Translations under genes and position numbers: made by a program
Shown here: piece by piece, positions 1 to 32,000 of the stretch
How positions within the stretch are numbered: position 1 is the first letter of the stretch
Layout: each line of letters opens with the position of its first letter
Assembly (NCBI RefSeq): GCF_008189525.1
Contig: NZ_CP043314.1
Span: 270,001-302,000, forward strand
Origin: Candidatus Saccharimonadota bacterium
GTDB lineage: Bacteria > Pseudomonadota > Alphaproteobacteria > CAJXXZ01 > 1604HC
DNA length: 32,000 bases
Reading direction: 5' to 3'
The notes under the pieces: generated by a model
The model's database searches: none
What the model was told of the DNA's origin: nothing
What the model saw: the letters and a program-made list of their open reading frames with translations, nothing else

Positions 1-16
1 TTATTTAATAAAGGTT

Positions 17-571
17 TTATTTTATAATTTTATATTTAAGTATATTTCCAGGAGGGAAGTTTCTCCATACAGTTTCAATTCTCTTGCATGTCATGTCGAA
101 GTTTTTATACTTAAATGGTGAAAATGGAGTGTAAGTAAGCTGTAGATATGTTGCTCCTGTTTGTAACATGATTTTTTTATAGGTTTCAATAATTTCTAAT
201 GATTTTTTCTTTCCCAAAGACAGTAAAGGCACAGTAGATAATATGTATTTAATATCTTTTATGGTTTTTAAATCTAATATATCGTATATATCGCAAATAT
301 CTTTGTTTATGAAAGTTGACTCAGGGAATCTTTTTCTCAAATCATTACAGAACTCTTCTTGGATTTCGAAAGATATTAATTTAGATTTGTTCTCCATCTT
401 GTTGTAGACGTGTTCTGTTATTGTTCCGGTCCCAGCTCCAACTTCTAATATTGTTCCAGAGTTCAAATCCATATTTTTTATAAAAGCTTTTGATAAATGG
501 CTAGAGCTTGGAATAACTGATCCTGTAAGTTTGGGGTTTTTTATATATTGTTTAAAAAATACTTTTTTCAT
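17..571 (-). CDS. Class I SAM-dependent methyltransferase, small phospholipid N-methyltransferase-like (PmtA/COG3963-like) family
   Basis: 184-aa ORF. The N-terminus, FKQYIKNPKLTGSVIPSSSHL, matches the F-x-x-x-P-x-x-x-G-[AS]-x-x-PSS signature of this small methyltransferase family. SAM-binding motif I is ILEVGAGTGTIT. Its ATG overlaps the stop of the upstream paralog (ATGA at 568-571). Confidence 0.7.
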   Translation of the reverse strand: MKKVFFKQYIKNPKLTGSVIPSSSHLSKAFIKNMDLNSGTILEVGAGTGTITEHVYNKMENKSKLISFEIQEEFCNDLRKRFPESTFINKDICDIYDILDLKTIKDIKYILSTVPLLSLGKKKSLEIIETYKKIMLQTGATYLQLTYTPFSPFKYKNFDMTCKRIETVWRNFPPGNILKYKIIK

Positions 572-1242
572 TTTGTTTTTCCTTCTTTAATCTCTTTCTT
601 TTGACTATTTTCTTCAGAAAAATCCATTCCTTTTACTATAGATGAAAAGGCTTCAGAGCAATTTTTATAAGAATAATGATTTACATGTACAGTAGGAAAA
701 GATTTTATTTTTTTGCTTAGAAAATCAACAACACCTCTGTTCTTAAACACATTAGAATAAAAAGATGTATAGGAGAAATGCAACATAGGGCATAAATTAG
801 ATTCCATTATATCAGAACATTGGTTAAGTATTTTATTTCTTTCTGCTTTATTTATTAATAAAAATGGGATAGAGGATATTATTAATCTAACTCTACTCAT
901 TTCCTCTGGAGATATTATTTCAGAAAGATCTGCAGCATTTCCTTGTATTATTTTTACATTCTCGAATTTTTTTCGCAGAACTTTGCAAAAACTATCATTA
1001 ATTTCTATACATATTGATTGTGCAGAGCTATATGCTTTATTGTTTATATATTTTGTCAATGACCCAGATCCTCCGCCTATTTCAAGAATTATGTCATTTT
1101 GAGATAGGTTTTGTGAAAAATGTAAGATATGTTTACCTGCTTTTTTTGGGATCTCTCTAAAGGTCCCGGTTTTTATTGGATTTTTTAGCCAATTCAAAAA
1201 GAACATCATCTTAGTCATAAGGGTTATTCTATCATAGTTCAA
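568..1242 (-). CDS. Class I SAM-dependent methyltransferase, divergent paralog of the downstream gene
   Basis: 224-aa ORF with the same architecture: NWLKNPIKTGTF near the N-terminus (the PSS part is degenerate), and motif I ILEIGGGSGSLT. The C-terminal tail (EENSQKKEIKEGKTK) is absent in the paralog. Translationally coupled to 17..571. Confidence 0.6.
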   Translation of the reverse strand: MNYDRITLMTKMMFFLNWLKNPIKTGTFREIPKKAGKHILHFSQNLSQNDIILEIGGGSGSLTKYINNKAYSSAQSICIEINDSFCKVLRKKFENVKIIQGNAADLSEIISPEEMSRVRLIISSIPFLLINKAERNKILNQCSDIMESNLCPMLHFSYTSFYSNVFKNRGVVDFLSKKIKSFPTVHVNHYSYKNCSEAFSSIVKGMDFSEENSQKKEIKEGKTK

Positions 1243-1335
1243 TTATATTGATAATATACACAATTCTAGTTTTTTGATTAATTATTGTACCTTATTACTA
1301 TTTGTTTTAAAAAATATTAACCTACTGTTTGTAAA

Positions 1336-1408
1336 GCCAAAATAGCTCAGTTGGTAGAGCAACTGATTCGTAATCAGTAGGCCAGGTGTTCGAATCACCT
1401 TTTTGGCA
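1336..1408 (+). tRNA. tRNA-Thr (anticodon CGU)
   Basis: 73-nt cloverleaf read by hand. Acceptor GCCAAAA/TTTTGGC, D-arm GCTC-AGTTGGTA-GAGC, anticodon arm ACTGA-TTCGTAA-TCAGT (CGT at positions 34-36), variable loop AGGCC, T-arm AGGTG-TTCGAAT-CACCT, discriminator A. CCA is not encoded. Confidence 0.9.
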
Positions 1409-1740
1409 ACTTAATCCCTACAGTCTTAAGTCACCTTTTTGGCAACTTAACTCCTTCGGACTTAAATCACCTTTTTGGCAACTTAATCCCTACAGTCTTA
1501 AGTCACCTTTTTGGCAACTTAACTCCTTCGGACTTAAATCACCTTTTTGGCAACTTAATCCCTACAGTCTTAAGTCACCTTTTTGGCAACTTAATCCCTA
1601 CAGTCTTAAGTCACCTTTTTGGCAACTTAACTCCTTCGGACTTAAATCACCTTTTTGGCAACTTAATCCCTACAGTCTTAAGTCACCTTTTTGGCAACTT
1701 AATCCCTACAGTCTTAAGTCACCTTTTTGGCAACTTAACC
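1395..1740. repeat. 36-bp tandem repeat array, 9 full units plus a 22-bp partial tenth, seeded inside the 3-prime end of tRNA-Thr(CGU)
   Basis: Unit A is TCACCTTTTTGGCAACTTAATCCCTACAGTCTTAAG. Unit B is TCACCTTTTTGGCAACTTAACTCCTTCGGACTTAAA. Unit order is A-B-A-B-A-A-B-A-A followed by the partial. Copies of each type look identical by eye. The first 14 nt of every unit equal tRNA positions 60-73 (T-stem 3-prime strand, acceptor 3-prime strand and discriminator). Confidence 0.95.
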
Positions 1741-1903
1741 TATAAATAATTTGCATTATATTAACTGGTAACACGAACATAATTCATAAGTTAGGAAGCA
1801 TGATCATTGTAATTTAAATTATAAATTTGTACATGTAACTACTTGTTTAATAGTTTTTCAATTTTTTACTGTTTTTTTTCGCTTTTATGTTTTAGAATTT
1901 GCT

Positions 1904-3088
1904 GTGACTTTTTTAATATTATCATTAGGGCTCTTACTGTCAAAATTCTGGCAAGAAACTATGGTTATTTCTATTAATCCACTTTCTGAAGTAATTAATA
2001 TAAATGCATCTTATTTAGGTAAAGCAAGTCTTTTTTCTTCACTGGGATTGACTATAGGAGCCTTATTTAGTGGCCCTATAAATGATAGGTTCGGTCCTAA
2101 GAGGACTTTTCCAATTTATTTGATTCTAATATCTATTTTAAATGCTATATTAGTTATTTATAAAATGAATTTCTTGCTTCTTAATCTAATATACTTCTTG
2201 AGAAGTTTATGTATAGCTGGATGCATAAATAATATATATGTAGCTATATCTTTAATATATTTTGGAGATAGGTTGCCAAAAATGACATCAATGCTTTATA
2301 TGATGCTATTTGGTGGTAGTGCAATAATTCCTATTCTATATAAAAGTTTACTTTCTTATTTTCCTGTAAAAAGTATATTTATAGTTTTATCTTTTATAAT
2401 GGTTTTGTTTGCTATAGGGATTTATTTTATAACTCCACACAAAAAACCTGTAAAACTTAATAGAGATTTGATTAAGAAATGGAAAAATGCTTTGAAAAAT
2501 CCTGTATTTCTAGCTCTTTCTTCAGTATCCATGATTTGCATAGGTGGTTTTTATGGGTTAGTAAGTGTTTTTGGATCTTACATGGTTAGGAAAGGTGATT
2601 TTCTATATGTAATTAGAAATTTCTCTTTTTTTGTAAGATTTTTTATTTCATTGGCTTATATTCAACTGATAGGAAGGGTTTGTACGTTCATAGCATCTAC
2701 ATATTCTTCTGTTAGACTTAACAATAAAAATGTAAAAAACTTTCTGACATATGGAATTTTCCTGATGTTTGTCGGATCTATTCTGATATTTCATGGGTTA
2801 TATGTAGATAAGTTAGGTATATATGGTGTTTTTGGGTTGATTCTGTTTTGTATGGGATCAGGTATTGCTCAACCAGCTACAAAAACTTCATTGCTAAATA
2901 TAGCCAAAGAAAATGCAGGAGGCATACAATCTGTAGTTGGTTCATTCAATAGTATATATGAAGCTATAGCTTATTTTTTGGTGTTTTATTTTTCTTATCC
3001 AATAGGGTCTTACGCTTATATGATGCTAACATCTGCTTTATGCTTTATAATGTTTTTATCTTTCAAAAAATTTAAGGAGATTTTCTAA
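1904..3088 (+). CDS. Major facilitator superfamily (MFS) transporter
   Basis: 394-aa polytopic hydrophobic protein with about 12 predicted helices by eye. MFS motif A (GPINDRFGPKRT) lies between TM2 and TM3. The track start is GTG at 1904; the ATG for the Met at residue 19 (start of MVISINPL, about 1958) is an alternative. The stop overlaps the mnmA start (TAATG). Confidence 0.75.
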   Translation: MTFLILSLGLLLSKFWQETMVISINPLSEVININASYLGKASLFSSLGLTIGALFSGPINDRFGPKRTFPIYLILISILNAILVIYKMNFLLLNLIYFLRSLCIAGCINNIYVAISLIYFGDRLPKMTSMLYMMLFGGSAIIPILYKSLLSYFPVKSIFIVLSFIMVLFAIGIYFITPHKKPVKLNRDLIKKWKNALKNPVFLALSSVSMICIGGFYGLVSVFGSYMVRKGDFLYVIRNFSFFVRFFISLAYIQLIGRVCTFIASTYSSVRLNNKNVKNFLTYGIFLMFVGSILIFHGLYVDKLGIYGVFGLILFCMGSGIAQPATKTSLLNIAKENAGGIQSVVGSFNSIYEAIAYFLVFYFSYPIGSYAYMMLTSALCFIMFLSFKKFKEIF

Positions 3089-4272
3089 TGAACTTAAACT
3101 CTAAAAACAAATCTGTACAACCAGAAGTAGCAGGATTAGAGTTTCCTGTTTGGTACAGAAAACAAAGACTTGATTTGTCAAAATATATAAATTCTATGTT
3201 CGATAAAGACAAAGTAGTAGTAGCAGCCATGTCTGGTGGAGTGGACAGTTCTGTGACAGCTGCTTTAATGTGTAAAGCTGGATATAAAGTTATAGGGCTT
3301 ACTTTAAAACTTCATGATAATCCTTCAGTAGAACAAGCGATTACTGATGCAAAAAAAATCTCTGAGTTTCTTGGAATAGAACATAGAGTTTTAGATTTAA
3401 GAAAAGAATTCGACGAGCATGTTTTGTCTAAATTTTACGAAGAATATGAAGAAGGAAAAACACCTAATCCATGTATAAAATGTAATAAGAACATTAAATT
3501 CGAAGGAATGGTTGAGTATTCTAAAAGCATAGGTGCTGGTGGATTAGTTACAGGTCATTATATAAAAAGAGAAATGAGATATGGAGAAGAGTCTATAGTT
3601 AGAGGGGCAGATTCTAGCAAAGATCAAAGTTATTTTCTTTCTTTAATAGATGCTAACTATGTTCCTTTTGTAGGATTTCCTCTTGGAATAATGAATAAAT
3701 CTACAGTTAGAAGAATAGCAAGGATATTTGATCTTTTTGTTGCTAAGAAAGCTGAAAGTCAAGATTTATGTTTTGCAGTTAGCAATAGATATCACGATGT
3801 TTTAAGAATCATGGGATCTAAAGATAGAAGCGGAGAGATTGTAAACTGTAAAACTGGGAAAGTTTTAGGTGAACATGATGGAATATCTAGATTTACAATA
3901 GGACAAAGAAAAGGACTTAATTTACCTTACGGTCCGTGGTTTGTTAATAAAATAGATAACAAAACTAATCAAGTTTTTGTAGGTAGATTAAAAGATGTAC
4001 AATGTCATGAAATTTGGATTAATGAAATAAACTTGCTTAGAGATTTTACAAAGAAAGAAAATGTTAGGGTAAAGATAAGAGGATCACAAACCCCAGTTCC
4101 TGCTAAGTTGGAAATAAATGGTAAAGAAGGAAGAGTGATTCTGGAAAATGCAGAATATGGTATTTCTCCAGGACAGGTATGTGGATTTTATTATGATGAT
4201 ATTTTGTTTGGCGGTGGTTATATAGTAGAAAAAGAAGATTTGTCTGAATTATCTAAAAAATCTGCAGATTAA
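3088..4272 (+). CDS. mnmA: tRNA 2-thiouridine(34) synthase MnmA
   Basis: PP-loop AAMSGGVDSSVTAALM, the catalytic-Cys region NPCIKCN, and SKDQSYFL, DLCF and GQRKGL blocks in MnmA order. About 30 aa of extra N-terminus. Confidence 0.9.
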   Translation: MNLNSKNKSVQPEVAGLEFPVWYRKQRLDLSKYINSMFDKDKVVVAAMSGGVDSSVTAALMCKAGYKVIGLTLKLHDNPSVEQAITDAKKISEFLGIEHRVLDLRKEFDEHVLSKFYEEYEEGKTPNPCIKCNKNIKFEGMVEYSKSIGAGGLVTGHYIKREMRYGEESIVRGADSSKDQSYFLSLIDANYVPFVGFPLGIMNKSTVRRIARIFDLFVAKKAESQDLCFAVSNRYHDVLRIMGSKDRSGEIVNCKTGKVLGEHDGISRFTIGQRKGLNLPYGPWFVNKIDNKTNQVFVGRLKDVQCHEIWINEINLLRDFTKKENVRVKIRGSQTPVPAKLEINGKEGRVILENAEYGISPGQVCGFYYDDILFGGGYIVEKEDLSELSKKSAD

Positions 4273-4478
4273 TATATTAATATAGCTTATGTGTTTTATT
4301 TTTAATAAATCCTAAAATATCTAGTAAGCGTCTCTTAATACATAAACTATTTCACAAAAAACCTGATCAACATTATATTTCTTATTAATTATTTAAGAAC
4401 CCTAATTATATTTATTTTGATTTGATTTATTTCTCAATATGATTGTTAATTTTTGTATAATTATGATGTAATTGTTTT

Positions 4479-4877
4479 GTGATATTCGGTATAGGTGTAG
4501 ATATTTTTAATTTGAGCAGAATGGAAACAGTTTTCAAAAGAACCCCAAATTTTGCAAATAGAATATTATCTCAATCAGAAAAAGACATGAAATTTGTCAA
4601 TACAGAAATGAGAAATGAAAAAGTAGGAAAGATATTTTCTATTAAAGAATCTTTTAGTAAGGCGCTAGGGACTGGAATTGGAGAACATTGTGGTTGGAAA
4701 GATATATCTATATTAAAAAATGACCTTGGTAAGCCAATTATAGAAATACAAGGCAAGCCTTTAGAATCTTTAAGTACATTCAAGAGATTTAGTATACATT
4801 GCTCTACAAGTGATGAATTCATAAATGAACAGAAAATATTCATTTCGAAAGTTATAATAGAAATTTTTCCTGATTAG
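4479..4877 (+). CDS. acpS: Holo-[acyl-carrier-protein] synthase (4-phosphopantetheinyl transferase)
   Basis: 132 aa with a GTG start. The N-terminus MIFGIGVDIFNLSR matches the AcpS G-I-G-x-D-I signature. KESFSKALGTG matches the KEA-x-x-KA-x-G block. Confidence 0.85.
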   Translation: MIFGIGVDIFNLSRMETVFKRTPNFANRILSQSEKDMKFVNTEMRNEKVGKIFSIKESFSKALGTGIGEHCGWKDISILKNDLGKPIIEIQGKPLESLSTFKRFSIHCSTSDEFINEQKIFISKVIIEIFPD

Positions 4878-5021
4878 GTGAACTTGATCAGCTGAATTAA
4901 ATTATTTCTATGATTATGCTATAACCATTATTTATTTTAATCTAACTTTTAACTTAAAAGAATTTTACTATTATAAATTTAACAACCATTTCTGATTTTT
5001 GCTAACTTATTTTATATCGAT

Positions 5022-5858
5022 TTACTTTATGAATTCTAGAAGTTTTTTACTTATGTGCTTTGAAATTTCATGTAATTCTTTTTCTACGCTGTTTTCAGTT
5101 ATTTTATCTATATTTTTTGTTATTTTTATTTCATATATGAAATTTTTTCCAGAATAGAATTTTAAAAATACATTAAAATAAGCTTTTTTATCAAATAGAA
5201 TTACTGAAACATCTTGTATGTGTATATATAAAGAATTGTTTTTACAGCTTGCTTTAGATTTTTCATTTTTACCTGTTAATATGCACATCAAATCTTTTTT
5301 TATTTCTTCATTAAAAACAGATTCATTATAATTTATTTTTAGATTTGGAATGAAATATGAAGAGATTATTTGTTTTACATTTTCTTTTGTAAGTTTTTTG
5401 AATGAAGTAGGCATGTTTATGTTGTCGCCTTTTATAATTATAAATTTGTAAGGCAATTCTTTTGGTGCTTCGCTTTTTTTATGCTCTGCTGAGCTTGTTG
5501 TGTTTTCATTTGTTTCATTTTCCAAACTGTCTTCCAAGCCATTGTAGGTTTTTATACACTTTTTCTGTTTTGAGAAAACTCGTATGCATTCTTTAGATTT
5601 ATCATTCTCTGATTCTATTTTATACTTCTTATGACTTTCTTGGAAAATTTGCTTACAAAGCTCTTGGTGTTTTTTTTTGCTTTTTTCCATCACTGATGAA
5701 GATTTATTAATATTAGAACTTTGGTTAATTCTTAAATTTATTTCATTATTTGCTGCGCGTAATTTATTATTAAAAAATAAACATGCATGCGTGTAAAGAA
5801 TTAATGATGTTACTTTGTTTGATATTTTTTTTAAGAGAGTCTTTTTTCCTGAAATCAT
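5022..5858 (-). CDS. Hypothetical protein (K/N/S-rich, weakly hydrophobic N-terminus), translationally coupled to the dedA-family gene
   Basis: 278-aa ORF with no motif I recognise. Its ATG overlaps the stop of the upstream DedA gene (ATGA at 5855-5858). The hydrophobic stretch VTSLILYTHACLFF could be a signal or anchor, but it is not a canonical lipobox. Confidence 0.5.
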   Translation of the reverse strand: MISGKKTLLKKISNKVTSLILYTHACLFFNNKLRAANNEINLRINQSSNINKSSSVMEKSKKKHQELCKQIFQESHKKYKIESENDKSKECIRVFSKQKKCIKTYNGLEDSLENETNENTTSSAEHKKSEAPKELPYKFIIIKGDNINMPTSFKKLTKENVKQIISSYFIPNLKINYNESVFNEEIKKDLMCILTGKNEKSKASCKNNSLYIHIQDVSVILFDKKAYFNVFLKFYSGKNFIYEIKITKNIDKITENSVEKELHEISKHISKKLLEFIK

Positions 5859-6448
5859 TTTTCTATTTCTCCTTGTCTAATATATTTTTTCCTTAGATAA
5901 GATGATATAAGCTTGGAAGCTAAAATTACTATCCCAACCAAACCAAGTATTATCAAATATATATAAGGTTTCTTTAAATTAAATATTCCCATCTTAGAGA
6001 CTGCAGAACCTAAAAAATAACCTATCAAGCAGCTTATAAAAGCCCATATAAAAGATGCAACTATGTTTAATATTGCGTATTTTTTTTGATCCACCTTCAC
6101 AACCCCTATGATTATAGGACTTATTATTCTTATTCCATATATAAATCTAAAACTAAGAATATAAATATTTTGATATTTTATAGCTATATGTTTTAATCTA
6201 TTGAATAATTTTCTACTTGTTTTCCACTTCTCTAGGAATCCAGGGCCTATATAATATCCAAGATTATATAACAACTGATCTGCAATACATGTGCCAACAA
6301 AAGACAAAGCAAACACTTTGTATATAGATAATACCCCTGTATAAGCTAAAGCAGATGCTGTTAAAAGCACAGATTCACCTTCTATCATTGAGCCTAAAAA
6401 GACTATCCAATATCCATAATTATGTATCAGTGCATTTATATCAAACAT
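5855..6448 (-). CDS. DedA family (SNARE-associated/VTT domain) inner membrane protein
   Basis: 197 aa. YGYWIVFLGSMIEGESVLLTASALA matches the DedA G-x-x-x-E-G-E signature. Multiple TM helices. Confidence 0.8.
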   Translation of the reverse strand: MFDINALIHNYGYWIVFLGSMIEGESVLLTASALAYTGVLSIYKVFALSFVGTCIADQLLYNLGYYIGPGFLEKWKTSRKLFNRLKHIAIKYQNIYILSFRFIYGIRIISPIIIGVVKVDQKKYAILNIVASFIWAFISCLIGYFLGSAVSKMGIFNLKKPYIYLIILGLVGIVILASKLISSYLRKKYIRQGEIEK

Positions 6449-6557
6449 ACGGATAGATTTTAATACAAAAACACGAAAATAAAAATCTCATTAGAGAATT
6501 ATATTTTATATTCTGTAATTTATATGTATAGGATTATCATAAGATTATCTTTTAGTT

Positions 6558-8036
6558 TTAATCTTTCTTCTTGCTATGAATTTTCTGTACGCTCAGCTTT
6601 CCATCGTAGAATTCTATTGAAAAACTTTCAGGTGCATCTTTTTTGCTTTTTATTAATTTTTCATCAGAAAAAGCTCTACAAAAACCTCTTTTAAGTATTT
6701 CATGGTAAGATGCATTTTCTAAATTTTTGAGCATGAAATCAAGTTTAGATTTATTCTTTGAAAACATATGATTAATAATTAAATTTAAATTAGAATGAAT
6801 GTGTTGTATTTTGGAAAGCTCACAGCTGAAATTAGGCTTTGAAACAGATAACTTAGAAAGGTTTCTTTTTTTAGAAATATAGTGAGAGAAAGAAAATTCT
6901 AATAAACTAGTTTTGTTTTGTAGTTTTGTATTAAAAGGCTCTAAAACAGACTCAAATCTTTTTGTTCTTACCCACATCATTTCTGACAATTTTCTTTTAA
7001 TAGTGTTTTTCAAAATCATTTTTTTATTTGCACATAAATCACAAATTTCTCTTATAATATTTTTTCTGTCTGGAAAAATTAACTCAATAGAAGCAGTTGG
7101 TGTAGGTGCTCTCAAAGAGCTAGCATAGTCTGATAAAGTTGTATCAGTTTCATGTCCAATTGCAGTTACTATAGGTATTTTACTTTTTGATATCTCTCTA
7201 ACAATATGTTCATCTTGGAAGCTCCATAAGTCTTCAAAACTACCTCCTCCTCTGGCAATAATTATTACATCTACTTCATTGAAGTATTTATCATTAAATC
7301 CTTTGATTGCAGAAACTACATTTTCTACCGTTTCACTTCCTTGTACAGCTGTAGGCCAAAGCAGAACATCACAAGGATATCTATCTTTTAATCTATGAAG
7401 CATATCATGTAAAACTGCACCTGTAGGGGATGTTATTATTCCTATTTTTCTGGGGAATTTTGGTAATTTAGGTTTTCGTAATGGATCAAACAAACCTTCT
7501 TTTCTAAGTTTTTCTTTTCTTTCTTCTAGTATTTTTGAAGAACCTAAATGCTCTACAGATAATACTACTATTTGATACTTAGATCTTCCAGGATATGATG
7601 AAACTCTTCCAGTGCAAATTATTTCCATATCATGCTGAGGTTCGAACTTTAATTTTATATTTGCCCAACATACACAATCTATAACAGCATCCTCTTCTTT
7701 TAATGAGAAATATAAATGAGTAGATCTTTTAGGTTGAGAAACTTGCCCTTTTATAGATATTTTAGAATAAGAAGATTCAAGTAATTTTTTTATGGATAAC
7801 GCTAAAGTTTTTACTCCAATAACTCCATCACTTGTTTCTATATCAGAGCTTATTGTATTTTTAGTGCTTAATGTTGATTGTTTATCATATTTAATCTGGC
7901 TTAAGTTTTCTGACGAAGAAGAGACTGTACCATACTTACTTCCTGCTGCATCACTTAAAGAATTTTTTGTACTATTTAAAGAATTTAACTTGGAATGTGA
8001 ATTTTGGTTGTCTATTAAACCTTTGCTAGAATTCAT
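6558..8036 (-). CDS. xseA: Exodeoxyribonuclease VII large subunit
   Basis: 492 aa. OB-fold region ISIKGQVSQPKRSTHLYFSLKEEDAVIDCVCW, catalytic core GIITSPTGAVLHDM ... IIARGGGSFEDLWSFQDE ... PIVTAIGHETDTTLSDYASSLRAPTPTA, and a coiled-coil tail. About 70 aa of Ser/Asn-rich N-terminal extension. Confidence 0.85.
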   Translation of the reverse strand: MNSSKGLIDNQNSHSKLNSLNSTKNSLSDAAGSKYGTVSSSSENLSQIKYDKQSTLSTKNTISSDIETSDGVIGVKTLALSIKKLLESSYSKISIKGQVSQPKRSTHLYFSLKEEDAVIDCVCWANIKLKFEPQHDMEIICTGRVSSYPGRSKYQIVVLSVEHLGSSKILEERKEKLRKEGLFDPLRKPKLPKFPRKIGIITSPTGAVLHDMLHRLKDRYPCDVLLWPTAVQGSETVENVVSAIKGFNDKYFNEVDVIIIARGGGSFEDLWSFQDEHIVREISKSKIPIVTAIGHETDTTLSDYASSLRAPTPTASIELIFPDRKNIIREICDLCANKKMILKNTIKRKLSEMMWVRTKRFESVLEPFNTKLQNKTSLLEFSFSHYISKKRNLSKLSVSKPNFSCELSKIQHIHSNLNLIINHMFSKNKSKLDFMLKNLENASYHEILKRGFCRAFSDEKLIKSKKDAPESFSIEFYDGKLSVQKIHSKKKD

Positions 8037-8177
8037 TGATGAATTTTGTACTGTTTTATATTTTTTATCAATCTAGATTTTTTATTTTTTTCTAAAACTA
8101 AATTTTAATTTCTTAATTTTTAGAGGCATATTAGATTAGGTTTATTCAATTATGCTTAATTAATAATGTTTTTATTT

Positions 8178-10034
8178 TTATTGATGTCTTTTTAATTGTA
8201 AGTTGCTTGCTGAATCTAAAGATTCTATTAATGCATTAGTATCTTTGTAATAAGAGCCATCATAAACATTAGCCTCGTTTGGGTTTTTATTTAATCTCTT
8301 TATTTGTGTAATCTTGATTGATTGATTTATATGTTGAGATTTTTCTCTGGAAGATTTTTTGATTGTGTTTGAATTTTTTTCAAAATATAAATCTTGCATA
8401 GGGGATAAACTTGCTATATCAAAAATATCTGATATTTTCTCTATTTTATTGGGATTGTTTGCATGATCCAAGTTTTCTAGATCAATGCCTTCTAATCCTA
8501 AACCTAAATCTTCTTTTAATATGTTATTATCCCTATTGAATTCATTTGTTTTTATGAGATTTTCTGTAGCATGTTTTTTATATGTAATAGGTTTTAGCGC
8601 AAACTTTCCTTCATTTATTTTTCTTATAACTTCATGATCATGCTCTATTAACTTTCCATTTTGTAAATAATTAATTTGGAAGTTATGGTTAGACTGTACG
8701 AACTCTATATTTATATTAAATGATCTTTCTATATCAAATATTTGCTCTTTATAACTGTTCAAAATATGAGTCAGAATTTCTTGTCTAGTGCCTACTATTA
8801 TTTTTGTTATTCCATCTTTTACAGCTACTATTCTGATGTTTTTTATAATAGAAGAAACAATTATGCTTGGTAATTTAAGGAAGCCGATTCCTTTGCACGA
8901 GCTGCACTTAGAGTGTGTAGATCTTAATATATTTGTCCTGATTTGTTGTCTCGACATGCTAAGTAATCCAAATTTATCTATATTACCAACATTAAATTTT
9001 GCTTTATCATTTTCTAATCTAAGCTTTATAGTTTCTTCTAACATTTGTTCATTGCTTGAGCTGTTCATATCTATAAAATCAATTACTATCAATCCACCTA
9101 TATCTCTAAGTTGTATTTGGTGAGCTATTTCTTCTGCTGCTTCTAGATTTACTAATAATGAATTCTCATCTATATTTTTTACTTTTTTGCATGAACCGGA
9201 GTTTATATCTATTGCTGTAAGAGCTTCGGTATAAGATATTTTTATATATCCACCACAAGGAAGGTTTATTCTATCACTATACAGCGCTTCTATTTGATCC
9301 ATAATCTCATGTTTTTCAAAAATAGGTTGTTTATCTTTATGTGGTTTTATTTTTATCCTGTTTTTTATAATATCTTTTATTTTTAAATGACCTTCAATAT
9401 GTATTTCTGTATTTTTCTTATAATAATCTCTTATAATTTTCTCTGCTAAGTTAAATTCTTCTCTTATTAAATGTATTTCTTTTTTAGAATAACTTTCTTC
9501 TATTGTATTTAGTATTTTTTGAACATTTACGCAGTCTTGATCCAACGCTTCTAGGTTTTCATCTTCAGATTCTTTTCTGAAAATTACATTTAGACTTTCT
9601 TTGAATCCTTTTTCATTGAACCAATTTTGTAGAATTTCTCTTTTTTCTAAAGAAGTTATTTTTTTTGATATTCCCATGTTTTTTACTTTATTAGCAACAA
9701 ATATCATTAAAAGGGTTTTTATTTCTACGAATGAAGTTAATGTAACTCCTTTATTATCCTTCTCATCTTTAGTGACTTGTACCGCTATGAACTCTCCTTT
9801 TCTAAGGACTTTAAAAGCATGAGAAAATGGTAGAAATCCATTTTTTTCATTTCCATAGTTTATAAAATATGCTTGTAAAGAGTGCTCGACGTGATCAACT
9901 TGTCCTAAATATATATTTCCTATTATAGATTTTTTATCATTTGATTCATAAAAGAAGTGAACTAATCTTTCCTCTTCTTTTATAGCTACTTGTAAATTTT
10001 TTTCATCAGATGCATCTATTAAAATGCTTTTCAC
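8178..10034 (-). CDS. rne: Ribonuclease E/G family endoribonuclease
   Basis: 618 aa with a GTG start. The N-terminus MKSILIDASDEKNLQVAIKEE parallels RNase E MKRMLINATQQEELRVA. S1 region GNIYLGQVDHVEHSLQAYFINYG. Catalytic block TAIDINSG ... EIAHQIQLRDIGGLIVIDFIDM. Zn-link-like CSSCKGIG. Low-complexity C-terminal tail. Confidence 0.85.
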   Translation of the reverse strand: MKSILIDASDEKNLQVAIKEEERLVHFFYESNDKKSIIGNIYLGQVDHVEHSLQAYFINYGNEKNGFLPFSHAFKVLRKGEFIAVQVTKDEKDNKGVTLTSFVEIKTLLMIFVANKVKNMGISKKITSLEKREILQNWFNEKGFKESLNVIFRKESEDENLEALDQDCVNVQKILNTIEESYSKKEIHLIREEFNLAEKIIRDYYKKNTEIHIEGHLKIKDIIKNRIKIKPHKDKQPIFEKHEIMDQIEALYSDRINLPCGGYIKISYTEALTAIDINSGSCKKVKNIDENSLLVNLEAAEEIAHQIQLRDIGGLIVIDFIDMNSSSNEQMLEETIKLRLENDKAKFNVGNIDKFGLLSMSRQQIRTNILRSTHSKCSSCKGIGFLKLPSIIVSSIIKNIRIVAVKDGITKIIVGTRQEILTHILNSYKEQIFDIERSFNINIEFVQSNHNFQINYLQNGKLIEHDHEVIRKINEGKFALKPITYKKHATENLIKTNEFNRDNNILKEDLGLGLEGIDLENLDHANNPNKIEKISDIFDIASLSPMQDLYFEKNSNTIKKSSREKSQHINQSIKITQIKRLNKNPNEANVYDGSYYKDTNALIESLDSASNLQLKRHQ

Positions 10035-10072
10035 ACTGGAATCGTAACATAATTTGACTAATTAAAGAACAA

Positions 10073-11710
10073 TTATGAAATAACAGAGCTAGATTTTAAC
10101 TGATCAACTATCTTTCTATAGAATTTACAAATTTCCCCAGCTCCTATAAAAATGAATGTATTAGGTTCTGTCTTAGATCCTGACTTGTGTAAATTTCTGA
10201 TGTTTTCCTTCTTATTATCTTTTTCTGCTTTTAAAGTTTGATCTAGATAAATTTCTAATTCATTATACTTATCAACCTTAGTTAAATTATATGAACCATC
10301 AAACTGCTCTTTCATAAAATTATTTAGCATATTAAAAAACTTAATATCTAACTGTTTATCTTTTATTTCCCCTGCAGAATGTATAGGCGCTACTATTATA
10401 TTTTCAAATCCTTCTAAGCATTTTACAAATGAATCTAAGTTGTTGAAAAGTCTGCTATATTTATGTATTTCCAGTATTATTTTTACATTTTTATATTCTC
10501 TGTTTTTTATGCAATTTAGTAATGCTTTTATTTCAACTGGATGATGAGCATAATCCATAATATAAGTGTTTTTAGAATCTGAATAACCTTCCATTCTGTT
10601 TGACATGCCAGGAAATGTTTTCATGGACTTTAAGATTGTAGAATCATTTATGTAAGTACCTTCATTTATTAGATTTTTTGCTAATAATATAACAGAAAGT
10701 GCATTTTCTATATTATGTTTTCCTATATTATTCATCATTATATTTTCTATATTAAAATAAACCCTATCTCCGCTAGATTTTTCTGTAAAAAAACCTTTAA
10801 CATCGAAAATCATAGAATCTTTATTTATACTTATGTTTTCTGCATATATATTTGATTTTATACTTTTTAAAATAGGTTCTTTTGAATCAATTCCATATGA
10901 ATGAAGTGTTCTGTTTATTTTATGCATATTGTTTAACTGATTATTTAACTGAGCATTTGATTTTTCTTTATGACTAAATTTATCAGCCTCTTTCTCTTCT
11001 GAAAAAATTTTATCAAAACATGAAATATGAGATATAACATTATTTACAGCAAATTTATTAAAAGCTTTGTTGAGGTTTTCCTGTGTTTCATAGTAATCCA
11101 TATGCTCTCCATCTATATTTGTTAATATATTCCAGTTACCAGAGAGTTTTTGCATAGATCCATCTGATTCATCTGATTCAATAACTGCAAATTTACTTTT
11201 ATTTAATTCAGATAGTTTTCCTACTTCTAGTATTTTATCTCCTAGTGCGTAAGATGGATTTTCTTTAGCAGTTTTTAGTAACCAAGTTATCATACCAGAT
11301 GTAGTGGTTTTTCCATGGGATCCAGAAACACATATAGAAATAGCATTTTCAGGAATTATTTGTTTTAGAAAATCTGCTCTGTGAAATATAGGTATTTTTT
11401 TTGAAATTGCATGAATATATTGAGGGTGAGTTTTTTTTATTACTCCAGTAGTTACAATACAATCTGCTTCGAAATCTGTAGAATTTTCTGGTATGTTTAT
11501 CCAGTTAGATTTGTTTTTTTCTTCTTTCATTGATTCGAACTTTTTATTATTAAAGTGTTTATTGTAACTTTTACTTTCATTTAGTTGATTTGTACTTAAT
11601 TCGTTATTCTGATGTAATCCACTGCTACTATCATCGCTGCCTGTAAATTCATATCCAATCTTAGTAGCCCATTCTTTTATAGCTGATATTCCTTTTCCTC
11701 CAGCTCCCAA
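10073..11710 (-). CDS. murC: UDP-N-acetylmuramate--L-alanine ligase
   Basis: Mur ligase blocks SGSHGKTTT, ESDESDGS, NIDGEHMDYY, GKHNIENAL, DYAHHPVEI and GAGEI. The track start (TTG at 11710) cuts into the conserved Rossmann strand: the in-frame upstream codons read KKIHF before LGAGGKG. The frame stays open to 11830, so the true start is probably upstream and non-ATG (see finding). Two N/K-rich insertions. Confidence 0.85.
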   Translation of the reverse strand: MGAGGKGISAIKEWATKIGYEFTGSDDSSSGLHQNNELSTNQLNESKSYNKHFNNKKFESMKEEKNKSNWINIPENSTDFEADCIVTTGVIKKTHPQYIHAISKKIPIFHRADFLKQIIPENAISICVSGSHGKTTTSGMITWLLKTAKENPSYALGDKILEVGKLSELNKSKFAVIESDESDGSMQKLSGNWNILTNIDGEHMDYYETQENLNKAFNKFAVNNVISHISCFDKIFSEEKEADKFSHKEKSNAQLNNQLNNMHKINRTLHSYGIDSKEPILKSIKSNIYAENISINKDSMIFDVKGFFTEKSSGDRVYFNIENIMMNNIGKHNIENALSVILLAKNLINEGTYINDSTILKSMKTFPGMSNRMEGYSDSKNTYIMDYAHHPVEIKALLNCIKNREYKNVKIILEIHKYSRLFNNLDSFVKCLEGFENIIVAPIHSAGEIKDKQLDIKFFNMLNNFMKEQFDGSYNLTKVDKYNELEIYLDQTLKAEKDNKKENIRNLHKSGSKTEPNTFIFIGAGEICKFYRKIVDQLKSSSVIS

Positions 11711-11920
11711 AAAATGAATTTTTTTTATATTTGTAGAGATTGTTTCAGGTTTTTTCCACAGATTTCTAAGGTCTTCTAGATTATCTATTTTTGTATTTGT
11801 ATTTTTGTTAATTTTACTTCTCCTATCCTGTTACATGTTTAAATAAGAAAATAAAGGTTTTATTTTTATATCAGGTTTAATATTTAGTTAAATAGAATAA
11901 TACTTATTTTCATCTTTAAT

Positions 11921-13120
11921 TTAAACTTGATTAGTTTTTTTATGATCTTCTACTATTTCGTTCACTATGATTAATCCTCCATGTACGGGCATCCACTTAG
12001 ATAAGTTCATAGATTTGCTTTCCAAATTAAACTCTTCATTTTTCATTTTTTCTTTTTTCTCTTCAGCTATTTTAACTTCATTTGTTTGATTTGATTTCGT
12101 TAATGTATCCTTTTTTATATTTGTTGTATTATCTTCTGAGGTATTTATTTCATTGTTTAAACCTTCTGAGTTATTGATATATTTATATACTTTCATGATT
12201 AGATTTGAAACATAATCCGGGGTACACATTTCTTCCTTAACACACCAACCTCCAGTGCTGCTTTCGAACCATAATGCATTCCTTAATTGATGATTATCTT
12301 TTGATTTAGACCAAGGAACTAGCATTGCTGGTCTCATTGATGCTGTTAAATCACATATTGTAGAAAAGCCTGCTCTAGCAAATACTAAGTTGCTCCAAGG
12401 TAAAGATGTATTTGTATCAATGAATTTTTCTAGAGATACCTCTTTAAATCCGATGTTTTTGTAAATTTTGTCAAAATATTCATAATCCTTGCCGACTTGT
12501 TGTCTTATAGAGATTTGACTTAAAACTTCTTTAGGTAATTTACTAAAAGCACTTGGAAGTATGAATTTCCAGAATGGTGTGTTTATACTACTTCCAATTA
12601 CTAGTAATTTTATTCCTGAATTAATTTTTATAGGGTAGGATTTTATAGAATGCCTTGGTATTAACCCTACAATAGAAGATTTTTGCTTATTAGCTTTAAT
12701 GTTAAAAGATGATAAAAAGATTTTATTACAAAAATACCCTAGGGCTCTGTTTGCTTTACCCATTATCTGATCACCTTGATATATATACATTTTTTTTCTT
12801 TTTAGTTTAGCTGCTATACAAGCTGGTAGGGATATGTAAGCTCCAAATCCAATCACACAAGAATTAGGATTGTTTTTTATTATTTTCATGGATTTGAATA
12901 TACTTTTAAAGAACTTTATTGGATGTAACAATATATTCGGTAGAATTGGAATTACATATATTTCATCAAATAAAGTTTTATCAACGTATTTGTAGCCTCT
13001 TTGATCGGTGATCATAATTCTTTTTATATTTCTTGCTTTTGCAAAAAATGCAGTACCATTTGCAGTAAAAACATGACCAGCTGTTCCGCCTCCAGAGAAT
13101 ACTATTGTTGAAATTTCCAC
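11921..13120 (-). CDS. murG: Undecaprenyldiphospho-muramoylpentapeptide beta-N-acetylglucosaminyltransferase
   Basis: 399 aa with a GTG start. VFSGGGTAGHVF matches the MurG G-loop (GGTGGH). The C-terminal domain has ARAGFSTICDLTA and HQLRNA. An N/E/K-rich insertion of about 55 aa sits near the C-terminus. Adjacent to murC, as in dcw clusters. Confidence 0.85.
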   Translation of the reverse strand: MEISTIVFSGGGTAGHVFTANGTAFFAKARNIKRIMITDQRGYKYVDKTLFDEIYVIPILPNILLHPIKFFKSIFKSMKIIKNNPNSCVIGFGAYISLPACIAAKLKRKKMYIYQGDQIMGKANRALGYFCNKIFLSSFNIKANKQKSSIVGLIPRHSIKSYPIKINSGIKLLVIGSSINTPFWKFILPSAFSKLPKEVLSQISIRQQVGKDYEYFDKIYKNIGFKEVSLEKFIDTNTSLPWSNLVFARAGFSTICDLTASMRPAMLVPWSKSKDNHQLRNALWFESSTGGWCVKEEMCTPDYVSNLIMKVYKYINNSEGLNNEINTSEDNTTNIKKDTLTKSNQTNEVKIAEEKKEKMKNEEFNLESKSMNLSKWMPVHGGLIIVNEIVEDHKKTNQV

Positions 13121-13141
13121 AAAACAACATTATCTTGCATT

Positions 13142-14938
13142 ATGGTAAAAAGCAACAAAAGTCAAATTGATGAATATATTAGTGAGTTTAATTTAGATTA
13201 CAACAAGCGAGTTCTTTCTAGCTCTATGACAAAAGATAAAATTAATAAAAATATCTCTATCTCTGGTTGGTTAGCAAAAAAAAGAGATCATGGGAATATG
13301 ATCTTTATTGATGTTCGTGATCATAAAGGAATAATTCAATGCATCATAGATAAAAATCATGAGAAATTTGAGGAAATTGAAAAATTAAATGTAGAGAGTG
13401 TTATTTGGATAAATGGACTTGCTACTGCTAGACCTAAAGAATCTATTAATGAAAAAATAGATTCTGGTTATATAGAAATAAAGGTAGATAGTTTTGTTAT
13501 TTTGTCTAAATCTGAAACATTGCCTTTTGCTTTGCATCAAGAAGATATAGGTGAAGAAATACGGTTAAAGCATAGGTATATAGACTTAAGAAGAGAAGAT
13601 TTAAAAAATAGAATAATTCTTAGATCTAATGTAATTTCAGAAATGAGGAGTGCATTAGAAGAAAAGGGTTTCATAGAAATTCATACTCCAATTTTGACAT
13701 CAAGCTCTCCAGAAGGTGCTAGAGATTATTTAGTTCCTAGCAGAGCAAATAAAGGTAAGTTTTATGCACTTCCACAAGCTCCGCAACAATTTAAGCAGCT
13801 TCTTATGGTTGGAGGTTTTAATAAATATTACCAAGTTGCTCCATGTTTCAGAGATGAGGATTCCAGAGCTGATAGGACTCCAGGTGCTTTCTATCAATTA
13901 GATTTGGAAATGTCTTTTGTTTCTCAAGAAGATATTTTTGAGATCATGGAAGGCCTTTTGTACAGAATTTTCTCAAAATTCAGATCAGATGTTTTTTCTT
14001 CAAAACCTCCATTTAAGAGAATAAAATATCAAGACTCTTTAATGTTATATGGAACTGATAAGCCAGATTTGAGGATTGATCTACAGTATTTAGATTTTAC
14101 AGAATTTTTTGTAGAAAACACTCCGAAAATCTTTGAGCAAGTTTTACAAGATGGAGGAAAAATTTTGTGCCTTCCTGTAAATAACTTAAGCTCTAAGAGT
14201 AGGAAGTTTTTTGACGGAATGAATGACTTTGCTCGTGAGCTTGGTGCAAAAGGGCTTGGCTACATATGCTTGTCTCCTGAGAAAAAAGGAAGCATGTCTA
14301 AATTTTTGAGTGATGAAGTATGCAATAAAATTAAAGAAAAGGCTGATGGCGCTTTCTTTTTGGCTGGAAAATTTTCTGAAATAGTGAAATGCATGGATCC
14401 AATAATTAAGAAAATTTCTAAAGAAATGGATTTAATTAAAAAAGATAGATATGAGTTTTGTTGGATTATAGATTATCCAATGTATGAGATGGATGATAAT
14501 GGTAAATGGGATTTTTCTCACAACCCTTTTTCGATGCCTCAAGGTGGAATGAGTGCTTTTGACTTAGACCCAAGTGAGATTAAAGCTTATCAGTATGACA
14601 TAGTTTGTAATGGTATAGAGCTTTCTAGTGGAGCTATTAGAAATCATGATTTAGATATAATGTATAAAGCTTTTGATGTAGCTGGATATACAAAATCAGA
14701 AGTAGATGAAAAATTCTCTGCAATAACAGAGGCTTTCAAATACGGTGCTCCACCTCATGGTGGATCTGCTCCAGGAATAGATAGAATAGTTATGCTTTTG
14801 TCTGATATGCAGAATATCAGAGAAGTAATACCTTTTCCTTTAAATCAAAGTGGTCAAGATCTAATGATGAATGCTCCTTCAGAAATAGAGGAAAGTCAAT
14901 TAAAAGACCTTGGCTTACAATCCATAAAAGAAGATTAA
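13142..14938 (+). CDS. aspS: Aspartate--tRNA ligase (class II)
   Basis: 598 aa. Contains ISGWLAKKRDHGNMIFIDVRDHKGIIQC, motif 2 FYQVAPCFRDEDSRADRTPGAFYQLDLEMSF, and motif 3 GAPPHGGSAPGIDRIVMLL. An alternative start at the internal Met (13226) would widen the 21-bp divergent spacer to murG. Confidence 0.95.
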   Translation: MVKSNKSQIDEYISEFNLDYNKRVLSSSMTKDKINKNISISGWLAKKRDHGNMIFIDVRDHKGIIQCIIDKNHEKFEEIEKLNVESVIWINGLATARPKESINEKIDSGYIEIKVDSFVILSKSETLPFALHQEDIGEEIRLKHRYIDLRREDLKNRIILRSNVISEMRSALEEKGFIEIHTPILTSSSPEGARDYLVPSRANKGKFYALPQAPQQFKQLLMVGGFNKYYQVAPCFRDEDSRADRTPGAFYQLDLEMSFVSQEDIFEIMEGLLYRIFSKFRSDVFSSKPPFKRIKYQDSLMLYGTDKPDLRIDLQYLDFTEFFVENTPKIFEQVLQDGGKILCLPVNNLSSKSRKFFDGMNDFARELGAKGLGYICLSPEKKGSMSKFLSDEVCNKIKEKADGAFFLAGKFSEIVKCMDPIIKKISKEMDLIKKDRYEFCWIIDYPMYEMDDNGKWDFSHNPFSMPQGGMSAFDLDPSEIKAYQYDIVCNGIELSSGAIRNHDLDIMYKAFDVAGYTKSEVDEKFSAITEAFKYGAPPHGGSAPGIDRIVMLLSDMQNIREVIPFPLNQSGQDLMMNAPSEIEESQLKDLGLQSIKED

Positions 14939-14977
14939 ATTACAATACAATATTTAATTAATTTAGATTCAGAAGAT

Positions 14978-15005
14978 ATAGATTTAAAAAATCTATTCTT
15001 TTTTG
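14978..15005. terminator. Possible bidirectional intrinsic terminator between two convergent genes
   Basis: ATAGATTT-aaa-AAATCTAT hairpin (8-bp stem, almost all A/T) followed by TCTTTTTTG. It lies between the aspS stop and the stop of the 15062..16849 gene. Such hairpins arise easily in AT-rich DNA. Confidence 0.3.
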
Positions 15006-15061
15006 ATTAGTGTTAATAATTTAAGTAAATGTGAAAACATAATCCTGTAAAAAGATTTGTG

Positions 15062-16849
15062 TTATAGAATATGCTCTGAATATCTTTCTAATTCATATTC
15101 TGAATATTTTAGATCAAAGTCTACTATATCCATTTCTTCACTGCTTAACAGGCCAATAAGCCCAGCTGCTCTAAGCATGTCATTAAAATATTTATAAAAC
15201 GGTTTCAAGAGAAAAACCAACCCCTCATTATTAGTTATCGTTTTTCCTATCGAATATTTTTCTAATATAGTTGTGTTGTCTTTATCTAATGTTTTTATAT
15301 AGAAATTAATAGTTTGCCCTAAAATATCTTTACATTCATAAATCTTTAGATAATTTCCACTGAGATTTTGTGTTGATTTGTATATAGTTTGCCCTATACT
15401 TCTGCTAAAAATGGTGCTATGTTTTGAATTAATTTTAAATTCACTTAGGAATTGATTTATGTGGCTTACTAGAGAATGCATAAGCATGTTTCTTCTATAC
15501 TGTTCTGGTGCTAAAGGATATATTCTAATAAACATAACTTTACTAACTTGTGATAGAGCAGCATAAGATCCTGGGTCACAATAAGTTGATATAAGCATTA
15601 AACAATCTGAAGGGATTATTAATAAATCTCCACTATCTATTTCTTGCATGTGTGCTGGATTTGTATTCTCAGTTTCAATCTTTTTTTGTTCGTAATCATA
15701 TTCAATTTCTGCTATAGTCAATTCTTTAAAGTTGTTTATTGCTTTTGTAATGCTTTTAGGTAAAATTTCTGGAAAACCTTCTGTTTTTTGTTTCTTTGAA
15801 ACCTCTAGATCTATAATTTTATAAGCTTTATTCACCTCTTTTTCTTTGCTCTTTTCAAGCTCTTCATATGCTTTTGATTTTATTTCTTTGCTTATTTTTG
15901 AATATATAATTTCATTGTATATAATTCTGCTCTTTGTAGACATATTTTTTAGAAGTTTTTTTAGTTTCTTTAAAAATGATTTCTTTTCTTCCTGCTTTGT
16001 AATAATTAAGTTTGAGTTTTTTCTAGAATCTATTTTAGTAAAATCACTTACCCATTTGTTTATTATTTCTGTTCTGATTTGTGATTCCATAGAAGTTAAA
16101 CGTTCGAATTGTTTTAAGGTTTGAATTTCCTTATATTTACTGCTTCTTAATAGTTCTACGTGTTCTTCCATAAATTCCTGTTCTATGCGCTCTCTAGCTT
16201 TTCTTTCTGATGACTCTGCTATATCTAAGAGTGGGTTTTTAAATATAATATACATTCTGTTTAATTCGAGATTTTCTTCATTTATTATACTTTTCATCTC
16301 TCTCGCACTATCTTGACACAAAGCATCTAAAGATCTTTCTTGTTTGTCTTTAAGATATTTTTCATCTCTAGTCTTTTCTTGCCTTTTGTATTCTCTTTTT
16401 ACTTGTTTATCTGAAATGAAATCAAAAGTTCTTTTTAGATATTTCATTTCGTCAGAGGTTTCATTAAAAGTTTCATCTTCATTTTGTCCTGAATATAGTT
16501 GGTAATGTGATTGATCTATAATTAGCTTTAATAAGCCATTTTCTAATTTCATACTTATCTTATCTGATAAAAATGATCTTTCTGAAGAAATAAATGTATT
16601 TGCTTTTACTAAATATACATCTTTTTCATTAAATTTGACTTCAAATGTAATCTCGTATTCTAAGGGTTTTGTGCACCTTAAGAATCCTATAACATTTTTG
16701 TCTGGCATTTTTTCTCTTAAAGATTCTAATGTGTTTCTAGATTCTAATGTATGTTCTGGTTCGTATTTTTTTTCGATATCTAAATAAAAACAAGATATGT
16801 TTTTTATAAAAAAAGTTAGTAGTAAGAAAGCATTAAATAAAACATTCAT
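15062..16849 (-). CDS. Hypothetical secreted-looking coiled-coil protein with a C-terminal F-box-like motif
   Basis: 595-aa ORF with three parts. (1) Hydrophobic N-terminus MNVLFNAFLLLTFFIKNISC, signal-peptide-like. (2) A long K/E/R-rich, probably coiled-coil middle. (3) Residues about 410-455, LIIPSDCLMLISTYCDPGSYAALSQVSKVMFIRI, fit the F-box consensus L-P-x-E-[IL]-L-x-x-I-x-x-x-L-x-x-x-x-L-x-x-x-x-x-V-[SC]-K-x-W. Confidence 0.6.
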   Translation of the reverse strand: MNVLFNAFLLLTFFIKNISCFYLDIEKKYEPEHTLESRNTLESLREKMPDKNVIGFLRCTKPLEYEITFEVKFNEKDVYLVKANTFISSERSFLSDKISMKLENGLLKLIIDQSHYQLYSGQNEDETFNETSDEMKYLKRTFDFISDKQVKREYKRQEKTRDEKYLKDKQERSLDALCQDSAREMKSIINEENLELNRMYIIFKNPLLDIAESSERKARERIEQEFMEEHVELLRSSKYKEIQTLKQFERLTSMESQIRTEIINKWVSDFTKIDSRKNSNLIITKQEEKKSFLKKLKKLLKNMSTKSRIIYNEIIYSKISKEIKSKAYEELEKSKEKEVNKAYKIIDLEVSKKQKTEGFPEILPKSITKAINNFKELTIAEIEYDYEQKKIETENTNPAHMQEIDSGDLLIIPSDCLMLISTYCDPGSYAALSQVSKVMFIRIYPLAPEQYRRNMLMHSLVSHINQFLSEFKINSKHSTIFSRSIGQTIYKSTQNLSGNYLKIYECKDILGQTINFYIKTLDKDNTTILEKYSIGKTITNNEGLVFLLKPFYKYFNDMLRAAGLIGLLSSEEMDIVDFDLKYSEYELERYSEHIL

Positions 16850-17101
16850 AATTCATTGTATGAAAATGTTTTTTATTGTCCATAGCAAAGTAAGAAAAAT
16901 ATTTTATTTTATTTTGCACAAATAATATTATGTAAAAGATTAGATATATATGTTGTGTAGAAACTAATCTGGTATTATGCATAAAATTGAAAAGCATAAA
17001 AAATAAATTATAATTTAGCTTTTATTTATCTTCTAAGAAAGATTGATTAAGAATGTAAATTATTTACAAAAAACAAATAGAATGTAATAATTAAAGTCAT
17101 A

Positions 17102-17174
17102 GCCGGGTTAGCTCAGTTGGTAGAGCGGCTGATTTGTAATCAGTAGGTCGTTGGTTCGAATCCAATACCCGGCA
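17102..17174 (+). tRNA. tRNA-Thr (anticodon UGU)
   Basis: 73-nt cloverleaf read by hand. Acceptor GCCGGGT/ACCCGGC, D-arm GCTC-AGTTGGTA-GAGC, anticodon arm GCTGA-TTTGTAA-TCAGT (TGT at positions 34-36), variable loop AGGTC, T-arm GTTGG-TTCGAAT-CCAAT, discriminator A. CCA is not encoded. Confidence 0.9.
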
Positions 17175-17338
17175 AATTTCTCAAAATCTTTTTAATAACA
17201 TAAAAAAGTGCTTTCTGTTGAATGGAAGAGTGTCTTTCTAATAGTAGGTATTTTATTATGATATAAAATTATTTCAATTCTCTAAGAATTATTTTTTTCG
17301 AATTGCTGAATCTCATCAAATTTGTTATAAGTTCTAGC

Positions 17339-17731
17339 ATGAATAAATTTTTTATTAATAAGTGTTTTTGTTTGACTGTTTTGTACAGCAAACATATTGA
17401 CAGTGGAAACTTGTGTTCAAGAATTAATAATTTCCCAAAATATATTGTAGGAAATGTTTGTTGTTTTAAGAAAAATGAAAGTTCATTTTCTGATATACCT
17501 GAAGATATTATTCAGTATGTTTGCAAGTTTTGTGATTTTAAAGCACATTTACAATTTAGCAATGTAAATAAATATATGCATAAAATAAGAGTTAGAGATT
17601 TGCTTGTAAGGAAATATATATATGATCATATTTTAGCAAAAACAAGCTCACCATATAAAGCTCTTTGTGAAAGCAAGGGAATATTAGGAATGAAAAAAAG
17701 TGATATGTTGATGCGTAAGTATATATATTGA
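17339..17731 (+). CDS. Small hypothetical protein with an F-box-like motif
   Basis: The track ORF 17303..17731 starts at TTG. The in-frame ATG at 17339 (MNKFFINKCF...) seems the more likely start. FSDIPEDIIQYVCKFCDFKAHLQFSNVNKYMHKIRV aligns position for position with the F-box-like motif of the 595-aa neighbour (IP-x-D ... CD ... S-x-V-x-K-x-M-x-x-I). Confidence 0.5.
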   Translation: MNKFFINKCFCLTVLYSKHIDSGNLCSRINNFPKYIVGNVCCFKKNESSFSDIPEDIIQYVCKFCDFKAHLQFSNVNKYMHKIRVRDLLVRKYIYDHILAKTSSPYKALCESKGILGMKKSDMLMRKYIY

Positions 17732-17906
17732 TAAGAAAATAAATACTGCAAAACTATTTTTACGTATTATATGATTTATGACCAAATTAGATTACTGAGA
17801 TGTAACCTAAATTGAAAAGTATATGGAAATAAAAATTACAGTATATTGATTATAAATGAGAGTAAATTTTATATGTTGAAGGTGAATTTAGTGTTATAAT
17901 CCGCGC

Positions 17907-19562
17907 ATGAATATATCTAATTTATCCATGAATAAGAATTTACCAAGAACTTGGGCTATGAAATGTGCTCAAAAATTATTAAAAAGGGATTTTATTATTC
18001 TGGAAACTGGATATGGGCCTTCTGGGTTGCCTCATTTAGGCACAGTAGCTGAAGTTATAAGAACAAGAATGATACAAAACTGTTTAGATATTCTAGGAAA
18101 AGAATCTAAAATAATAGTTTTTGTAGATGATATGGATGGATTCAGAAAAGTACCTACAAATCTTCCGAATCAAGATATGTTAGCGAACTATTTGCACCTT
18201 CCTCTTTGTAAGGTTCCAGATCCATTTGGCTGCTGTGAAAGCTACGCTGATCATAATACGAATGAGCTGATTAAGCTTTTAAAAACTTTTGGACTAGAAG
18301 ATAAGGTAGAAATTATGAAATCTAGTGACAAATATAATTCAGGTGAGTTTGATGAAAATTTGGTTCAGGTTCTTAATAATTATGAAAAAATATTAAATGT
18401 AATGTTACCAACCTTAGGAGAAGCAAGACAGAAAACTTATAGTCCATTTCTGCCTATATCTCAGAAAAATGGACATGTTCTTGAAGTTAAGATAGAAAAG
18501 TATTTAAAAGAAGAAAAAAGTATATGCTTCTATGATCAAGGTGAGTTGGTTAAAATGCCGGTAACTGGTGGAAATTGTAAACTTCAGTGGAAAGTGGACT
18601 GGGGAATGAGATGGGCTGCTCTTGGAGTCGATTTTGAGATGTACGGCAAGGACTTAATAGATAGTTATTCTGTTTCTAAACAAATATGTACAATTTTAGG
18701 ATCCAGAGCTCCTAATAATATGGTTTACGAGCTTTTCCTTGATTCAGAAGGAAAGAAAATATCAAAATCTAAGGGTAATGGAATAAGTTTGGAAGAATGG
18801 CTTAATTATGCAACAGAAGATAGTGTAAAGCACTTTTTGTTTTTGAATCCTGATAGGGCAAAAAATCTAGACAAAAAGGATTTGCATAAATATGTAGATA
18901 ATTACTTGTCAGATCTTGAGAAGTATAGGAATTCAATATCAAATTCAGATTTACATTCTAACTTTGCTTTGGATAATCATCCTAATCATCCTAGCTTTGC
19001 TTTGGATAATCATCCTAGCTCTGCTTTGGATAATAGTTCTAGAAAAGATTTTGTTTTAAATGAGCATGATTATAGAAATATCACTGAAAATCCTGTTTTT
19101 TATGTGCATGAAGGTGTAGTTCCACCTGTGTCTAGAGTTTCATATAGTATGATTTTAAATCTTGCTAAAGGATTAAGAAGCCCTGATTTCCTTACTTTCA
19201 AAAATTTTATAGAAAATAAGATTGGGAAATTAAATATAACAGAAGACAAGGTTGTAGAATCAGTTTTTAAGTTTTATGAATCTTACAAAACAAAACCTTC
19301 TGAAACTCCAGAATGGATAAAATCTTACATGAAAGTTTTCTTGGAGAAATTAGATTCATTAGAGTCTGGAAATGATATGCAGCAAGAATTGTACTTACTT
19401 GGAAACAAAGCTGTTTTTAATAATGATGTAGCAGATTTAAAAAGTTGGTTCAAAGCTATCTATGGAATCTTGTTTGGGGAAGAGTCTGGACCAAGGTTAG
19501 GCCCATTTTTCGAATTATATGGTAAAGATGAAGCTAGAAAAATGATCGAAAGCATTATTTGA
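17907..19562 (+). CDS. lysK: Lysine--tRNA ligase, class I
   Basis: 551 aa. Class I architecture: HIGH-type region GYGPSGLPHLGTVAEVIR and KMSKS-type loop KISKSKGNG, with no class II motifs. Class I LysRS is characteristic of archaea, spirochaetes and many alphaproteobacteria, including Rickettsiales. Confidence 0.9.
   Translation: MNISNLSMNKNLPRTWAMKCAQKLLKRDFIILETGYGPSGLPHLGTVAEVIRTRMIQNCLDILGKESKIIVFVDDMDGFRKVPTNLPNQDMLANYLHLPLCKVPDPFGCCESYADHNTNELIKLLKTFGLEDKVEIMKSSDKYNSGEFDENLVQVLNNYEKILNVMLPTLGEARQKTYSPFLPISQKNGHVLEVKIEKYLKEEKSICFYDQGELVKMPVTGGNCKLQWKVDWGMRWAALGVDFEMYGKDLIDSYSVSKQICTILGSRAPNNMVYELFLDSEGKKISKSKGNGISLEEWLNYATEDSVKHFLFLNPDRAKNLDKKDLHKYVDNYLSDLEKYRNSISNSDLHSNFALDNHPNHPSFALDNHPSSALDNSSRKDFVLNEHDYRNITENPVFYVHEGVVPPVSRVSYSMILNLAKGLRSPDFLTFKNFIENKIGKLNITEDKVVESVFKFYESYKTKPSETPEWIKSYMKVFLEKLDSLESGNDMQQELYLLGNKAVFNNDVADLKSWFKAIYGILFGEESGPRLGPFFELYGKDEARKMIESII
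18960..19036. repeat. Imperfect in-frame tandem repeat inside lysK
   Basis: TTTGCTTTGGATAATCATCCT occurs twice and CTGCTTTGGATAAT a third time. Together they encode FALDNHPNHPS-FALDNHPS-SALDNSS, an insertion between the catalytic and C-terminal domains. Confidence 0.7.
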
Positions 19563-20944
19563 TGCCTGAATTGGATAGTATAATTGATAAAAAGAAATTG
19601 AGAAAAGGAGTGTACTTATACATTCATTGGCCATTTTGTAGAAAGAAATGTTCTTATTGTGATTTAAACAGCCACGTTAGAGATTCAGTCGATCAAGAAG
19701 TTTGGATTGAAGCTATTTTATCAGAAATTAACTATTGGAAAGAGAATTTGCCATATGATTTCGTACAAACTATTTTTTTTGGAGGAGGGACTCCATCTCT
19801 AATAAAACCTAAATATATAAGAAAAATAATTAACCATATAAAATCACTTTGGGAATACCCTGATTACTTGGAAATTACTTTAGAAACCAACCCATCTCAC
19901 TTAGAGACTAATTCTTTAAAAGAGTTTCGTGACTCTGGAATAAATAGAATATCATTTGGTGTACAATCTTTAAATGATGAAATTCTTGAGTCGATAAATA
20001 GAACACACTCTGGCCAAGAGGCGTTAGATCATATAAAAGAAGGCTTGCAAATATTTAACAACATATCTGTTGATGTTATGTATGGATTGCCAAATCAATC
20101 AATTGAGGTTTTGGAAGATACTCTTGAAAGGCTTATATCTACTGGCATTCATCATATTTCTATATATGAACTTACTGTGCAAAAAGGCACTTTATTACAC
20201 TTTCAAATCAAAGAAAATCATCTAACATTGCCAGACGATGATAAAGTTTTTATGTTTTACAAAAAAATAATGCAAATTTGTAAAAAGCATGGATTCGAAA
20301 AGTACGAAATATCTAACTTTGCAAAGAAATTAGTAGTTAAGGTTTGTGATCAAAAAGTGGTGTTAGAAAATAATGATGTGGATAGAATATGTGAGATAGA
20401 TAGTGAAATAACAAAAAGTGAAAACTATAATAAAGATATTAAAGACAAGCTCTTTAGTAAAGATAAATTCTTAGAAAATATAAATAGCTTTTCAGGCAGT
20501 TCAAACGAGAGCAATAAGTCATTTTGCGATTATAGATGTAAGCATAATTTAGCATATTGGACAAGTAAACCGTTTTTAGGAATAGGTCCTGGAGCTTGTA
20601 GCAGGGTTGAGATTGATGGAAAGTTGTATGGTTTGGAGAATAGTAAAATTCCAGAAGAATGGATTTTAAATGTACAAGAAAAAGGATCCTCGCTAGTGGA
20701 TAAAGAGCATATAAATTTTGAAAAAGATTTCTTGGAAAATATAATGATGGGATTAAGAAATGTTGATGGTATCGATTTGGATGAATTAGAAAATAGATTC
20801 AAGTCTAAGTACGAATCTCTTTTCAATAAAGAAAAATTACAGCAGCTTATTAATTCAAAATATTTAATAATTTTTGATAAAAGAATGAAACTTACTGAAT
20901 CTGGATTGATGAGATATAATGCCGTTTGTAAGTATCTTACTTGA
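19562..20944 (+). CDS. hemW: Radical SAM family heme chaperone HemW (HemN-like, oxygen-independent coproporphyrinogen oxidase-like)
   Basis: Radical-SAM cluster motif LYIHWPFCRKKCSYCD (CxxxCxxC), plus FFGGGTPS, and ISFGVQSLND and YEISNFAK blocks in HemW order. The track start is TTG at 19559. The ATG at 19562 overlaps the lysK TGA (TGATG) and is the more likely start. An insertion of about 65 aa precedes HNLAYW. Confidence 0.85.
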   Translation: MPELDSIIDKKKLRKGVYLYIHWPFCRKKCSYCDLNSHVRDSVDQEVWIEAILSEINYWKENLPYDFVQTIFFGGGTPSLIKPKYIRKIINHIKSLWEYPDYLEITLETNPSHLETNSLKEFRDSGINRISFGVQSLNDEILESINRTHSGQEALDHIKEGLQIFNNISVDVMYGLPNQSIEVLEDTLERLISTGIHHISIYELTVQKGTLLHFQIKENHLTLPDDDKVFMFYKKIMQICKKHGFEKYEISNFAKKLVVKVCDQKVVLENNDVDRICEIDSEITKSENYNKDIKDKLFSKDKFLENINSFSGSSNESNKSFCDYRCKHNLAYWTSKPFLGIGPGACSRVEIDGKLYGLENSKIPEEWILNVQEKGSSLVDKEHINFEKDFLENIMMGLRNVDGIDLDELENRFKSKYESLFNKEKLQQLINSKYLIIFDKRMKLTESGLMRYNAVCKYLT

Positions 20945-21054
20945 TCTATGATTACTTATTTATAGGAAATGTATTTTAAATAAAACCCAAGAAAGAAAAT
21001 ATTCTAAAATGCTCTAAAACTGAATTATAATCAATTAAAATATTATCTTAAGTA

Positions 21055-21486
21055 TTATTTATTCCCAGTGGATCCAAATCCACCTTTTCTTTCCGATTCA
21101 GTTAATTTATCTGTTAATTGAAATTCTGGAGATTCATATTTTGATATTACCATTTGAGCAATTCTTGTATATGGCTGCAAAGCATAAGCTGCCTCTCCAA
21201 GGTTAGACAAAATGACTTTAACTTCATCCCTATAATCACAATCTATAGTTCCAGGAGAATTTAGTACCACAATTCCATGTTTTAAAGCTATACCAGATCT
21301 ACATCTTATTTGAGCCTCATATCCTTCAGGAATCTCCATACAAAACCCTACAGGCACTAAAACTTTTTCTCTTGGATGTATGATTATTTCAGAAGTTATT
21401 TTAGCTCTTAAGTCTAATCCAGCGCTTCTTTCTGTCATTCTCTGTGGTGTACACTTTTCATCAAGTAGTTTTATCTTGAATATCAT
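21055..21486 (-). CDS. dut: Deoxyuridine 5-prime-triphosphate nucleotidohydrolase
   Basis: 143 aa. dUTPase motifs AGLDLRA, RSGIALKHGI, NSPGTIDCDYRDEVKVIL and the C-terminal RKGGFGSTG. Confidence 0.9.
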   Translation of the reverse strand: MIFKIKLLDEKCTPQRMTERSAGLDLRAKITSEIIIHPREKVLVPVGFCMEIPEGYEAQIRCRSGIALKHGIVVLNSPGTIDCDYRDEVKVILSNLGEAAYALQPYTRIAQMVISKYESPEFQLTDKLTESERKGGFGSTGNK

Positions 21487-21699
21487 GGAAATAATATATA
21501 CTTAAATCAGTTAATATCAATATTAAAAATCATTATATGTAAAAATTAATAAATAACTGGGCAAGTTTATGTATGTTTTATATAAACATGGTTTAGGAAT
21601 GCATAAATATATCTATTAGATTTCAAAGTTATTAATCTAGTTTATAGAAAATAGCTATATGAAAAAATCAAAAATATCAATTAATGAAAATCAAATACT

Positions 21700-22227
21700 T
21701 TAAGAAATTTTGTTTGGATTATTATTTAGAAGTGATTTGTGTAGGTATACAAAAAGGCTGAAAAAGGAAAAAAGCATAGAAAGCCAAAGAAGTAACATTC
21801 CTCCCTTTATATCTAGCAAAAGCATTCCCATACTTACCATCTGAGATATTGTAGTAGTTTTTCCAAAATTATTCACATAAATATTTCTCTTTTTTATTGC
21901 ATTCATATAATTTCTCAAGAAATAAACAAATATATTTCTTACAATTATTAAATAAACAGTTGTGGTGTGTATGCCTTTTATATGCCCAGTTTGTATTAAA
22001 GTTACTAAAATAGAAGTTAAAAGTATTTTATCTGCCATAGGGTCTAAATGTTGGCCTATACTTGTCTTAGATTTATATTTCCTTGCTATAAAACCATCCA
22101 AAAAATCAGAAATACATGCAATAAGAAATAGAACTGCTGATAATAGTTTCATTTTAAATATTATTAATAAACATATAAAAGGAGTGACAAATATTCTGAA
22201 TATCGTTAATAAGTTAGGAGATATCAT
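21700..22227 (-). CDS. pgsA: CDP-diacylglycerol--glycerol-3-phosphate 3-phosphatidyltransferase
   Basis: 175 aa. The PgsA-like N-terminus is PNLLTIFRIFVTPF. The CDP-alcohol phosphatidyltransferase motif is DFLDGFIARKYKSKTSIGQHLDPMADKIL (D-G-x2-A-R-x8-G-x3-D-x3-D). Size and N-terminus favour PgsA over PssA. Confidence 0.8.
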   Translation of the reverse strand: MISPNLLTIFRIFVTPFICLLIIFKMKLLSAVLFLIACISDFLDGFIARKYKSKTSIGQHLDPMADKILLTSILVTLIQTGHIKGIHTTTVYLIIVRNIFVYFLRNYMNAIKKRNIYVNNFGKTTTISQMVSMGMLLLDIKGGMLLLWLSMLFSFFSLFVYLHKSLLNNNPNKIS

Positions 22228-22297
22228 AGGGAAATATTAATTTTAAAAACAAAAAAAATCAACGATTTATCTGATTAATAGTTTGTATATATAATTT

Positions 22298-23428
22298 TCA
22301 ATCAAAAGAATATATTCCAATAGACTTTCTAACCTCTTGTATAGTCTTTTCATACTCTATATTAGCGTTATAAGTTCCATTTTTTAATATAGATATCATA
22401 TCTTCATCTTTTAACTGTAATCGTATATTTTGTATTGGTGTTAAAAATGCTCTTAAAGATTCAAAAAGAATTTGTTTTATCTTTATATCTCCAAGCCCAC
22501 CTTTTTTATAGTTCTCTTTAAGCTCTGATAAATGTTCTTTGTCTTCGTAAAATGAATCTAAATATGAAAACACGACATTTCCTTCTATTTTCCCTGGTTG
22601 ATGTACATGTATATGATCTGGATCTGTATACATACTAAAAACCTTTTCTCTTAATGTCTTTTCATTGTCGGATAGATAAATCGCATTATTTAATGACTTG
22701 CTTGCTTTTGATTTTCCATCTATTCCTACTAATTTAGGTTGATCTGATAGGAGTATTTCAGCTTCTCTTAGGCAGTTTGAATTATATTGTTGTGAGAATT
22801 TTCTTACAATTTCGTTTGTTTGCTCTATCATGGGAATTTGATCCTTACCTGCTGGAACTACATCAGCTTGTATTCCTGTTATGTCTGCAGACTGACTTAC
22901 TGGATAGCAAAGAAACCCAGCTTTTATTGAATCTTTATATCCTTTTTGTAATATTTCTTCTTTTATAGTTGGATTTCTTTCTAATCTTCCTAAAGTCACT
23001 AAATTCATATAGTAAAAAGTCAGTTCGTAAAGTGAGTTTATTTGGGATTGAAGTAAGAAAGTTGTTTTTTCTGGGTCAATTCCTACAGATATATAATCTT
23101 TCATGATTTCTAGAATGTTTTCTGACTTAAAACTTTCATCTGTTAGAGATTGAAGGTCAGCGATCATTACATACTGTTCATGTGAATTTTGCATTTTCAC
23201 TCTGTTTTGTAGTGATCCTACATAATGACCTAAATGTAATTTTCCACTTGGTCTATCTCCAGTGAGTATTCTTTTTTTCTTAATACTTTGTTTTGTATGA
23301 CTTTTATCTAAAAGATCTTGAGTTGATGAATTTTGCCCTAAAAATGATTCTGGCTGATTGTTTTTGTCAGTTTTTTCTTTATTTTTTGCAGAAAAACCTA
23401 TATTTTGTTCAGAAAATGAATTATGCAT
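22298..23428 (-). CDS. trpS: Tryptophan--tRNA ligase
   Basis: 376 aa. HIGH region ILTGDRPSGKLHLGHYVGSL and KMSKS-type loop GKSKASKS. Low-complexity N-terminal extension of about 50 aa. Confidence 0.9.
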   Translation of the reverse strand: MHNSFSEQNIGFSAKNKEKTDKNNQPESFLGQNSSTQDLLDKSHTKQSIKKKRILTGDRPSGKLHLGHYVGSLQNRVKMQNSHEQYVMIADLQSLTDESFKSENILEIMKDYISVGIDPEKTTFLLQSQINSLYELTFYYMNLVTLGRLERNPTIKEEILQKGYKDSIKAGFLCYPVSQSADITGIQADVVPAGKDQIPMIEQTNEIVRKFSQQYNSNCLREAEILLSDQPKLVGIDGKSKASKSLNNAIYLSDNEKTLREKVFSMYTDPDHIHVHQPGKIEGNVVFSYLDSFYEDKEHLSELKENYKKGGLGDIKIKQILFESLRAFLTPIQNIRLQLKDEDMISILKNGTYNANIEYEKTIQEVRKSIGIYSFD

Positions 23429-23473
23429 ATGTAAATTATATAATTAATTTAATATAATTAAACCTGAAAATTT

Positions 23474-24223
23474 ATGAGAACTATAAGAATATGGGGTAGG
23501 CATGCTGTGTTTTCAGCTCTTTCCAATAAACAAAGACAAGTTGAGAGTATTATTTGTATTAAAAAATACGCTGAAGAAGTTAAACAAATCAGAAGAGTAA
23601 GTATAAAAATTGTTGATAGAAGGCATTTAGATGATATTTTGCCGGGTGTTCAACATCAAGGTATATTATTAATGTGTTCTTCATTAAATACTTGTAAGCT
23701 TTCTACATGTGATCATATTAATCCAGATGACAATATATTGGCTTTGGATCAACTTCAAGATCCACAAAATATAGGAGCTATAATGAGATCAATGGCTGCT
23801 TTTAATTTTAAGCACCTGCTTGTTACAAAAGATAGATGTCCTGAATTAGATGGAGTTGCTGCAAAAGCATCTTGTGGTGGGATAGATAGAGTCCATATAT
23901 TAAAAGCTGTAAATTTAGCTGATTCTTTAATAAGGTTGAAAAAGAATGGTTTTTGGTGCTTTGGTTTAGAAGGCAATGAAAAAGACGAATATAAAAAATA
24001 TAGCGGAAATATAACAAAAGGAGTTGTTTTGGTTGTAGGAAGCGAAGGTTTTGGAATTCGTGATAGAATCAAGTCAGAATGTGATGGATTTATTTCTATA
24101 GATACAAATCCTGAATTTCCAGTTTTAAACGCTTCTGTAGCAGCTTCGTTAGGTATGCATATAATAAATAATGGAGATAAGTATGTACCAAAAAAATTAG
24201 AAAAAGACACGAGTTGTTTATGA
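23474..24223 (+). CDS. rlmB: SpoU/TrmH-family RNA 2-prime-O-methyltransferase (RlmB-like 23S rRNA Gm methyltransferase)
   Basis: 249 aa. N-terminal substrate-binding-like IWGRHAVFSAL, and the SPOUT motifs LDQLQDPQNIGAIMRSMAAFN, VVGSEGFGIRD and LNASVAASLGMH. Confidence 0.8.
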   Translation: MRTIRIWGRHAVFSALSNKQRQVESIICIKKYAEEVKQIRRVSIKIVDRRHLDDILPGVQHQGILLMCSSLNTCKLSTCDHINPDDNILALDQLQDPQNIGAIMRSMAAFNFKHLLVTKDRCPELDGVAAKASCGGIDRVHILKAVNLADSLIRLKKNGFWCFGLEGNEKDEYKKYSGNITKGVVLVVGSEGFGIRDRIKSECDGFISIDTNPEFPVLNASVAASLGMHIINNGDKYVPKKLEKDTSCL

Positions 24224-24402
24224 AATATAAAGCTATGTTGAAGAAAATAATAAAACAAATGTTTATTAGAATGATTTTTAAACAAAAACCTAAACAGGGA
24301 ATAAAATTAAAAAATATAAGTATAAGAAAGAGAATTAAAAGATGGATATAAATAGCAAAATTTGTATAAAAAAAATTATTATTTTAGTAAAAGGATTCAT
24401 AT

Positions 24403-26127
24403 ATGACTATAACTAAGTTTGTTTTAGATTCTATTAAGCCATTTAGAGGTGCAATATTCCTTATGGGTGCTGTTGTGGCTCTTATATCTATTGCGATTTC
24501 AGGCTTTCATGTTGTTTCAAAGTATTTAGTTGATGGGTTTGATGTCTATTCTAAAACTGGAAACTTGGACAAAGTTTACATCTCTCTTTTATTTCTAATA
24601 GCTAATGTAATTATTTACCAAATAGCTTTGAGAGCTAGAGAATATCTAGAGATAAGATTTGTACCTAAATTAAAGAAAAATGTAGTTGACATTCTTTCTT
24701 CAAAAATACTTTTCTATCCCTATGTATTTTTTAAGGATTTTGATGCTAGTAAGTTTGTTTTCTCTGTTTTCCAAGTCTCAGAATCAGTATCAGATCTTAT
24801 AATAGATTATTTGTCAGATTTCTTTAAAGGTTTTTTGAATTTAGTATTGGCAGTTGTTTTGATGTTTTCAGTGCATTTTACTATAGGTGTAATAGGTCTT
24901 GCTTGGGTAATATCTTGGATAATTTTATCAATATTTTTAGCAAAGAGAGCAAATAAGTTAGCTTACAATCTTGCTGATAGCAGAAGTACTTTGTCTTCTA
25001 AATGGAATGACACATTTAAGAATGTAGATTCTGTATTTATATATAATGGTTCTAATTACGAGTCTTCTAAAAATATGAAATTCTCACATGATACCATGAT
25101 ACAAGAAAAGAAAATGAATGTATTTATATTGAATATAAATATTATACAAGGAACTGTATTTATATTGGTTACTATAGTTTCAATTTTTACATTGTTAAAT
25201 TTGTTTAAGCAGGGGCAAGTAACTGCTGGTGATTTTATTCTTATAACAGAAACAATACATTCTATAGGGGCAAATTTATGGGATTTTGCACAGGACTTTT
25301 CATGGTTTATATCTGATTTAGGAAAAATAAGCCAAGGATTAGATATGACTAAAACTCCTCTAAAACAAGCACTTTTGACAAGCAATGTGCAAATAAAAAG
25401 CCACGATATTCTATTCAACGATGTTTCATTTAGATACTCAGGATCTAGAGATGTTTTCAGTAATAATGGAGAAATAGCTATAAAACAAGGAGAGAAAATA
25501 GGGCTAGTAGGAGCTTCTGGTAGTGGAAAAAGTACATTTATAAAGCTTATGTTAGGTTTAATGCACCCTAAATTTGGTTCTGTTAAGGTTGGTGGAGTTG
25601 ATACGAAAGAAGTTTGTTCTGATTCTCTTAGAAAGAGCTTTGCTTTAATTCCTCAAGACAATTCACTGTTTGAAGATACAATAATGAACAATATAAAATA
25701 TGGAAGCTTTGGCTCTACTGAAGAAGATGTAATAAATGCAGCGAAAAGAGCAAATATACATAATTTCATAAGCTCTTTGCCAGATAAATATGAAACTATA
25801 GCGAAGAATAATAATTTTTCTGGTGGTCAAAAACAGAGGATAGGAATAGCTAGAGGTTTCTTGAGGGATGCTAAAATATTTATATTTGATGAGTCAACAT
25901 CTGCTTTAGACACTGTGACAGAAAAGGATATACTTGCATCTATAAATGATATAGAAAGCTCAAAAACAAAGATAATTATCGCTCATAGACTGTACAATGT
26001 TTTTGATGCAGATAGGATCTTTGTATTTGATAAAGGCAGAATAGTTCAAATTGGTTCTCATGAAGAGCTAAAAGAACAAAATGGTATTTATAAAACATTC
26101 TTTGATATACAAACTAGACAGATTTAA
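24403..26127 (+). CDS. ABC transporter, fused permease and ATP-binding protein (MsbA/multidrug-exporter type)
   Basis: 574 aa. The N-terminal half is a 6-TM type I exporter domain. Walker A GASGSGKST, Q-loop IPQD, signature FSGGQKQRIGIAR, Walker B IFIFDESTSALD, H-loop IIAHRL. Confidence 0.85.
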   Translation: MTITKFVLDSIKPFRGAIFLMGAVVALISIAISGFHVVSKYLVDGFDVYSKTGNLDKVYISLLFLIANVIIYQIALRAREYLEIRFVPKLKKNVVDILSSKILFYPYVFFKDFDASKFVFSVFQVSESVSDLIIDYLSDFFKGFLNLVLAVVLMFSVHFTIGVIGLAWVISWIILSIFLAKRANKLAYNLADSRSTLSSKWNDTFKNVDSVFIYNGSNYESSKNMKFSHDTMIQEKKMNVFILNINIIQGTVFILVTIVSIFTLLNLFKQGQVTAGDFILITETIHSIGANLWDFAQDFSWFISDLGKISQGLDMTKTPLKQALLTSNVQIKSHDILFNDVSFRYSGSRDVFSNNGEIAIKQGEKIGLVGASGSGKSTFIKLMLGLMHPKFGSVKVGGVDTKEVCSDSLRKSFALIPQDNSLFEDTIMNNIKYGSFGSTEEDVINAAKRANIHNFISSLPDKYETIAKNNNFSGGQKQRIGIARGFLRDAKIFIFDESTSALDTVTEKDILASINDIESSKTKIIIAHRLYNVFDADRIFVFDKGRIVQIGSHEELKEQNGIYKTFFDIQTRQI

Positions 26128-26308
26128 AAAACATTTTTTTGGTAATTCAGGTTAAATGTTTAAAAAAATAAGCTGAGTAAAGATGAAGATAAAGATAGGT
26201 TCTCAAAGTGCAGATATTTTTATGTCTGAAATTATTTATATTAAGGTTTAAAGTAAGTTTATTTTCTTAAGCGTTGATTTTTTTGTGTTTAAAACATAAT
26301 TTGGTTTT

Positions 26309-32000: not shown

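What the first reader, a model, noticed from the sequence alone, without database searches (positions are those of the whole stretch)
1336..1740. Perfect 36-bp tandem array that re-copies the 3-prime end of tRNA-Thr(CGU) ten times
The last 14 nt of the tRNA (TCACCTTTTTGGCA: T-stem 3-prime strand, acceptor 3-prime strand and discriminator A) form the head of a 36-bp unit. That unit repeats head to tail nine times, with a tenth partial copy, directly downstream of the gene. So the tRNA 3-prime end occurs ten times in 346 bp. Two unit types differ only in a 10-nt core and the last base (A: TCCCTACAGT...G; B: CTCCTTCGGA...A). They occur in the order A-B-A-B-A-A-B-A-A, and the last six units read as a duplicated 108-bp B-A-A super-unit. 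Copies within a type look identical, which implies recent expansion or active homogenisation. Each tail can fold: type A as ACTTAA/TTAAGT, type B as a TCC-TTC-GGA or C(UUCG)G-type mini-hairpin flanked by TTAA/TTAA. CCA is not encoded, so tRNA maturation needs a cut after the discriminator. Every unit recreates that same cut-site context (CACCUUUUUGGCA|ACUUAA). Each unit is also complementary to the tRNA 5-prime acceptor strand. Three origins are possible: a slippage VNTR, scars of repeated site-specific recombination at a tRNA att site (though no integrase is nearby), or a functional 3-prime trailer acting as a processing decoy or regulator. I know of no described element with this architecture.
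Basis: partly seen in the sequence, partly recalled or inferred. Interest (0 to 1): 0.72.

Follow-up and report, generated by a model that had tools for sequence, protein, structure and literature searches.

The report
Young tandem repeat copying a tRNA tail
A 36-base stretch spanning the end of a threonine tRNA gene has been copied head to tail about ten times in a tiny endosymbiont genome; it is most likely a recent, harmless slippage repeat, with a known parallel behind the E. coli tyrosine tRNA genes.

Summary
tRNA-Thr(CGU) lies at 1336-1408. A 36-bp array at 1395-1739 starts with the last 14 nt of the tRNA: 9 full units plus a 21-nt partial, order A-B-A-B-A-A-B-A-A, identical within each type.

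The window is Candidatus Nesciobacter abundans, a 616-kb Holosporaceae endosymbiont of Diplonema japonicum. The matching assembly is PacBio HiFi, so a short-read artefact is unlikely.

Five related genomes carry a nearly identical tRNA 3' end, four of them beside the same MFS-mnmA operon. None has an array, and their trailers are unrelated. The array is therefore young and specific to this lineage.

The unit hairpins are no more stable than shuffled sequence. No Rfam family, integrase or credible gene is present.

The architecture has a precedent. The E. coli tyrT/tyrV 178-bp x3.1 repeat (RtT RNA) also begins with the tRNA 3' end, from the T-loop onward.

A second case turned up in the co-resident symbiont C. 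primus, at tRNA-Thr(GGU): a perfect 65-bp duplication plus an isolated 17-nt copy.

Best reading: a neutral minisatellite seeded by a duplication across the tRNA/trailer boundary and expanded by slippage or unequal exchange. A functional trailer is not excluded. Interest is modest.

The parts
1336..1408 (+). tRNA-Thr(CGU) gene, intact, no encoded CCA. Its last 14 nt (1395-1408) form the head of the first repeat unit.
   Evidence: ARAGORN. Rfam RF00005, 75.7 bits. The 3' end is conserved in orthologues from five related genomes.
1395..1739 (.). 36-bp minisatellite: 9 full units plus a 21-nt partial unit. A units start at 1395, 1467, 1539, 1575, 1647, 1683. B units start at 1431, 1503, 1611. The partial unit is 1719-1739.
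   Evidence: TRF period 36, 9.6 copies, score 562. Unit-by-unit listing. 9 matches against 0 expected in shuffles.
1395..1538 (.). Exact duplication of a 72-bp A-B super-unit.
   Evidence: String identity 1395-1466 = 1467-1538.
1503..1718 (.). Exact duplication of a 108-bp B-A-A super-unit. The partial unit that follows continues it in B register.
   Evidence: String identity 1503-1610 = 1611-1718. The partial unit ends ACTTAAC.
1386..1745 (+). 119-codon ORF running through the array (SPFWQLNPYSLK / SPFWQLNSFGLK repeats). Judged spurious: it is open because the unit is a multiple of 3 and has no stop in this frame.
   Evidence: Its only start codon is a GTG inside the tRNA T-stem. No Pfam match. 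An HMMER search of 1.84 billion representatives returns only unrelated 12-residue-period repeat proteins.
1317..1324 (+). TTAACCTA, 12 nt upstream of the tRNA. Its only other copy in the window is at the distal edge of the array.
   Evidence: two occurrences in 32 kb (1317 and 1735), about 1.1 expected per strand.
1735..1742 (+). TTAACCTA at the junction between the array and unique flank. It overlaps a promoter-like site (TTAACC-16-TATATT, 1735-1762) facing the MFS gene.
1904..4877 (+). Downstream context: MFS transporter (1904-3088), MnmA (3088-4272), AcpS (4479-4877), on the same strand as the tRNA and array.
   Evidence: NCBIfam and Pfam. Gene order is conserved in relatives, where the tRNA mostly sits on the opposite strand.

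Best explanation
This is a young minisatellite (VNTR) specific to the N. abundans lineage, with no demonstrated function of its own.

A 36-bp segment straddling the boundary between the tRNA-Thr(CGU) 3' end and its trailer was duplicated in tandem. One end lay in the A-rich 3' part of the T-loop and the other in the AT-rich trailer. This occurred at a locally rearranged junction between the tRNA and the MFS-mnmA-acpS operon. The array then grew by replication slippage and/or RecA-dependent unequal exchange, in steps of one, two (A-B, 72 bp) and three (B-A-A, 108 bp) units. That is why copies within a type are identical.

A tandem duplication always leaves the first copy attached to the intact 5' part of the gene. 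The tRNA therefore stays functional, and the nine further 14-mers are inert partial copies.

Inferred, not shown: no terminator separates the tRNA from the array, so the array is probably transcribed as a long 3' trailer. It would then be discarded when the CCA-less precursor is cut after the discriminator (RNase Z-type maturation followed by CCA addition) or degraded via RNase E/G, which is encoded at 8178-10034.
For: Shown:
- The array is real and exact and sits in a HiFi-based assembly.
- The orthologous tRNA-Thr(CGU) in C. indipagum, C. primus, MAG CP060235 and a fourth genome (L010) keeps a nearly identical 3' end, lacks any repeat, and has unrelated trailers. The tRNA's strand relative to MFS differs among genomes, so this is a rearrangement-prone junction.
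- There are no unit-private mutations, and there are exact 72-bp and 108-bp super-unit duplications.
- Other perfect intergenic tandem arrays occur in this clade: 9 bp x16.3 and 23 bp x2 in L002, 9 bp x11 and 65 bp x2 in L003.
- RecA/RecFOR is retained, according to George et al. (bioRxiv 10.1101/719211).
- No structural signal: unit z-scores are -0.19 and -0.64, and tRNA plus array gives z = -1.75. No Rfam family is found even at E<=1. No terminator-like site lies in the array.
- No integrase or transposase is in the window.
- There is a precedent for the same architecture arising at another tRNA, E. coli tyrT/tyrV.
Against: - All six A/B differences fall in the 16 nt outside the tRNA-derived head plus ACTTAA. 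P is about 0.04 that none of six random differences hits the 14-nt head (my calculation, C(22,6)/C(36,6)). This could reflect constraint or conversion by the tRNA gene.
- In the ORF frame the six differences are 2 synonymous changes plus P/S, Y/F and S/G. That is more conservative than random (p about 0.01-0.03 under uniform substitutions).
- A second, independent re-copying of a tRNA-Thr 3' end exists in the co-resident symbiont C. primus. Only 2 of 27 tRNAs surveyed show re-copies, which hints at something more specific than random slippage.
- Copy-number variability, the defining behaviour of a VNTR, could not be tested.
- Transcription and processing are inferred only.
Confidence: 0.6

Rival explanations
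1. Functional 3' trailer. The array is co-transcribed with tRNA-Thr and processed into repeated small RNAs, as RtT RNA is released from the E. coli tyrT transcript. Alternatively it acts in cis, for example as a buffer or insulator between the strong tRNA promoter and the MFS-mnmA-acpS operon, or as a competitor for 3'-end processing enzymes.
For: - It has the same architecture as the tyrT/RtT repeats, which yield an annotated sRNA.
- No terminator separates tRNA and array, and they lie on the same strand as the downstream operon.
- The tRNA-derived head is invariant, while variation is confined to the core.
- Folding shows that the ten 3' acceptor-strand copies are iso-energetic partners for the tRNA 5' strand.
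Against: - It is absent from all relatives at the orthologous site, so it is not a conserved function.
- Unit folds are no better than shuffled sequence.
- There is no match to RF00391 or any Rfam family.
- RNase Z recognises the tRNA body, which the partial copies lack (established knowledge).
- No expression data are available; the public RNA-seq is poly(A)-selected.
Confidence: 0.15
2. Scar of site-specific recombination at a tRNA att site. An integrative element once used the T-loop-to-3'-end block of tRNA-Thr as attB. The duplicated att copy plus a tiny remnant was left behind and later amplified by slippage.
For: - The copied block starts in the T-loop and runs past the discriminator, which is where att identity blocks of tRNA-targeting integrases lie (own knowledge: Williams 2002 classification).
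- In C. primus an isolated exact 17-mer copy of the tRNA-Thr(GGU) 3' end lies 206 nt downstream of the genuine copy, and its flanks are unrelated to the 65-bp unit. That resembles an attL/attR pair.
- Both cases sit at synteny breakpoints.
Against: - No integrase, transposase or phage gene is in the 32-kb window or the 2 kb upstream.
- The genomes are reported to have very few mobile elements.
- 22-nt spacers are far too short for an element or for excision.
- The regular two-type super-unit pattern needs slippage or unequal exchange anyway.
Confidence: 0.1
3. The array encodes, or derives from, a repeat protein: ORF 1386-1745, with 12-residue repeats SPFWQLNPYSLK / SPFWQLNSFGLK.
For: - The ORF is open for 119 codons and was called as a gene in one annotation.
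- The A/B differences are 2 synonymous changes plus 3 conservative replacements (p about 0.01-0.03, uncorrected for three frames and for transition bias).
Against: - The only start codon is a GTG inside the tRNA T-stem, with no spaced ribosome-binding site.
- A second forward frame is open too, so an open frame is expected for a 36-bp unit.
- There is no Pfam match.
- HMMER hits are unrelated 12-residue-period repeats with different motifs.
- No such ORF exists in relatives.
Confidence: 0.03
4. Assembly artefact: an inflated or mis-ordered repeat.
For: - The 119-aa ORF product is on record for only one of the two N. abundans assemblies.
- The older 616,088-bp Illumina assembly could not be retrieved for comparison.
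Against: - The matching assembly was built from HiFi reads at high coverage, and such reads span 345 bp many times over.
- The missing ORF record is explained equally well by different gene callers.
- The non-periodic A/B order is not what a collapsed or expanded repeat usually looks like.
Confidence: 0.02

Closest known systems
E. coli tyrT/tyrV 3' repeats (RtT RNA, Rfam RF00391; rttR and tpr)
   Same: A tandem repeat lies directly downstream of a tRNA gene, and its unit begins with the tRNA's 3'-terminal segment. The last 19 nt of tRNA-Tyr occur 6 times, and the 178-bp x3.1 array overlaps the tyrV 3' end. In both loci the copied block starts in the last bases of the T-loop. Both arrays also contain a small doubtful ORF (tpr there, the 119-codon ORF here).
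   Different: The unit is 178 bp against 36 bp. There are 3.1 copies at 95% identity against 9.6 copies in two exact types. The E. coli copies include the encoded CCA. RtT units match a structured Rfam model at 133-138 bits, whereas the N. abundans array matches nothing. There is no sequence homology. RtT is conserved in enterobacteria and annotated as an sRNA, while this array is absent from all relatives.
Bacterial intergenic minisatellites (VNTRs) generated by slipped-strand mispairing or unequal recombination
   Same: Head-to-tail units of 10-100 bp, near-perfect identity, presence specific to one lineage, and higher-order duplications. Other such arrays occur in sister genomes.
   Different: One third of the unit is the 3' end of an active tRNA gene. 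Copy-number polymorphism is not shown.
attL/attR duplications at tRNA genes made by integrative elements
   Same: A direct repeat of the tRNA segment from the T-loop to beyond the 3' end.
   Different: There is no integrase and no element. The spacing is 22 nt, and there are ten copies in strict tandem.
C. primus tRNA-Thr(GGU) 3' flank (found here, L003 1133-1413, minus strand)
   Same: A perfect tandem duplication (65 bp x2.0) whose unit starts with the last 17 nt of the tRNA, again from the T-loop. It is species-specific, being absent in C. indipagum and a third genome. The bacterium lives in the same host strain.
   Different: There are only two tandem copies plus one isolated 17-nt copy. 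It involves a different isoacceptor and an unrelated trailer.

Membership tests
tyrT-type tRNA-3'-end tandem repeat / RtT RNA (RF00391) | Tandem repeat immediately downstream of a tRNA gene whose unit starts with the tRNA 3'-terminal segment | tested here: met
   N. abundans. E. coli reference.
tyrT-type tRNA-3'-end tandem repeat / RtT RNA (RF00391) | Match to the RtT covariance model (sequence plus structure) | tested here: not met
   No hit at gathering score or at E<=1. The positive control gives four hits of 133-138 bits in E. coli.
tyrT-type tRNA-3'-end tandem repeat / RtT RNA (RF00391) | Released as a stable RNA from the tRNA primary transcript | not testable with these tools
   No total-RNA data. 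The available RNA-seq is poly(A)-selected.
Minisatellite / VNTR | Head-to-tail units of 10-100 bp with high identity, far beyond chance | tested here: met
Minisatellite / VNTR | Absent at the orthologous site in related genomes (recent origin) | tested here: met
Minisatellite / VNTR | Copy number varies between strains, assemblies or reads | tested here: inconclusive
   The second assembly (616,088 bp) could not be retrieved.
tRNA att-site duplication by an integrative element | Direct repeat of the tRNA 3' block, from the T-loop or anticodon loop to the 3' end | tested here: met
tRNA att-site duplication by an integrative element | Integrase gene and element-sized DNA between the repeats | tested here: not met
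   Spacers are 22 nt. No recombinase is in the window or in L001.
Intrinsic terminator array | G+C-rich stem directly followed by a U tract | tested here: not met
   No terminator-like site at 1409-1900 on the + strand. Unit hairpins reach only -2.4 and -2.8 kcal/mol.
CRISPR array | Conserved repeats separated by unique spacers of similar length, with cas genes nearby | tested here: not met
   Only two 10-nt 'spacer' types are present. No cas genes were found.
Protein-coding tandem repeat | Credible start site, and homologues or a domain family | tested here: not met

The most novel reading that the evidence does not exclude
Re-copying of tRNA 3' ends is a specific, recurrent process rather than random slippage. 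Two independent, species-specific events occurred at tRNA-Thr genes in the two symbionts that share one host cell. In both, and in E. coli tyrT, the copy begins in the last bases of the T-loop. This could reflect fork stalling and template switching at the T-arm of highly transcribed tRNA genes, or an unrecognised recombinase. The resulting trailer may also be processed into 36-nt RNAs, each carrying the tRNA's 3' acceptor strand, with a regulatory or decoy role.
Probability: 0.12. Interest if true: 0.6.

Novelty: new member of a known kind. Interest (0 to 1): 0.3.

Why it matters
If it is a plain VNTR, its value is practical. It would be a ready strain-typing or population marker for an uncultivable symbiont. 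It also warns annotators, because the array was called as a 119-aa gene.

It adds a clean second and third example, besides E. coli tyrT, showing that tandem duplications can start inside the T-loop of a tRNA gene without harming it.

If the recurrence is mechanistic or the trailer is processed, it would link tRNA genes to local genome instability, or to a new class of trailer-derived RNAs in reduced genomes.

Tried and rejected
1. Genome-wide dispersal of the 22-nt trailer. The single genome-contig scan returned only three single hits in Bacteroidetes MAGs, none near a tRNA, and did not return N. abundans at all. Dispersal could therefore be excluded only within the 32-kb window plus L001.

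2. Metagenome and viral scans of the 20-mer TCACCTTTTTGGCAACTTAA. These gave three unrelated Bacteroidetes-like promoter regions with no tRNA, and zero viral hits.

3. Retrieving the older Illumina assembly to compare copy number. Three look-ups always showed only the OY490516.1 place, and the cluster look-up did not help.

4. RNA structure. Neither the units nor the whole trailer are significantly structured. At E<=1 Rfam gives only noise, namely group II intron fragments and plastid UTR models on the minus strand.

5. Coding hypothesis. No family or homologues were found.

6. Derivation of the A-type trailer from the tRNA 5' leader (TTAACCTACTGT against TTAATCCCTACAGT). Not significant: 85 of 1000 shuffles, and 4% of genomic 40-mers, score as well.

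7. Is the third C. primus copy a decayed tandem unit? No. Its flanks show no similarity above shuffles.

8. Replication-origin or iteron idea. There is no skew switch or rep/dnaA context in the window.

9. Literature searches for earlier descriptions of this array or of tRNA-3'-end tandem repeats found nothing relevant. The classic tyrT papers (Egan & Landy 1978; Rossi et al. 1981; Bösl & Kersten 1991) are cited from memory only.

Full report
**1. The observation**

The window carries tRNA-Thr(CGT) at 1336-1408 on the + strand (ARAGORN; Rfam RF00005, 75.7 bits). CCA is not encoded. Tandem Repeats Finder reports a 36-bp period with 9.6 copies at 1395-1738, score 562.

Listing the units gives:
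- six identical A units (TCACCTTTTTGGCAACTTAATCCCTACAGTCTTAAG);
- three identical B units (TCACCTTTTTGGCAACTTAACTCCTTCGGACTTAAA);
- the order A-B-A-B-A-A-B-A-A;
- a 21-nt partial unit (1719-1739) that ends with the B-type base.

The head of every unit is the last 14 nt of the tRNA, or 16 nt in B units. That 14-mer occurs ten times here and nowhere else in the window on either strand. A and B differ at unit positions 21, 22, 26, 28, 30 and 36. The 72-bp A-B block and the 108-bp B-A-A block are each exactly duplicated. The trailer pattern gives 9 matches against 0 expected in shuffles.

**2. Source and reliability**

The flanking MFS and MnmA proteins are identical to those of Candidatus Nesciobacter abundans. 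This is a Holosporaceae endosymbiont of the diplonemid Diplonema japonicum with a genome of about 616 kb. The array region is identical in OY490516.1 (GCA_960610765.1), at about 572,861-573,264 in record coordinates. That assembly was made from PacBio HiFi reads (PMC13598402), which span a 345-bp array easily.

An older Illumina/SPAdes assembly of 616,088 bp exists (bioRxiv 10.1101/719211). I could not retrieve it, so copy-number stability is untested.

**3. Context**

The window holds housekeeping genes: two PmtA-like methyltransferases, MFS, MnmA, AcpS, XseA, RNase E/G, MurC, MurG, AspRS, LysRS, TyrRS, FtsW and others. No integrase, transposase, phage or cas gene is present. George et al. 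report very few mobile elements and retained MutSL and RecA/RecFOR in these genomes.

The tRNA and the array lie directly upstream of, and on the same strand as, MFS-mnmA-acpS. No terminator-like site separates them. A weak promoter-like site sits at the distal array edge, 1735-1762.

**4. Comparative evidence**

I fetched the syntenic MFS-mnmA locus from five relatives: C. indipagum L002, C. primus L003, MAG CP060235 L004, and two further about-620-kb genomes, L010 and L011.

- Four of them carry tRNA-Thr(CGU) next to MFS with a nearly identical 3' end (TTCACCTTTTTGGCA in two; single-base variants in L004 and L010).
- None has any repeat after it, and their trailers are unrelated to each other and to N. 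abundans.
- The tRNA is on the opposite strand in three of them, on the same strand in L010, and not found in the L011 locus. The tRNA/MFS junction is therefore a rearrangement hotspot, and the N. abundans junction is new.

The array is thus young and lineage-specific.

**5. A second case**

While surveying the 27 tRNA genes in the 178 kb of Nesciobacter/Cytomitobacter sequence held, I found one other tRNA whose 3' end is re-copied. It is tRNA-Thr(GGU) of C. primus (L003 1340-1413, minus strand).

- A perfect 65-bp x2.0 tandem duplication (TRF) starts with the last 17 nt of the tRNA (AAATCTCTCCAATGGCA).
- A third, isolated exact 17-mer (ATCTCTCCAATGGCATA) starts 206 nt downstream of the genuine copy. 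Its flanks show no similarity to the 65-bp unit.
- The orthologous tRNA in C. indipagum and in the L014 genome has the same 3' end but no copies.

C. primus and N. abundans live in the same host strain.

Perfect intergenic arrays unrelated to tRNAs also occur in these genomes: 9 bp x16.3 and 23 bp x2 in L002, and 9 bp x11 in L003. Tandem duplication is therefore generally active in this clade.

A rough estimate of mine assumes about 8 intergenic arrays and about 1.5% of intergenic start positions lying in tRNA 3' ends. It gives about 0.1 expected chance overlaps beyond the case that selected this window. The second case is suggestive but not decisive.

**6. Tests of function**

The tRNA plus array gives z = -1.75, which includes the tRNA itself. 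The MFE pairs the tRNA 5' acceptor strand with the most distal 3' copy. This shows only that the ten copies are iso-energetic partners; co-transcriptional folding should favour the first.

*Rfam.* Nothing but the tRNA appears at gathering score, and only noise at E<=1.

*Coding.* The array is an open frame of 119 codons, and one annotation called it as a gene.
- Its only start codon is a GTG inside the T-stem.
- A second forward frame is open as well.
- Pfam finds nothing.
- A full HMMER search of 1.84 billion representatives returns only heterogeneous 12-residue-period repeats with unrelated motifs.
- The one oddity is that the six A/B differences translate to 2 synonymous changes plus P/S, Y/F and S/G. 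That gives p about 0.01-0.03 under uniform substitutions, uncorrected for three frames and for the 4:2 transition excess. I treat this as a weak hint.

**7. Known precedent**

I fetched NC_000913.3 1,286,300-1,288,000.

- TRF finds a 178-bp x3.1 array overlapping the 3' end of tyrV.
- The last 19 nt of tRNA-Tyr (AATCCTTCCCCCACCACCA) occur six times on that strand.
- RefSeq annotates the sRNA rttR and the ORF tpr inside the repeats.
- Rfam RF00391 (RtT) hits four units at 133-138 bits.
- A recent preprint summarises rtT as processed from the tyrT transcript, with a suspected link to the stringent response (10.1101/2024.07.17.603846).
- The original descriptions (Egan & Landy 1978; Rossi et al. 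1981; Bösl & Kersten 1991) are cited from my own memory.

In E. coli, N. abundans and C. primus alike, the copied block begins in the last 1-4 bases of the T-loop (AAT, (AA)T, AAAT/AT) and runs past the discriminator. My inference is that the A-rich 3' half of the T-loop is the only stretch near a tRNA 3' end offering microhomology with AT-rich trailers. A duplication junction there also leaves the first copy of the gene intact, so such events are tolerated. The N. abundans array is not a member of the RtT family. It is an architectural analogue.

**8. Verdict**

The best-supported explanation (about 0.6) is a neutral, recently expanded minisatellite. It was seeded by a tandem duplication across the tRNA/trailer boundary at a rearranged junction. 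It then grew by slippage or unequal exchange in 36-, 72- and 108-bp steps. It is probably transcribed as a disposable 3' trailer; that last step is inferred.

Rivals:
- a functional RtT-like or insulating trailer (0.15);
- an amplified att scar (0.1);
- a real repeat protein (0.03);
- an artefact (0.02).

Points the neutral model does not fully explain:
- the confinement of all variation to the non-tRNA core;
- the coding-like pattern of A/B differences;
- the parallel event in the co-resident symbiont.

The finding is real but is a new instance of a known kind of feature. Interest is modest (0.3). It would rise if read-level, RNA-level or genome-wide tests show specificity or processing.

Noticed in passing
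L003 1133-1413 (minus strand; C. primus OX638200.1): The tRNA-Thr(GGU) 3' end is re-copied. There is a perfect 65-bp x2 tandem duplication starting with the last 17 nt of the tRNA. There is also an isolated exact 17-mer copy starting 206 nt downstream of the genuine copy, with unrelated flanks. Both are absent from the orthologous tRNA in two other genomes.
   Followed up: yes
L002 14483-14629; L003 7307-7405: Perfect 9-bp tandem arrays (AATCCATAA x16.3; AACTAAAAC x11) in Cytomitobacter intergenic DNA. Both were called as small ORFs (89 aa and 46 aa) in the gene tables, the same kind of annotation artefact as the 119-aa ORF here.
   Followed up: partly
window 1317-1324 and 1735-1742: The 8-mer TTAACCTA occurs only twice in the 32-kb window (about 1.1 expected per strand), and the two copies bracket the tRNA plus array. 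This could be microhomology or a target-site-like duplication from the rearrangement that placed the tRNA here, or it could be chance (p about 0.03).
   Followed up: partly
window 1943->1916 (minus strand): The best promoter-like match in the region (TTGACA-16-TAATAT with an upstream TG, 10/12) lies inside the start of the MFS ORF and points towards the array. A transcript from it would carry ten copies of the complement of the tRNA 3' end. No expression evidence is available.
   Followed up: no
L002, L003, L004, L010, L011 around 7000-8900: The block CSD - tRNA-Leu(CAA) - NUDIX - tRNA-Thr(CGU) upstream of MFS is shuffled between genomes. The tRNA strands flip, NUDIX is lost in L010, and tRNA-Thr(CGU) is missing from the L011 locus. 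tRNA genes mark the synteny breakpoints in this clade.
   Followed up: partly
window 29896-30084 (ORF 29605-30222) and 18954-19042 (inside the class I LysRS gene 17907-19562): In-frame coding tandem repeats. A 75-bp x2.5 repeat lies in an acidic 205-aa protein with no Pfam match. 24/33-bp repeats (FALDNHP...) lie just after the LysRS catalytic domain.
   Followed up: no
window 17-571 and 568-1242 (minus strand): Two adjacent paralogous PmtA/OlsG-like lipid N-methyltransferase genes with overlapping stop and start. Both score well below the NCBIfam cut-offs, so they are divergent.
   Followed up: no
L015 1659-1678, L016 713-732, L017 8704-8723: The 20-mer TCACCTTTTTGGCAACTTAA also occurs in three metagenome contigs. 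There it lies in a conserved non-tRNA upstream region that precedes a conserved GGTGGTACCACGGAAGACTTCGTCCC hairpin element. It is unrelated to the tRNA array and looks like a Bacteroidota-type promoter or leader.
   Followed up: no
Genome-contig collection: The trailer pattern scan did not return N. abundans at all, although the pattern occurs nine times in this window. Either the species is not in that collection, or its representative assembly differs or is masked at this locus.
   Followed up: no

Follow-up and report, generated by a model that had tools for sequence, protein, structure and literature searches.

Does a gene without detectable relatives, lying beside a tRNA-Thr gene in the genome of a protist endosymbiont, encode an F-box protein directed at its host? 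A sequence-only reading of the window (the whole 32,000-nucleotide stretch of DNA that was analysed) had proposed that it does. The window derives from Ca. Nesciobacter (Ignotibacter) abundans, an endosymbiont of Diplonema japonicum that belongs to the Holosporaceae and has a genome of 616 kb. It lies free in the protist cytoplasm with no enclosing host membrane, as the literature describes for this clade, and physical embedding of the symbionts in the mitochondrion has been described (PMC13462478). The host-associated setting is therefore stronger than had been claimed, the bacterium being an obligate cytoplasmic endosymbiont of a marine protist.

A pair of orphan genes flanking a tRNA-Thr gene

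The locus consists of the following genes:
15062 to 16849, minus strand: P1, an orphan gene of 595 aa (ORF call; annotated in OY490516.1)
17102 to 17174, plus strand: tRNA-Thr(UGU) gene between the two orphan genes (ARAGORN; Rfam RF00005, 75.8 bits)
17339 to 17731, plus strand: P2, an orphan gene annotated as 130 aa (ORF call and annotation)

The 595-aa ORF of P1 is real, lies on the minus strand and opens with an ATG that is the first start codon past the upstream stop. The arrangement that the sequence-only reading had described is also as found, with P1 adjoining the tRNA-Thr gene and a second gene with a similar motif on the far side of it; the longest ORF of this second gene, P2, begins at TTG 17303 rather than at the annotated 17339. 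The description of P1 as an orphan is strongly upheld, as phmmer against 1.84e9 representative proteins and a search of 5.8e9 clusters returned P1 itself only. A database search with P2 returned only P2, a two-sequence P1/P2 profile returned only the query proteins, and a scan of genome contigs with P1 found nothing. No eukaryotic protein similar to P1 or P2 was detected at database scale, and recent transfer from the host is therefore not supported.

When LysRS was the query, the contig scan brought up Ca. Cytomitobacter primus and C. indipagum, along with a related MAG of 619 kb. The lysS-hemN pair is conserved in these Cytomitobacter-clade loci, where aspS, tRNA-Thr, P1 and P2 do not adjoin it. 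The three loci contain no syntenic counterparts of P1 or P2 and no further members of an F-box-like family, and no further paralogues were found in the 49 kb of genome viewed, including 17 kb of extra flank. Codon usage is native in both P1 (GC1/2/3 of 0.35/0.26/0.20) and P2, their position-specific GC and synonymous codon usage being those of housekeeping genes, and recent horizontal acquisition was rejected on this ground. A signature of recent duplication or of a mobile element was likewise rejected, as the two modules described below do not resemble each other as DNA, and the repeats in the surroundings, among them a 22-nt inverted pair (82%) on either side of P1, are short, AT-rich and attributable to chance.

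Resemblance of the shared module to the F-box

The two proteins have in common a module of ~41 residues that aligns to the F-box:
15494 to 15625, minus strand: F-box-like module of P1, residues 409-452 (LLIIPSDCLMLISTYCDPGSYAALSQVSKVMFIRIYPLAPEQYR; PF00646 match, P2 alignment and hhalign)
17486 to 17617, plus strand: F-box-like module of P2, residues 50-93 (FSDIPEDIIQYVCKFCDFKAHLQFSNVNKYMHKIRVRDLLVRKY; PF00646 match, hhalign E=0.012)

The motif LIIPSDCLMLISTYCDPGSYAALSQVSKVMFIRI, which had been placed near residue 410 of P1, begins exactly there (nt 15622). Whole-protein comparison with the Pfam F-box family PF00646 gave 18.2 bits (E=0.0024) for P1 and 19.9 bits (E=6.7e-4) for P2, just under the gathering cutoff of 20.5, and P2 also matched F-box_4 and F-box-like weakly. 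Isolated segments of 53-54 aa scored just over the cutoff (21.9 bits for P1, 21.5 for P2) and added weak F-box-like matches for both proteins, with F-box_4 also matched by P2; canonical F-box fragments of the same length (n=10) score 27-47 bits. The match covers profile positions 1-29 of 43 in P1 (residues 409-437) and 1-33 of 43 in P2. All three alignments, Pfam with P1, Pfam with P2 and P1 with P2, are gapless and in a single register in which profile position 1 corresponds to residue 409 of P1 and residue 50 of P2, and BLASTP aligned P1 412-451 with P2 53-93 at 32% identity (E=0.003). When compared by hhalign with ten Pfam-verified canonical F-boxes, the profile of the pair gave P=0.0013, where the single proteins gave 0.37 and 0.012, and paired I-P with L-P and V-S/N-K with V-C-K. 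At the start of helix 1, P1 reads I-I-P-S-D-C-L-M-L-I and P2 reads D-I-P-E-D-I-I-Q-Y-V, where the consensus is LPxE[IL][IL]xxI. The core that contacts Skp1 (L-P, an acid and hydrophobics) is thus present as judged by sequence, the Pro being kept, Leu replaced conservatively by Ile and Glu by Asp, and several of the residues common to P1 and P2 fall at F-box positions of the highest conservation (I-P, D, V-x-K). A hexapeptide common to both proteins upstream of the modules, IDSG[DN]L, was left unused, with ~0.3 chance matches estimated.

Control searches were clean for this family. No F-box match was found at E<=1 in the other 61 stop-to-stop ORFs of the window, and none in 149 AT-rich wrong-frame decoys or in 8 reversed or shuffled control segments. 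HMMER E-values in the decoys were roughly as expected, with 7 matches at E<=0.05 where 7.5 would be predicted. A decoy match to a family unrelated to F-box had E=5.4e-4, so that each F-box match alone is unremarkable at the scale of a proteome, and if P1 and P2 are paralogues their two matches are not independent. Across 1.25 million decoy residues, a loose F-box pattern, which was written after viewing both proteins, matched P1 and P2 alone.

The distal part of the module departs from the F-box. Neither protein has the helix 3 signature V-C/S-K-x-W with its distal L-W: V-S-K in P1 and V-N-K in P2 are present, with the conserved Trp of V-C-K-x-W replaced by Met in both, and both Trp positions of P2 are occupied by hydrophobic residues (M, V). 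Helix 3 of P1 is unmatched because the Pfam match ends at profile position 29, and it is broken by Y-P-L-A-P; the near-invariant Leu that closes helix 1 is Cys in both proteins. An HMM built from ten canonical F-boxes and run against 10,604 six-frame ORFs ranked P2 17th (5.9 bits), did not match P1 and so failed to single out the pair. The F-box result depends on the broader seed of Pfam. Searches of all PDB sequences by phmmer and hmmsearch, with P1, P2 and the pair profile, returned no F-box proteins, the best matches being ribosomal S19 and RPB9, which are insignificant. PRANC and Ank profiles of Pfam gave no match to P1 or P2 at E<=10, and no ANK, LRR, WD40 or Kelch domain was found in either protein with Pfam, NCBIfam, PHROGs or PADLOC. 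AlphaFold2 produced low-confidence models both for P1 as a single sequence (mean pLDDT 33.0) and for P2 with the aligned P1 segment (mean pLDDT 39.2). The fit to the F-box consensus claimed by the sequence-only reading therefore holds for the borderline Pfam matches, I-P and V-S-K, and breaks down at helix 3 and its Trp; of the Pfam profiles, F-box falls on either side of its cutoff and PRANC is negative. From these sequence comparisons, we judge the F-box resemblance of the module to be real but borderline, and consider it plausible that P1 and P2 are a putative divergent F-box effector pair.

Possible export and competing readings

Outside the module, three further regions of P1 can be distinguished:
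16790 to 16849, minus strand: residues 1-20, signal-peptide-like N-terminus (MNVLFNAFLLLTFFIKNISC; hydropathy)
15650 to 16462, minus strand: residues 130-400, K/E-rich and 41% charged (composition)
15065 to 15484, minus strand: residues 456-595, C-terminal region with no credible family or PDB match

The N-terminus of P1 consists of an uncharged 13-residue hydrophobic core, V3-I15 (VLFNAFLLLTFFI), followed by K-N-I-S-C. The core is too short for a transmembrane helix, has a 12-residue hydropathy maximum of 2.38 (2.78 in a SurA-like periplasmic protein of the same genome) and is not preceded by a basic n-region, there being no Lys or Arg ahead of it. Read from the sequence, a possible cleavage site lies between I-S-C and F, and the PROSITE lipobox rule is not satisfied at this N-terminus. 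The K/E-rich region is probably helical, as DSSP assigns helices there in the model at pLDDT ~33. The long coiled coil that had been described is not borne out, as heptad a/d periodicity in residues 130-400 is no better than in shuffles, 63 of 200 of which reach the observed value; a crude 28-residue heptad score averages 0.369 (shuffles 0.350 +/- 0.040) and no window reaches 0.6. A PADLOC match to MTase_II (residues 195-335, 16.5 bits) falls in this K/E-rich region and was dismissed as compositional. The C-terminal ~140 residues sit where F-box proteins carry their substrate-binding domain, and are of mixed helix and strand in the low-confidence AlphaFold model. P2 has only ~40 residues past its module, and its N-terminal hydrophobic segment is much weaker than that of P1, with no long spacer.

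The inventory reported for N. abundans includes secABDEFY, gspF, gspD, pilB, pilQ and a modified T6SS, and no T1SS, T3SS or T4SS (supplement of 10.1101/719211). With neither T3SS nor T4SS, an effector of this organism would require another delivery route, by Sec and a secretin, outer-membrane vesicles or the T6SS. The apparent Sec-type N-terminus of P1, which the sequence-only reading had considered unusual for an effector, is less problematic in a genome that has Sec and GspD/PilQ and no T3SS or T4SS. In this setting, the signal-like N-terminus may take P1 via Sec into the periplasm, from which it could exit through the GspD/PilQ secretin of a reduced T2SS/T4P, components known from the published gene inventory, or in outer-membrane vesicles. 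As the literature on the clade describes the bacteria as not enclosed by host membranes, anything crossing the outer membrane arrives directly in the host cytosol, and P1 would thus arrive straight in the cytosol of Diplonema. By analogy with AnkB, GALA and VirF, the I-P...V-S-K module might there dock on host Skp1, with the ~140-residue C-terminal region bringing a host protein to the SCF ubiquitin ligase, or P1 might instead sequester Skp1. P2 would be a minimal version, either a competitor for Skp1 or the carrier of a small substrate-binding tail. We offer this as a tentative scheme. In its boldest form, which we think rather unlikely, an extremely reduced Holosporaceae endosymbiont lacking T3SS and T4SS would export a heavily diverged F-box adaptor pair, self-evolved or anciently captured, via Sec and a vestigial T2SS/T4P secretin into a euglenozoan SCF, possibly remodelling the interface between mitochondrion and symbiont.

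The reading that we prefer, that P1 and P2 are paralogues specific to this lineage and evolving fast, each with a divergent F-box-like module, and for which the steps from Sec export to Skp1 docking are the proposed mechanism, we place at somewhat below even odds (roughly 0.45). A serious alternative, which we doubt but by no means dismiss, is that P1 is exported by Sec to act in the envelope, in the periplasm or at the surface, and that its module is a lineage-specific helical element with a fortuitous likeness to the F-box and no binding to Skp1; such a protein might contribute, as an adhesin or a charged helical spacer, to the close attachment to the host mitochondrion, in which the symbionts are embedded (PMC13462478). 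A signal-like N-terminus with a long charged helical region is typical of envelope and surface proteins, the F-box scores are at levels counted as noise in Pfam curation, helix 3 and its Trp are unmatched, the canonical-seed HMM fails and the PDB matches include no F-box proteins. At E-values of ~1e-3, about one chance Pfam match is expected per proteome of ~600 proteins, one decoy having done better at 5.4e-4, and the double match is one event if the genes are paralogues. Fortuitous likeness is however disfavoured by the retention in P1 and P2, at 32% identity, of several residues at the top F-box positions (I-P, D, V-x-K), and by the strengthening rather than erosion of the F-box match on profile averaging. 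A chance match would moreover have hit, of all families, one enriched in protist symbionts, and P2 has a much weaker N-terminal hydrophobic segment and lacks the long spacer.

The module may instead be a true F-box derivative put to other use, with P1 and P2 acting as decoys or inhibitors of Skp1/Cul1, or with P2 alone functional and P1 a decayed copy. The further reach of the P2 match (positions 1-33, and three F-box clan families), the proline-broken helix 3 of P1, and a stretch of ~40 residues past the P2 module that leaves no room for a typical substrate-binding domain are in agreement with this, as are the Orientia F-box Ank effectors that bind Cul1 and change its nuclear level (PMC11895443). 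Yet P1 has kept an intact 140-residue C-terminal region and native codons in a genome under strong deletion pressure, and we consider these variants improbable. More improbable still is the view of P1 and P2 as relics without function, or as mis-annotated ORFs, in a rearranged and rapidly evolving stretch of intergenic DNA by the tRNA gene. The lack of homologues in database searches and of conserved synteny around lysS in Cytomitobacter speaks for relics, as do the position of the locus in the most AT-rich part of its neighbourhood and the absence of any clear Shine-Dalgarno sequence or promoter at P1 or P2 (a promoter and terminator scan found fewer promoter-like sites than in shuffles and was hence uninformative). 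However, a 595-codon ORF at 27% GC, where ~8% of random codons are stops, cannot be due to chance, position-specific GC and synonymous codon usage are as in housekeeping genes, and both ORFs are intact, with the same protein sequence in two assemblies, in a 616-kb genome where little junk is tolerated.

Published genome papers on diplonemid endosymbionts list as possible effectors only the modified T6SS and LRR proteins, and neither these papers nor a 220,000-character review of the Holosporales mentions F-box proteins or ubiquitin. If our preferred reading of P1 and P2 as carriers of a divergent F-box-like module extends to a function on the host, they would be the first ubiquitin-system effector in the Holosporales and in any diplonemid symbiosis, and would represent an F-box that still binds Skp1 without its helix 3 tryptophan. 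Binding to Skp1 would provide a first concrete molecular handle on host manipulation in diplonemid symbiosis, would extend the rule of F-box proteins in protist symbionts to near-minimal alphaproteobacterial genomes and a euglenozoan host, and would imply that such effectors can function without a T3SS or T4SS. If the likeness is fortuitous, the locus advises caution where short helical profiles match AT-rich orphan proteins close to the threshold.

Comparison with known F-box systems

Ralstonia GALA proteins and Agrobacterium VirF are F-box proteins of bacterial origin that serve as SCF adaptors and bind Skp1-like proteins of the host; they come from plant pathogens with T3SS or T4SS delivery, and the GALA proteins have LRRs. 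No similarity of either to P1 or P2 was detectable in protein database searches, and delivery by a genome-encoded T3SS or T4SS, as for AnkB, GALA, VirF and chlamydial NEX, does not apply to P1 and P2. The Legionella pneumophila proteins AnkB (Lpg2144), LegU1 and LicA are, like P1 and P2, encoded by a protist-associated intracellular bacterium, and have a short eukaryote-like F-box to which the modules of P1 and P2 would correspond. In AnkB, the L-P dipeptide is the determinant of Skp1 binding (PMC2790608), whereas P1 and P2 have I-P at this position and D for E two residues on. AnkB also has an N-terminal F-box recognised by Pfam and SMART, ankyrin repeats, a CaaX farnesylation motif and delivery by the Dot/Icm T4SS. 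In contrast, the module of P1 is central and sub-threshold, P1 lacks ANK, LRR and CaaX, its N-terminus is Sec-like, and the genome has no T4SS.

F-box effectors recur in protist-associated bacteria, and endosymbionts of protists including Amoebophilus asiaticus have lineage-specific, rapidly evolving F-box proteins, products of local duplication that presumably manipulate host ubiquitination (PMC4209131), a pattern to which P1 and P2 bear a likeness. Those families number from 15 to >150 copies with a clearly significant N-terminal F-box, are usually fused to LRRs and in Chlamydiae are T3SS substrates, whereas only two copies, both borderline, are visible here, in an alphaproteobacterial genome of 616 kb that lacks a T3SS. 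The F-box-like Ank effectors of Orientia tsutsugamushi and the PRANC motifs of poxviruses illustrate that divergent motifs away from the N-terminus can still engage SCF components (PMC11895443), and P1 is comparable in that its match covers the first two-thirds of the profile alone and its module is not N-terminal; unlike those of P1 and P2, PRANC and F-box-like motifs come C-terminal to ankyrin repeats. Canonical eukaryotic F-boxes keep the helix 3 Trp and score 27-47 bits, compared with Met and 18-22 bits in P1 and P2. The host lineage, the Euglenozoa, has SKP1-CUL1-RBX1 complexes, and SCF/Skp1 with F-box proteins are present in kinetoplastid relatives of the host (PMC11285970, PMC8051951). 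In architecture, P1 with its F-box-like module resembles eukaryotic proteins of the FBXO class, including kinetoplastid CFB2 and other F-box proteins that bind Skp1, whose C-terminal region past the F-box likewise fits no recognisable family.

Two orphan genes beside tRNA-Thr(UGU)

15062-16849 (-), P1, a 595-aa protein with an F-box-like module at residues 409-452
17102-17174, tRNA-Thr(UGU)
17339-17731 (+), P2, a 130-aa protein with an F-box-like module at residues 50-93

The 595-codon ORF of P1 is real and starts at the earliest possible start codon; the peptide singled out in the sequence-only reading begins at its residue 410 (nt 15622). The adjoining tRNA-Thr gene and the second gene beyond it were also found where that reading had placed them, P2 being present in the public annotation, with a longest ORF that begins at TTG 17303. 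As had been proposed for P1, both proteins are true orphans: phmmer against 1.84 billion cluster representatives returned P1 alone, and word-indexed searches of 5.8 billion clusters with P1 and P2 found nothing but the query proteins. Position-specific GC of P1 is 0.35/0.26/0.20, and in both genes GC by position and synonymous codon usage are within the range of adjacent housekeeping genes, which indicates native coding genes rather than recent imports.

P1 is encoded on OY490516.1 (GCA_960610765.1, 616,058 bp). The source organism, Candidatus Nesciobacter abundans, more recently named Ca. Ignotibacter abundans (PMC11909080), is one of two Holosporaceae endosymbionts in the marine diplonemid Diplonema japonicum (PMC13598402). 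Bacteria of this clade lie free in the host cytoplasm without surrounding host membranes (PMC5845003), in intimate association with the host mitochondrion (PMC13462478).

Resemblance of the modules to the F-box

The F-box claim made for P1 was borne out at the borderline. PF00646 is the top Pfam match for both P1 (18.2 bits, E=0.0024; residues 409-437 on profile positions 1-29 of 43) and P2 (19.9 bits, E=6.7e-4; positions 1-33), but the whole-protein scores are under the curated cutoff of 20.5 bits. P2 also matches F-box_4 and F-box-like more weakly, and NCBIfam gave no match for either protein. Trimmed to canonical fragment length, the segment of P1 reaches 21.9 bits on PF00646 and that of P2 21.5 bits, each picking up a weak F-box-like match; ten canonical F-boxes, each verified with Pfam, score 27-47 bits as ~50-aa fragments. 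The top BLASTP alignment of the two proteins (P1 412-451 / P2 53-93; 32% identity, pairwise E=0.003) has a gapless register identical to that of both Pfam matches, and several of the residues in common fall where the F-box is most conserved (I-P for L-P, D for E, V-x-K). The expected register was kept in all three hhalign comparisons with a ten-sequence F-box alignment, at P=0.0013 for the pair profile, 0.37 for P1 alone and 0.012 for P2 alone; a better match after averaging the two sequences is what true homology would predict.

Reversed and shuffled P1 and P2 segments gave no matches to F-box families, and P1 and P2 are the only ones to match an F-box at E<=1 among the window's 63 stop-to-stop ORFs of 70 aa or more. 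Among 149 wrong-frame decoy ORFs, drawn from three Cytomitobacter-clade loci and the Ca. Nesciobacter abundans genome, 7 Pfam matches at E<=0.05 were seen where 7.5 were expected, so HMMER E-values are roughly calibrated for this composition; none of these matches was to an F-box, and the strongest, to another family, had E=5.4e-4. A lone match at E~1e-3 is unremarkable for a proteome of ~600 proteins, and the evidential weight lies in two neighbouring genes matching one family in consistent register. If P1 and P2 are paralogous, this amounts more nearly to a single event, backed by conservation, than to two separate ones. A loose F-box pattern, devised post hoc and partly circular, matches P1 and P2 alone in 1.25 million decoy residues.

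The main rival explanation, possible if somewhat doubtful in our estimate, is that P1 is an exported envelope or surface orphan whose likeness to the F-box is fortuitous. In its favour is the divergence of the modules: helix 3 of P1 is unmatched by PF00646, Y-P-L-A-P coming next, and in both proteins the hallmark Trp is Met and the near-invariant Leu ending helix 1 is Cys. An HMM built from the ten canonical F-boxes, run over 1.43 Mb translated in six frames (10,604 ORFs), left P1 unmatched and ranked P2 17th (5.9 bits). Searching all PDB chains by sequence and by profile found no F-box protein. Mean AlphaFold2 pLDDT, with no homologues to deepen the alignment, is 33.0 for P1 and 39.2 for P2. 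Further copies were seen neither in 49 kb of the Ca. Nesciobacter abundans genome nor in the Cytomitobacter loci. Against fortuitous likeness stand the common register and the pair-profile match, and the balance tips modestly towards a genuine F-box-type fold.

Genomic neighbourhood

The window has a GC content of 25-37%, and its remaining genes are housekeeping (murG, aspS, class-I lysS, hemN-like, dut, pgsA, trpS/tyrS-type, ftsW, infB); besides P1 and P2 there are a few further orphans and one repeat-derived ORF. No convincing repeat or mobile-element signature surrounds P1 and P2, and their two modules have no DNA-level similarity. The lysS-hemN pair is kept in Ca. Cytomitobacter primus, C. 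indipagum and a related 619-kb MAG (OZ247489.1); its upstream side differs in each of these three genomes, and aspS, tRNA-Thr, P1 and P2 are all absent beside it. Signal-peptide LRR proteins with near-identical N-termini (MNINK[LI]LLS.I[IL]MQS[IM]VAAPD) lie on both sides of C. indipagum lysS (locus L003, 8383-9957 (+) and 11762-12670 (-)), and both genera therefore hold lineage-specific effector-like genes near lysS.

Other features of the window and of the Cytomitobacter-clade lysS loci were as follows.

17-571 (-) and 568-1242 (-), ORFs of 184 and 224 aa with a 4-nt overlap, matching RrnaAD (KsgA-type rRNA adenine dimethylase) at profile positions 9-87 and 26-108
1336-1745, array in which a 36-nt unit is repeated in tandem 9.6 times (88% matches), beginning within the tRNA-Thr(CGU) 3' end; every copy opens with the tRNA's final 14 nt (TCACCTTTTTGGCA)
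5022-5858 (-), 278-aa protein without Pfam, PHROGs or PADLOC match
17907-19562, lysS, class-I LysRS of 551 aa (505-514 aa in the three Cytomitobacter-clade orthologues), with an in-frame short-period repeat insert (…NFALDNHPNHPSFALDNHPSSALDN…) at 18954-19042
27523-28851 (+), 442-aa protein with a signal-like N-terminus (MNLIIRLFNYFSFLFLLS), likewise without Pfam, PHROGs or PADLOC match
29085-32000+, infB, extending past the window end (1081 aa in the record), with a 75-nt in-frame repeat of 2.5 copies at 29896-30084 in the IF-2 N-terminal region
C. primus locus L002, 3679-7425 (-), 1248-aa protein with a signal-like N-terminus (MKMHCNNKILPFMVICILKVNSAVSA)
MAG locus L004, 5543-7789 (-), Era-like GTPase of 748 aa (289 aa in C. 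primus), the extra length being a C-terminal low-complexity extension of SDRGGRSFG/GDRPS repeats

The N-terminal part of the profile is matched twice in the RrnaAD-like pair, which therefore resembles two short paralogues in tandem more than a single gene that has been split. The public record annotates the tRNA-Thr(CGU) array as a 119-aa gene of SPFWQLNPYSLK repeats, which is probably spurious; serial att-site integration, or slippage, could have left the repeated tRNA 3' ends behind.

Possible export and function of P1

The N-terminus of P1 (MNVLFNAFLLLTFFIKNISC) is plausibly signal-like. Its hydrophobic core of 13 residues is too short to span a membrane and is comparable in strength with that of a SurA-like periplasmic protein from this genome; basic n-region and lipobox are both absent, and similar signal-like starts with a short n-region occur in other orphans of Ca. 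Nesciobacter abundans. The long coiled coil of the sequence-only reading did not survive analysis, heptad periodicity in residues 130-400 being that of shuffles (63/200 reach the observed value). This region is 41% charged and is helical in the low-confidence AlphaFold2 model. A PADLOC 'MTase_II' match to K/E-rich residues 195-335 (window 16265-15845; 16.5 bits, E=7e-4) was judged a compositional false positive.

The published inventory of Ca. Nesciobacter abundans comprises secABDEFY, gspD, gspF, pilB, pilQ and a modified T6SS, with no T1SS, T3SS or T4SS. With no host membrane around the bacterium, Sec-exported P1 that passed the secretin or exited in vesicles would already be in the host cytosol; such direct release would allow a protein with a Sec-type N-terminus to act as an effector. 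In kinetoplastids, which are sister to the diplonemids, F-box proteins bind Skp1 within working SCF complexes (PMC11285970, PMC8051951), and we infer that Diplonema has such a system. Skp1 binding by AnkB requires its L-P dipeptide (PMC2790608), and by analogy the likeliest function of the I-P...V-S-K module of P1 would be docking on Skp1. The C-terminal region, of which the last 140 residues match nothing searched, may select the host target. The steps of this mechanism beyond the F-box resemblance of the module are what we infer, and we give P1 a probability of about 0.45 of being secreted and acting as a Skp1-binding effector.

Neither F-box nor ubiquitin is mentioned in the diplonemid-symbiont genome paper or the Holosporales review. 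F-box proteins are well known in protist-associated bacteria such as Legionella and Ca. Amoebophilus, and the Parachlamydiaceae have >370 of them (PMC4209131). If real, the F-box of P1 would be unusual in its lineage, its near-minimal genome and the absence of both T3SS and T4SS, and also in the Sec-like leader, the central rather than N-terminal module and the Trp-less helix 3; with these traits P1 and P2 would join the F-box proteins already recognised in protist-associated bacteria.
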